Assembly (NCBI GenBank): GCA_045592165.1
Contig: JAZNUG010000094.1
Span: forward strand, 1 to 38,848
Direction of reading: 5' to 3'
DNA from: Clostridia bacterium
Lineage (GTDB): Bacteria > Bacillota > Clostridia > Christensenellales > CAG-138
DNA: 38,848 bases
Each line of letters opens with the position of its first letter. Within the stretch, counting starts at the first letter, position 1. The notes below the pieces were generated by a model. That model ran no database searches. It was not told where the DNA came from and was given only the letters and a program-made list of their open reading frames with translations. Positions 1-38,848 of the stretch are shown piece by piece. The position numbers were made by a program, and so were the translations under genes.

Positions 1-79
1 TTGCGCCCATGGGGCATACCTTTACACAGCATCCGCAGGCCACGCACATATCCTGTGCCACAAAGGCCTGTCTTTTCAT
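1..79 (-). CDS. 4Fe-4S ferredoxin-type protein, N-terminal fragment running off the left edge
   Basis: A minus-strand ATG at 79..77 opens MKRQAFVAQDMCVACGCCVKVCPMGA. This contains a CxxCxxCxxxCP 4Fe-4S motif. Only 26 codons are visible. Confidence 0.45.
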   Translation of the reverse strand, partial: MKRQAFVAQDMCVACGCCVKVCPMGA

Positions 80-100
80 CCGCTTTGCCTTTTCCACAAT

Positions 101-149
101 AAAAAACCTCCATTGCTTAATGTACGTAATATACATTAATTAATGGAGG
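101..149 (-). terminator. Intrinsic terminator downstream of the SDR gene
   Basis: In minus sense, the hairpin CCTCCATT...AATGGAGG (with an inner TTAATGTA/TACATTAA pairing) is followed by TTTTTT (plus-strand A-run 101..106). Confidence 0.7.
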
Positions 150-194
150 TCTTCCGTGATATGGTCACAATTTAACGAATAAAGCTGAATTTTT

Positions 195-959
195 CTACTT
201 CTTCCCCTGCTGCTTGCACCAGATATTCATTATCCAGTCCACCGGCAGCAGCTTTACCATGCGTACCTGCATCCGCACAGGGAAGCCCAGAATGGACACC
301 TTCTTTTTCCTGCGGAAGTCCTTCATGGCCTTGTCGATGACCTGCTTTGCGGTGTACCAGCGGTCGTAGTATTTGATGGTATCGTCATGAACGGCACGAT
401 CCATAAACTCGGTCTTGATCCACCCGGGGCATACGCACATTACGAAAATTCCCCTGCTCTTGAGCTCACGGCCGATGGCACGGCTGAAGCTGAGCACATA
501 GGCCTTGGTTGCGCCGTAAACCGACAGATAGGGCACGGGCTGCCAGCTGGAATTTGATCCAAGGTTGATTATGGAATCCCCCTTCTGCATATATGGCAGG
601 CTCAGCAAGCACATGGCGGTCAGCGCCTTGTCGTTCAGGTCGATAATGCCAAGCTGATTGTCCAGCTCCATCTCCTCAAATGTGCCGAACAGGCCATATC
701 CTGCGGCGTTTATCAGCAGATGCACCTGAGGCTTTTCCGCTTCCAGCAGTTCCTTATATGCAGCAAAGCTTGCGCTGTCGCTAAGATCCATGGCGATGGG
801 GCGCACGGGAGTCTTGCACTCTCCCTGCAGTTCTTCAAGCCGCTCCTTACGGCGGGCGATGACCCATATCTCATCCAGCTGAAATTCTCTGTCCACTGCA
901 TATACAAACTCTCTGCCCATACCGGAGGATGCACCGGTAATGACCGCTATCTTTTTCAT
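195..959 (-). CDS. Short-chain dehydrogenase/reductase (SDR family oxidoreductase)
   Basis: 254-aa ORF. The N-terminal Rossmann motif is VITGASSGMG, NAAG is present, and the catalytic YGATK (YxxxK) is present. An AGGAGAG RBS lies 8 nt upstream of the ATG at 959. Confidence 0.9.
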   Translation of the reverse strand: MKKIAVITGASSGMGREFVYAVDREFQLDEIWVIARRKERLEELQGECKTPVRPIAMDLSDSASFAAYKELLEAEKPQVHLLINAAGYGLFGTFEEMELDNQLGIIDLNDKALTAMCLLSLPYMQKGDSIINLGSNSSWQPVPYLSVYGATKAYVLSFSRAIGRELKSRGIFVMCVCPGWIKTEFMDRAVHDDTIKYYDRWYTAKQVIDKAMKDFRRKKKVSILGFPVRMQVRMVKLLPVDWIMNIWCKQQGKK

Positions 960-1138
960 GTAATGTTCTCTCCTGTTTTAATAATGTAAAACAATTTTGC
1001 TGCAGGACAAATGCACAAGGTGCACTCAGCCCCAATGTACAGAATATGACTTGAATTCTAGCTGTATTTAGTCTATCCAATTCAATCCGCAAATGTCAAT
1101 ATCTTACGCCTGTACATCCGGATACGCCTATAACAAAG

Positions 1139-1177
1139 CAAGCATGACCGCATAATGCGGTCATGCTTGTTTTATTT
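1139..1177 (-). terminator. Strong, bidirectional-looking intrinsic terminator after the large surface-protein gene
   Basis: A 13-bp perfect stem, CAAGCATGACCGC / GCGGTCATGCTTG (1139..1169), has T-rich sequence on both sides. Confidence 0.75.
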
Positions 1178-1195
1178 AAGCGTAATGGGATAAAT

Positions 1196-4100
1196 CTATC
1201 CGAAGGTGATGGGAGGCACCTCGTTCTCGCCGCCTGCGCCGAATCCGCCGCCTGCGCTGCCATCAAATATACCGCCGAATGCATCGCTGGTTCTGGCCTT
1301 GATCTTGAAGGATACCGTCTTTGTTCCGCCGAACATGCCCAGTCCCTCAAAGGTAACCTTTGCAGAACCGATGGTTGTGTTCTTCACGTAACTGTTTTCA
1401 ACAACGCGGATATCCTTGCCCAGCTCAAGGGGAATTATTTCCTTGCCAACCTTCATATAAACCTTGCCTTCCACAAACTGGCGCTGATCCACTATGCGGA
1501 TAGGCTTTCCGGTATACTTGTGGTCCATTATCTGTATAGTGGCGCCCTTGATATCATAACCCTTATCCAGTATACGGTATGTACCGGATACAGTGCCCTC
1601 ATAATTGCCGGTGCCAGTTACGGTAATGCGTATCACAGAGCCTGCGGGAACAACAGAACTCTTATTCAGTACGCGGTTTGTGCTGAGCAGCGCACCGTTG
1701 GAATCAGGAATGGCAATAAGGGTGTATACGGCTTCCTTAAGGTATTCCTTGCCGGCAGCAAGCGCCTTGCCGTTTACATCGTATACCTTGAAGGACTGAT
1801 AATAGCCATTGGGCTTGCCGGTTGCCACCTTATCTGCCGCAACGACACTTATACCGCTGTTGTTGTCTATCGTCCTGGGATTGATGATAAAGTTTTCGGT
1901 AATGGTACCGGCAAAGTTGCCCTTGCCCTTTATTACTGCCTGAGGAGGCTTTGCAGCAGCAAAGCTTTCATCGGTATAGACAGCTTTATTGTTCTTGAAG
2001 CTGACGGTGTAATCCACACCCTCTGTCAGCAATTTTCCGTCATTTGCTGCCCAAGCTACACTCAGGGAAGGCACAGTGCCGCCGGCGGTGTATGTGCAGG
2101 AACCGATGTTAACATCAACTGTATCGCCTGAGAGTACAGCCGCATTGATCTTGAAGCTCTGCTTCTTGCTGCCGGTATAACCCTTTTCGGGATTGCCTGT
2201 AAATATTACAGTACCGGTACCCTTTGCAATGTTCTTCTGGTACTCAACTGTGTAATGTATGCCCTCTTCAAGGTCAATACCGGTGGAAGGATCCTTGGCA
2301 TCGGCAAAGTATGCAACAGTCATCCTTGCGCTTCCCTCAAGCTCGGTGGGGCGTATTTCAGCGCCTGTGTAGGCATAGCCTTCCTTAAGGACGTTGTTCA
2401 CTGTTACCTTACTCATGGCAATGCCATTTACCTTGAAGGTTTTTACAACGCTGCCAACGTAAACGATGCCGTCTCCGTCAGCATCTTCCCCTGTACCGGT
2501 GATGATTACGGAAGCTGTGCCGACCACGTCGTTGTTAACGTATTCTACGGTGTAGTCAATACCCTCGTACAGCAGATTCTTGCCGGTGGCCTCATCCTTT
2601 GCCTCGCTCTTATAGCTGAGGGTCAGCTCAGGAACAGCACCGTCTTCAGCCCAGTTTACAGCCTTGATAGAGGCAACGGATACCTTGGACATCAGCACCT
2701 GATCCGCCTTGTTTGCAACGATAAACTGCGCTTTCAGCGTACCGCTGAAATTACCCGCACCGGTAAATGTGACATCATATGAACCGGGAGCGATGCATGC
2801 GCCATGGGTCATGGTGTAGTCAGTCTTAAGCTTGATGGCCTTACCGGTCTGGTTCCAGGTAACCACAGGCTTGGGGGTAAGCGCCTTGCCGGTTTCCGCC
2901 TGAGCGGGAATGGATACTGTAAAGTCATTGCCGTTCAGCTGCACAGGCTTGATGCTGAAGCAGATGTTGATTTTGCCGGAATAGTTGCCCTTCAGGGTGA
3001 CCACGGCATGGGGAGACTTTTTAAGGTTGTTTTCATCGGCAGCAGCAGCGTTCTTATTGTTCTTGTAGGCCACGGTATAATCGGTCTTCTCGACAAGAAG
3101 CTTATTGCCGTCGTACAGGCGGAAAGCAGGGGTCTTTGCAGTTCCGTCATATACGGGGTTTACTATTTTTGTTGCCCAGATGCAATCGGGAATTATGCCG
3201 CCTATGGGCATATCCTCGGGCAGTACATCGCCAACGCCGGTATTCTTTACTTCCACAGTATAGCTAAATTCAGCAGCTTCGCTTATGCCGAATGTATCAA
3301 CCGCGGCAACAGCACGGATTACGGTATCGGTATTTATCTCAATGGGCTCGGCGTAGAGAATCGCCGTATCACCGACAGGCTCGCTGCCATCCACTGTATA
3401 GTAAATGCTTGCACCCTCGCTATCCGTCATCAGGGCCACCTTTGTGCCCTGGGCAACAACTGCGCCGCTCTCGATGCTGGCATAAGGAGCTGCAACGCTG
3501 GAACGCTGCCAGCATGCATACAGCAGAATATCCTCATAGATTCGGGTTTCGGAAGTGAACCTATCGCCCGTGCCCTCAGCGCCGGTAAACCAACCCAGGA
3601 ATTCATAGCCTTCTCTTTCCATAACGGGAAGCTGAACAGCGCTGCCTATATCTATGTACTCTATGCTGTCAATTTCTCCTGCGCCTACGGTATCGAAGGA
3701 TACGGAGACGTACTTGTTCTCCTCCGTTTCCTCGCGCACTTCGCAATAGGCCAATTCTTCGCCAACCCACTTGAATTCTGAATCAAGCCATACAACGCGC
3801 AGCTCTATGCGGGCATACTCATCGTCAGTGCATATCACGCTCTCATTGAAGGGAATATCAAAGCCCAGGAAAGCGGCATCATCTGCATCAACCACAAGGT
3901 TTTTCTCTGCGGGTTCTTGGAATACTACAGTTTCTCCCTTTTTGCCGGTCATATAAACCTGGCATGCATAGACATCCTGTGCGAAAGGATACCAACGGAT
4001 ATCTTCTAACCAATAATAGCCATCGGTCTTTGACATCTTATCAAGGTCGACCTTCATATCAAGGTAGACGGTATTGTCTTCATTGCTGGATACCTTACTG

Positions 4101-5407
4101 GTCTGGACAACGCCGGAGAGAACCCCACCGTTTTCATAATCGTAATATGTATCCACAAGGTCGAAGCGACCGGTATCCGTTACATTTACGGCAGGCTGCT
4201 CCACCTTGGATATGATGCAGTAGCTTTCCTCAACGCCTATGATATTTTCACGGCTGTCCTTCCAATAGAAAGACATATTTACCTTTGTGTCGGTATCATA
4301 CTCGGGCAGGTCATTCACATCCAAAGGTAAGAATATTTCGAGATACCATGTATCCCCTTCAACTTCAACCGTAGGATACTGAATTCCTCTGGCTGTATAC
4401 TCTCCCTTGGTTACTTCATAAGCCAGCTGCCCATCAACCGTCTCGGTATCGGGCATGGCAATACGAATGCCCTCCATCCACAGACCGTCCTGGTACTCTG
4501 TCAGCCAGTCTGTGTACACCTGAACATCCATATATGCGTTGCCTTCATCATCAACGGCAACAGCATATTCCTTGATGCCCTCATTTTCTACATTCTGCAG
4601 AGAAATGCGGTCGGGGTCAGTGATTTTTACAGCTTCAAAATCAGTCCATGTTACGATGCAGTAAGTCTTTTCTTCAAGAATGATTTCGCCGTTGCTGTCT
4701 TTCCAATAGAAAGTCAGATCAACTCTGGTGCTGGAGCCTGCTTCAGGCAGGGCTTTGCTGTAGAATAAAACATCTGCAGCTACACTTCCATCGCTTTCAA
4801 CAGGAAGATCCTCATGCTTCGTCCAGAATCTATTTTCGCTGTCTTCATCGCCTTCCTTTTCCACATCACAGGTAACAGCGCCGATGTCCGGAGCGGTAAC
4901 TTTAACATTATTTATCCAGCAAGTTCCCTCTTCTCCGTACATCATATCCACGTCAAGCTGCGCGTCTATGTATGCATTTCCTTCAGCATCGGTGCGGACA
5001 GCATACCCCACAACAGCGCAATCTGTTATGTATTCAAGGGAAATTCGATTTGTATCAGCAATATAACCTGCCGCTGCATCCGTGACGGGAAGCGTTTGCA
5101 CAGGCACCTCTGCAGGTTCTTCGGATTCCCCCTGTTCCTCCACAGGCTGCTGCGGCAGTTCCTCTTCAGCAGGAATCTCCTCTTCTGTTTGCTCTGTAAC
5201 TTCCTCCTGAGCAGGAACTTCTTCGGACAGAACATCCGGCTCGTCTTCGGAAGGAATATCCTCCACGGGTTCATCTATAATTACTTCTTCAACAGGGTCG
5301 ATATCGGTATCGGCCGCCTGTGCAAAGGCAACACCAACAGGCTGCAGGCAAAGCACAGCCAGCAGCAGCATAGATATTATTCTTTTGATAATGCTGTAAG
5401 ATTTCAC
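1196..5407 (-). CDS. Large secreted multi-repeat surface protein (about 1403 aa)
   Basis: Long ORF. The likely start is the GTG at 5407, with AGGAGG (5414..5419) 6 nt upstream. The signal peptide is KSYSIIKRIISMLLLAVLCLQPVGVAFA. An acidic E/P/Q linker follows, then three unrecognised modules. Next come a Listeria-Bacteroides-type repeat (GYEFLGWF...LYACW) and a GASIYYTVDGSEP motif. About eight repeats of the form DYTV.Y.NN...GTA...GKGN(Y/F).G follow, and the protein ends in a Gly-rich tail. Confidence 0.85.
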   Translation of the reverse strand: MKSYSIIKRIISMLLLAVLCLQPVGVAFAQAADTDIDPVEEVIIDEPVEDIPSEDEPDVLSEEVPAQEEVTEQTEEEIPAEEELPQQPVEEQGESEEPAEVPVQTLPVTDAAAGYIADTNRISLEYITDCAVVGYAVRTDAEGNAYIDAQLDVDMMYGEEGTCWINNVKVTAPDIGAVTCDVEKEGDEDSENRFWTKHEDLPVESDGSVAADVLFYSKALPEAGSSTRVDLTFYWKDSNGEIILEEKTYCIVTWTDFEAVKITDPDRISLQNVENEGIKEYAVAVDDEGNAYMDVQVYTDWLTEYQDGLWMEGIRIAMPDTETVDGQLAYEVTKGEYTARGIQYPTVEVEGDTWYLEIFLPLDVNDLPEYDTDTKVNMSFYWKDSRENIIGVEESYCIISKVEQPAVNVTDTGRFDLVDTYYDYENGGVLSGVVQTSKVSSNEDNTVYLDMKVDLDKMSKTDGYYWLEDIRWYPFAQDVYACQVYMTGKKGETVVFQEPAEKNLVVDADDAAFLGFDIPFNESVICTDDEYARIELRVVWLDSEFKWVGEELAYCEVREETEENKYVSVSFDTVGAGEIDSIEYIDIGSAVQLPVMEREGYEFLGWFTGAEGTGDRFTSETRIYEDILLYACWQRSSVAAPYASIESGAVVAQGTKVALMTDSEGASIYYTVDGSEPVGDTAILYAEPIEINTDTVIRAVAAVDTFGISEAAEFSYTVEVKNTGVGDVLPEDMPIGGIIPDCIWATKIVNPVYDGTAKTPAFRLYDGNKLLVEKTDYTVAYKNNKNAAAADENNLKKSPHAVVTLKGNYSGKINICFSIKPVQLNGNDFTVSIPAQAETGKALTPKPVVTWNQTGKAIKLKTDYTMTHGACIAPGSYDVTFTGAGNFSGTLKAQFIVANKADQVLMSKVSVASIKAVNWAEDGAVPELTLSYKSEAKDEATGKNLLYEGIDYTVEYVNNDVVGTASVIITGTGEDADGDGIVYVGSVVKTFKVNGIAMSKVTVNNVLKEGYAYTGAEIRPTELEGSARMTVAYFADAKDPSTGIDLEEGIHYTVEYQKNIAKGTGTVIFTGNPEKGYTGSKKQSFKINAAVLSGDTVDVNIGSCTYTAGGTVPSLSVAWAANDGKLLTEGVDYTVSFKNNKAVYTDESFAAAKPPQAVIKGKGNFAGTITENFIINPRTIDNNSGISVVAADKVATGKPNGYYQSFKVYDVNGKALAAGKEYLKEAVYTLIAIPDSNGALLSTNRVLNKSSVVPAGSVIRITVTGTGNYEGTVSGTYRILDKGYDIKGATIQIMDHKYTGKPIRIVDQRQFVEGKVYMKVGKEIIPLELGKDIRVVENSYVKNTTIGSAKVTFEGLGMFGGTKTVSFKIKARTSDAFGGIFDGSAGGGFGAGGENEVPPITFG

Positions 5408-5522
5408 GGTATACCTCCTATGAATTCTCATATGTAAATATATCATATCACATTTGTTATTTTCTTTCCACATCATACAATGTATTTCCGGACGAATATT
5501 GATTTTTTTACTGACGGCATAT

Positions 5523-5556
5523 AAAAAGTGCGAAGAAAACAGCTCTTCGCACTTTT
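5523..5556 (-). terminator. Intrinsic terminator after the sortase-anchored protein gene
   Basis: The stem GTGCGAAGA / TCTTCGCAC (5528..5552) is followed in minus sense by TTTTT. Confidence 0.7.
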
Positions 5557-5584
5557 ATCGGAATCTATTTGGTTACGAAAGCAT

Positions 5585-7288
5585 TTATTCCTCGTCCTTG
5601 CGACGCTTGAGCAGGCAGAGAGCTGCAATGCCCATAGCTGCGGCAGGGCTCATAAGGCCTATATCGCCGGTCTTGGGGAAGGACAGGCTGCCATATACCA
5701 CGTTAAGGGTAAAGGTAGGAGTATTTACAGTCTTGCATCCGTTGCTGATTACGCAGCGATACTTATATCCGTCCATCTTAGAGGATACGTCTTTTACGGT
5801 GTAATTGGCACAGGTGGCGCCCTTTATCTTGACAAAGCCGCAGCCGTCACCCTTATCCACATACCACTGGCAGCTGTCGCCGCAGGAAAGAGCAACCTTG
5901 AAGATCACATCCTCGCCGGGACGAACGCTTACGCACTTGCCGGAATGATGATTCATGCCGCAACAGGGCTTGGAATGGGTACTGGAAGTCCTGGTTACCT
6001 TTACGGCAACATCATCCTCGGAAGAGGCCAGCTCTTCTGTGCCGCTGTATACCGCCTTTACGGTATTGTCGCCAACCTTGAACTTGTTTTTGTCAGATGC
6101 GGAAATTTTCCAGGAAATCAGGGGCTTTACATCGACTGCTTTGCCGTAGGCCTCACCGTTTATATAGAGCTGAACGGTTCCCTCGGTAACAGAATTGCCC
6201 TCAGCATCCTTTACGGTTACCTGATAGGTTACGGAAGAGCCGCGAGTAACCTTGCTGCGGGAAGCCTTTATCTTGGTAGTGGTTTCTGCCTTGGCAGGCT
6301 CGGTCTGAGTTTCCTGCTCAAATGCAGCCACGAGATTGCGGTTGGTTGCAGCTTCAAATGTAAGAGCAGCTTCAGTGCTTACCACTGCGCCGTTTTCCTT
6401 CCATGCTACAAACTTGTAGCCCTCGTTTGCCGCTGCAATAAGGGTTACGGAATCGCCATTGTTATAGGTACCGCCGCCGGCAACAAGACCGCCTTCGGAG
6501 GGAGTTGCCACTGCAGTGATGGTGCAGGTTTCCTGCTCCTCCGCCTCAAACTTTGCAACGAGGGTGCGGTTGGTCCTGGCTTCAAAGGTAAAGGAAGCAT
6601 CAGCGCTTACTTCTGCGCCATTTTCCCTCCATGCTACAAACTTGTAGCCCTCATTTGCCGCTGCGGTAACGGTAACAGAAGCACCCTTGCTATATGTGCC
6701 GCCGCCGGTAACAACGCCGCCTTCAGAGGGAGTTGCCGCAACGTCAATAACACACTCTTCCTGCTCGGCGGCTTCAAACTTTGCAAAGAGATTGCGGTCG
6801 CCATCCACAGTGAAGGTGTAGGTGGTTTCGGTGGTCAGAACCGCGCCGTTTTCCTTCCATGCAACAAAGACATAGCCTTCGTTTGCCACCGCGGTAACGG
6901 TTGCCTGTGCATCCTTTTCATAGGTGCCTGCACCGGATACAGAACCGCCCGCCTGAGGAGTAGCCCCTGCAGCAACGGTGAAGGTTACGGGGTCCTGGAT
7001 ATTGTTCTGAAGCTGTTCCCCGCTCTGAGACTGTTTTCCCTCATCGGACTTGTTTTCATCAGACAGCTGCTCACCTTCGGACTGATTTTCCTCGCCGGTC
7101 AGCTGCTCGCCTTCGGACTGGTTTTCCCCGCCGGTCAGCTGGTCACCATCAGGCTGATTTTCGCCGCCGGGCAGATTGTCTCCCATGCCCTGCTCAGAGT
7201 AGTTTTCACCTTCCTGAGCAAAAGCTACGGACGGAAGCAGACTTGTAAGCATAAGCGCACAAATCAGCACAGCAATAAAACGTTTCAT
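5585..7288 (-). CDS. Cell-wall-anchored surface protein with InlB B-repeat-like units, Ig-like domains and an LPXTG-type (FPKTG) sorting signal
   Basis: The ATG at 7288 has GGAGGG 7 nt upstream, and the signal peptide is MKRFIAVLICALMLTSLLPSVAFA. There are three units of the form ANEGY.FVAW.ENGA...F. The C-terminus reads FPKTGD, then a hydrophobic stretch, then KRRKDEE. Confidence 0.85.
   Translation of the reverse strand: MKRFIAVLICALMLTSLLPSVAFAQEGENYSEQGMGDNLPGGENQPDGDQLTGGENQSEGEQLTGEENQSEGEQLSDENKSDEGKQSQSGEQLQNNIQDPVTFTVAAGATPQAGGSVSGAGTYEKDAQATVTAVANEGYVFVAWKENGAVLTTETTYTFTVDGDRNLFAKFEAAEQEECVIDVAATPSEGGVVTGGGTYSKGASVTVTAAANEGYKFVAWRENGAEVSADASFTFEARTNRTLVAKFEAEEQETCTITAVATPSEGGLVAGGGTYNNGDSVTLIAAANEGYKFVAWKENGAVVSTEAALTFEAATNRNLVAAFEQETQTEPAKAETTTKIKASRSKVTRGSSVTYQVTVKDAEGNSVTEGTVQLYINGEAYGKAVDVKPLISWKISASDKNKFKVGDNTVKAVYSGTEELASSEDDVAVKVTRTSSTHSKPCCGMNHHSGKCVSVRPGEDVIFKVALSCGDSCQWYVDKGDGCGFVKIKGATCANYTVKDVSSKMDGYKYRCVISNGCKTVNTPTFTLNVVYGSLSFPKTGDIGLMSPAAAMGIAALCLLKRRKDEE
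6305..6988 (-). repeat. Three in-frame tandem copies of a 228-bp (76-aa) unit inside the surface-protein gene
   Basis: The landmark CCATGC(T/A)ACAAA recurs at 6401, 6629 and 6857, an exact period of 228 bp. The protein units are ATPSEGG..GGGTY...ANEGYKFVAW.ENGA....F.A..NR.LVA.FE. The outer boundaries are approximate. Confidence 0.75.
7067..7174 (-). repeat. Three in-frame tandem copies of a 36-bp (12-aa) unit
   Basis: The units at 7067..7102, 7103..7138 and 7139..7174 encode LPGGENQPDGDQ / LTGGENQSEGEQ / LTGEENQSEGEQ. Confidence 0.85.
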
Positions 7289-7562
7289 TTTGATACCCTC
7301 CAATCATCCTTTGGCTGAAAATCTCACACAAATATTACTCAGCTGTCAGCCATATACACAGCGCATAAGCGTTCATAAGAATGTATGGTACATTTTAGTG
7401 GTTTATCCCGAAAATTTCAAGCAAATTCGGCATTATTTACAAATCCATAAAAAATCGGACATAATTTCATGCTTCAAAGTGCGTTTTTATGCAGATTATC
7501 CGCTTGATCTACGGATTGCCGCCCATAATTCAGCAGCCCGCCATGCTCCGCGCTTATGTTTT

Positions 7563-8966
7563 TCAGGATGTGACACTCTCCGCGTACCACGCATCAAACT
7601 CAGGGGGTATGGCGGTAAAGCGCAGTTTCCAGCCCTTCTCCTCCCTGGATATTACCTTACAGAACAGCTTTGCGCCTATTTCCAGGTGCAGATTGTCATA
7701 TTCCTCTATTGCCACGGCAGTTTCCAGTACGGCCTCCCTGGGGGACAGCGCGGTGATCATGCCCCTGTTTGCTTCAAGGTCGCTGTGCTTGCCCTTGATA
7801 ATATAGAATTCGACCTTTCGGGGAGAATTGAGCGGCCTCAGTTCCTCATTATTCCGCGCCTGACAGGACAGGCCGTATTTACCGCCTATACCCATGACAT
7901 TTGTAAGCACAAGGGGCGCCTTGATACCCTTGGGGAATACCACCAGTTCCTTATCCACGGCAAGGGGTTCACCGATAAGCTCCCTTGTCTGGGGAGATAT
8001 CAATATCTGTCCGCCAACGGTATAGCTTTCGATTCGTCCGCAGAGGTTTGCATTCTTACCAACCACGCCGTACTTCGTGCGCTTTTCCGAGCCGATATTG
8101 CCTATAATCACATCGCCGGTATTTATGCCGATGCCCATTTCCAGTTTTGGGTATCCCCGCTGCAGATTCCATTGGTTTACGGCTTCCATTCTCGCCTGCA
8201 TTTCCACCGCCGCAGCCACCGCCTCAGATGCATGGTTTTCCGAAGGCAGAGGTGCGCCGAATATGGCCACGATGCTGTCTCCCATGAATTCTATTATTGT
8301 GCCGTTTCTCTGCTGTATTATTCCCGTCATATCACCGAAATAATGATTGAGCATGGCCAGCAGGTCATGGGGCTCCATCCTTTCGCTCAGCGCAGTAAAG
8401 CCCCGCAGATCGCTCATAAGTATAGTAATAAACCGCTTCTTTCCGCCCATTTCAAGGCCGTTTGGCGTTTCCAGAAGCTGACGGACTATCTCATCCGAAA
8501 GAAACCGGCCAAAGGTATCGCTGAGCAGGTTATTCCGCATTTCCAGCTTTTTATTCAGGCCGTGGATGTACTCTATGGCCTCTGCAGTATTGCCAAGCTC
8601 CACAATTCCGCTGACATCGCTCAGCGCAGCGATGACTCCCGCCTTTTCCCCATTATCATCCTTGAGATAAGATGTAGACACATACAGCTGCTTGAACTTT
8701 TCTCCGGTAAAATACGGGATTATTCCCCTGTAAGATGGAGCTGTACCAAACACTGCATCCAGCATGGTTTGATTAAATGACGCATTGCCCTCAAAACAGA
8801 ATGAACAGCGGGCGAAGCTTTGCCCTATGAGCTCCTGCTCCCCCCTTCCCAGTATGCGGGCCGCCGCAGGATTGGCATAGGTAATGGCACCATCAAAGTC
8901 GATGATGATTATGCCCTGGGCCATATCCCGCATTATGCTTTCATGGGTCAGTTTTGTGGTGCTCAT
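7563..8966 (-). CDS. PAS-domain class III nucleotidyl cyclase with an extra C-terminal beta-rich domain
   Basis: The ATG at 8966 overlaps the upstream stop as ATGA. The PAS-like N-terminus reads IIIDFDGAITYANPAAARILG. The cyclase homology domain contains ILMSDLRGFT, FMGDSIVAIFGAP, IGINTGDVIIGNIGS and GKNANLCGRIES. A tail of about 120 aa remains unassigned and may be a degenerate PilZ-like domain. Confidence 0.85.
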   Translation of the reverse strand: MSTTKLTHESIMRDMAQGIIIIDFDGAITYANPAAARILGRGEQELIGQSFARCSFCFEGNASFNQTMLDAVFGTAPSYRGIIPYFTGEKFKQLYVSTSYLKDDNGEKAGVIAALSDVSGIVELGNTAEAIEYIHGLNKKLEMRNNLLSDTFGRFLSDEIVRQLLETPNGLEMGGKKRFITILMSDLRGFTALSERMEPHDLLAMLNHYFGDMTGIIQQRNGTIIEFMGDSIVAIFGAPLPSENHASEAVAAAVEMQARMEAVNQWNLQRGYPKLEMGIGINTGDVIIGNIGSEKRTKYGVVGKNANLCGRIESYTVGGQILISPQTRELIGEPLAVDKELVVFPKGIKAPLVLTNVMGIGGKYGLSCQARNNEELRPLNSPRKVEFYIIKGKHSDLEANRGMITALSPREAVLETAVAIEEYDNLHLEIGAKLFCKVISREEKGWKLRFTAIPPEFDAWYAESVTS

Positions 8967-9748
8967 TCCCTTTCCTTTCCGCCGCAAAACCAGCCGTGCT
9001 GTCTGAGATAAGTCAATGATCTTTTCACGCCTTCTATTCCGCCCACCTCAAGGGTAACAGGAATGTTTCCGCTAAGGCTGCGCCGCATTCTGTCAGCCTT
9101 TTCCCAATCCACAGTTCCTTCGCCAATGGCCATATGATTATCGTATTTTCCATAGTTGTCCGACAGATGCAGGTATCCTATATAATCACCCAGCCTGTCA
9201 AACCAAGCCTCCATGGGAGCATTGGAGTAATTCACATGGCCGATATCCAGACACACCTTTACCCTGTCGCCGGACACCCGTTTCATTATGGCTTCCAACG
9301 GATCGGGATCTATATCCATGCTGTTTTCAACGCATATTGTTAAGCCATGCTTCTCCGCAAGCTCCATGAAATATTGGGCGGTGGTATCCGCCCAGCCGTC
9401 AATATACGCTCCCCTCAGGAAAGGCGCGCAGCTGGAATGAAACACCACCCATTCCGCGCCTATCTCTCGGGCAAAAAGACAGCTCTGCTCGCAGCACATT
9501 CTGGAATGCGCCCTCACGGCAGACGATGCGCTGGCAGGATTCACATCTATAAATGCACCGTGGATGGCTCTGGTGCGCCCAAGACTTTTATGCCAGGCCT
9601 TAAGTTCATTGCATAGGGACTCATTTGCCATGGCGGGAGCCATGAACATTTCTATGGGCTCATAATAAAGATTTTCCCGCAGAGCAAATTCGCGGCATAT
9701 ATCCCGCTCGTCATATCTTGGCTGTATCTGAAAAAAGAACTCTGACAT
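8963..9748 (-). CDS. Xylose-isomerase-like TIM-barrel protein (sugar phosphate isomerase/epimerase family)
   Basis: 261 aa. The motif series VVFHSS, ICVEN, CLDIGH, LHLSDN and VTLEV is typical of the AP-endonuclease-2 / xylose-isomerase-like fold. The gene starts 6 nt after the upstream stop. Confidence 0.8.
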   Translation of the reverse strand: MSEFFFQIQPRYDERDICREFALRENLYYEPIEMFMAPAMANESLCNELKAWHKSLGRTRAIHGAFIDVNPASASSAVRAHSRMCCEQSCLFAREIGAEWVVFHSSCAPFLRGAYIDGWADTTAQYFMELAEKHGLTICVENSMDIDPDPLEAIMKRVSGDRVKVCLDIGHVNYSNAPMEAWFDRLGDYIGYLHLSDNYGKYDNHMAIGEGTVDWEKADRMRRSLSGNIPVTLEVGGIEGVKRSLTYLRQHGWFCGGKERE

Positions 9749-9754
9749 AATCGA

Positions 9755-10276
9755 TTACCTGTTTTTGTCAATGAAGTTATATATGTTTCCGCTGTCGCTG
9801 ACGCCGGCTATGGCCTCGGCATAGTCGCTGATGAATTTGCCTACCTTCTCAATAAACCAGCTGCTTCCGGATTTTTCCTCTTTTTCGGCTTCAACGATTT
9901 CGGTTACTGCCCGGCAGGCTTCCATATAGTCATGGGTCAGCTGACGTATACGTTTGCTCATGTTCTTCATCATATCCAGCAGCACATCAGGATCATCGCC
10001 GAAATAACTGCCGAAGTTTTCCCCGCTGATAAGGAATACCTCAACGTCCTCCAGCGCCACCGCCGCAGCAGAGCGGCGCATGGAATCGATCAGTCCCATT
10101 TCGCCGAAGGTTGCGCCATGTCCTCCGCTTATCTCTGTAAGCAGCTTTTCATCCGGGCCGCCGAAGTTTGCGTATATTCCCACTCTGCCCCTGTTGAGAA
10201 CATACATCCACATTTCAAAGCTGCCCTCTTCAAATATAACATCACCTTTTTTATAATAACGGATCATATCTTCCAT
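9755..10276 (-). CDS. Stand-alone cyclic-nucleotide-binding (CNB) domain protein with no HTH
   Basis: 173 aa. The phosphate-binding cassette reads FGEMGLIDSMRRSAAAVA. The C-terminal helical extension contains RIRQLTHDYMEACRAV and SSWFIEKVGKFISDY. An AAGGAG RBS overlaps the end of the upstream gene. Confidence 0.85.
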   Translation of the reverse strand: MEDMIRYYKKGDVIFEEGSFEMWMYVLNRGRVGIYANFGGPDEKLLTEISGGHGATFGEMGLIDSMRRSAAAVALEDVEVFLISGENFGSYFGDDPDVLLDMMKNMSKRIRQLTHDYMEACRAVTEIVEAEKEEKSGSSWFIEKVGKFISDYAEAIAGVSDSGNIYNFIDKNR

Positions 10277-10284
10277 GCCTGATA

Positions 10285-10782
10285 TTACTCCTTATCTGCA
10301 CAGTCTGCCGTCGTTTTCCTATAATCCTCCACAAACTTTCCTGCTCTGTCCCGGAACCAGCCGCTCTTTTCCCCGCCGCTCTCCTGAGATTCCACCGCTT
10401 CCTTTACCGCGCGGCAGGCATCCATATAATCTCCGGTAAGGGTGCGTATACGCTTACCCATGCTCTGCATGACGGCGATAACCTTTTCCGGCCGTTCCCT
10501 AAGATAACGGCTGAAGGTATTCCTGTTGATTACCTCCACCCTTGTTTCCCTTTCCAGCGCAACGGCAGTGGCGCTGCGGGGCGCTTCATCCACAAGGCCC
10601 ATCTCCCCGAAGATGTCATCTCCCCTGAGCCGGGCAAGCATCTTCTCTGCGGATGTGCCGTAATTAAGGTATATACCAACGCTTCCCCAGCGGATATCAT
10701 ACATACAGTCCGCAGGGTCTCCCTGTCTGAATATTATTTCACCTTTTTTATAGGATTTATATTCTCTTGCGTATTCCGACAT
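10285..10782 (-). CDS. Stand-alone CNB domain protein, paralog of 9755..10276
   Basis: The cassette reads FGEMGLVDEAPRSATAVA. The same C-terminal pattern appears as RIRTLTGDYMDACRAV and SGWFRDRAGKFVEDY. I chose the ATG at 10782 (MSEY...); the GTG at 10788 is an alternative. Confidence 0.85.
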   Translation of the reverse strand: MSEYAREYKSYKKGEIIFRQGDPADCMYDIRWGSVGIYLNYGTSAEKMLARLRGDDIFGEMGLVDEAPRSATAVALERETRVEVINRNTFSRYLRERPEKVIAVMQSMGKRIRTLTGDYMDACRAVKEAVESQESGGEKSGWFRDRAGKFVEDYRKTTADCADKE

Positions 10783-10933
10783 AAGCACAGGCTTGCCTTT
10801 CGTAAGATTGTATTCATTATACAGGTATATGCAGCAGCAGATATGTTTTCATTATCAGTATATCTGAAAATACTGAACACAGCAATCCTAATCGGCCGAT
10901 AATGCTGTTTAAAGCAAAAGAAGCTGGCAGAAC

Positions 10934-10970
10934 ACAGAAACATCCCCCGTTACTGCCGGAACGGGGGATG
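10934..10970 (-). terminator. Intrinsic terminator after the GH13 gene
   Basis: The stem CATCCCCCGT / ACGGGGGATG (10941..10970) is followed in minus sense by TTTCTGTGTT. Confidence 0.75.
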
Positions 10971-10981
10971 TTGTTTTGCGC

Positions 10982-12274
10982 TTATTCTGATTTTACGGAT
11001 ATCACCACAGGATTTCCGCCGCAGCGTATCATTCCATCGCACACCTCTACGGTATTGCCGTCCAGACGGTTGATGTAGCTGCCGTCTGGCAGATCCACCT
11101 GAACATCCGCTGCAATTCCCTTAAGGCTGAATATGCCTATTTTCCTGCTGATATTGTCATCCCTTTCAAGGATAGCAATGTGATTTGTATCATCCGCACT
11201 GCCCTTGAAGTAATCCTCTGCAGAAAGCAGGTCCTTCTTAAACTTATACAGCTTTGCGAACAAAGGACTTATATCTTTACCCTCATTCCTTCGGAATACA
11301 TCCTTATCAAAGAGGCTTGGCACATGATCCTCCTGATATTCCTGTCCTGCATACAGAAGGGTGGTGCCCTTGAGGAAATACAGGAACGCGGTAAAGTTTT
11401 CAAGAGCCCTCTCATCTCTTATATAGGAACAGATACGGGGCTGATCGTGATTTTCAAGGCAGCGCATTTTTATGTAGTTATCCGGATAGGCGCACTCCTG
11501 AAAATTAAGCATGTCTATATAGTTTGACAAATTTGCCCCACCTTTGAGATAGCGGTCAAACACCTCGCGAATATCGTAATCATACTCAATGTCAAAGGCA
11601 GTAAACATATCATAATCATTGGCAGAATAAAGGCCGCTCTTGCGGGCAAACTGACCGAAACCTCCATGTACGGTTTCCGCGAGCCATATGCAGTCCGGAT
11701 GCACCTTCTCCACGGCCTCACGAACCCTGCACCAGAACTCCACCGGCACAAAGGAGGCCACGTCGCAGCGGAAGCCATCCACTATTTGTGCCCACATGAC
11801 AAGGGATTCGATCTGATAATCCCACAGTTCCCTGCAGGTGTAGTCCAGATCCACAACATCCGTCCACTCCCCGACGTGATTGCCCATGGAACCGTCTTCC
11901 TTGCGGTAGAAAAACTCAGGATGCTCTCCGGTCAGAGTGGAGTCGGGGGAAGTGTGATTATACACCACGTCTATGATGCACTTCATGCCCCGGGCGTGAA
12001 TCTCATCAACCAGACGGCAAAAATCTTCCATTGTGCCGTATTCGGGGTTAACTGTGCGATAGTCCCTGTTTGCATAGGGGCAGCCCAGGCTGCCTTTTTT
12101 CCCCTTTATGCCGATGGGATGTATGGGCAAAAGCCATATTATGTCAGTACCCAGAGCCTTTATTCGGTCAAGGTCCGGAATCACAGCGCTGAAAGTACCC
12201 TCAGCGGTATGATTCCGCACATAGATGGAGTAGATAACATCAGAGCGCAAAGCAATGTTTGTCTGTTTTGCCAT
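10982..12274 (-). CDS. Cytoplasmic glycoside hydrolase family 13 (alpha-amylase family) enzyme
   Basis: 430 aa with no signal peptide. The GH13 conserved regions are present: IDVVYNHTS, GFRCDVASFV, IWLAE and LENHDQ. Confidence 0.9.
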   Translation of the reverse strand: MAKQTNIALRSDVIYSIYVRNHTAEGTFSAVIPDLDRIKALGTDIIWLLPIHPIGIKGKKGSLGCPYANRDYRTVNPEYGTMEDFCRLVDEIHARGMKCIIDVVYNHTSPDSTLTGEHPEFFYRKEDGSMGNHVGEWTDVVDLDYTCRELWDYQIESLVMWAQIVDGFRCDVASFVPVEFWCRVREAVEKVHPDCIWLAETVHGGFGQFARKSGLYSANDYDMFTAFDIEYDYDIREVFDRYLKGGANLSNYIDMLNFQECAYPDNYIKMRCLENHDQPRICSYIRDERALENFTAFLYFLKGTTLLYAGQEYQEDHVPSLFDKDVFRRNEGKDISPLFAKLYKFKKDLLSAEDYFKGSADDTNHIAILERDDNISRKIGIFSLKGIAADVQVDLPDGSYINRLDGNTVEVCDGMIRCGGNPVVISVKSE

Positions 12275-12377
12275 AGTAGGATATCTCCTGTGAAAACGTT
12301 ATTTTCAGATATATTTAAGATAACATACCGGACCGAAAAATTAAAGAATGCAGGCAGATGCTGTATGTTCGCAATCA

Positions 12378-13352
12378 TTAATTCTCTGCAAAGTAATTCT
12401 CCCGGGCATAGTTAAAATTATCCAGCAGAAACTTCAGCGCCTCCCTGCTGACTTTTGCACGGGGGGCCATCAAATCAAAGGCATGAAAACAACCTTCGTA
12501 TTCTCTGAAGCGTACCTCCACTCCCTGCTCCTTCAGTCGGTTTACAAAGGTTACGGTTTCATCATAGAAGGGCTCAATTGTACCGATATATGTGAAGACG
12601 GGAGGCAATCCCCTCAGATCCTGCGCCCTTGCAGGGGCAGCGTATATTGGCAGATTGTCCCTGTCCAATCCCTCAAGATACTTATCCCACCCAACTATAT
12701 TGGACGGCGTATCCCACACGGGAGCATTGTTGTCCCTGGAAGACTCTGTAATGCGGTCATCTATCATAGGATACAGGGGCATCTGGAAAGCTACGTTCAC
12801 CTCTCCCTTGTCTCTTGCATACAGGCACAGAGCAGCGGTAAGGCCGCCACCCGCACTCTCTCCGCCCACGAACAGCTGGTTTTTGTTTATACCGAGTTCC
12901 TCGGCATGCTGCAGCATCCATGTCAGTGCAAGGTAACAATCCTCAATGGCGGCAGGGTAAGGGGCTGTTGTGCTGAGGGTGTAGGCAGGCATAACTGCCA
13001 CAGTTCCCCCGTCCTTTATCATCGGATCCACAAAAAAGCTGCCCTCCTCCGGCTCACCAAGGGCATATCCTCCCCCGTGAATCCACAGCAGGCCCGCGGC
13101 ATCCGGCTTTGTACCCGCCCTGGAGCGGCAAACCAGCATACGCAGCTCAGTTCCGTCCGGTCTCTGTATGTATTTCATCTCAGCCGTCGTATTTTTGCCC
13201 TTCCATCTGCCGGGAAGCCGTTTTTCTTCTTTGGTTTTCCGCCATACAATACTCAATGTATCGAACTTGGGCATGGTAAGCTTGAGAAATATGCCGCTGA
13301 GGCGCAGATCTTTATGAATATCCTTATTGCGAATAACTGCCATATTTGCCAT
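12378..13352 (-). CDS. Alpha/beta hydrolase, esterase/lipase (hormone-sensitive-lipase-like family)
   Basis: An HGGGY oxyanion motif (LWIHGGGYALG) and a GESAGG nucleophile elbow are present. The start may instead be the ATG at 13343, which has better spacing to AAGGGA. Confidence 0.85.
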   Translation of the reverse strand: MANMAVIRNKDIHKDLRLSGIFLKLTMPKFDTLSIVWRKTKEEKRLPGRWKGKNTTAEMKYIQRPDGTELRMLVCRSRAGTKPDAAGLLWIHGGGYALGEPEEGSFFVDPMIKDGGTVAVMPAYTLSTTAPYPAAIEDCYLALTWMLQHAEELGINKNQLFVGGESAGGGLTAALCLYARDKGEVNVAFQMPLYPMIDDRITESSRDNNAPVWDTPSNIVGWDKYLEGLDRDNLPIYAAPARAQDLRGLPPVFTYIGTIEPFYDETVTFVNRLKEQGVEVRFREYEGCFHAFDLMAPRAKVSREALKFLLDNFNYARENYFAEN

Positions 13353-13682
13353 TCCCTTTCGGTTGTTTTATTTCCGGTTAATTATACCATGTTTTTCCAT
13401 AATAAAAGAATACGCCAATGTCGCTGTATAGGCAATCCCCGGCGTCTTGCATCCGGACCGGTATTCATTTACATAGCCCTCCTGTTTATCCCCCTAATTA
13501 AATAATCTGAGCTATCTCATTGACAGACGCAAATCAAAAATGCTACCATGCCACAAGAAATATAATTTTTACAGATAAATGCATATTGTTCCAACGGAAA
13601 CGCACTCTGCTGCACCGACAATATACATTTTCCCCTGTCCGCACACCCCACAACAGCCTTTTCATGCTGCGAGGTAATAATA

Positions 13683-14150
13683 ATGCTTACTGTTCGTATT
13701 CCCGGACGTGATGATTTCACCGTCAGCCATCTTTTACTTGATTATAACGGCACCATTGCCCTTGACGGCAATGTTATTCCCACTATTCTCCCTCAGCTGG
13801 AGCAGCTGAGCAAGGACCTTTGCATTTATGTTATCACCGCCGATACCCACGGCACCGCAAGCAAAAACTGCGAAGGTTTGCCTCTCGAGGTAAAAGTATT
13901 TCCCACAACAGATGTGGGCAGGATCAAAGCCGAAGAAGCCCGCAGGCTCAGCGGCGGCGTAGCCTGCATCGGCAACGGCTTCAACGATATTCAGATGTCC
14001 GATGTCTGCGACCTTTCCATCTGCGTTATTGGCAGGGAAGGCTGCTGCGGCGCCCTGCTGTCCCATGCGGATGTGGTGGTTACCTCAATTGAGGATGCAT
14101 TGGATCTGCTCATCAAAACCGACCGTCTCCGGGCAACACTGCGTACATAA
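13683..14150 (+). CDS. Stand-alone HAD / P-type-ATPase P-domain-like protein (soluble P-type ATPase family)
   Basis: 155 aa. DYNGT resembles the P-type DKTGT motif and GNGFND resembles the GDGxND hinge motif. The RBS is GAGGTAATAATA before the ATG. Confidence 0.8.
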   Translation: MLTVRIPGRDDFTVSHLLLDYNGTIALDGNVIPTILPQLEQLSKDLCIYVITADTHGTASKNCEGLPLEVKVFPTTDVGRIKAEEARRLSGGVACIGNGFNDIQMSDVCDLSICVIGREGCCGALLSHADVVVTSIEDALDLLIKTDRLRATLRT

Positions 14151-14166
14151 AAAATATTTCATCATA

Positions 14167-14193
14167 CAAAAAGCACCCCGGGGTGCTTTTTTT
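14167..14193. terminator. Bidirectional intrinsic terminator
   Basis: AAAAAGCACCCCGGGGTGCTTTTTTT lies between the convergent genes 13683..14150 (+) and 14204..14542 (-). Confidence 0.8.
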
Positions 14194-14203
14194 GATTGTT
14201 TCA

Positions 14204-14542
14204 TTACATGAATGCGTTCAGCATGCCTGCTGTGCAGGACAGGGCGGCCATTATATGGGCCGCTCTGTGAAAACCGAGCCGCTCTCCGCCCATGCGCCTG
14301 AGCAGAACAGCCCCGACCGCCATCAGGCCGAGCACAACTGCTATCAGCAGCTGCCCCGTATAATAGGGCCAGAAAATTCTTATGCTTACAGTCATGACGT
14401 ATATGCCGAGAACTGCCGACACATACAGGCAGGCTGCCTTATTTCTGCTGTTCTTTGACAAAAACATCAGCAGTACAGCCGTTGCTCCGGCCACAGCCAG
14501 CATCATGAACGCAATAATCAGCCAATCAAGATTCGTGTACAA
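14204..14542 (-). CDS. Small hypothetical membrane protein (3-4 predicted TM helices)
   Basis: 112 aa and strongly hydrophobic. It uses a TTG start with AAGAGGA 8 nt upstream. I recognised no family motif. Confidence 0.5.
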   Translation of the reverse strand: MYTNLDWLIIAFMMLAVAGATAVLLMFLSKNSRNKAACLYVSAVLGIYVMTVSIRIFWPYYTGQLLIAVVLGLMAVGAVLLRRMGGERLGFHRAAHIMAALSCTAGMLNAFM

Positions 14543-14813
14543 ATTTGTTAATCCTCTTTTCTTTTTTGTTCTGTCCGGAAAAATGGAGCTGCCTCAGAAT
14601 AATAATTTACAGATAATATCCGGGAATACAGGCGATCTCCTTTTCTTCCTTCAAAACTTGCTTCACATTCTACAATTCCCCTTTCCCCATTTCAACAGAA
14701 CAGATGTTTGTTTACAAAACCATAATTAACCGTACACATTTGGGTTTTTTTAAGCAGAAAGCAGCCGCCGGTCATTCCGGCAGCTGCCTGCTTCAAAATT
14801 TCTTATTATGATT

Positions 14814-16505
14814 TTACTTATCCATTCCGCAGTCAAAGGCTGCTTCAATCAGGGCGCGGTCATTCATCACCGCATCGTAGAAGCGGAATCCGCCGGAGAA
14901 ATTGTATGCATCATATCCGTTTCCTTCAAGAATACGGCAGGCAATGTAACTGCGAAGGCCGCTCTGACAGATGACGTACACCGGCTTTCCCTTATCCACC
15001 TCATCCAGGCGCTCACGAAGCTCATCCACAGGAATATTTGTGAATCCCTCTATATGGCCCCGGCTGTATTCTCCCACAGTGCGAGTATCGAGCAGCACAA
15101 CACTGCCATCCCGTGGCAGCTTTGCGGCATCCTCAAAATGCCACTGCTTAAGGGTTCCGTTGGCGATGTTGTCAATCATGAAGCCTGCCATGTTGACAGG
15201 ATCCTTTGCAGAGGAATATGGCGGCGCATAAGCAAGGTCAAGATCCTTAAGCTGGGTTGCCTTCATCCCTGCATGAATTGCGGTGGCCAGCACGTCAATG
15301 CGCTTGTCAACGCCTTCCGAGCCCACTATCTGAGCGCCCAGCAGGCGGAATGTCTCTTTTTCAAACACCACCTTAACAGTCATAACCCTTCCGCCGGGAT
15401 AATATCCTGCATGGCTCATGGGGGAAAGTATCACGGTATCCACATCCAGTCCGGCCTTGCGGGCATTGGTTTCGTTGATGCCGGTTGCGGCGGCAGTAAT
15501 ACCGAATACCTTGATAATGCTGCTGCCCTGACTTCCCTTATATCTGCTGTCGCCTCCGCAGATATTGTCCGCAATGATGCGTCCCTGTTTATTTGCAGGG
15601 CCCGCAAGAGAAATAAGAGTATCCTGACCGGTTACATAGTGCTTTACCTGCACGGCATCGCCTGCGGCATAAATATCAGGCACAGAGGTTTCCATTCTGT
15701 CGTTCACAACAATGCTGTCCTTTATGCTAAGCTTTATTCCCGCTTCCTTTGCAAGGGCGGTATCCGGAGTAACTCCTATTGCCAGCACAACCATGTCCCC
15801 ATGGAGGGGCTCTTCATCCTTGAGAAGCACATCCACGCCGCCATCCTTTTCCTCAAAACCCTCAACGGTATGGCCCAGGGCAAGCCTTATGCCGTGCTTG
15901 CGCATCTCACCGTGGATAAAGGCCGCCATGTCCCCATCAAAGGGATTCATAAGCTGTTTTGGCCGCTGAACAATCGTCACATCCATTCCGAGCTCCCGGA
16001 GGTTTTCCGCAAGTTCAATGCTGATAAAGCCGCCGCCCGCCAACACCGCAGATTTTGGCCCATGCTCATCGATGTAATTCTTTATGCGGAAGGTATCCTC
16101 CACAGTGCGGAGGGTAAACACCTTGTCTATACCCACGCCCGGAAGTCTGGGCTGAGTGGGCTTTGCACCGGGAGAAAGTATCAGCTTATCGTAGTCTTCC
16201 TCAAATTCTTCCCCGGTGGCAAGGTTTTTTACAGCAACCGTCTTTCTTTCGGGATGAATTGCGGTCACTTCATGCCGCACCTTCATATTCACCCGGAAGC
16301 GGGAAAAGAAGCTTTCGGGAGTCTGCAGGGTAAGCTCCTCAGGATCCGTTATCACTTCGCCGATATAATACGGCAAACCGCAATTTGCATAGGAAACATA
16401 ACCTGAACGTTCAAATACGGTTATCTCCGCCTGTTCATCCAGCCTGCGAATACGCGCCGCAGCGGTTGCGCCGCCTGCAACTCCGCCAACAATAACAACT
16501 TTCAT
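14814..16505 (-). CDS. CoA-disulfide reductase / NAD(P)H persulfide reductase-type flavoprotein with a C-terminal rhodanese domain
   Basis: The ATG at 16505 opens MKVVIVGGVAGGATAAARIRR (FAD fold). The redox Cys lies in SYANCGLPYY and a second dinucleotide fold reads VLAGGGFISIE. The C-terminal rhodanese active site is YVICQSGLRS. Confidence 0.9.
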   Translation of the reverse strand: MKVVIVGGVAGGATAAARIRRLDEQAEITVFERSGYVSYANCGLPYYIGEVITDPEELTLQTPESFFSRFRVNMKVRHEVTAIHPERKTVAVKNLATGEEFEEDYDKLILSPGAKPTQPRLPGVGIDKVFTLRTVEDTFRIKNYIDEHGPKSAVLAGGGFISIELAENLRELGMDVTIVQRPKQLMNPFDGDMAAFIHGEMRKHGIRLALGHTVEGFEEKDGGVDVLLKDEEPLHGDMVVLAIGVTPDTALAKEAGIKLSIKDSIVVNDRMETSVPDIYAAGDAVQVKHYVTGQDTLISLAGPANKQGRIIADNICGGDSRYKGSQGSSIIKVFGITAAATGINETNARKAGLDVDTVILSPMSHAGYYPGGRVMTVKVVFEKETFRLLGAQIVGSEGVDKRIDVLATAIHAGMKATQLKDLDLAYAPPYSSAKDPVNMAGFMIDNIANGTLKQWHFEDAAKLPRDGSVVLLDTRTVGEYSRGHIEGFTNIPVDELRERLDEVDKGKPVYVICQSGLRSYIACRILEGNGYDAYNFSGGFRFYDAVMNDRALIEAAFDCGMDK

Positions 16506-16506
16506 A

Positions 16507-16827
16507 TTATCGCGCCACCTTTCCGGAATAAGCGGCAATGCCGCCAATATTGTTTACATTGCTGTATCCCATATACTGCAGTATCTTTGCTGCCTGCCGG
16601 CTTCTTGCGCCGGACTGGCAGTATACATACAGGGGAACATCTTTATTTTCCAACCTCTCCTCCGCCCTGTCAATGGCCTGCAGTGGAACATTTATGCTGC
16701 CGGGTATATGTCCCGACCTGTATTCCTGATACGTCCTTACATCCACCAACACTGCTTCAGGGGTCTGGCTGTATTCCCTGTATCCTTTATTAATATCAGG
16801 CTGCTTTAAAAAATCAAAAAATCCCAT
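16507..16827 (-). CDS. Single-domain rhodanese-like sulfurtransferase
   Basis: 106 aa with the active-site loop YVYCQSGARS and an AAGGAGA RBS. Its stop codon lies 1 nt before the ATG of the downstream flavoprotein. Confidence 0.85.
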   Translation of the reverse strand: MGFFDFLKQPDINKGYREYSQTPEAVLVDVRTYQEYRSGHIPGSINVPLQAIDRAEERLENKDVPLYVYCQSGARSRQAAKILQYMGYSNVNNIGGIAAYSGKVAR

Positions 16828-17073
16828 ATATTTATCTCCTTGAATATTTGAATTGCTGATGTCCTGTCATTGAACTGAGTATATTATAGACATGAATATC
16901 CCGCCCTTTCCGTGATGATATCACACATATGATTCGGAGATTGCATTATTCCCCGGCTGATCATATGCAGATCCGGATTTTTTATATATTATCCTTGAAT
17001 TGCATGCCTGCCGGTGCTATGCTGAACACAGGCACATCTATATTTTTTACATATAAGGAAAAGGAGGAGCATT

Positions 17074-18588
17074 ATGGACAACAAATACGATGTCATAGTT
17101 GTTGGCGCAGGCAACGGCGGCCTTGCTGCTGCGGCAAATACTGCCAAAGCAGGCCTGAAAACGCTGCTGCTGGAAAAGCACAACCTGCCCGGCGGCTGCG
17201 CCACCAGCTTCCGCAGGGGGCGTTTTGAATTTGAGCCGTCCCTGCACGAACTGTGCAGCGTAGGTACCAAGGAAAAGCCCAATACCGTATACAAGGTGCT
17301 GGATGAGTTGGGCACCGAGATAAACTGGGAATATGAGCATGATATTTTCCGCGTGATAAACAAGGCGGGCAATTACGATCTGGTGCTCAAGGCAGGTATT
17401 GAGGATTTCTGTCAGAGCGTAGATGACGCTGTACCCGGATGCAAGGAAAACGTACGTGCCTTCCTGGCGCTCAAGCCAAAAATAGACGCGGCAATCGCCT
17501 ACATATACGCCATGAAGGGCAAGCCCAAGGGACTTACGATGCTCCTTAAGCATACCGACTTTATGCGGGTGGCGGGCCACTCCGTAGAGCAGGTTATGAC
17601 TGCGCTTGGCATACCCAAGGCCGCCCAGGATATAATCAACACCTACTGGGGCTATCTTGGCGTACCAACAGACGAGCTGAACGCAATGCACTTCCTTAAC
17701 ATGGTGCATGACTACGTTGTGGACGGCGCCGCAATGCCTCGCCACCGTTCCCATGAAATGTCCCTTGCGCTGGTGGACGTCATCGTGAAAAACGGCGGCG
17801 AAGTGCGCTTCAACAGCGAAGTTACCAAGTTCCTTTATCATGAAGACGGCAGCGTTGCAGGCGTTGTTGCAAACGGCGAAGAGCTTTACTCTACCGAGGT
17901 CATTTCCAACGTAATCCCCAATAACGTATTCAACATGAGCGATCAGAGCGTTATTCCGGAACAGAACCTCAAGCTTGCCAATGCCCGCGATTTCGGTATT
18001 TCGGTTGCCACCATCTACCTTGGCCTTGACTGCACCGCCGAGGAGCTTGGCCTGAAGGATTATACCGTATTCATTCAGGGTCATCCGGATCCCCGCGTTC
18101 AGAATGACACCCGCAAGGAAGACGGCCTTTACATCGTAAACTGCCTTAATAACGTTATCCCCGACAGTTCCCCTGAGGGCACCTGCACCCTGTTCTTCAC
18201 CATGCCCATTTACGGCGGAGACCTGCCTGAGGACCTCAAACCCGAGGACTACAAGAAATACAAGAATGCCCTTGCGAAGAAATATATCGAGGATGCTGAA
18301 AAAGCGCTCAATATTTCCATAATGCCCCATATTGAGGAGATAAGCGTGGCAACCCCCGTCACCTTTGCCAGATACCTCGGCACTCCCGAAGGTACCATTT
18401 ACGGCTACCGCCTTTCCGGCTGGGATAACCTTATGGCCCGCACCGCAGGCGAAAAGACAGACTATGCCATACCCGGCCTCAGCTTCTGCGGCGGCCATTA
18501 CATCCGGGGCGACGGCTACAGCTGCGCCTATATAATGGGCGATACCATCGGCAAACGTGTGGCAAAGAGAATCAAGGGAGGTGCTTGA
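17074..18588 (+). CDS. CrtI / phytoene-desaturase-family FAD-dependent oxidoreductase
   Basis: 504 aa. The N-terminus reads YDVIVVGAGNGGLAAAANTAKAGLKTLLLEKHNLPGGCA (GxGxxG plus the downstream GG motif). The RBS is AAGGAGGAG. Confidence 0.85.
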   Translation: MDNKYDVIVVGAGNGGLAAAANTAKAGLKTLLLEKHNLPGGCATSFRRGRFEFEPSLHELCSVGTKEKPNTVYKVLDELGTEINWEYEHDIFRVINKAGNYDLVLKAGIEDFCQSVDDAVPGCKENVRAFLALKPKIDAAIAYIYAMKGKPKGLTMLLKHTDFMRVAGHSVEQVMTALGIPKAAQDIINTYWGYLGVPTDELNAMHFLNMVHDYVVDGAAMPRHRSHEMSLALVDVIVKNGGEVRFNSEVTKFLYHEDGSVAGVVANGEELYSTEVISNVIPNNVFNMSDQSVIPEQNLKLANARDFGISVATIYLGLDCTAEELGLKDYTVFIQGHPDPRVQNDTRKEDGLYIVNCLNNVIPDSSPEGTCTLFFTMPIYGGDLPEDLKPEDYKKYKNALAKKYIEDAEKALNISIMPHIEEISVATPVTFARYLGTPEGTIYGYRLSGWDNLMARTAGEKTDYAIPGLSFCGGHYIRGDGYSCAYIMGDTIGKRVAKRIKGGA

Positions 18589-18589
18589 T

Positions 18590-19798
18590 ATGGCAAAACC
18601 CAAGCTTTGGAAACTTAACCCCATGGACTTTACCAAGATGACCCCCACCCGCAATGAAAAAATTGCAGCAGCTCCCGCAGAAAAGCTGCCTGAGGCGGAT
18701 TCTTATCTTCCCAATCAGATTGCAAATGCCCTGCATCCAAAGGTACAGTATCTTAAAGTTGCAAAGATAGTGGACATGGATGACTTCACCAAGGCATTCT
18801 ATCTGGAAGCAAACCCCGAAAAAGGCACCAAGGCTCTGGCATGGTTCAGCGCCGGCCAGTATATTTCCCTGCGCCTTAAGATAGGCAATATGAGCATATC
18901 CCGCCCCTATTCCCTTGCATCTTCTCCCCGCGAGGCGCTGGAAAAGGGCTATTACATGCTTACCATACGCAGGGTGGATGACGGACTTGCCTCCCGCTAC
19001 ATACTGGATAACTGGGAAGTGGGCACTGAGGTAACTGCATCCGAACCTCTCGGCGTATTCACCTATGAGCCCCTCCGCGATGCAAAGAACATAGTATGCC
19101 TTTCCGGCGGCAGCGGCGTTACCCCCTTCCGCTCCATGGCCAAGGCCATCGCAGACGGCGACGAAGAGGCCAACATGATTCTGCTCTACGGCAGCGATTC
19201 CATTGAGGAAGCCCTGTTCAACGACGAATTTGAAGAGCTTGCCCGCACCTGCCCCAATTTCAAATATGTGAACGTTCTCAGCGGCAAACCTGTTGAGGGC
19301 AAAGAACACGGCTTTATCACCGCAGACCTTATCCGCAAATACGCTCCGGAAGGAGACTACACCATATTCATCTGCGGCCCCGCTGCTATGTACAACTTTG
19401 TGGATAAAGAAATCGCCACCCTTGGCCTCAGGAAGAAGTTCATCCGCCATGAAATGTTCGGCGAGTACTTCAATCCCGCAAAGGAAGCGGACTATCCTGT
19501 GGAAATTGCCCCTGAATTCAAGCTTACCGTCCGCATGGCAGGCAAGGAATACACCCTTACCGCCCCCGCAAATCAGTCATTGCTCCGCACAATGGAATAC
19601 GGCGGCGTTGCCGCGCCCGCCCATTGCCGCAGCGGCGAATGCGGCTGGTGCCATTCCCGGCTGGTAAGCGGCGAGGTTTACACACCCAAGTCCGTTGACG
19701 GCCGCCGCGAGGCCGACCTTATCTACGGCTACATCCATCCCTGCTGCGCCTTCCCCCTCAGCGATGTGGTGATAGACGTTCCTCCGGTGGTAGAATAA
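18590..19798 (+). CDS. FNR-type FAD/NAD(P)H reductase with a C-terminal plant-type 2Fe-2S ferredoxin domain
   Basis: The ATG at 18590 lies 1 nt after the upstream TGA, with a GGGAGG RBS. RPYSLAS is the RxYS FAD motif, GGSGVTP is the NAD(P) motif, and CRSGECGWCHSRL...C is the 2Fe-2S motif. Confidence 0.85.
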   Translation: MAKPKLWKLNPMDFTKMTPTRNEKIAAAPAEKLPEADSYLPNQIANALHPKVQYLKVAKIVDMDDFTKAFYLEANPEKGTKALAWFSAGQYISLRLKIGNMSISRPYSLASSPREALEKGYYMLTIRRVDDGLASRYILDNWEVGTEVTASEPLGVFTYEPLRDAKNIVCLSGGSGVTPFRSMAKAIADGDEEANMILLYGSDSIEEALFNDEFEELARTCPNFKYVNVLSGKPVEGKEHGFITADLIRKYAPEGDYTIFICGPAAMYNFVDKEIATLGLRKKFIRHEMFGEYFNPAKEADYPVEIAPEFKLTVRMAGKEYTLTAPANQSLLRTMEYGGVAAPAHCRSGECGWCHSRLVSGEVYTPKSVDGRREADLIYGYIHPCCAFPLSDVVIDVPPVVE

Positions 19799-19809
19799 CA
19801 GCTTATAAT

Positions 19810-19856
19810 CTTCTTTTTCTCTTTCTTTTTTAAGAAAAAAGAAAGGAGAAAAGAAG
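19810..19856. repeat. 22-bp-stem inverted repeat made of a pure pyrimidine arm and a pure purine arm
   Basis: CTTCTTTTTCTCTTTCTTTTTT-AAG-AAAAAAGAAAGGAGAAAAGAAG has 1 mismatch and 2 G-T pairs. The purine-rich run continues to about 19876. Confidence 0.8.
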
Positions 19857-19882
19857 CAAAAAGAGAAAGAAAAACTAAATAT

Positions 19883-19919
19883 AAAACAGGCGGCACATGA
19901 TCGTGTACCGCCTGTTTTC
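19883..19919. terminator. Bidirectional intrinsic terminator between convergent genes
   Basis: The stem ACAGGCGG / CCGCCTGT (19886..19915) is flanked by AAAA and TTTT. Confidence 0.75.
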
Positions 19920-19941
19920 TTTATTATATTATGTTTTGCTT

Positions 19942-21117
19942 TTACTTTGCCTTATTGGCGTTGTTCAGTACTGCGATGTAATCCTCCACAGCCATGGGTC
20001 TGGGATTGCTTTCGGTGGAGATATTCCTTGCGGATATCTCGGCAATCTTTGCAAAGCTTTCCTCCGGAACATTCAGCGACCTGAACTCGGGCAGGCCAAC
20101 ATCAAGGCAAAGTTTCTGCACCGCGGCAACAGCCTTTGCGCAGCCTTCCTCCTCCGTGCTGAATTCCAGGCCCATCGCCCTTGCTACCCTTGCATACTTA
20201 TCCTGGCAGCAGCAGGAATTGTATTCCATCATATGGGGCAGGAAGATGGCATTGCACAGGCCATGGGGAAGGTCGTACATGCCGCCCAGCGTTTCCGCAA
20301 TGCAGTGAACAGACGCAACGTCGGAATGGCTGAAGGCTACGCCTGCCAGCATACTGCCCATAAGCATAGCTTCCCTTGCGCTGATATTTGCCCCGTCCTT
20401 TACTGCGGTTTCAAGGTTGTTGTAAATAAGTTCTATTGCATAAAGGGCTGCCGCGTCGCTGAAGGGCTCGGAGCAGTTTGCGGTATAAGCTTCAATGGCA
20501 TGGGTAAGGGCATCCACGCCTGTTGCAGCGGTGACGCTTGCAGGTACGGATACCGTAAGCTCAGGATCACACAAGGCTACACTTGCAGCGATAAGAGGGC
20601 TCTTTACAGTCATCTTATACTGATTGGCAGTATCCGTTATTACGGAAGAAAATGTCAGCTCGCTGCCTGTGCCGGATGTAGTAGGCACGGTAAACAGAGG
20701 CGGTATGGCCTTTTTAACTCCGGTTTTACCCTCGTAAGGCTTGATTTTTTCTGCATCGTGGGCCAGAAGCACGCCTATGGATTTGCTGCAGTCTATTGGG
20801 CTGCCGCCGCCCACGGCGATTATGGAATCCGCTCCAAATTCACGGGCAACCGCCGCACCTTCCTCCACGTTATAATCTTTGGGATTTGGCTCGATGTTGT
20901 CAAATACCAGATATGTAACCCCTGCTCCGTCAAGGCATTCGGTTACTTTATCCACTATCCCTGCGGCTTTTATTCCCTTATCCGTTACGACCAACGGGCG
21001 CTTTACTCCTGCGTCTTCAAGAATCGCAGGGAGCTTTGCAAGGCAGCCTGTGCCGTATTCTATTCTGGTGGGCAGAATAAAGCTGAAGGGTGCGCTGAGG
21101 TTGGCATTGTTTTTCAT
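19942..21117 (-). CDS. Iron-containing (group III) alcohol dehydrogenase
   Basis: The ATG at 21117 has an AAGGAGAG RBS. IAVGGGSPIDCSK and PTTSGTGSE are present, together with His-rich metal-site segments (HAIEAY, FSHSDVASVH). Confidence 0.9.
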   Translation of the reverse strand: MKNNANLSAPFSFILPTRIEYGTGCLAKLPAILEDAGVKRPLVVTDKGIKAAGIVDKVTECLDGAGVTYLVFDNIEPNPKDYNVEEGAAVAREFGADSIIAVGGGSPIDCSKSIGVLLAHDAEKIKPYEGKTGVKKAIPPLFTVPTTSGTGSELTFSSVITDTANQYKMTVKSPLIAASVALCDPELTVSVPASVTAATGVDALTHAIEAYTANCSEPFSDAAALYAIELIYNNLETAVKDGANISAREAMLMGSMLAGVAFSHSDVASVHCIAETLGGMYDLPHGLCNAIFLPHMMEYNSCCCQDKYARVARAMGLEFSTEEEGCAKAVAAVQKLCLDVGLPEFRSLNVPEESFAKIAEISARNISTESNPRPMAVEDYIAVLNNANKAK

Positions 21118-21309
21118 AAGCGTAAACTCTCCTTGAGGATAATAATTAACGATGTGCATTGATTATGGGATATTATATATCAATTATAACACCGCGCAGT
21201 CTGGCAGGCAATGCGCCTACAAATTTTTATTTGCATTAAAATTCCCGATATCATCTGTATTTTTCCCGTTATTGCATGCATATCCATAAAATTTAAATTA
21301 ATTATGCAC

Positions 21310-21338
21310 TTGACACTGCACGTCACATAATATATAAT
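21310..21338 (+). promoter_or_regulatory. Consensus sigma-A promoter of the T-box leader
   Basis: TTGACA (21310..21315), an exact 17-nt spacer, then TATAAT (21333..21338). Confidence 0.7.
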
Positions 21339-21360
21339 TCAATGCAATTGGTATTGAACA

Positions 21361-21640
21361 GGCGATGACGGCGAAATAGTACCGTGTACGGATCCTTCAG
21401 AGAATTGACGGTTGGTGCAAGTCAACAGGCTGCCGCATGGGAATACACGCCATCAGCCTCCCCCCGAAAGGCAACCGGTAGGCGGGGACGGGCTTCACCC
21501 GTTACAGTGATAGAGTATAGGGGCGGCGTATGCCGCATTAGGGTACTCGAAAAGGTCCGGTATTGCGAGATCCGGATAAATTGAGGTGGTAACACGGGAT
21601 TTGGCGCTCGTCCTCTGCATGTCAGGGGACGGGCTTTTTT
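21361..21640 (+). promoter_or_regulatory. T-box riboswitch leader with a Tyr (UAC) specifier
   Basis: Stem I carries a GAUGA K-turn (21364..21368), AGUA (21378..21381), AGAGA (21399..21403) and the distal loop GGUGCAA (21414..21420). The specifier loop reads GAA-UAC-A (21441..21447). The F-box CCGUUA is at 21499..21504. The T-box sequence AAAUUGAGGUGGUAACACGGG is at 21578..21598. The terminator is GCTCGTCCTCTG / CAGGGGACGGGC (21606..21634) followed by TTTTTT. Confidence 0.9.
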
Positions 21641-21724
21641 GTTCCCGGAATTTTATCGGCCGGTATCGCCGCCAAAGGATACCTCCGAAAAATCAAATTT
21701 TTATTTTTCAGGAGGAAACTCAAA

Positions 21725-23170
21725 ATGTCCAAGGTAAAATTCTTCAGCGGCGAAAATATACCACTTGAGATGCACAAGGTACGCATCGTACAGAAACTGA
21801 ACCTGCCTCCCGTAGGACGCCGCCTCGAGGCCATTCAGGAGGCCGGCTGCAATACCTTCCTGCTTCAGACCCGGGATGTATTCATGGATATGCTGACCGA
21901 CAGCGGCGTAAACGCCATGAGCGACAATCAGCTTGCCGCCATGATGGCCGCAGATGACGCATACGCAGGCAGTGAAACATTCAACCGTCTCCATGCAAAG
22001 CTGCAGGAGATATTCGGCATGGAATTTTTCCTTCCCGCCCATCAGGGCCGCGCTGCGGAGCACATCATTGCTAAGACCTTCGTAAAAAGCGGCGATGTTG
22101 TTGCCATGAATTTCCACTTTACCACCACTAAAGCACACATAACCGAATGCGGCGGCACTGTTGAAGAACTTGTCAGCGATGAAGGCATCAACACTGCAAG
22201 CAGCTGCCTTTTCAAGGGCAATATGGACCTTGATAAGCTCCGTGACAGCATTGAGCGCAACAGGGGCCGCATGGCTTTCCTGCGCCTTGAAGCGGGCACT
22301 AACCTTATCGGCGGCCAGCCATTCTCCCTGGCTAACTGCAAAGCCGCAACCAAGCTTGCCCGGGATAACGGCATACTTACAGTACTGGACGCAAGCCTGC
22401 TGCAGGATAATCTCCACTTCATAAAAACCCGCGAAGCGGAATGCAGGGATATGTCCATCCGTGAAATCACCCGCGCCATTGCGGATTGTTTTGATATAGT
22501 ATACTTCTCTGCCCGCAAGCTGGGCTTTGCCCGGGGCGGCGGCATCTGTGTGCGCGACAAGGCTCTGCGGGACCGCATGATGGAGCTTATCCCCATGTTT
22601 GAAGGTTTCCTTACCTACGGCGGCATGAGCGTGCGCGAAATGGAAGCCATCACCGTTGGCCTTGATGAAACCATGGATGAAGACGTAATCAGTCAGGGTC
22701 CTCAGTTTATCGAATTTATGACCAATGAGCTTCTCAAGCGCGGCATACCCGTTGTAACCCCTGCCGGCGGCCTTGGCTGCCATATTAATGCCCGGGAGTT
22801 CCTGCCCCATCTGGATGACCATCAGTACCCTGCAGGCGCCCTTGCGGCAGCCATATACATCGCAAGCGGCATCCGCGGCATGGAACGCGGCACCCTGTCT
22901 GAACAGCGAGAGCCTGACGGAACCGAGCCCATCGCCCAGATGGAGCTGGTACGCCTTGCACTCCCCCGCCGTGTATTCACCCTGTCTCAGGTAATGTACG
23001 CTGTGGACCGCATTGACTGGCTGTTCCGCAACCGGCATCTTATCGGCGGCCTGCGCTGGGTAGAAGAGCCCAAGACTCTCCGTTTCTTCTTCGGCAGGCT
23101 GGAAGCAGACAGCGGCTGGCAGCAGCAGCTTGCCGATGCATTCTGCAGAGACTTCGGCGATAGCCTGTGA
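21725..23170 (+). CDS. tpl: Beta-eliminating PLP lyase with a tyrosine phenol-lyase-type active site
   Basis: 481 aa, alignable along its full length to tryptophanase/TPL. The PLP-lysine segment is SARK. FTTT matches TPL Thr124 (tryptophanase has FDTT). GMERG matches TPL Met379/Arg381 (tryptophanase has VEIG). LRFFF matches TPL Phe448/449 (tryptophanase has LRHF). The RBS is CAGGAGGAA. Confidence 0.88.
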   Translation: MSKVKFFSGENIPLEMHKVRIVQKLNLPPVGRRLEAIQEAGCNTFLLQTRDVFMDMLTDSGVNAMSDNQLAAMMAADDAYAGSETFNRLHAKLQEIFGMEFFLPAHQGRAAEHIIAKTFVKSGDVVAMNFHFTTTKAHITECGGTVEELVSDEGINTASSCLFKGNMDLDKLRDSIERNRGRMAFLRLEAGTNLIGGQPFSLANCKAATKLARDNGILTVLDASLLQDNLHFIKTREAECRDMSIREITRAIADCFDIVYFSARKLGFARGGGICVRDKALRDRMMELIPMFEGFLTYGGMSVREMEAITVGLDETMDEDVISQGPQFIEFMTNELLKRGIPVVTPAGGLGCHINAREFLPHLDDHQYPAGALAAAIYIASGIRGMERGTLSEQREPDGTEPIAQMELVRLALPRRVFTLSQVMYAVDRIDWLFRNRHLIGGLRWVEEPKTLRFFFGRLEADSGWQQQLADAFCRDFGDSL

Positions 23171-23178
23171 TACATACA

Positions 23179-23208
23179 AAAAAGGCGTGATACCCTATCA
23201 CGCCTTTT
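23179..23208. terminator. Bidirectional intrinsic terminator
   Basis: AAAAAGGCGTGATA-CCC-TATCACGCCTTTT lies between the convergent tpl-like and MFS genes. Confidence 0.85.
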
Positions 23209-23220
23209 AAAATGCTCTTT

Positions 23221-24444
23221 TTAGGCCTGTAAGCCTGTTTCCTTGTATTCCTTTATACCGAAGGTTATCACGATGCCCATAATGCCGAAAGCCAGTATTA
23301 CCAGGAAGGTTCCCGCATATGAAAGGCTGCCGCAGGCAGGTCCCAGATAAGAGGCAATAATCAGGTTAAGGTTTACAAGGCTGAAATTGAATGCGTAGTT
23401 CTTAGTGCCGAAAAAATAAGAAGCATACGCAGAGTTTGTGGGAGTAACGCCGCCATAGGCAAGACCAAGTAAAATGAATCCTGCGGCCAGCACGGGAATG
23501 CTCACGGTGCTGTTTGCAATAAGCAATGCAGCGGAAGCACATATGAACATGGCACAAACGCCCAGCATGGTTTTACGGTAACCGATTCTGTCAAACAGCT
23601 GACCGAAAATTATACGGCCCACTCCGTTTGCAATTGACACCATTCCCGCAAGCGCAGCGGCTCTGGCCAGATTTTCCCCGACAAAGCACTGGGCAAAGGA
23701 AGCCGCCTCGTTCATAACCGCAAGGCCTGCCGCAGAAAGGATTACAGCCCATGCAAAATACAGCCAGAACTGCCTGCAGCCTATCATCTGTTTCCATTCC
23801 ATCTCCCTGAGGGATGCCTTTGCCTTGTTGCCTGCGGCCATTTTGGCGGCAAACTCAGCAGGAGCCAGTTTAAGGATAAAGGAGCCTATAAGAATAACCG
23901 CAAAGAACACAAAGCCGAATATCAGGAAGGTTCTGCGCCAGCCAATAGAGCCGATAAGGTTTGCGCTCAGGGTGCCGAATACCATACCGCCAAAGCCGAA
24001 GCCCATAAGCGCGATGCCGGAAACCAGGCCCTTTTTATCCGGGAACCAGGACATCACCACGCTAAGGCAGGAATTGTAGCCAAGGCCTACGCCAAGGCCG
24101 CAAAGAAGGCTGTAAGTACAGCAGATGCCCAGAAGACCCTTTGCCGCAGAGGCCGCACTGAAGCCGGCCAGCATGCATAACGCGCTGCATATTACGGTTA
24201 CACGGATGCTGAACCTTCTCTGCATTATACCGGAAGCAAGGCCGCCCAGACAGAACAGCATCATGCTGACAGAGAACACCAGAGAGGCCTGAGAAGCCGT
24301 CCAGCCGAACTCAGTTTCAAGGGGTATCCTGAATACCGACCAGGCGTAAATAAGCCCCAGAAACAGCAGCAGCAGCGTGCAAAGCACAAGGTATCCCCAG
24401 CGGAGGGTTTTATAATCCGGGGCAATGTTTTTTTCTTTAGTCAT
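23221..24444 (-). CDS. MFS transporter (oxalate/formate-antiporter-like family)
   Basis: About 407 aa from the ATG at 24444 (RBS AGAGGAAAAAGT). There are 12 hydrophobic segments and a central loop around KAKASLREMEWKQ. Confidence 0.8.
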   Translation of the reverse strand: MTKEKNIAPDYKTLRWGYLVLCTLLLLFLGLIYAWSVFRIPLETEFGWTASQASLVFSVSMMLFCLGGLASGIMQRRFSIRVTVICSALCMLAGFSAASAAKGLLGICCTYSLLCGLGVGLGYNSCLSVVMSWFPDKKGLVSGIALMGFGFGGMVFGTLSANLIGSIGWRRTFLIFGFVFFAVILIGSFILKLAPAEFAAKMAAGNKAKASLREMEWKQMIGCRQFWLYFAWAVILSAAGLAVMNEAASFAQCFVGENLARAAALAGMVSIANGVGRIIFGQLFDRIGYRKTMLGVCAMFICASAALLIANSTVSIPVLAAGFILLGLAYGGVTPTNSAYASYFFGTKNYAFNFSLVNLNLIIASYLGPACGSLSYAGTFLVILAFGIMGIVITFGIKEYKETGLQA

Positions 24445-24534
24445 ACTTTTTCCTCTGTAAAAAATGGATATTATCAATTATACAACAGGTTTTGTATTTT
24501 ATCTCGAATTTTTGTCTGTTTCCAAACCGCCTGC

Positions 24535-25230
24535 TCAGCGGTTAAAAGGACATTCCTTTCCAAGGCATTCATTATTGAATCCGGAAAATCCGCAGTGAAT
24601 ATGTTCGGGCAGTTCCATCTGTATGCCAAAGTTCTCCTTTATGAACTCCACCGCCGCAATTACTGCAAGAAAGCTGTCCCTCTTGCAGCATCGTGGGCCG
24701 CCGCAGTTTGCTATACGCTCCAGTGCCCTGGATGTCATAAGGTTGGCAAGTCCCCATTCCTGCTTTTTCAGCGGGGTAGCCCCCGTGATGATACTTACGA
24801 ATATCCCCGTACTGACTCCGGCGCCGCAGCATCCCCAAAAACCACAGGTGCCTCCGGGAACCTGCTTGCCCCGGCGCAGCATTTCTTCAAGGGCGGGACG
24901 AATGTTTATTTCGCCGCCGCTGTTGCGGTATGCCGCCAGCAGCGCAGCCCCCACCATAAAGTGGTGCTCCGGTCCGTGCATATGAACAGCGGGCTGCTCC
25001 ATCAGGCTCTGTATTATGCCTATAGGATCCCGTGAAGATGTGCCGGCGCACACCTCAAATACTATCCCCTCCGCGTCCTTTGAATGACAGCTGTCACATA
25101 TAAAGTGTCCCGCCCTGCATGCAGCGTTTGCCTGAAACTCACCGCCGCACAGCAGACATTTCATAGACTTAGGCTGAAGAAAGTATTCCAGTTCTTCGCC
25201 GCAGATAAGGCAGTTGTTTTTATTTTCCAT
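24535..25230 (-). CDS. Cysteine-rich conserved hypothetical protein (N-terminal zinc-ribbon-like CxxC pairs, about 17 Cys)
   Basis: 231 aa containing CLICGEE...CLLCGG...CRAGHFICDSCH, HMHGPEHH, CGFWGCCGAG, CGGPRCCKR and ECLGKECPF. Its ATG lies 2 nt after the stop of the TrmH-family gene. Confidence 0.7.
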   Translation of the reverse strand: MENKNNCLICGEELEYFLQPKSMKCLLCGGEFQANAACRAGHFICDSCHSKDAEGIVFEVCAGTSSRDPIGIIQSLMEQPAVHMHGPEHHFMVGAALLAAYRNSGGEINIRPALEEMLRRGKQVPGGTCGFWGCCGAGVSTGIFVSIITGATPLKKQEWGLANLMTSRALERIANCGGPRCCKRDSFLAVIAAVEFIKENFGIQMELPEHIHCGFSGFNNECLGKECPFNR

Positions 25231-25232
25231 GT

Positions 25233-25991
25233 TTATTTTCCCCTCATTGCCCCGGCTATCTCATACATGAGTATGCCGGCGGCCACAGAAGCATTGAGGC
25301 TTTCTGCTCTGCCGTACATGGTCAGTCGGTATTTGCTGCACATTTCAGCAACCTCATCAGATACGCCGTTGCCTTCGTTGCCGATTATCAGCACACATTT
25401 ATCCCCTACGGCCGGCAAACTCTCTGCTCCATCCAGATGGCCGCATATCAGGGAAAAACCCTCCTGCCTGAGCCTGGGAAGCTCATTAACAAGTTCTCCC
25501 TGCCATACAGGAATATGATACAGGCTGCCCATTGTAGAGCGAAGCACCTTCGGGCCAAAGGGATCGGCACAGCCGCTGCCAAGCAGCAGTCCCACAGCGC
25601 CCATTGCGTCGGCAGTACGCAGAATGGTACCAAGATTCCCGGGATCCTGTACTCTGTCCAGCGCAACGATAAGACCTTCGGGGTATTTTTCCGCAGGAGC
25701 AGTATCCGGAGTACGCACGGCAGCGCAGATCCATTGAGGAGTGCCGGTATCCGTCATGCTCTCAAGCACCCTGCGGGTAACGGTATATACCTTTGCTGCA
25801 GCAGATGCCAGTTCCTCTGCCTCCCTGCCTTCCTCGATAAACAGCTCGGCAATATCCGCACCGGAAGCTATCGCTTCCCTCACCAGCCTCTCGCCTTCAA
25901 TAAGATGAAGCCCGGCTTCCTGCCTGCCTTTTTTGGCGGCAAGGGAACGCATGCGCTTTACGGTATCATTCTGGGTGCTCTGGATAAGCAT
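25233..25991 (-). CDS. TrmH/SpoU-family RNA 2'-O-methyltransferase
   Basis: 252 aa with the SPOUT C-terminal motifs GNEGNGVS and ESLNASVAAGILMYE. GGAGGG lies 9 nt upstream of the ATG at 25991. Confidence 0.85.
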   Translation of the reverse strand: MLIQSTQNDTVKRMRSLAAKKGRQEAGLHLIEGERLVREAIASGADIAELFIEEGREAEELASAAAKVYTVTRRVLESMTDTGTPQWICAAVRTPDTAPAEKYPEGLIVALDRVQDPGNLGTILRTADAMGAVGLLLGSGCADPFGPKVLRSTMGSLYHIPVWQGELVNELPRLRQEGFSLICGHLDGAESLPAVGDKCVLIIGNEGNGVSDEVAEMCSKYRLTMYGRAESLNASVAAGILMYEIAGAMRGK

Positions 25992-26007
25992 AGGTATATC
26001 CCTCCAA

Positions 26008-26051
26008 CAAAAAAATAAGAAAAGGGCGCAGCCGGATATTGCGACTGCGCC
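26008..26051 (-). terminator. Intrinsic terminator after rplT
   Basis: The stem GGCGCAG / CTGCGCC (26025..26051) is followed in minus sense by CTTTTCTTATTTTTT. Confidence 0.6.
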
Positions 26052-26065
26052 TTATTTGCTGTTAA

Positions 26066-26422
26066 TTATGCGCGGGCCTCAACAGCGATATCAGCCAGCT
26101 TCTTGAAGGCGGCCATATCGTTTACTGCCAGGTCAGCCAGAACCTTGCGGTTTACATCTACGCCAGCCTTCTTGAGGCCGTCGATCATGCGGCTGTAGGT
26201 GGTGCCGCAAATGCGGGCGCCGGCGTTGATACGGGCGATCCACAGCTTGCGATACTCACGCTTCTTGAGCTTACGGCCAACATAGGCGTAAGCCATGGAG
26301 CGCATTACCTGCTGGGAAGCAGAGCGATACTGCTTGCTCTTAGCGCCATAGTAGCCCTTAGCAAGCTTGAAAACCTTGCGGCGTTTTTTAACGGCATTAA
26401 CTGCTCTCTTAATTCTTGCCAT
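26066..26422 (-). CDS. rplT: 50S ribosomal protein L20
   Basis: The product [30 protein letters not shown]...[11 protein letters not shown] is a canonical L20 sequence. Confidence 0.97.
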
Positions 26423-26435
26423 GATTCATTTCCTC

Positions 26436-26633
26436 CTACTTGTAAGGTATCAGCTCGCGAACCTTCTTGGCTTCGCACTCGGCAATGTAGCCGGTCTGAC
26501 GCAGTCTGCGGCCGCGCTTGGTGGTCTTCTTGGTAAGGATGTGGCTCTTGTAAGCCTTTGCTCTCTTAATCTTGCCAGACTTGGTGAGGCTGAAACGCTT
26601 TGCCGCACCCCTGTGAGTCTTGATTTTAGGCAT
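26436..26633 (-). CDS. rpmI: 50S ribosomal protein L35
   Basis: The product MPKIKTHRGAAKRF... is 65 aa and lies between infC and rplT. Confidence 0.97.
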   Translation of the reverse strand: MPKIKTHRGAAKRFSLTKSGKIKRAKAYKSHILTKKTTKRGRRLRQTGYIAECEAKKVRELIPYK

Positions 26634-26649
26634 GGGGTTTCCTCCTGTA

Positions 26650-27165
26650 TTAATTGGTTTTAGGTGTTAATATCATGAACATATTGCGGCCTTCCTGCTT
26701 TGCAGGACGATCGATCGCAGCACTGTCCTTGACCATTTCGTAAAAAGCGTCCATTACATCCAGACCCAGGTCGCCATGCTTAATCTGGCGGCCGCGGAAG
26801 CGGATGGTCACCTTTACCTTGTCCCCGTTCTTGAGGAACTTTTCGGTAGCCTTGGCTTTAACTTCCATATCGTGGGTATCGATGGTGGCGGAAAGGCGAA
26901 TTTCCTTTACTTCGATAACCTTCTGGTTCTTCTTGGCTTCCTTCTCGCGCTTGCCCTGTTCGAACTTATACTTGCCGTAGTCCATAATCTTACATACGGG
27001 CGGGGTTGCCTGAGGGGCGATCTTTACGAGATCCAGACCGGCTTCATCGGCCATACGGAAAGCCACATCCAGCTGGACTATTCCCTGCTGGTTTCCTTCT
27101 TCGTCGATAAGGCGCACTTCCTTGTCGCGAATTTCTTCATTGATCTGAAGTTCTTCCTTGGCTAT
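26650..27165 (-). CDS. infC: Translation initiation factor IF-3, probable non-AUG (AUA) start
   Basis: The IF-3 sequence continues upstream of the ORF-track start as IAKEELQINEEIRDKEVRLIDEEG. There is no in-frame ATG/GTG/TTG near the RBS. The ATA at 27165..27163 lies 8 nt after GGAGGT (27179..27174). Confidence 0.88.
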   Translation of the reverse strand: MAKEELQINEEIRDKEVRLIDEEGNQQGIVQLDVAFRMADEAGLDLVKIAPQATPPVCKIMDYGKYKFEQGKREKEAKKNQKVIEVKEIRLSATIDTHDMEVKAKATEKFLKNGDKVKVTIRFRGRQIKHGDLGLDVMDAFYEMVKDSAAIDRPAKQEGRNMFMILTPKTN

Positions 27166-27306
27166 GGTGGGACACCTCCATAAATAAAATTCAGCGGGTC
27201 AGAAACTACCCGCTGAACGCATTAAACCCATATGGATTATTACTGCCTGATACCGCGCCTGACTGTGCCGCCGGCGGGTGAGAAGCGGGCTGCTTCTGCT
27301 TTTACC
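27166..27306 (-). promoter_or_regulatory. infC operon leader with an attenuator terminator (L20-leader type)
   Basis: The hairpin TTCAGCGGGT / ACCCGCTGAA (27190..27217) plus UUUUAUUUAU lies immediately 5' of the infC RBS. An upstream second copy of ACCCGC (plus-strand GCGGGT at 27274..27279) could pair with the terminator 5' arm as an antiterminator. Confidence 0.6.
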
Positions 27307-27313
27307 GTGGGTT

Positions 27314-27341
27314 ATTATACCACATCACAGGCGATTGTCAA
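27314..27341 (-). promoter_or_regulatory. Sigma-A promoter of the infC-rpmI-rplT operon
   Basis: In minus sense: TTGACA (27341..27336), a 16-nt spacer ending in TGg, then TATAAT (27319..27314). Confidence 0.7.
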
Positions 27342-27377
27342 TGGATTTTTTAGATTTTATCTATATATTTTGGCCTT

Positions 27378-28598
27378 TTAGCCTTTGAGTACAGCCTTGC
27401 AGTAATTCTTGATCTGCTCAACAGTGCCCTCCACGTCGCTGGCGCCGCCAACGGGTGCGCTGCCCTGAGCAAACTCATCACGTCCGCCGCCCTTGCCGCC
27501 TACTGCGGCGTTAACAGCCTGAATAAGTTCCCTTACGCTATACTTTACGCACTTGCCTCTGGCCAGCTGATACATAAGGCTTTCGCCATTGAGGGCAAAC
27601 AGCACCGCAAGGGCATCGGGCTGCTGGGTAAGCTTTTCAGCAAGAGTCTTGAGCTCGTTCATCTGGGCGCCCTGCTGCAAGCCTATCACGAGGCGGGTAC
27701 CGTTGATATTCTCAGCATTCTCCAGCAATTCTGCTGCAATGTACTTCTGAAGCTGCTGGGTGCGCTCACGAAGCTGATGCTTTGCGGCGTTCAGCTCATC
27801 TCCCTGACGGATAACCGCAGAAACCACATCCTCCGCCTTGGCGCTGAAGCGCACGGCAAGGGTATCCACGATATCCTGGTTCCTCATAGAATCCTCTACG
27901 GCCCTCATGCCGCAGGCAAACCATATACGGGTGCCGCCCTTGTATTTTATATGGGAAGTGATCTTGATATAGCCCACCTCGCCGGACAGGGCAACATGGG
28001 TGCCGCAGCAGGTGCAGGAATCCACCGCCCCATCGTCAAAATAGACTATGCGAATATCTCCGGTAAGTCCCTTTGCCTGCTTGCGCAGAGGAATGTTTTC
28101 CAGTTCTTCTCCCTGCACAACAACACAGGTCACAGGTACATTGCGCTGAACCGCCTTATTGGCCTCCCGCTGAAGCTGATGTATCTGCTCATGGGAAAGG
28201 AACGTGTCAAGGTCTAATGTGGCATAGTCCTCAGCCATATGAAAGCCCACATTCACCGCGCCGAACAGCTTGCTTGCAAGGCCGGAGAGTATATGCTCGC
28301 CGCTGTGCTGACAGGTATGGTCAATGCGGGGCTCAGCATCAGCTATAACTATAACCTCGGCTCCCTTTTCAAGGGGCCTGTCAGCCATATGCCATACCAG
28401 TTCCCCATCCTCGCGGGCATGGGATATTACGGCATCCCCAATACGGCCGGTATCAGAAAGCTGTCCGCCGCTTTCAGGGAAAATAGAAGTAACGTCGGTA
28501 AGTATTTCATAGCCGCCTTCCACGGCAACGCAATCCAGCACCACAGCACTGCAGCTGAGAGCGCCGTCATTATAATAAGCACGTTTAGTCATATTCAT
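27378..28598 (-). CDS. AlaX-L type alanyl-tRNA editing protein (AlaRS second additional domain plus DHHA1-like C-terminus)
   Basis: It has the HxxxH zinc motif (CQHSGEHILSG) and the CCGTH motif. The C-terminal segment GGKGGGRDEFAQG is typical of the AlaRS C-terminal domain. The start may instead be the ATG at 28592. Confidence 0.85.
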   Translation of the reverse strand: MNMTKRAYYNDGALSCSAVVLDCVAVEGGYEILTDVTSIFPESGGQLSDTGRIGDAVISHAREDGELVWHMADRPLEKGAEVIVIADAEPRIDHTCQHSGEHILSGLASKLFGAVNVGFHMAEDYATLDLDTFLSHEQIHQLQREANKAVQRNVPVTCVVVQGEELENIPLRKQAKGLTGDIRIVYFDDGAVDSCTCCGTHVALSGEVGYIKITSHIKYKGGTRIWFACGMRAVEDSMRNQDIVDTLAVRFSAKAEDVVSAVIRQGDELNAAKHQLRERTQQLQKYIAAELLENAENINGTRLVIGLQQGAQMNELKTLAEKLTQQPDALAVLFALNGESLMYQLARGKCVKYSVRELIQAVNAAVGGKGGGRDEFAQGSAPVGGASDVEGTVEQIKNYCKAVLKG

Positions 28599-28661
28599 CT
28601 TCTCCGTTCAGAGCATTTCGTACAGTTATTAGCATACAAAACCCAGAGGAAAAATGCAATA

Positions 28662-28693
28662 TAAAACAGCGCCGCATACTCATGCGGCGCTGT
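28662..28693 (-). terminator. Intrinsic terminator after the PrsA-like gene
   Basis: A 12-bp stem, ACAGCGCCGCAT / ATGCGGCGCTGT, is followed in minus sense by TTTTAT. Confidence 0.8.
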
Positions 28694-28709
28694 GCTTTGT
28701 TTCATTTGA

Positions 28710-29885
28710 TTACTGATTTACGCCAACGTACTTTACGCGGTCGTCATAGGTAACGATATCAAGGGTTTCCTTCCACTCGGCAGCCTTGGCAGCGTAGATT
28801 TCTTCCTTAACATCGGTGAGGATCAGGTTCACGATTTCGTCTCTTACCTCATCCAGAGCAACGGGCTCGGTGCTTACATCAGCATAGCGCTTGATGATAT
28901 GGATACCGTAGGAGCCTTCTGCCATGCCGGAAACATCGCCTTCCTTCTTCAGCTCTGCAGCTGCCTGCTGGAAAGCTTCGTCATAGATGCCCTCGAAGTC
29001 CGCACCAATGATGTAACCCTCGGTGTAGGTTTCCATACCGGGATCCTCGTTGTATTCCTCAATAAGGGCCTCGAAATCTTCGCCGGCGTTTACCTTATCC
29101 ATTACTTCCTGAGCAAGGGCCTTATAATCCCGGTCCTTATCCTCTTCGTCAGCATTCTCGGTATTCCTGATAAGGATGTGCTTTACATAGTACAGTCCCT
29201 CGGGAGCCTGCAGGGGACGAAGCTGGCCGTAATAGTCGGTGTACATATCGTCAGTGTAGTACTGGCTGGAATCGGCAGAGTAAGCTTCGATGTCAGCGGC
29301 CAGTTCTTCTTCGTAGCGGGCCTGAATCTCTTCCTCGGTAGGATCGGCTATGTCGGCATAGATGGTATCCAGAAGCTTGTTGCCCAGAGCGTTGTCAAGG
29401 TATTCCTTTTCCATATCTGCAAGCAGGCCTTCATAGGTCAGGCCGGCAGCCTTGTAGGAAGCATCGAATTCCTTAATGGCGGCAGCCCTGCGCTCGGCTT
29501 CGTCCTCGATTTCGGAATTCATGAAGCTTGCAAGGTAGCTTTCCATCATCAGGTAAGCGTCATTCTTTGCGGTTTCGGTTTCCTCATCGGTAAGGGTGAT
29601 TCCCTCAGCATGGGCCTGAGCCATGGGAATAACGGAATCAACCATCATTTCCATAATCATATCACGGCCTTCCTGGGCAGTGATGGCAGTGCTGGTATCA
29701 ATGATGCCATACTGGGCATAGGTCATGAAGGAATTGTAGAAAGCAGAATACTTGATCTCAATGTCCCCGACCTTGGCAACCACGGGATCACTAACCACTG
29801 CACTGCAGCCAACCAGAGCGGTGACGGTCAGCATCAGAGTCATTACAGCAGCCACAAGGCGAAGGGTACGGGTGTTCTTACGCAT
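28710..29885 (-). CDS. Lipoprotein peptidyl-prolyl isomerase (PrsA/SurA-like, parvulin domain)
   Basis: The signal peptide carries the lipobox LVGC. The PpiC-type segment reads YYVKHILI...GYIIG...GSYGIHIIKR. The RBS is AAGGAGA. Confidence 0.85.
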   Translation of the reverse strand: MRKNTRTLRLVAAVMTLMLTVTALVGCSAVVSDPVVAKVGDIEIKYSAFYNSFMTYAQYGIIDTSTAITAQEGRDMIMEMMVDSVIPMAQAHAEGITLTDEETETAKNDAYLMMESYLASFMNSEIEDEAERRAAAIKEFDASYKAAGLTYEGLLADMEKEYLDNALGNKLLDTIYADIADPTEEEIQARYEEELAADIEAYSADSSQYYTDDMYTDYYGQLRPLQAPEGLYYVKHILIRNTENADEEDKDRDYKALAQEVMDKVNAGEDFEALIEEYNEDPGMETYTEGYIIGADFEGIYDEAFQQAAAELKKEGDVSGMAEGSYGIHIIKRYADVSTEPVALDEVRDEIVNLILTDVKEEIYAAKAAEWKETLDIVTYDDRVKYVGVNQ

Positions 29886-30169
29886 AGTTTATCTCCTTAA
29901 TGTGTGTATGTAACGCAGGCGGCTTTTTCAATAAGAGGCCGCACCGGTTAAGCCGATTTACAACCTTATCTATTTTATCCTTTAGACCCTGCCCTGTCAA
30001 CGAAAGAACGTTCTGTTTCAAAAAATGTACGTTTTTTGTCATAGGTTTTCCACCATCAGACAATTTTAACAATTCTTTCACCTTAAGTTCGTTGTCATTT
30101 CTGTGTACAGGAGATATGTTTAAAGCATAATAATGCTATTATGCTTAAAGCAGCAAGCAAGGAGCAATT

Positions 30170-30709
30170 ATGAGGCATATTCCAAACATACTTACTTCCA
30201 TCCGCATATTTATGGCCGGAGTATTTGCTTTCTTTTTTCTTCAGCATGAGTATGTAGCATGCTCAATATCCTTCGGCATATCCATGCTGACCGATGTGCT
30301 GGACGGCGCCCTTGCCCGGGCAAACAACTGGGTCAGCGATCTTGGTAAAATTCTGGACCCTGTGGCCGATAAAGTAACGCTGCTGGTAATATCCGCCTGC
30401 TTTTACAGGGCGGGATGGATACCCCAGTTCATGCTGATTGCCGTAATATTAAAGGAAACAATGATGCTTGTCGGCGGTTTTATCATGCTCCGCTGCAATG
30501 CTGTGGCCCATTCCGATGTTTTCGGCAAAGCCGCCACCACCCTGTTCAGTACCAGCATAGTAATGGCGCTGATAAGAGAACTAAACTTTTCCCCCTTCCT
30601 TACCCGCATATGCGATGCCAGCACATTCGTATTCGGCCTGTCGGTAGTATTTTCCTTCGTTGCCCTGATACATTACGGCAGAACGCAATTCGCAAGACGC
30701 AAAGCCTGA
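30170..30709 (+). CDS. pgsA: CDP-alcohol phosphatidyltransferase, PgsA-like
   Basis: 179 aa with IPNILTSIRI and the motif DVLDGALAR-x8-G-x3-DPVADK (DGxxARx8Gx3Dx3D). The RBS is AAGGAG. Confidence 0.75.
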   Translation: MRHIPNILTSIRIFMAGVFAFFFLQHEYVACSISFGISMLTDVLDGALARANNWVSDLGKILDPVADKVTLLVISACFYRAGWIPQFMLIAVILKETMMLVGGFIMLRCNAVAHSDVFGKAATTLFSTSIVMALIRELNFSPFLTRICDASTFVFGLSVVFSFVALIHYGRTQFARRKA

Positions 30710-30727
30710 ATACTTCATAAATCACCG

Positions 30728-30749
30728 AACGCCCTTCCGGGCGTTTTTT
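30728..30749 (+). terminator. Intrinsic terminator
   Basis: AACGCCC-TTCC-GGGCGTT followed by TTTTT. Confidence 0.8.
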
Positions 30750-30814
30750 ATTGCACACTTTTCTCAGCCCCGCAATATTATAAAGCAACAACATTATGGA
30801 GGATAATGCCTTAT

Positions 30815-31813
30815 ATGAAAAAACTGACAGCGGCAGTACTTTGTCTGCTGACAATGCTGTGCCTTTGGGGATGCAGCGCAGAAAGCAGCGGCCTTCGCAC
30901 CGTTACCTTAAACGAAGTAACCCGTTCGGTATTTTATGCCCCCCTGTACGCGGCCTGCTCCATGGGTTTCTTTGAAGAGGAAGGGCTGATGGTGGATATC
31001 GTCACCGGCGGCGGCAGCGATGCCAGCATGACAGCCCTTTTATCCGGAGATGCGGACGTTGCCCTGATGGGCCCGGAAACCGGCATTTATGTGGTAAATC
31101 AGGGCAAGGAAGATCACCCTATGATAGTTGCCCAGCTTACCAAGCGGGACGGCTCATTTTTGTTGGGCCGCGAAGCGGACCCCGATTTCGACTTTGAAAA
31201 ACTGCGCGGAAAATCCGTAATCGGCGGCCGTCCGGGCGGAATGCCCTATATGACGCTGCTGTATGTGCTGAGAAATCACGGTCTTGAGCCGGGCAAAGAC
31301 GTGGAGGTTATAAGCAACATCCAGTTCAATCTTATGGGCGGAGCATTTGAAAGCGGCACGGGTGATTACGTTACCCTCTTTGAGCCTGTTGCCTCTTCAT
31401 TTGAAACCCAGGGCAAGGGTCACATTGTAACCAACATGGGCCTTGAAAGCGGCGAGGTACCCTATACCACCTTCATGATGCGCCGGCAAACCATTGAGCA
31501 GGATCCGGAATTCGCAGAGGCCTTTGTTCGGGCCATTTATAAAGCGCAAAAATGGGTATGGGCCGCATCCGACCAGGAGGTTGCCGCTGCCATGCAGGAC
31601 TATTTCCCGGATACCGACCTTGAGACCCTTGCCATGGTTGCCAATAGCTACCGGGCAACCGACTCCTGGACCAAGGTGCCCACCATGACAGAGGATGCAT
31701 TTTCCAGGCTTCAGGATATAATGGACGGAGCCGGCGAGCTTTCTGCCAGAGTGGAGCTGAGCGAGCTTGTGGATAACAGCTTTGGCGAAATGGCAATGAC
31801 GGAAACAGACTGA
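30815..31813 (+). CDS. Lipoprotein, NMT1/THI5-like ABC-type substrate-binding protein (orphan)
   Basis: The ATG at 30815 has a GGAGGA RBS, and the lipobox is LWGCSA. The sequence shows a periplasmic-binding-protein class II pattern. No permease or ATPase gene is adjacent. Confidence 0.75.
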   Translation: MKKLTAAVLCLLTMLCLWGCSAESSGLRTVTLNEVTRSVFYAPLYAACSMGFFEEEGLMVDIVTGGGSDASMTALLSGDADVALMGPETGIYVVNQGKEDHPMIVAQLTKRDGSFLLGREADPDFDFEKLRGKSVIGGRPGGMPYMTLLYVLRNHGLEPGKDVEVISNIQFNLMGGAFESGTGDYVTLFEPVASSFETQGKGHIVTNMGLESGEVPYTTFMMRRQTIEQDPEFAEAFVRAIYKAQKWVWAASDQEVAAAMQDYFPDTDLETLAMVANSYRATDSWTKVPTMTEDAFSRLQDIMDGAGELSARVELSELVDNSFGEMAMTETD

Positions 31814-31832
31814 TATTTCATCACAAATATGA

Positions 31833-31861
31833 ACAGCCCTGAACCTCAGGGCTGTGTCTTT
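31833..31861 (+). terminator. Intrinsic terminator
   Basis: ACAGCCCTGA-ACC-TCAGGGCTGT followed by GTCTTT. Confidence 0.75.
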
Positions 31862-32033
31862 AAATACAACGGTTTTGAGGTCGTACGGCGCACCATAGCT
31901 GTGTCATTTCCGGTTGGAATACACGGTGTACCTACTCCCTCAAGCTTCCTTGCTCTGCCTCACCCTATGCACCAAGTTTTCAGATAGGCAGTTTCCTGAT
32001 TGTTTTTACCGTGTCAGCCTGCGGCAGTCTCTG

Positions 32034-32651
32034 CTATCCGCAGGCCTGTTCGGCCTCCGAGGCCTGATTTACCCACGCGATAAATGTTTTATGATCTATA
32101 CCGAGACGCCTTCCGGCTTCTCTGGCAGATATTTCTTTATTCAGCCATGCCTTTCTGAATGTTTCAAATGCAGGGGGCTTTGGTATAGGAGGCCTGCCAA
32201 AGCGTATGCCTTTTGCCTGAGCAGCCGCTATTCCCTCCGCCTGCCTCTGCCGCATGAATTCGCGTTCAGTCTGAGCCACGTAACTCAATATCTGCAGCAC
32301 AAGATCCGCTATAAATGTGTCCGTAAGATCCCTTCCTTTCTGCCTTGTGTCCAATAACGGCATATCCAATACCACTATGGCCGCACCCTTGATCTTGGTT
32401 ATCATACGCCATTGTTCTATTATTTCCTCATAATTTCTTCCCAGCCTGTCAATGCTCTTTACCGCAACCACGTCCCCCGGTTTTATTACATTCATAAGCC
32501 TTTTATAAGCAGGACGGTTAAAATCCTTGCCTGACTGCTTATCCGCAAATATATTTTTATCCGCTATGCCAAATTCCTTCAAGGCAATATGCTGCCTGTC
32601 TTCATGCTGATCTCTGGTAGATACTCTTATGTATCCGTATATTTTTTCCAT
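32034..32651 (-). CDS. Small serine recombinase (resolvase/invertase family)
   Basis: 205 aa. The N-terminal catalytic motif is YGYIRVSTRDQ, followed by DRLGRN. The C-terminal HTH segment reads ISAREAGRRLGIDHKTFIAW. Confidence 0.9.
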   Translation of the reverse strand: MEKIYGYIRVSTRDQHEDRQHIALKEFGIADKNIFADKQSGKDFNRPAYKRLMNVIKPGDVVAVKSIDRLGRNYEEIIEQWRMITKIKGAAIVVLDMPLLDTRQKGRDLTDTFIADLVLQILSYVAQTEREFMRQRQAEGIAAAQAKGIRFGRPPIPKPPAFETFRKAWLNKEISAREAGRRLGIDHKTFIAWVNQASEAEQACG

Positions 32652-32723
32652 TTCAATTACTGCGCTCCTTTATAATAACGGCATGAAAATAACATATGTG
32701 TATTGTTTGGAATTTCATTTCAT

Positions 32724-32750
32724 AAAAAAAGCCTGTCACTGCTGACAGGC
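32724..32750 (-). terminator. Intrinsic terminator after plsY
   Basis: In minus sense, GCCTGTCA-GCAG-TGACAGGC is followed by TTTTTTT. Confidence 0.85.
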
Positions 32751-32759
32751 GGATTGATT

Positions 32760-33377
32760 TTATTGGTTATTTTGATCATCTTTTTTTACCAGTACGGGCT
32801 TTTCCTTCCCCTGTATCAGGCGAACGATGTTTTCCCGGTGGCGGTATACCACGATGATGAAAAGAATTGCAGTGGCTATCCTTTCCCAGGGATTATTTCC
32901 AAACAGCAGAGCAAGTATAAGATACACCGTAAAGCCGGTAAGAGATGCGGGAGAAATCATGCGGGATACCGCTGCAACGGTTCCGCCCAGCACAGCAGCT
33001 ATCAGTCCCCAGAAGGGATTCAGCAGCACGGCCGCACCAAGGGAAGAGGCAACGCCCTTGCCGCCCTTAAAGCGGAAAAATACAGGCCAGCAATGACCTA
33101 TTACTACGCCCAGTGCAGCGCAATATGCAGCATCCTGTCCGCCTAATGCCCTGCCCACCAGCACAGCACAGGCGCCCTTTATAAAGTCGCCGATAAAGGT
33201 GACTACGCCGGCCTTTATGCCGTATACCCTGAGCATATTGGTGCTGCCCGCATTGCCGCTGCCATGATGGCGCACGTCGTCATGATGCAGCAGATGGCTG
33301 AATATTACAGCAAACTGTACATTGCCTATGAGATATCCACCTATTGCCGCAATACAGCATATCAATGCCTGATTCAT
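32760..33377 (-). CDS. plsY: Glycerol-3-phosphate acyltransferase PlsY
   Basis: The ATG at 33377 has a GGAGGA RBS. The motifs GSGNAGSTN and FKGGKGVA are present, along with multiple TM segments. Confidence 0.9.
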   Translation of the reverse strand: MNQALICCIAAIGGYLIGNVQFAVIFSHLLHHDDVRHHGSGNAGSTNMLRVYGIKAGVVTFIGDFIKGACAVLVGRALGGQDAAYCAALGVVIGHCWPVFFRFKGGKGVASSLGAAVLLNPFWGLIAAVLGGTVAAVSRMISPASLTGFTVYLILALLFGNNPWERIATAILFIIVVYRHRENIVRLIQGKEKPVLVKKDDQNNQ

Positions 33378-33478
33378 CTGTCCTCCGCTTTTGTGTTTTT
33401 GTTTTTCCGTAAAAAGTGCCTGCAGGATGTACGCAGGCACTTTTATAAGTATTGTTTGACTATTGTGAGATTATGCCG

Positions 33479-33880
33479 TTAGTCCTCGTCCTCTTCCAGA
33501 ACGGGTACCAGAACTGCATTGCAGTTGGGGCAGAGCAGCTCTTCGCCGCACTCCAGCATTGCCTCGTCAAAGTAGATGGACTCGCCGCACTCGGGGCACT
33601 CCAGCTCTACATAGTCGTCCTCGTCGAAGTCTTCGTAATCTTCGTCGTCCTCGTCGAAATCGCCTTCCAGATAATCGTCGATATCGTCCAGCTCGTCGTA
33701 GATATCATCCAGGCACTCGTCGATCTCGGCCATAACGGCCTCGGTTTCGTCGATGGCATCGGCCATCTCATCCATGACAGCGATCATGGCATTGAGCAGC
33801 TTGCCCTGACCCTCGTCGCCGATGTTCATGCCTTCTGCAAGACCCCTAAGGTATGCCACTTTTTCCTTCATGTAACCCAT
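33479..33880 (-). CDS. Highly acidic zinc-ribbon protein, conserved hypothetical
   Basis: 133 aa with an AAGGAGG RBS. It has an Asp/Glu-rich core (DDIDDYLEGDFDEDDEDYEDFDEDD) and CPECG...CPNCN. Confidence 0.75.
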   Translation of the reverse strand: MGYMKEKVAYLRGLAEGMNIGDEGQGKLLNAMIAVMDEMADAIDETEAVMAEIDECLDDIYDELDDIDDYLEGDFDEDDEDYEDFDEDDYVELECPECGESIYFDEAMLECGEELLCPNCNAVLVPVLEEDED

Positions 33881-33912
33881 AGTTGACCTCCTTGCTTTTC
33901 TGTTAGGCTTTG

Positions 33913-34470
33913 TTATACGCGCTCCATATATTCGCCGGTACGGGTATCAACGCGGATCTTATCGCCCTCGTTTACGAACAGAGGAACGGTAACCTTAAGA
34001 CCGGTTTCCAGAGTAGCGGGCTTGTTTGCGCCGGTGGCGGTATCGCCGCGAACGCCGGGTTCGCACTCGGTGATGGTCAGAACAACAAAGTTGGCAGCCT
34101 GTACGGAGAAGGGATTGCCCTTGTAGAAACGTACAGTTACGTTGTCGTTTTCGATGATGTAGTTGATGGCATCCTCAACCTGTGCATAGTTGAGGGGGAG
34201 CTGCTCGTAGGACTCGGTATCCATGAAGTAATACAGCTCGCCGTCATTGTACAGATACTGCATCTCCTTGGTCTCGATGTGAGCCTTGGGATACTTATCG
34301 GTGGGGCTGAAGGTGCGCTCCAGCACGGCGCCGGTCATAACATTCTTGAGGCGGGTGCGCACGAAAGCGGCGCCCTTGCCGGGCTTTACATGCTGAAAGT
34401 CAGCAATGGACCAAACCTGCCCGTCAATCTCCACAGTAACGCCCTTCCTGAAATCGCCAGCCATGATCAT
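33913..34470 (-). CDS. efp: Elongation factor P
   Basis: The sequence [44 protein letters not shown] carries the canonical KPGKG loop. Confidence 0.95.
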
Positions 34471-34586
34471 AAGGATTTACCTCCAAAGTAAATTAGTAAA
34501 TGTTTTTTATGTTTATCCTATCCACACTTTTATCCGTTAGGCATAATGTGGAGATTATAACCTTAAGTATTTTACCACATCTTGCA

Positions 34587-35456
34587 CTACTTCAACAAGC
34601 TGTTTATAGCGGAAAAATACATATCCTTCATACTTTTTGCATCTTCTGCCATGGTTCCCTTGGATTCGCAGATGAAAACAGGCTCATATCCCCTCTCTGC
34701 GATAAGCTCCGCAAGGGGCATAAACTCGGGACCGTACTGAACATCGGCAAAGGTATGATGCATCTTCTCCCCGCCCTTGGTATATTCTATGCGGGAAAAA
34801 TGCACATGCATTGTCCTTGTGCGCTCCATGCCTATGCCGTTTTCCAGCCTGTCCAAAATATCGGCATAGTCCTGCTTGGTATTTATAGCGCCCAGTCCGC
34901 GGCAATGGAGATGGCCAAAGTCGATTGCAGGCCATATGCGTTCATCCACATTGCACAGCTCAATTACCTCTTCAAGGCTGCCCAGCTGGTTTATCTTGCC
35001 CATGGTTTCGGCGCAGAGGGTAACGTTCATAAGATTCATATCGTCAAGTGTGGCGATGATTTCCTTGAAGAACACCTTCGCACGCTGAAGTATTGCACCC
35101 CTGTCGCCTCCGCTGGCGGAACCGGGATGAAATACCGCCCGCTTTGCGCCCAGGGCTTCCGCAACCTTGAGGGAATCCGCAAAGTAGCCGATGTTCTTTA
35201 TCTTTTTTTCCTCTTCCTCTGTGGCAAGGTTTATAAAATAGGGCATATGGACGCTGAGCTGAATACCGTACTTTTCCGCCTCGGCGCGTATGGCCTTCGC
35301 ACCCTCTGTGCCAAGGCGAATACCCCTGCCGAATGAATATTCAAATGCATCAAGATCCCTCGCAGCAAGCCATTTAGGCATATCCACGCTGGCGGAGAAA
35401 CCTTCCTGATAAAAGCTGTCACTGTTGCCCGCAGGGCCGAATTTGGGTTTAAACAC
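34587..35456 (-). CDS. Endonuclease IV-like TIM-barrel protein
   Basis: It uses a GTG start at 35456 with GGAGGT upstream. The motif series SVHMPYFINL, FHPG, CAETMG, IDFGHLH and ICES parallels the Nfo metal ligands. Confidence 0.75.
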   Translation of the reverse strand: MFKPKFGPAGNSDSFYQEGFSASVDMPKWLAARDLDAFEYSFGRGIRLGTEGAKAIRAEAEKYGIQLSVHMPYFINLATEEEEKKIKNIGYFADSLKVAEALGAKRAVFHPGSASGGDRGAILQRAKVFFKEIIATLDDMNLMNVTLCAETMGKINQLGSLEEVIELCNVDERIWPAIDFGHLHCRGLGAINTKQDYADILDRLENGIGMERTRTMHVHFSRIEYTKGGEKMHHTFADVQYGPEFMPLAELIAERGYEPVFICESKGTMAEDAKSMKDMYFSAINSLLK

Positions 35457-35499
35457 GTTTACCTCCGTATGATGATCAATATGTAATATGTATGGTTAT

Positions 35500-36210
35500 C
35501 TAAATATCCGCAAGTTCTTTATTTAGCTTATTAAGGGCTTTTTTCTCTATTCGGGATACGTAGCTCCGTGATATTCCAAGGAGCTTTGCAATCTCCCGCT
35601 GGGGCACCGGTCTCCCGCCGCACAGGCCGTAGCGCAGCGCTATAACCTTTCGCTCCCGGGGTGTCAGTATCCGCTCCATTGCAGAGCGCAGATATTCCCC
35701 CGCAACGGAAAGCTCCACAGCGTTGTGCACCTCATCTCCATCTGAACCCAGCACCTCGCTCAGAGAAATTTCATTGCCGTCCTTGTCCACGCCGATAGGA
35801 TCGGAAATAGACACTTCTCCCGCCTGCTTTTTCTCCGATCTCAGGGACATGAGTATCTCATTTTCTATGCATCGGGCAGCATAGGTGGCAAGGGTGTTTC
35901 CCTTCCGGGCGTTGAAGGTGGATACGGCCTTGATAAGTCCCACCACTCCTATGGAAATAATATCATCCGCATCCCGTCTGGGGGTGGTATATTTCTTTGC
36001 AATATGGGCTACAAGGCGAAGATTATGCTCTATCAGCAGCCGTCTTGCCTCGGAATCGCCCTTTTCAAGGCGTTCAAGGCACTCCCTCTCCTCCTCCTGT
36101 GACAATGGCTCGGGAAAGGAGCTTCCGCTCCCGATATGTCCGGCAAAGGCGAAGATTCCGCCCAGCAGATTGAGTATGGCCTCCAGCATACAGACTGCAC
36201 ACCTCCGCAT
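35500..36210 (-). CDS. sigK: Sporulation sigma factor SigK (pro-sigma-K), uninterrupted
   Basis: FPEPLSQEEE, LIEHNLRLVAHIAKKY, ATYAARCIENEILM and SRSYVSRIEKKAL match sigma-K rather than sigma-E. The start may instead be the internal ATG at 36189. Confidence 0.85.
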   Translation of the reverse strand: MRRCAVCMLEAILNLLGGIFAFAGHIGSGSSFPEPLSQEEERECLERLEKGDSEARRLLIEHNLRLVAHIAKKYTTPRRDADDIISIGVVGLIKAVSTFNARKGNTLATYAARCIENEILMSLRSEKKQAGEVSISDPIGVDKDGNEISLSEVLGSDGDEVHNAVELSVAGEYLRSAMERILTPRERKVIALRYGLCGGRPVPQREIAKLLGISRSYVSRIEKKALNKLNKELADI

Positions 36211-36308
36211 TTTTCAATTGGTGTATCAGTTTATGCGGATTTTCCTCAGAAAATGACGAACTGCCCTTAGGAATAATATACAACACCCGCCCTCTGCACG
36301 CAAGGCGA

Positions 36309-36335
36309 TAGAAAAGGATGGCAAAGCCATCCCTT
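36309..36335 (-). terminator. Intrinsic terminator after the B12-riboswitch operon
   Basis: In minus sense, GGATGGC-TTT-GCCATCC is followed by TTTTCT. Confidence 0.75.
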
Positions 36336-36340
36336 AATTT

Positions 36341-36850
36341 TTATTTTGACGCGCTTCCCGCTGCTGTTTCTATGGCGCGAAGCAATGTCGGCAACAGCAC
36401 AGCCGTAACGGCAAAGTTTCCTGCACAATGCAGAATATCAAATGGTATTCCGCTGACCCAATAGGAGAATCCTGCGGCCCATCCTCCGGCAAAAAGATAC
36501 GGTACGGCGCACATCGCCCCGAAACACAGCCCAAATATCGCAGAAACTATCGCCCAGAACAACCTCCCTCTGTTGTTTCTGAACAGCATCACAATACATA
36601 CCAGAAGCGGCCATATGTAAAGATACGATATCCACCATATGCTGAAGCCGAATATCAGCCCCTCCAGCATAACATACACCGCCACCGCATACAGCATCCG
36701 CCAGCCGAAGTATATTGTGCCGGCTATTATGAAAACTGCCACGGGATGAATATTGGGCAGCGCCATCATTGCAGCCTTGAGGGCAAACATCAGCGCCCCC
36801 AGCATGCCCAGAACCGCCATCTCACGAACAGAAAGCCCTTTACCAGTCAT
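36341..36850 (-). CDS. Small polytopic membrane protein, ECF-type S-component-like (putative cobalamin-related)
   Basis: 169 aa with 5-6 hydrophobic helices. It overlaps the upstream DUF4430-like gene by 11 nt and lies downstream of a cobalamin riboswitch. Confidence 0.65.
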   Translation of the reverse strand: MTGKGLSVREMAVLGMLGALMFALKAAMMALPNIHPVAVFIIAGTIYFGWRMLYAVAVYVMLEGLIFGFSIWWISYLYIWPLLVCIVMLFRNNRGRLFWAIVSAIFGLCFGAMCAVPYLFAGGWAAGFSYWVSGIPFDILHCAGNFAVTAVLLPTLLRAIETAAGSASK

Positions 36851-37241
36851 ATCCCACCGTAAGAGTTATCTCGTACTTGTCGCCATCGGCAATGACGGTA
36901 TCGTCAACGCCTGTCATCATGGGTTCACCGTCCTTGGTAAAGCACCACCATTCCTCATTGGTCATATCTGCAGTATACCCTTCCACTGCGGTAACAAACA
37001 GGGTAGGTCCGCTGTCGTCGCCGGCAATAAGATCATGTTCCTCAAGGGCACCTCTGAGGTTTTCGCTGTTGGTGCTGATATCCCACAGGGACTCTGTTCC
37101 GTCGGCATGGATGATCTGCACGGTTATGTCCTTGGCCGCTGCGTCGCCCTTTGGCATAAATACTGCATAGCAGGCAATAAATATCGCTATGACGGCCAAT
37201 ACTGCAAAGATTGCGATGAGTGTTCTCTTTTGGTTGTTCAT
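36840..37241 (-). CDS. Membrane-anchored DUF4430-like (transcobalamin-like fold) protein
   Basis: The ATG at 37241 has an AAGGGAGA RBS and the product has an N-terminal TM anchor. The segments ITVQIIHADG...NLRGALEEH...FVTAVEGY...WWCFTKDGE...GDKYEITL are typical of DUF4430. Confidence 0.75.
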   Translation of the reverse strand: MNNQKRTLIAIFAVLAVIAIFIACYAVFMPKGDAAAKDITVQIIHADGTESLWDISTNSENLRGALEEHDLIAGDDSGPTLFVTAVEGYTADMTNEEWWCFTKDGEPMMTGVDDTVIADGDKYEITLTVGYDW

Positions 37242-37299
37242 GAAAAAATCTCCCTTTTTCTTTTTTTGCACAGCCGCGCCATGCAAAGAAAAAGAGAGA

Positions 37300-37495
37300 C
37301 CGGGCAGATATATCTGCCATTATTATACCAATCGGCCGGGGTTCCGCAGCTCTTTGCAAGGCTCTTTGGGCAGGTAATCTGACTTGAGGGAGTTATCCCT
37401 TTCACAGTGACGGCCTCGCGGAAGAATCTCACTTCCATTCCCCTGTTAACCATGGGCTATTGCCCACGGAACCCAAAGATGTACTGTATTCAGTT
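37300..37495 (-). promoter_or_regulatory. Cobalamin (B12) riboswitch
   Basis: In minus sense, P1 pairs GGGUUCCG with GCGGAACCC. The core reads AACAGGGAA, GGAAGUGAGAUUCUUCC and GCCGUCACUGU. The B12 box AGUCAGAUUACCUGCCC is at plus-strand 37368..37384. The expression-platform hairpin GGCAGAUAUAUCUGCC is at 37303..37318. Confidence 0.85.
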
Positions 37496-37502
37496 GTGCT
37501 TT

Positions 37503-37533
37503 ATTAAAATATACCGCAGTTTCCCCCTGCGGT
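37503..37533 (-). terminator. Intrinsic terminator after queT
   Basis: In minus sense, ACCGCAG-GGGGAAA-CTGCGGT is followed by ATATTTTAAT. Confidence 0.7.
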
Positions 37534-37536
37534 CAA
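37508..37536 (-). promoter_or_regulatory. Sigma-A promoter of the B12-riboswitch operon, overlapping the queT terminator
   Basis: In minus sense: TTGACC (37536..37531), an exact 17-nt spacer, then TATATT (37513..37508). The spacer is the terminator hairpin. Confidence 0.6.
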
Positions 37537-38031
37537 TCACTTATCGGCAAAAAGCTGAGAGGCGCGGTTCTTTACGGCCCTGTATAAAATCCGGCCAAGC
37601 ACCCCTGCGGAAAGTATCTCTCCCGCCCCTACGGTTATCATCATATACCACACCGCATCAGGCATACCGTAGCCATAGCGCAGAACGAATGGCACTATAA
37701 AAGCATTGGCCAACACCGGAGGCACCGTGGCAAGCACAGGACGGCTTTTCAAAATCCGGGTACCGATTGCACCGATAAGGGTGGCAATACTGCCAAGGAT
37801 AACATCCAGCACTATGCAACCGGTCATGGCATTGGCCAGAAGGCAGCCTATTGCAAGGCCGGGAATGGCAGCGGGGGTGAATATAGGCAGGATACACAGG
37901 GCTTCGCTGAGCCTGAGCTGTATCACGCCGGAGGACAATCCCAGCTGGGCAGACAGGAATGTGAGCGCCACATACAGCGCGGCGATTGCGCCGCCATGTA
38001 TCAGGCCGCGTACAGAGTAACGGTTATTCAT
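37537..38031 (-). CDS. queT: Queuosine-precursor transporter QueT (ECF S-component family)
   Basis: 164 aa. The segments LIHGGAIAALYVALTF, IQLRLSEAL and LDVILGSIATLIGA are typical of QueT. The RBS is AAGGAGA. Confidence 0.85.
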   Translation of the reverse strand: MNNRYSVRGLIHGGAIAALYVALTFLSAQLGLSSGVIQLRLSEALCILPIFTPAAIPGLAIGCLLANAMTGCIVLDVILGSIATLIGAIGTRILKSRPVLATVPPVLANAFIVPFVLRYGYGMPDAVWYMMITVGAGEILSAGVLGRILYRAVKNRASQLFADK

Positions 38032-38105
38032 TTTTTGTTCTCCTTAGTTTTGTTTTTTCCCCGCGAAGCTGCGGTTTGGTGAGGATGGTTTCGAACTCAC
38101 CGAGC
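38032..38105 (-). promoter_or_regulatory. preQ1-type riboswitch candidate in the queT leader (class not resolved)
   Basis: In minus sense, the hairpin CCGC-AGCUUC-GCGG is followed by the tail GGAAAAAACAAAACUAAGGAG. That tail closely resembles the class I A-rich tail (AAAAAACUAAGG) and includes the SD. An extra upstream hairpin, GGUGAG...CUCACC, lies at 38078..38101. Confidence 0.5.
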
Positions 38106-38116
38106 ATAATAATAGC

Positions 38117-38149
38117 AAAAAAGCCCGAAAAATTCAAGGTATTCCGGGC
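38117..38149 (-). terminator. Second of two tandem terminators after the U32 peptidase gene
   Basis: In minus sense, GCCCG...CGGGC is followed by TTTTTT. Confidence 0.65.
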
Positions 38150-38160
38150 ATTTAGGTGTG

Positions 38161-38187
38161 AAAAGCGCCGCCCTGTTCAGGCGGCGC
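38161..38187 (-). terminator. First terminator after the U32 peptidase gene
   Basis: In minus sense, GCGCCGCC-TGAACAG-GGCGGCGC is followed by TTTT. Confidence 0.75.
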
Positions 38188-38194
38188 AAATGCT

Positions 38195-38848
38195 CTATTC
38201 AACTTTTTTTCTCAATATATCCCCTGCCCTCACAGGCTCGCTGCAGCCGATGTACAGCTTTTCCTTGGGATGGGGTGCGCTTTGAACAGCTTCGCCGTCC
38301 ATGTTTTTCATGCCCTGCACAGTAAAGCTTCTGCCGATATCGCCGGGGGAAAGTATTATAAGCTCTTCCCCGTCCAAAAACTTATTGCGCTGGGCAATAA
38401 GGGCGGTTTTGCTCTCAGCATCATATGACTGGACAACTGCGGCAATAGCACCGTCTGAAATATAGCCGCCGGTACCTGTTTCCTGTCCGCCGGGCCCCGG
38501 CTCGCCGAAGGCAAAGCCGGTAGTATACGGCCTGTGGGAGGCAAGCTCCAGCTCCTTCATAACAAGATCAGGCACCTTATAGGGTATGCCGAGCTGCTTG
38601 CTGCGGCTGTATTCATTAAGGGCCATGCGGTATGCATTGACAACCGTTGCCACATAGGCAATGGACTTCATGCGTCCCTCGATCTTAAGGCTCATTATGC
38701 CTGCATCAATAACCTCGGGCAGATATTCTATCAGCCTGAGATCGCGGGAATTCATGATAAAAGTACCCGCCTGATCCTGCTCCATGGTGAAGAATTCGCC
38801 GTCGGTCCCCTTTTCCCGGATTTCGTACTTCCAGCGGCAGGGCTGGGC
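38195..38848 (-). CDS. Peptidase U32 family protein, C-terminal part (continues beyond the right edge)
   Basis: NSRDLRLIEYLPEVIDAGIMSLKIEGRMKS is a typical U32 segment. The reading frame stays open to the window edge. Confidence 0.85.
   Translation of the reverse strand, partial: AQPCRWKYEIREKGTDGEFFTMEQDQAGTFIMNSRDLRLIEYLPEVIDAGIMSLKIEGRMKSIAYVATVVNAYRMALNEYSRSKQLGIPYKVPDLVMKELELASHRPYTTGFAFGEPGPGGQETGTGGYISDGAIAAVVQSYDAESKTALIAQRNKFLDGEELIILSPGDIGRSFTVQGMKNMDGEAVQSAPHPKEKLYIGCSEPVRAGDILRKKVE

What the first reader, a model, noticed from the sequence alone, without database searches (positions are those of the whole stretch)
7563..10788. Compact four-gene cyclic-nucleotide operon: two effector-less CNB proteins, a TIM-barrel enzyme and a PAS-cyclase
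The gene order in minus sense is CNB1, CNB2, xylose-isomerase-like TIM barrel, then PAS-class III cyclase. The spacings are 8 nt, 6 nt and a 4-nt ATGA overlap. An intrinsic terminator lies upstream of the block (after GH13). I saw no clear intrinsic terminator between the cyclase stop and the next gene downstream. Both CNB proteins carry the full phosphate-binding cassette (FGEMGL....RSA) but lack any HTH, TM, kinase or other output domain. Instead they share a conserved C-terminal extension of about 45 aa (RIR.LT.DYM.ACRAV...S.WF..K.GKF..DY), which ends in an amphipathic-looking helix. Stand-alone CNB proteins paired with a cyclase and a putative sugar-phosphate isomerase are not a textbook arrangement. 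The output of this module is unknown. It could act through protein-protein regulation of the TIM-barrel enzyme, or through membrane association via the amphipathic tail.
Basis: partly seen in the sequence, partly recalled or inferred. Interest (0 to 1): 0.7.

Follow-up and report, generated by a model that had tools for sequence, protein, structure and literature searches.

The report
Conserved cyclic-nucleotide signalling cassette, gut Clostridia
Four tightly packed genes form a widely conserved but unstudied cyclic-nucleotide (probably cGMP) signalling kit of gut and rumen Clostridia: a sensor-cyclase, two receptor proteins with no output domain, and an endonuclease-IV-like enzyme that may be a new kind of cyclic-nucleotide phosphodiesterase.

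Summary
Four minus-strand genes (CNB1, CNB2, TIM barrel, PAS-cyclase) are spaced 8, 6 and -4 nt, just downstream of the GH13 terminator. The block recurs in many uncultured Clostridia.

Three corrections apply.
- The cyclase's catalytic domain is 54% identical to Synechocystis guanylyl cyclase Cya2 and has its Glu/Gly substrate pair. The messenger is therefore probably cGMP.
- The TIM barrel is not isomerase-like. It keeps all nine ligands of endonuclease IV's trinuclear metal site. Its clade is almost always adjacent to this cyclase type and is often fused to cyclase domains. It never co-occurs with the MBL-fold class-II phosphodiesterase found in sister cassettes.
- Most of the CNB "C-terminal extension" is the CRP-type C-helix, followed by one extra helix.

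CNB1 and CNB2 are ancient paralogues with a fixed gene order. They are fused into one chain in some genomes, and both keep the nucleotide-binding cassette.

Best reading: a synthesis, degradation and receptor cassette. The TIM enzyme's substrate, the nucleotide's identity and the receptor's target are inferred, not shown.

The parts
10939..10972 (-). Intrinsic terminator of the upstream GH13 (alpha-amylase family) gene; marks the upstream boundary of the operon
   Evidence: 13-bp stem (7 G-C pairs), 8-nt loop and a T-rich tail. An equivalent hairpin follows the GH13 orthologue in L001.
10285..10788 (-). CNB1: CRP-type cyclic-nucleotide-binding protein without an output domain ('first-position' paralogue). 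The probable true start is ATG 10782 (165 aa).
   Evidence: Pfam cNMP_binding 3.6e-22. The AF2 model has mean pLDDT 88: beta-roll 9-88, aB 89-98, long aC 100-137, extra helix 143-166. The best Foldseek hits are CRP-family sensor domains. The start codon is set by comparison with L001 and other homologues.
9755..10276 (-). CNB2: paralogous CNB protein ('second-position' type), 45% identical to CNB1. Its AAGGAG ribosome-binding site lies at the end of CNB1.
   Evidence: Pfam cNMP_binding 4.3e-16; BLASTP against CNB1 4e-44. Position-specific orthology holds in 188 of 192 comparisons. The binding-cassette residues G, E, R, S/T and A are kept in at least 94% of both types.
8963..9748 (-). Endonuclease-IV-like TIM-barrel metallo-phosphoesterase (PF01261) of a cyclase-linked clade; candidate cyclic-nucleotide phosphodiesterase
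   Evidence: The metal ligands H63, H104, E141, D168, H171, H194, D203, H205 and E234 are invariant or nearly so in 28 homologues. E141 to E234 align with Endo IV E145, D179, H182, H216, D229, H231 and E261, and H104 with the Mtb Endo IV histidine. H63 is placed by motif. PDB neighbours are MJ1311, TTHB071 and Endo IV. The best NCBIfam match is CbiR, below its cut-off. Synteny and fusions with cyclases.
7563..8966 (-). PAS / signalling helix / Cya2-type class III nucleotidyl cyclase / C-terminal beta domain (467 aa). Its start overlaps the TIM stop codon (ATGA).
   Evidence: Pfam. phmmer against Cya2 2W01 gives 4.6e-61. Foldseek against 2W01 gives 54% identity and TM 0.92-0.94. AF2 model.
8616..8966 (-). 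PAS sensor domain (aa 1-117)
   Evidence: PAS, PAS_9, PAS_4 and PAS_8 hits; secondary structure of the model.
8469..8612 (-). Long signalling helix with the cyclase transducer element motif TFGRFLSDEIV (aa 119-166)
   Evidence: One helix 119-166 in the model, with low pLDDT as a monomer. The motif is invariant in the alignment. The FGRY transducer element is described in PMC5995499.
7869..8441 (-). Cyclase catalytic domain (aa 176-366). Metal Asp D186 and D230; substrate pair E226/G300; transition-state N307 and R311.
   Evidence: All six residues are invariant in 30 homologues. 52 of 57 orthologues in the fetched loci show D-E-D-G-N-G-R. The Cya2 E-G pair is described in PMC4215837.
7569..7838 (-). 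Conserved beta-rich C-terminal domain plus terminal helix (aa 377-466); no family assignment
   Evidence: pLDDT 85-93, six strands and a helix. No Pfam match and no meaningful PDB sequence match (best E 0.048). Present in all PAS-cyclase orthologues and in the three TIM-cyclase fusions whose sequences were read (P0362, P0365, P0368).
7304..7562 (-). Intergenic region downstream of the cyclase. It has no strong intrinsic terminator and holds a promoter-like site for the next gene (7420-7392).
   Evidence: Terminator and promoter scan; RNA fold z-score -1.28.

Best explanation
The block is one operon encoding a self-contained cyclic-mononucleotide second-messenger cassette of uncultured gut and rumen Clostridia.

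1. Synthesis. A PAS-regulated homodimeric class III cyclase of the Cya2 type makes the messenger. The Glu/Gly substrate pair makes cGMP the most likely product.
2. Reception. CNB1 and CNB2 are CRP-like sensor domains that kept the dimerisation C-helix but lost the DNA-binding domain. They bind the messenger, most likely as a CNB1:CNB2 heterodimer, and pass the signal on by protein-protein contact. In this they resemble a PKA regulatory subunit more than a transcription factor.
3. Degradation or control. The TIM-barrel protein is an endonuclease-IV-type trinuclear-metal phosphoesterase that is functionally, and probably physically, coupled to the cyclase. Its most likely job is to hydrolyse the ribose-3'-O-P bond of the cyclic nucleotide, making it the cassette's phosphodiesterase.

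Shown: gene layout, domain identities, active-site conservation, conserved synteny, gene fusions, and exclusivity with MBL phosphodiesterase genes.

Inferred: co-transcription, cGMP as the product, the heterodimer, the TIM substrate, and the receptor's downstream target (unknown).
For: Layout. Gaps of 8, 6 and -4 nt leave no room for internal promoters or terminators.

Synteny.
- Of 80 genome loci seeded with the CNB family, 74 hold at least two CNB genes. 49 hold a class III cyclase, and in 30 of those it is the PAS/Cya2-like type.
- The full CNB-CNB-TIM-PAS-cyclase order recurs in L001, L002, L005, L009 and L048, and in at least 11 metagenome loci.
- 21 of 25 metagenome loci with a TIM orthologue of at least 42% identity have the PAS-cyclase adjacent. 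None of 55 loci with distant TIM relatives (36% or less) has one.

Cyclase. Cya2 is the closest solved structure (4.6e-61; 54% identity; TM 0.92-0.94). The E226/G300 pair and the metal and transition-state residues are invariant. Cya2 is a guanylyl cyclase with an E-G pair, and its E488K mutant makes cAMP instead (PMC4215837, PMC5995499).

CNB pair.
- In 95 unique tandem pairs, the nearest relative from another locus occupies the same position (first or second) in 188 of 192 cases.
- Natural fusions join a first-type half to a second-type half.
- Binding-cassette residues are kept in at least 94% of both types.
- The fold is closest to CRP sensor domains with a long C-helix.

TIM.
- The nine Endo IV ligands are conserved. 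The nearest characterised families cleave phosphodiesters: Endo IV, and CbiR (PMC7733943).
- Six of the 14 closest 50%-identity clusters are TIM-cyclase fusions. The three fusions whose sequences were read keep all nine ligands.
- Sister cassettes carry an MBL-fold protein with the SHLHIDH motif whose closest solved relative is YhfI, an atypical class-II cAMP/cGMP phosphodiesterase.
- TIM and MBL never co-occur: 0 of 7 and 0 of 33 TIM loci have MBL, against 31 of 73 other loci.
Against: Nothing biochemical has been tested.

- In the fusions, the TIM domain takes the N-terminal place of the PAS sensor. In P0365 and P0368 it is joined to the cyclase through the signalling helix. More distant members sit N-terminal to GAF-GGDEF or GAF-HD-GYP. 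That combinatorial pattern is typical of input domains and fits a sensor or regulatory role at least as well as a phosphodiesterase role.
- 17 of 49 cyclase-containing loci have neither TIM nor MBL, so a cassette-encoded phosphodiesterase is not obligatory.
- The exclusivity statistic is not corrected for phylogeny, and many contigs are short.
- Cya2 has a Tyr that boosts its guanylyl cyclase activity; this family has Gly there (NLCGR). The CNB cassette reads RSA, as in cAMP-binding CRP. Nucleotide identity is therefore open.
- 31 of 80 CNB loci have no cyclase within 7 kb, and genomes carry several pairs. The receptors need not act on their neighbours.
- No multimer model could be run to test the heterodimer.
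Confidence: 0.55

Rival explanations
1. The TIM-barrel protein is not the phosphodiesterase. It is an enzymatic sensor or regulatory subunit of the cyclase. Its metal centre binds or turns over some other phosphoester metabolite, or responds to metal, redox state or O2, and its state is relayed to the cyclase. The relay runs in cis in the fusions and within a complex in this operon. Under this reading the cassette has two inputs (PAS and TIM) and no dedicated degrading enzyme.
For: - In the TIM-cyclase fusions the TIM domain replaces PAS. In P0365 and P0368 it is followed by the signalling helix and transducer motif that carry sensor signals.
- The same domain sits N-terminal to GAF-GGDEF, GAF-HD-GYP and GAF alone, which is the shuffling pattern of input modules.
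- The ATGA overlap with the cyclase suggests 1:1 co-production.
- The nearest characterised enzyme, CbiR, is oxygen-sensitive (PMC7733943), and the clade has invariant cysteines C86, C90 and C166.
- 17 of 49 cassettes work without any encoded phosphodiesterase.
Against: - A pure sensor gives no reason for the mutual exclusivity with the MBL class-II phosphodiesterase gene.
- The full catalytic Endo IV ligand set is invariant across the clade and is kept in the fusions that were read.
- P0362 joins TIM to the cyclase without a signalling helix.
- The two roles are not mutually exclusive.
Confidence: 0.3
2. One reading: the TIM barrel is a sugar-phosphate isomerase or epimerase that serves as the metabolic output of the module. 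The CNB proteins switch it on or off, or act at the membrane through an amphipathic C-terminal helix.
For: - Pfam names PF01261 'xylose isomerase-like TIM barrel', and databases label homologues 'sugar phosphate isomerase/epimerase'.
- A GH13 gene lies upstream.
- The last CNB helix carries W/F...KF...Y residues.
Against: - Isomerase and epimerase models match only weakly (E 2e-6 to 0.05, far below their cut-offs). CbiR and Endo IV models score higher, and Endo IV-type structures are the closest.
- The nine-ligand trinuclear pattern is that of Endo IV. From my own knowledge, the isomerases and epimerases use fewer ligands.
- GH13 is separated from the block by a strong terminator.
- Fusion to cyclase, GGDEF and HD-GYP domains points to nucleotide signalling rather than sugar metabolism.
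- The last CNB helix has a low hydrophobic moment and is often absent.
Confidence: 0.05
3. The CNB pair has no signalling partner. It acts as a high-capacity buffer or sponge that shapes the free cyclic-nucleotide concentration, or as a feedback subunit of the cyclase only.
For: - No output domain is present.
- The pair is usually encoded right next to a cyclase.
- In L169 a single 130-aa CNB gene overlaps the TIM-cyclase gene by 4 nt.
Against: - Two distinct paralogues have been maintained in a fixed order over long divergence.
- The C-helix motif RxRxLTxDYxxAC is conserved in both types.
- 31 of 80 pairs lie far from any cyclase, and genomes hold several pairs. Both facts suggest specific partners elsewhere.
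- Pairs also accompany short cyclases that lack the C-terminal domain.
Confidence: 0.12
4. The block is a Pycsar-like antiphage system. A cyclase makes a cyclic nucleotide on infection, and the CNB proteins are the effectors.
For: - PADLOC models of PycC and PycTIR match the cyclase and CNB domains (E 1.8e-19 and 5.9e-10).
- A distant TIM-GAF-GGDEF relative sits next to a TIR protein and a large cyclase in L171.
Against: - The PADLOC matches cover only the shared domains. The cyclase is far closer to Cya2.
- The CNB proteins lack the TIR or transmembrane killing module.
- The cyclase has a PAS input and a transducer helix typical of housekeeping signalling.
- The flanking genes are ordinary chromosomal genes.
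- Genomes carry several paralogous cassettes.
Confidence: 0.03

Closest known systems
Synechocystis sp. PCC 6803 guanylyl cyclase Cya2 (PDB 2W01)
   Same: The catalytic domain is 54% identical with TM 0.92-0.94. It has the same Glu/Gly substrate pair, the same metal Asp pair and Asn/Arg, and the same transducer-element motif upstream. Both proteins also carry an uncharacterised C-terminal extension.
   Different: Cya2 has a CHASE2/transmembrane input; this protein has a cytoplasmic PAS domain. Cya2's Tyr next to the catalytic Arg is Gly here. Whether the two C-terminal extensions are homologous was not tested. No CNB or TIM partner genes were examined for Cya2.
CRP/FNR-family cAMP receptor proteins (E. 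coli CAP, M. tuberculosis CRP, C. glutamicum GlxR)
   Same: Beta-roll with the G-E...R-S-A phosphate-binding cassette, followed by a long C-helix. These are the best Foldseek hits and the best NCBIfam hit.
   Different: There is no winged-helix DNA-binding domain; one short helix replaces it. Two distinct paralogues (or one fused tandem protein) take the place of a homodimer.
PKA/PKG regulatory modules (tandem CNB-A/CNB-B)
   Same: Two non-identical CNB domains work together without a catalytic or DNA-binding domain of their own. Fused relatives carry both domains in one chain. These are the top sequence hits in the PDB by summed score. The operon as a whole recalls an AKAP-type cyclase, phosphodiesterase and R-subunit assembly.
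   Different: There is no docking domain or inhibitor sequence and no known kinase partner. The fold details are CRP-like: a long C-helix and no N-terminal helical bundle.
Endonuclease IV (Nfo), CbiR and MJ1311-type members of the AP_endonuc_2 TIM-barrel superfamily
   Same: PF01261 fold. All nine Endo IV metal ligands are present. Endo IV and CbiR both hydrolyse a phosphodiester at a sugar 3'-O, which is the bond a 3',5'-cNMP phosphodiesterase must cut (the bond chemistry is from my own knowledge).
   Different: Scores are far below the Nfo and CbiR family cut-offs (31 against 244 bits; 54 against 105 bits). There is no cobamide or DNA-repair gene context. The clade is uniquely linked or fused to class III cyclases.
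Atypical class-II (MBL-fold) cAMP/cGMP phosphodiesterases: B. subtilis YhfI, M. tuberculosis Rv1339, C. glutamicum CpdA
   Same: Genes of this type occupy the position next to the cyclase in sister cassettes with the same CNB pair. There they are translationally coupled to the cyclase, as the TIM gene is here.
   Different: The fold and metal site are unrelated. The window has no MBL gene in the block.

Membership tests
Class III nucleotidyl cyclase, Cya2-type guanylyl cyclase | Guanylate_cyc catalytic fold with two metal-binding Asp and the Asn/Arg transition-state pair | tested here: met
   PF00211 3.6e-27. D186, D230, N307 and R311 are invariant. Foldseek against 2W01 gives TM 0.92-0.94.
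Class III nucleotidyl cyclase, Cya2-type guanylyl cyclase | Glu (not Lys) and Gly (not Asp) at the two substrate-specifying positions | tested here: met
   E226 and G300 align with Cya2 DEFMGD and KYGVVG. 52 of 57 orthologues share the pair. The E-G pair is described in PMC4215837.
Class III nucleotidyl cyclase, Cya2-type guanylyl cyclase | Preferential conversion of GTP to cGMP | not testable with these tools
   This needs an enzyme assay. The Tyr that enhances Cya2's guanylyl cyclase activity is Gly here.
CRP/FNR transcription factors | N-terminal CNB beta-roll plus a dimerisation C-helix | tested here: met
CRP/FNR transcription factors | C-terminal winged helix-turn-helix DNA-binding domain | tested here: not met
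   The proteins end after one extra helix at 165-173 aa. No HTH_Crp hit appears in Pfam. The NCBIfam CRP match covers only profile positions 25-133 of 214 and scores 45 against a cut-off of 266 bits.
PKA/PKG-type regulatory subunit | Two tandem CNB domains in one polypeptide | tested here: not met
   The window has two separate genes. Relatives do have fused 290-326 aa proteins.
PKA/PKG-type regulatory subunit | Inhibitor or pseudosubstrate segment and a kinase partner | not tested
   No N-terminal extension precedes the beta-roll. No kinase gene recurs in the neighbourhoods.
Endonuclease IV (Nfo) | Nine-residue ligand set of the trinuclear metal cluster (H69, H109, E145, D179, H182, H216, D229, H231, E261) | tested here: met
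   The counterparts are H63, H104, E141, D168, H171, H194, D203, H205 and E234. H63 is placed by motif only.
Endonuclease IV (Nfo) | Family-level sequence membership (NCBIfam nfo models above their cut-off) | tested here: not met
   31.1 bits against a cut-off of 244; 23.9 against 129.65.
CbiR cobamide-remodelling phosphodiesterase | NF041277 above its cut-off, and a cobamide biosynthesis gene neighbourhood | tested here: not met
   54.2 bits against a cut-off of 105. The neighbours are CNB and cyclase genes.
Sugar(-phosphate) isomerases and epimerases of PF01261 | Membership of a characterised isomerase or epimerase family | tested here: not met
   The best such match is fructoselysine 3-epimerase, 27.6 bits against a cut-off of 305. 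Epimerase structures match only at E 0.04 or worse with the profile.
Known cyclic-nucleotide phosphodiesterase classes (I HD-type, II MBL-type, III calcineurin-like) | One of the three known catalytic folds | tested here: not met
   Only PF01261 was found in the TIM protein. If it is a phosphodiesterase, it is of a new fold class. No such enzyme was found in the paper library.
Pycsar antiphage system | Effector made of a CNB domain fused to a transmembrane or TIR killing module | tested here: not met
   PADLOC matches cover only the CNB part (residues 9-115) of the PycTIR models. No TIR or transmembrane segment is present.
Pycsar antiphage system | Pyrimidine-specific PycC cyclase in a defence-island context | tested here: inconclusive
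   The PycC match is at domain level, 1.8e-19, against 4.6e-61 for Cya2. The flanking genes are ordinary. Product specificity is untested.

The most novel reading that the evidence does not exclude
The cyclase-linked clade of endonuclease-IV-like TIM barrels is a fourth structural class of 3',5'-cyclic-nucleotide phosphodiesterase. It is physically coupled to, and in many organisms fused with, a Cya2-type guanylyl cyclase. Together with a heterodimeric CNB receptor that lacks a DNA-binding domain, it defines a cGMP signalling pathway in strictly anaerobic gut and rumen Firmicutes. Those bacteria are a group for which cGMP signalling has not, to my knowledge, been described.
Probability: 0.35. 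Interest if true: 0.8.

Novelty: new variant of a known kind. Interest (0 to 1): 0.62.

Why it matters
Bacterial cAMP/cGMP signalling is understood mainly through CRP-type transcription factors. Bacterial guanylyl cyclases are considered scarce: a 2004 review cited in PMC4215837 is titled for a 'dearth of guanylylcyclases'.

This cassette is abundant in gut and rumen Clostridia. The protein searches returned hundreds of clusters for the CNB and TIM families and thousands for the cyclase. It offers three testable things.

- A probable cGMP pathway in anaerobic Firmicutes.
- Receptors that must act by protein-protein contact, because they have no output domain.
- A candidate new phosphodiesterase fold. 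Alternatively, the TIM domain is a new enzyme-derived input domain that is also wired to GGDEF and HD-GYP outputs.

Either outcome for the TIM domain would add a new part to the second-messenger toolkit and would correct the widespread 'sugar phosphate isomerase/epimerase' annotation. The small soluble parts (165-467 aa) make direct biochemical tests easy.

Tried and rejected
- PADLOC scan. It gave only domain-level Pycsar matches, so the defence reading was rejected.
- Assignment of the cyclase's C-terminal ~95 aa. Pfam at E up to 10 on 20 members and a PDB profile search gave nothing meaningful. Foldseek on the full-length model was dominated by cyclase hits. My initial guess of a PilZ-like barrel therefore remains untested.
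- Literature searches for stand-alone bacterial CNB proteins and for a TIM-barrel cNMP phosphodiesterase. Nothing directly relevant turned up. MJ1311 is mentioned in only one paper in the library.
- Recurrent neighbours of cyclase-less CNB pairs that might be targets. Only SpoIIE-HATPase and STAS genes recur (9 and 5 loci), which is too few to commit to.
- Promoter scan upstream of CNB1. No sigma-70-type match was found on the minus strand. By eye there is a TATAAT at 10816-10821 with a poor -35.
- Hydrophobic-moment analysis of the tail. It does not support a membrane-targeting helix.
- Crude ORF calling. It produced spurious antisense ORF clusters (clusters 2, 6 and 8), which were ignored.

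Full report
**1. The observation**

Four ORFs lie head to tail on the minus strand:

| Gene | Coordinates | Length |
|---|---|---|
| CNB1 | 10285-10788 | 167 aa from GTG |
| CNB2 | 9755-10276 | 173 aa |
| TIM barrel | 8963-9748 | 261 aa |
| Cyclase | 7563-8966 | 467 aa |

Pfam finds only cNMP_binding in the two small proteins, AP_endonuc_2 in the third, and PAS plus Guanylate_cyc in the fourth. CNB1 and CNB2 are 45% identical along their whole length.

A strong hairpin terminator (10972-10939) follows the upstream GH13 gene. Nothing convincing follows the cyclase stop codon. The next gene has its own promoter-like site.

One detail needs changing. The 85%-identical orthologue in L001 and more distant homologues start at the position of ATG 10782, so CNB1 is probably 165 aa. 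The flanking genes are ordinary chromosomal genes: surface proteins, GH13, an esterase, oxidoreductases and an MFS transporter.

**2. Is the block conserved?**

Yes, with a clear hierarchy. A scan of one genome per species with the CNB family returned 80 loci. They come almost entirely from uncultured rumen and gut Clostridia (Oscillospiraceae, Lachnospiraceae, Butyrivibrio), with some Coriobacteriia and a Sphaerochaeta. Counts:

| Feature in the 80 CNB-seeded loci | Loci |
|---|---|
| At least two CNB genes in tandem | 74 |
| Class III cyclase within the locus | 49 |
| PAS / Cya2-like cyclase with the C-terminal domain | 30 of those 49 |
| MBL-fold gene | 31 |
| TIM gene | 7 |
| Both MBL and TIM | 0 |

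The conserved core is therefore the CNB pair plus a cyclase, and the TIM gene is an accessory part.

Seen from the TIM side, the link is very tight. All three TIM homologues looked up on long contigs sit between a CNB gene and the PAS-cyclase. Of 25 metagenome loci with a TIM orthologue of at least 42% identity, 21 have the PAS-cyclase adjacent. Most of the rest are cut by a contig end. None of the 55 loci holding TIM relatives of 36% identity or less has a CNB or cyclase neighbour.

The complete CNB-CNB-TIM-PAS-cyclase order recurs in at least 16 distinct loci.

**3. The cyclase**

The AF2 model shows four parts:
- a PAS domain (aa 1-117);
- one long helix (119-166) carrying the invariant transducer-element motif TFGRFLSDEIV;
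- the catalytic domain (176-366);
- a confident beta-rich domain with a terminal helix (377-466).

The last part has no Pfam match and no meaningful PDB sequence match.

The closest solved protein is the Synechocystis guanylyl cyclase Cya2 (2W01). phmmer gives 4.6e-61, and Foldseek gives 54% identity, TM 0.92-0.94 and rmsd about 2 Å.

The substrate-specifying positions are Glu226 (in IIEFMGD) and Gly300 (in KYGVVG). Both are invariant in 30 homologues and present in 52 of 57 orthologues in the fetched loci. This is the E-G pair of Cya2 (PMC4215837). In Cya2 the single change E488K converts the enzyme to an adenylyl cyclase (PMC5995499). The metal-binding Asp residues and the Asn/Arg pair are intact.

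The product is therefore more likely cGMP than cAMP. One caveat is that Cya2's activity-enhancing Tyr is Gly here. This step is inference.

**4. The CNB proteins**

The AF2 model of CNB1 (mean pLDDT 88) has these elements:
- a beta-roll (aa 9-88);
- helix aB (89-98);
- a 38-residue helix aC (100-137);
- one further helix (143-166).

The best structural matches are the sensor domains of CRP-family regulators: MtbCRP, GlxR and CAP. The best NCBIfam match is CRP, restricted to its sensor half.

In CRP that helix forms the dimer interface and touches the base of cAMP (my own knowledge). The motif is conserved in both paralogues. Only the last helix is extra. It is absent from a third to a half of family members and is only weakly amphipathic. 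I therefore read it as part of a helical dimerisation or partner-binding surface, not as a membrane anchor.

The two genes are not a recent duplication. Among 95 unique tandem pairs, the nearest relative from another locus occupies the same position (first or second) in 188 of 192 cases. Several lineages encode one fused protein of 290-326 aa whose N-terminal half is first-type and whose C-terminal half is second-type. Both types keep G61, E62, R71, S/T72 and A73 in at least 94% of sequences.

This is classic Rosetta-stone and co-inheritance evidence that CNB1 and CNB2 work together, most simply as a heterodimer, and that both bind nucleotide. They work like a CRP dimer without its DNA-binding domains, or like a PKA R subunit. 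They fail the membership tests for both families.

The target is unknown. Pairs occur with PAS-cyclases, with short cyclases lacking the C-terminal domain, and alone (31 of 80 loci), and genomes often hold several pairs. The only other recurrent neighbours are SpoIIE-HATPase and STAS partner-switching genes, in 9 and 5 loci.

**5. The TIM barrel**

It is not isomerase-like.

In 28 homologues, eight residues are invariant or nearly so: H63, H104, E141, D168, H171, H194, H205 and E234. The ninth, D203, is invariant.

HMM alignments place seven of the nine on E. coli Endo IV residues, and H104 on the corresponding His of M. tuberculosis Endo IV:

| TIM residue | E. coli Endo IV residue |
|---|---|
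| E141 | E145 |
| D168 | D179 |
| H171 | H182 |
| H194 | H216 |
| D203 | D229 |
| H205 | H231 |
| E234 | E261 |

H63 fits the H69 motif by position only. Together these are the nine ligands of Endo IV's trinuclear cluster (my own knowledge of the ligand assignment; PMC7733943 cites the 1999 Endo IV structure paper, whose title refers to three-metal-ion catalysis).

The closest solved proteins are MJ1311 (1e-24), TTHB071 and Endo IV. Epimerases appear only at E of about 0.04. The best NCBIfam model is CbiR, a phosphodiesterase that cuts the phosphoribosyl bond of cobamides, but the score is below its cut-off (PMC7733943). Endo IV and CbiR both cleave a phosphodiester at a sugar 3'-oxygen. A phosphodiesterase that makes 5'-NMP from a 3',5'-cNMP must cut the same bond.

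**6. Two further lines tie this clade to cyclic nucleotides**

*Sister cassettes carry a known phosphodiesterase type.* In those cassettes a 266-aa MBL-fold protein lies next to the cyclase. It is usually translationally coupled to a short cyclase, or sits just downstream of the PAS-cyclase. It belongs to PF12706 and has the motif SHLHIDH. Its closest structure is YhfI (6KNS).

YhfI, Rv1339 and CpdA are 'atypical class-II' cAMP/cGMP phosphodiesterases defined by [T/S]HxHxDH (PMC9293780, PMC9117128).

TIM and MBL genes never share a locus:

| Locus set | Loci with an MBL gene |
|---|---|
| TIM-bearing loci, CNB-seeded set | 0 of 7 |
| TIM-seeded loci | 0 of 33 |
| Remaining CNB-seeded loci | 31 of 73 |

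This suggests non-orthologous displacement, though the statistic is not corrected for phylogeny or for contig length.

*The TIM domain is fused to signalling domains.* An exhaustive profile search found 220 clusters at E of 1e-30 or better. Six of the 14 closest clusters are single proteins in which the TIM domain is fused to a class III cyclase. The three fusions whose sequences were read (P0362, P0365, P0368) carry the same C-terminal domain as the window's cyclase and keep all nine ligands. In L169 a CNB gene overlaps such a fusion gene by 4 nt. More distant members are TIM-GAF-GGDEF, TIM-GAF-HD-GYP and TIM-GAF.

**7. Interpretation and its limits**

The fusions cut both ways. They prove a functional, and probably physical, coupling of the TIM domain to the cyclase.

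However, the TIM domain takes the N-terminal place of the PAS sensor. In P0365 and P0368 it connects to the cyclase through the signalling helix. It is also combined with several different output domains. All of this is how input domains behave.

My estimates for the TIM protein are:
- it hydrolyses the cassette's cyclic nucleotide: about 0.45;
- it is an enzymatic sensor or regulatory subunit acting on another ligand: about 0.3;
- something else: the remainder.

The first two roles could coexist.

The Pycsar reading is rejected. PADLOC matches are at domain level only, no killing module is present, the cyclase has a PAS input, and the context is housekeeping. The sugar-isomerase-effector reading is rejected on the active-site and family evidence.

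**8. Novelty and verdict**

Each domain family is known, and cyclase, receptor and phosphodiesterase operons are a known logic. What is unusual is the particular set:
- a Cya2-type, probably guanylyl, cyclase in anaerobic Firmicutes;
- an obligate pair of CNB receptors without an output domain;
- an Endo IV-fold enzyme dedicated to a cyclase.

I found no paper describing any of this, although the library is incomplete.

I class the finding as a new variant of a known kind. One component would be categorically new if the phosphodiesterase activity, or the input-domain role, is demonstrated. Interest is 0.62.

Noticed in passing
L171:1147-6408: A distant TIM relative is fused to GAF-GGDEF (P0487). 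It lies directly upstream of a 310-aa TIR-domain protein and an 825-aa class III cyclase. This arrangement looks defence-like (Pycsar/Thoeris flavour), unlike the window's cassette.
   Followed up: no
L004:2793-5232; L071:32-2107 and 7 other loci: Genes for a membrane SpoIIE (PP2C) phosphatase fused to an anti-sigma-type HATPase, and for a STAS antagonist, recur next to CNB pairs and cyclases (9 and 5 of 80 loci). This hints at cross-talk between cNMP signalling and partner-switching.
   Followed up: partly
L042:8874-9623 and 16 other loci (short cyclases next to MBL genes): The ~250-aa cyclases of the MBL-type cassettes have non-canonical substrate pairs (Glu, Ser, Asp or Gly at the Lys position, plus Asp). 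Their product is unpredictable and may differ from that of the window's cyclase.
   Followed up: partly
window 8963-9748 (TIM residues C86, C90, C166): Three cysteines are invariant in the cyclase-linked TIM clade (RCxxSC motif and VCLDIGH). The nearest characterised enzyme, CbiR, is oxygen-sensitive and needs DTT. A redox-sensitive or additional metal site is possible.
   Followed up: no
L092:750-1526: One of the few TIM orthologues (51% identity) not linked to a cyclase has lost two metal ligands (D203 to N, E234 to A). This may be decay after loss of the partner.
   Followed up: no
L024:6397-9787; L037:7001-13310; L099; L016; L105; L108: Some loci carry three or four CNB genes, or two CNB pairs flanking one cyclase. 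Several MAGs contribute two or three separate loci. The CNB-pair family is strongly expanded in rumen Clostridia.
   Followed up: partly
window 7290-8780 (+), 5528-7318 (+), 12348-13505 (+): Long ORFs (385-596 aa) run antisense to real genes. They have no family support and low-complexity translations. They are artefacts of ORF listing in this moderately GC-rich sequence, and the same effect produced spurious clusters in my locus analysis.
   Followed up: yes
window 1196-5476 (-) and 5585-7303 (-): Immediately downstream of the operon lie two large putative cell-surface proteins with Listeria-Bacteroides/InlB B-repeat (Flg_new) domains. One is 1426 aa. The 572-aa protein ends in a hydrophobic stretch followed by basic residues (LCLLKRRKDEE), read by eye from the translation, which looks like a possible anchor.
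   Followed up: no
window 24535-25230 (-): A DUF5714 protein (E 5.5e-74) sits next to a SpoU-type RNA methyltransferase. It is unrelated to the finding.
   Followed up: no

Follow-up and report, generated by a model that had tools for sequence, protein, structure and literature searches.

The window analyzed here, the whole 38,848-nucleotide stretch of contig JAZNUG010000094.1 from a Clostridia bacterium, contains a gene for a PLP-dependent beta-eliminating lyase (155.9 bits against PF01212, cut-off 27) preceded by a T-box leader (Table 1). The initial annotation had placed a consensus promoter in front of a complete T-box leader and had named the lyase as the only gene downstream. Both statements hold, as do its other readings of the sequence: the promoter matches the consensus at every position, the leader matches the full RF00230 model (positions 1-219), and a single open reading frame follows before a bidirectional hairpin ends the transcript. 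No open reading frame was found in a check of the interval between leader and lyase, and the lyase is the single, monocistronic target of the leader. The other genes in the window encode an Fe-ADH, FAD/ferredoxin oxidoreductases, the MFS transporter, a DUF5714 protein and a SpoU methylase; no evident link to aromatic amino acids was seen among these neighbours of the lyase, and a tRNA search of the whole window found no tRNA-Tyr.

Table 1. Features of the T-box-lyase locus (positions in the window)
Feature	Position	Strand	Basis
Sigma-70-type promoter, TTGACA-17 nt-TATAAT	21310..21338	+	12/12 consensus matches
T-box leader (Stem I, Stem II, Stem III, antiterminator)	21356..21618	+	RF00230, cmscan
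Specifier loop, 3' side, GAA-UAC-A	21441..21447	+	cmscan alignment and fold
Antiterminator helix with 7-nt bulge UGGUAAC	21583..21615	+	Fold, -7.9 kcal/mol
Intrinsic terminator (12-bp stem 21606..21634, 5-nt loop, U6)	21606..21640	+	Fold
RBS AGGAGG, 9 nt 5' of ATG	21710..21715	+	Direct sequence reading
PLP-dependent beta-eliminating lyase, 481 aa	21725..23170	+	PF01212
Bidirectional terminator hairpin, ends lyase transcript and convergent MFS gene	23180..23208	.	
MFS transporter gene, convergent with lyase	23221..24477	-	

The leader scores 98.5 bits against RF00230 (E 1.1e-20, cmscan), where the gathering score is 93 bits and full-model coverage was demanded. The alignment puts GGGAA-UAC-A at the specifier position of the family, with the tyrosine codon UAC at 21444..21446 and a purine after the codon at 21447, and in the Stem I fold the specifier loop is closed by GGCG/CGCC. 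The initial annotation had read the same codon at the same positions with the same closure and had proposed a comparison with the covariance model, which returns UAC and no other codon. The distal motifs AGAGA and GGUUGGUG of RF00230 are present, and in an alignment of 18 related leaders the AGAGA and GGUNGGUG columns are conserved and 22 of 31 base pairs show compensatory changes (RNAalifold). Further downstream, the UGGU of the antiterminator bulge lies at 21587..21590, where it had been placed before; its predicted partner is a tRNA 3' end reading ACCA, that is, with discriminator A. The terminator is strong (-24.1 kcal/mol, z -4.6; none of 200 shuffled sequences folds as well), and its stem overlaps the antiterminator, so that the two helices are mutually exclusive. 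Judged from these features, the element is a canonical Tyr (UAC) class I T-box transcription attenuator, in which read-through would depend on the tRNA.

The linkage of leader and lyase was surveyed in 80 species-level genome loci and 80 metagenome loci, plus two further lineages (L081 and L089). A T-box precedes the orthologous lyase in 27 of the 80 genome loci, all of them among the 45 labelled as Firmicutes and none among the other 35, in 16 of the 80 metagenome loci and in both additional lineages. In these 45 loci the leader always lies directly 5' of the lyase. The sequence AAUAC(A/G) is invariant (28/28 leaders of the genome set, 16/16 metagenome leaders), as is the UGGU bulge in all lyase-linked leaders. 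The match of the window leader is far beyond chance, and the same leader and specifier recur in front of orthologues. At one locus (L133) a T-box lying 3' of the lyase was considered as part of the system and rejected, being a His T-box for a hisZ-like gene; it reads CAC/UGGG at the matching alignment positions, and the specifier read-out can therefore tell specifiers apart. The linkage, with its invariant UAC specifier, spans many Firmicutes orders. The comparative test that the initial annotation had suggested thus bears out the linkage for many Firmicutes but not for all: no T-box was found in 18 of the 45 Firmicutes-labelled loci, two of which have little upstream sequence, nor at a Pseudoflavonifractor orthologue looked up separately. 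Some of the members outside the Firmicutes are found in phototrophs or aromatic degraders (Rhodopseudomonas, Thauera), in which the enzyme could plausibly be catabolic.

The fold of the lyase is settled by its best PDB matches, which are tyrosine phenol-lyases (TPLs; E 1e-103). Its placement within the fold is less conventional. It scores 402.7 bits against the TPL equivalog model TIGR02618 (cut-off 720.7), 317.6 bits against the tryptophanase model TIGR02617 (cut-off 825.8) and 348.3 bits against a second tryptophanase model, NF053783 (cut-off 750); only the subfamily model NF009709 is passed, with 551.6 bits (cut-off 285). The lyase is 39% identical to Citrobacter freundii TPL and 35% identical to Escherichia coli tryptophanase (TnaA), while these two are 43% identical to each other, and its subfamily branches outside the pair that they form. 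On this sequence evidence, the lyase belongs to a third subfamily, distinct from both TPL and tryptophanase.

The residues of the active site fall into two groups. The pocket and catalytic residues of TPL are present in the window lyase (Tyr71, Thr124, Lys257, Met379, Arg381, Arg404, Phe448/449; TPL numbering), among them all of those that had been named as diagnostic of TPL at the outset. Throughout the clade, Tyr71, Arg100, Phe123, Thr124, Asn185, Asp214, Lys257, Met379, Arg381 and Arg404 occur in 81 of 81 members, Phe448/449 in 80 and Phe36 in 79. The proposed contrast with tryptophanase stands at positions 124, 379, 381 and 448, which are T, M, R and F in the window lyase and D, V, I and H in E. 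coli TnaA; at position 449 F is common to both. The second group consists of residues that TPL and TnaA have in common and that are replaced in every one of the 81 members, namely E69D, R217L, K256R and H343L; further replacements are T216S, relative to TPL, and M288F (invariant) and N262R (80/81), relative to both TPL and TnaA. According to the structural literature on TPL, Glu69, Arg217, Lys256 and His343 sit around PLP and the cation site, to which the changes at 262 and 288 also belong. The label "tyrosine phenol-lyase-type" in the initial annotation is accordingly not tenable in the strict sense: the score is 403 versus 721 bits, the protein lies outside the TPL+TnaA pair, and it lacks Arg217, Lys256, Glu69 and His343. 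Given R217L, K256R, E69D and H343L, the reaction of the subfamily may not be the TPL reaction. The observation that RNA specifier and enzyme pocket point independently to tyrosine is nevertheless upheld, by the UAC codon on one side and the TPL pocket residues on the other.

The subfamily is widespread, with at least 588 matching stretches in each of two public collections, and the genome loci come from Firmicutes, Spirochaetes, Actinobacteria, Proteobacteria, Acidobacteria, Planctomycetes and Verrucomicrobia/Kiritimatiellota. Most named members carry the pipeline name "tryptophanase", a label whose source is the broad NF009709 model only. Clustering of open reading frames around the gene, in 80 and then 162 loci, found no conserved partner gene; the largest true neighbour family is present at 5 of the 162 loci, and larger apparent clusters were rejected as antisense shadow frames within the lyase gene itself. 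Likewise, no accessory genes for a tyrosine-analogue pathway were linked to the lyase in the 162-locus clustering. Where context was inspected (P0005, P0036, P0046), the lyase gene stands alone amid unrelated housekeeping genes, and the tRNA that adjoins it at one locus (L002) is a tRNA-Ser. Aromatic-biosynthesis neighbours occur at two of the 162 loci. At L062 the lyase sits behind a Tyr T-box and a DAHP synthase comes 61 nt after it, and at L030 genes for DAHP synthase and prephenate dehydratase lie downstream of the lyase; no tyrosine-branch gene is visible at either locus.

These data can be combined in a model in which a T-box switch responding to tRNA-Tyr controls a TPL-like enzyme that supplies tyrosine by phenol salvage, a reading to which we give a probability of roughly 0.55. 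Transcription would start at the consensus promoter and by default end at the intrinsic terminator, so that no lyase is made. Under tyrosine shortage, tRNA-Tyr in its uncharged form (anticodon GUA, discriminator A73) would dock on Stem I by pairing with the specifier codon UAC, and the UGGU bulge would capture the free ACCA end by base pairing. This pairing would stabilize the otherwise weak antiterminator and allow RNA polymerase to continue into the lyase gene. The enzyme would then form a C-C bond on phenol, with either pyruvate plus ammonium (the reverse of the TPL reaction) or serine or a similar compound (beta-replacement) as the donor, in a phenol salvage analogous to the indole salvage of TrpB. 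To our knowledge, the functions whose expression T-boxes raise are only those that replenish charged tRNA. Because the T-box serves such functions and the phenol/tyrosine pocket of TPL is kept, the role of the lyase is most likely the supply of tyrosine. The best reading is thus a tyrosine-starvation-induced, tyrosine-forming enzyme, with the direction deduced from the regulatory logic. The synthetic direction is also the most economical reading of the data as we see them, and the gene context at L062 and L030 supports it. Simple reversal of the TPL reaction is questionable, however, except at high phenol and ammonium or with a different chemistry.

A more specific version of the model, which we regard as speculative, is that the members of the subfamily are natural enzymes dedicated to tyrosine synthesis, whose remodelled PLP/cation site (R217L, K256R, E69D, N262R, H343L) biases them toward making a C-C bond on phenol, with serine as one possible donor, and leaves little of the reverse lyase activity. 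We know of no natural counterpart of the laboratory enzyme of this kind that is described below. In some lineages such a synthase might even complete a de novo route that bypasses prephenate and runs from chorismate via 4-hydroxybenzoate and phenol to tyrosine. That route would account for the co-transcription or clustering at L062 and L030 with DAHP synthase and prephenate dehydratase but no visible tyrosine-branch gene.

The altered PLP/cation site can also be read differently. The lyase might act on a related substrate, with the T-box still canonical. That substrate could be a TyrRS inhibitor in the form of a tyrosine analogue or antimetabolite, or a different beta-substituted amino acid, the conversion of which would relieve tyrosine limitation indirectly. 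The replacements R217L, K256R, E69D, N262R, H343L and M288F, the score below the TPL equivalog cut-off and the branching outside TPL+TnaA are all in keeping with a changed substrate. We nevertheless consider it rather unlikely, as the residues with which TPL binds the 4-hydroxyphenyl ring and its OH are kept (Thr124, Arg381, Phe448/449, Met379, Phe36), the specifier is Tyr in all lyase-linked leaders, and no genes for an analogue pathway accompany the enzyme in the 162 loci clustered.

One might also expect an ordinary catabolic TPL, since the characterized relatives (TPL and TnaA) are all catabolic, thermodynamics favour breakdown (PMC13578870), and members outside the Firmicutes occur in the aromatic degraders Thauera and Rhodopseudomonas. 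The regulation would then be unconventional, for example with tyrosine starvation standing in for a general shortage of amino acids or carbon, and residual tyrosine converted to pyruvate and ammonium. However, destroying tyrosine while tRNA-Tyr is uncharged would deepen the starvation, and the linkage and the invariant UAC codon have nonetheless been kept across many Firmicutes orders. The targets discussed in the T-box surveys consulted are synthetases, biosynthetic enzymes and transporters, and phenol-producing Firmicutes use a canonical TPL with ~70% identity to that of C. freundii (PMC6424909), as against 39% for this clade. A catabolic role at the T-box-linked loci therefore seems improbable. 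Far less probable still is a T-box that is a decaying, non-functional relic or that regulates something other than the lyase. The leader does score just 5.5 bits over a high Rfam gathering threshold, and ten related leaders fall under it; but the functional motifs are all intact, the promoter is perfect, the strong terminator overlaps the antiterminator, the leaders covary, their position directly 5' of the lyase is conserved in 45 loci, and no reading frame intervenes.

The recurring pairing with a Tyr T-box suggests that a widespread enzyme labelled "tryptophanase" makes rather than destroys tyrosine. For an uncharacterized subfamily, the T-box spells out the physiological purpose directly in the sequence. 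If the tyrosine-forming reading is true, many gut and digester anaerobes could turn phenol, a common fermentation product and a precursor of uraemic toxins, back into tyrosine, and the subfamily would do for tyrosine what indole salvage does for tryptophan. It would also offer a natural starting point for biocatalytic synthesis of tyrosine and L-DOPA-type compounds, which now depends on engineered TrpB or on running TPL in reverse with phenol at high concentration. Gut-metagenome counts in which these genes stand for indole or phenol production would have to be corrected. With the lyase, the regulon of Tyr T-boxes gains a member outside the genes discussed in the T-box surveys consulted.

The initial annotation had suspected that this pairing was undescribed as a T-box regulon member, and indeed no paper describing a Tyr T-box with a TPL-like lyase was found in the searchable literature, although the tables of Vitreschak et al. 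2008, RegPrecise and TBDB could still list it. The comparative T-box regulon surveys PMC2494555 and PMC3766115 make no mention of tryptophanase or phenol-lyase, and the word "lyase" is absent from the one searched for it. Compared with the C. freundii and Erwinia herbicola TPLs (EC 4.1.99.2, TIGR02618; PDB 2EZ1, 1C7G), the window lyase has the fold, the PLP lysine and the tyrosine pocket in common, but it falls below the TIGR02618 cut-off, is 39% identical, and carries E69D, T216S, R217L, K256R, N262R, M288F and H343L.

Among Tyr-specific T-boxes, the leader of Bacillus subtilis tyrS, with specifier UAC, is the founding example. The two leaders share the RF00230 family, UAC followed by a purine, a UGGN bulge that reads the discriminator, and competition between terminator and antiterminator; the target in the window, however, falls into none of the classes of tRNA synthetases, classical biosynthetic genes and transporters, but is a homologue of a degradative lyase. 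In enterobacteria, tyrosine acts through TyrR to induce tpl. The window lyase would be wired in the opposite way, on when tRNA-Tyr is uncharged, and the Tyr T-box attenuator supports the early suggestion that the regulatory logic is reversed.

A closer regulatory parallel is found in the B. cereus group, where phenylalanine-4-hydroxylase and the tyrosine biosynthesis operon are under Tyr T-box control (Wels et al. 2008, PMC2494555). There, as proposed for the window lyase, the T-box drives one-step formation of tyrosine from an alternative precursor, but the enzyme family is another and the precursor is phenylalanine, whereas here it is presumably phenol. For the reaction itself, BhTnaA of Blastocystis, also a member of the TnaA/TPL family, is reported to prefer the reverse, amino-acid-forming direction, from indole to tryptophan (PMC8448343); it differs in being eukaryotic, horizontally acquired, tryptophan-specific and without a T-box. 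TPL supports the synthesis of tyrosine analogues from phenols in living cells (PMC13578870). The same paper cites an engineered tyrosine synthase (TyrS), derived from TrpB, that makes tyrosine from phenol and serine in a PLP-dependent reaction and is without lyase activity. TyrS has a different fold (type II) and is a laboratory product, presented in the paper as an engineered enzyme; its chemistry is the same as one of the options proposed here for the window lyase.

The DNA upstream of the lyase gene has the architecture of a transcriptional T-box that is off by default and is switched on by tRNA stabilisation. A cmscan run against Rfam 15 reported a single T-box leader in the region, on the forward strand; it covers the full RF00230 model (gathering score 93). 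The complete leader and the consensus promoter proposed in the initial annotation both stand. The covariance-model alignment places UAC in the specifier segment (GGGAA-UAC-A). When Stem I is folded on its own, a GGCG/CGCC helix closes the specifier internal loop, the 3' strand of which is GAAUACA and thus presents UAC and then the conserved purine abutting the lower helix. Alignment and fold therefore agree with the specifier and closing helix as originally read, and the UGGU bulge was recovered at the same coordinates. The stability of the terminator was matched by none of 200 shuffles, and the 3' strand of the antiterminator is common to both structures.

The lyase had been described as the only gene under this T-box, and this proved correct: beyond the single ORF lie a bidirectional hairpin and a convergent MFS transporter gene, which makes the transcript monocistronic. 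A 492-aa antisense ORF over the entire lyase (21701..23179, reverse strand) was read as a shadow ORF and not a gene. Homologous antisense ORFs occur in 91 of 162 related loci; we attribute them to how strongly the lyase is conserved and to its codon bias.

Features of the T-box-lyase unit and of a neighbouring cluster in the window
Feature	Position	Strand	Evidence
Sigma-70-type promoter, TTGACA-17-TATAAT	21310..21338	+	promoter scan, 12/12 matches
T-box leader, RF00230	21356..21618	+	cmscan, full model, 98.5 bits, E 1.1e-20
GAA-UAC-A, specifier loop 3' strand	21441..21447	+	sequence ruler and Stem I fold
Antiterminator, 7-nt bulge UGGUAAC	21583..21615	+	fold, -7.9 kcal/mol, weak
UGGU in T-box bulge	21587..21590	+	sequence ruler
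Terminator, 12-bp stem then U6	21606..21634	+	fold, -24.1 kcal/mol, z -4.6
Ribosome-binding site AGGAGG	21710..21715	+	sequence
Lyase ORF, 481 aa, Beta_elim_lyase	21725..23170	+	ORF call and Pfam
Bidirectional hairpin 3' of lyase	23180..23208	both	hairpin search
PAS-domain adenylate/guanylate cyclase	7563..8987	-	domain match
Xylose-isomerase-like TIM-barrel protein	8963..9748	-	domain match
Small cNMP-binding proteins, two	9755..10276 and 10285..10788	-	domain match

The closest solved structures are tyrosine phenol-lyases (TPL; E ~1e-103), followed by tryptophanases (TnaA; ~1e-80). Identity of the window protein is 39% with Citrobacter freundii TPL and 35% with E. coli TnaA, against 43% between those two enzymes. 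NCBIfam assigns it only to the broad NF009709 subfamily (552 bits); on the TPL equivalog it scores 403 bits, below the cut-off of 721, and it also misses both tryptophanase equivalogs. In a distance tree its clade sits on a separate long branch outside TPL. Phenol-producing Firmicutes have canonical TPLs that share ~70% identity with the C. freundii enzyme (PMC6424909); these form a group distinct from this clade.

Residues were surveyed in 81 clade members from many phyla (C. freundii numbering). Tyr71, Arg100, Phe123, Thr124, Asn185, Asp214, Lys257, Met379, Arg381 and Arg404 are kept in all 81, Phe448/449 in 80 and Phe36 in 79; at 124, 379, 381 and 448 the residues of E. coli TnaA are D, V, I and H, in agreement with the initial annotation. 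Where TPL and TnaA agree, however, the clade invariably carries E69D, R217L, K256R, H343L, F346H and others, and N262R and M288F are also found. In TPL structures Arg217 presumably contacts PLP O3', and we take Glu69, Gly52 and Asn262 to be the monovalent-cation site. The kept and changed residues suggest a ring pocket for tyrosine or phenol within a remodelled cofactor environment. The earlier assignment as a TPL-type gene thus survives for the pocket but not for the subfamily, and on sequence the enzyme is TPL-like rather than a TPL.

Scanning one genome per species gave at least 600 matching stretches, at least 588 of which encode relatives; where sources name the protein, it is most often "tryptophanase". 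Identity to the window protein is 63-75% among the best 80, which come, by MAG-record labels, from Oscillospiraceae, Christensenellales, Tissierellaceae, Halanaerobiales, Bacillales, Spirochaetes, Propionibacteriales, Rhodopseudomonas, Thauera, Thiocapsa, Acidobacteriota, Planctomycetes, Kiritimatiellota and Akkermansia. A pig-gut metagenome holds an 88%-identical relative in syntenic context. Motif searching, Rfam and an HMM trained on 18 leaders together placed a T-box immediately 5' of the lyase in 27 of these best 80 genome loci, all among the 45 labelled Firmicutes (0/35 elsewhere), in 16 of 80 metagenome loci, and also in the related loci L081 and L089. Every lyase-linked leader found has an AAUAC(A/G) specifier and a UGGU bulge. 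This read-out is discriminating, because at locus L133 a second T-box (6720..7045, +), directly 3' of a Tyr-T-box lyase and before a hisZ/HisS-like gene, has CAC and UGGG in the same alignment columns, the pattern expected for histidine. In an RNAalifold analysis of 18 leaders, 22 of 31 pairs show compensatory changes, and both antiterminator helices are among the structures so supported. The proposed linkage is thus widespread in Firmicutes but not universal, and among the Firmicutes members without a T-box is a Pseudoflavonifractor orthologue (L085, 5769..6000; 74% identical to the window protein). There the promoter is TTGACG-17-TATAAT, the leader is short, and the adjoining divergent gene encodes 244 aa that match nothing in Pfam; some close relatives have therefore lost the T-box or had it replaced.

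The lyase is almost always a stand-alone gene in variable surroundings, and ORF clustering over 162 loci found no neighbour family that recurs in more than 5 of them. At one locus (L062) the Tyr T-box and lyase are followed 61 nt later by DAHP synthase; in a Kiritimatiellota MAG (L030, 4001..8807) DAHP synthase and a 472-aa prephenate dehydratase, its ~290 C-terminal residues without a Pfam match, follow in the same orientation. These contexts are consistent with an anabolic role, but are numerically weak. In a Firmicutes MAG (L047), a NiCo riboswitch (RF02683, 69.6 bits) lies ~190 nt 3' of the lyase at 5634..5740 (+).

Elsewhere in the window, 7563..10788 (-) looks like a compact cyclic-nucleotide signalling cluster, and 1196..7303 (-) encodes large surface-type proteins (1426 and 572 aa) with Listeria-Bacteroides repeat and InlB B-repeat domains. 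At 37352..37491 (-) lies a cobalamin riboswitch aptamer, where RF00174 scores 42 bits (gathering score 31.5; E 2e-7). Among the first ORFs downstream of it is one for a 169-aa protein (36341..36850, -) that matches no Pfam family.

The RNA part of the mechanism is secure. Uncharged tRNA-Tyr should pair through its GUA anticodon with the UAC specifier and through its ACCA end with the UGGU bulge; the bound tRNA would stabilise the antiterminator and permit read-through into the lyase. A T-box that switched on tyrosine destruction when tyrosine is already short would defeat its own purpose, yet the pairing persists in different orders of Firmicutes. This regulatory logic suggests, with a probability of about 0.55, that the enzyme raises tyrosine supply, and the same logic makes a genuinely catabolic enzyme under odd regulation improbable. 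That the T-box is a dead element is very hard to credit. Most likely, tyrosine would be formed from phenol, the co-substrates being either pyruvate plus ammonium or, in a beta-replacement, serine; the enzyme would then be a phenol salvager, and gut and digester habitats, the source of many of these MAGs, probably supply phenol.

The main objection to tyrosine formation from phenol is thermodynamic: the TPL equilibrium favours breakdown, and synthesis normally needs millimolar phenol (PMC13578870). Partly for this reason, we suspect that the remodelled site carries out something other than simple TPL reversal. Action on a related but different substrate is unlikely, if less so than a catabolic role.

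Full-text searches found nothing relevant pairing a T-box with tyrosine phenol-lyase or tryptophanase; two comparative T-box/riboswitch regulon surveys list neither enzyme, and the TBDB paper mentions neither lyase nor tryptophanase. The initial annotation likewise knew of no such pairing, though an earlier listing in a table may exist. [quoted passage not shown] The leader adds a new member to an RNA family that is already known. The enzyme is an unrecognised third subfamily beside TPL and TnaA, and the way it is regulated implies that its role is the opposite of theirs.
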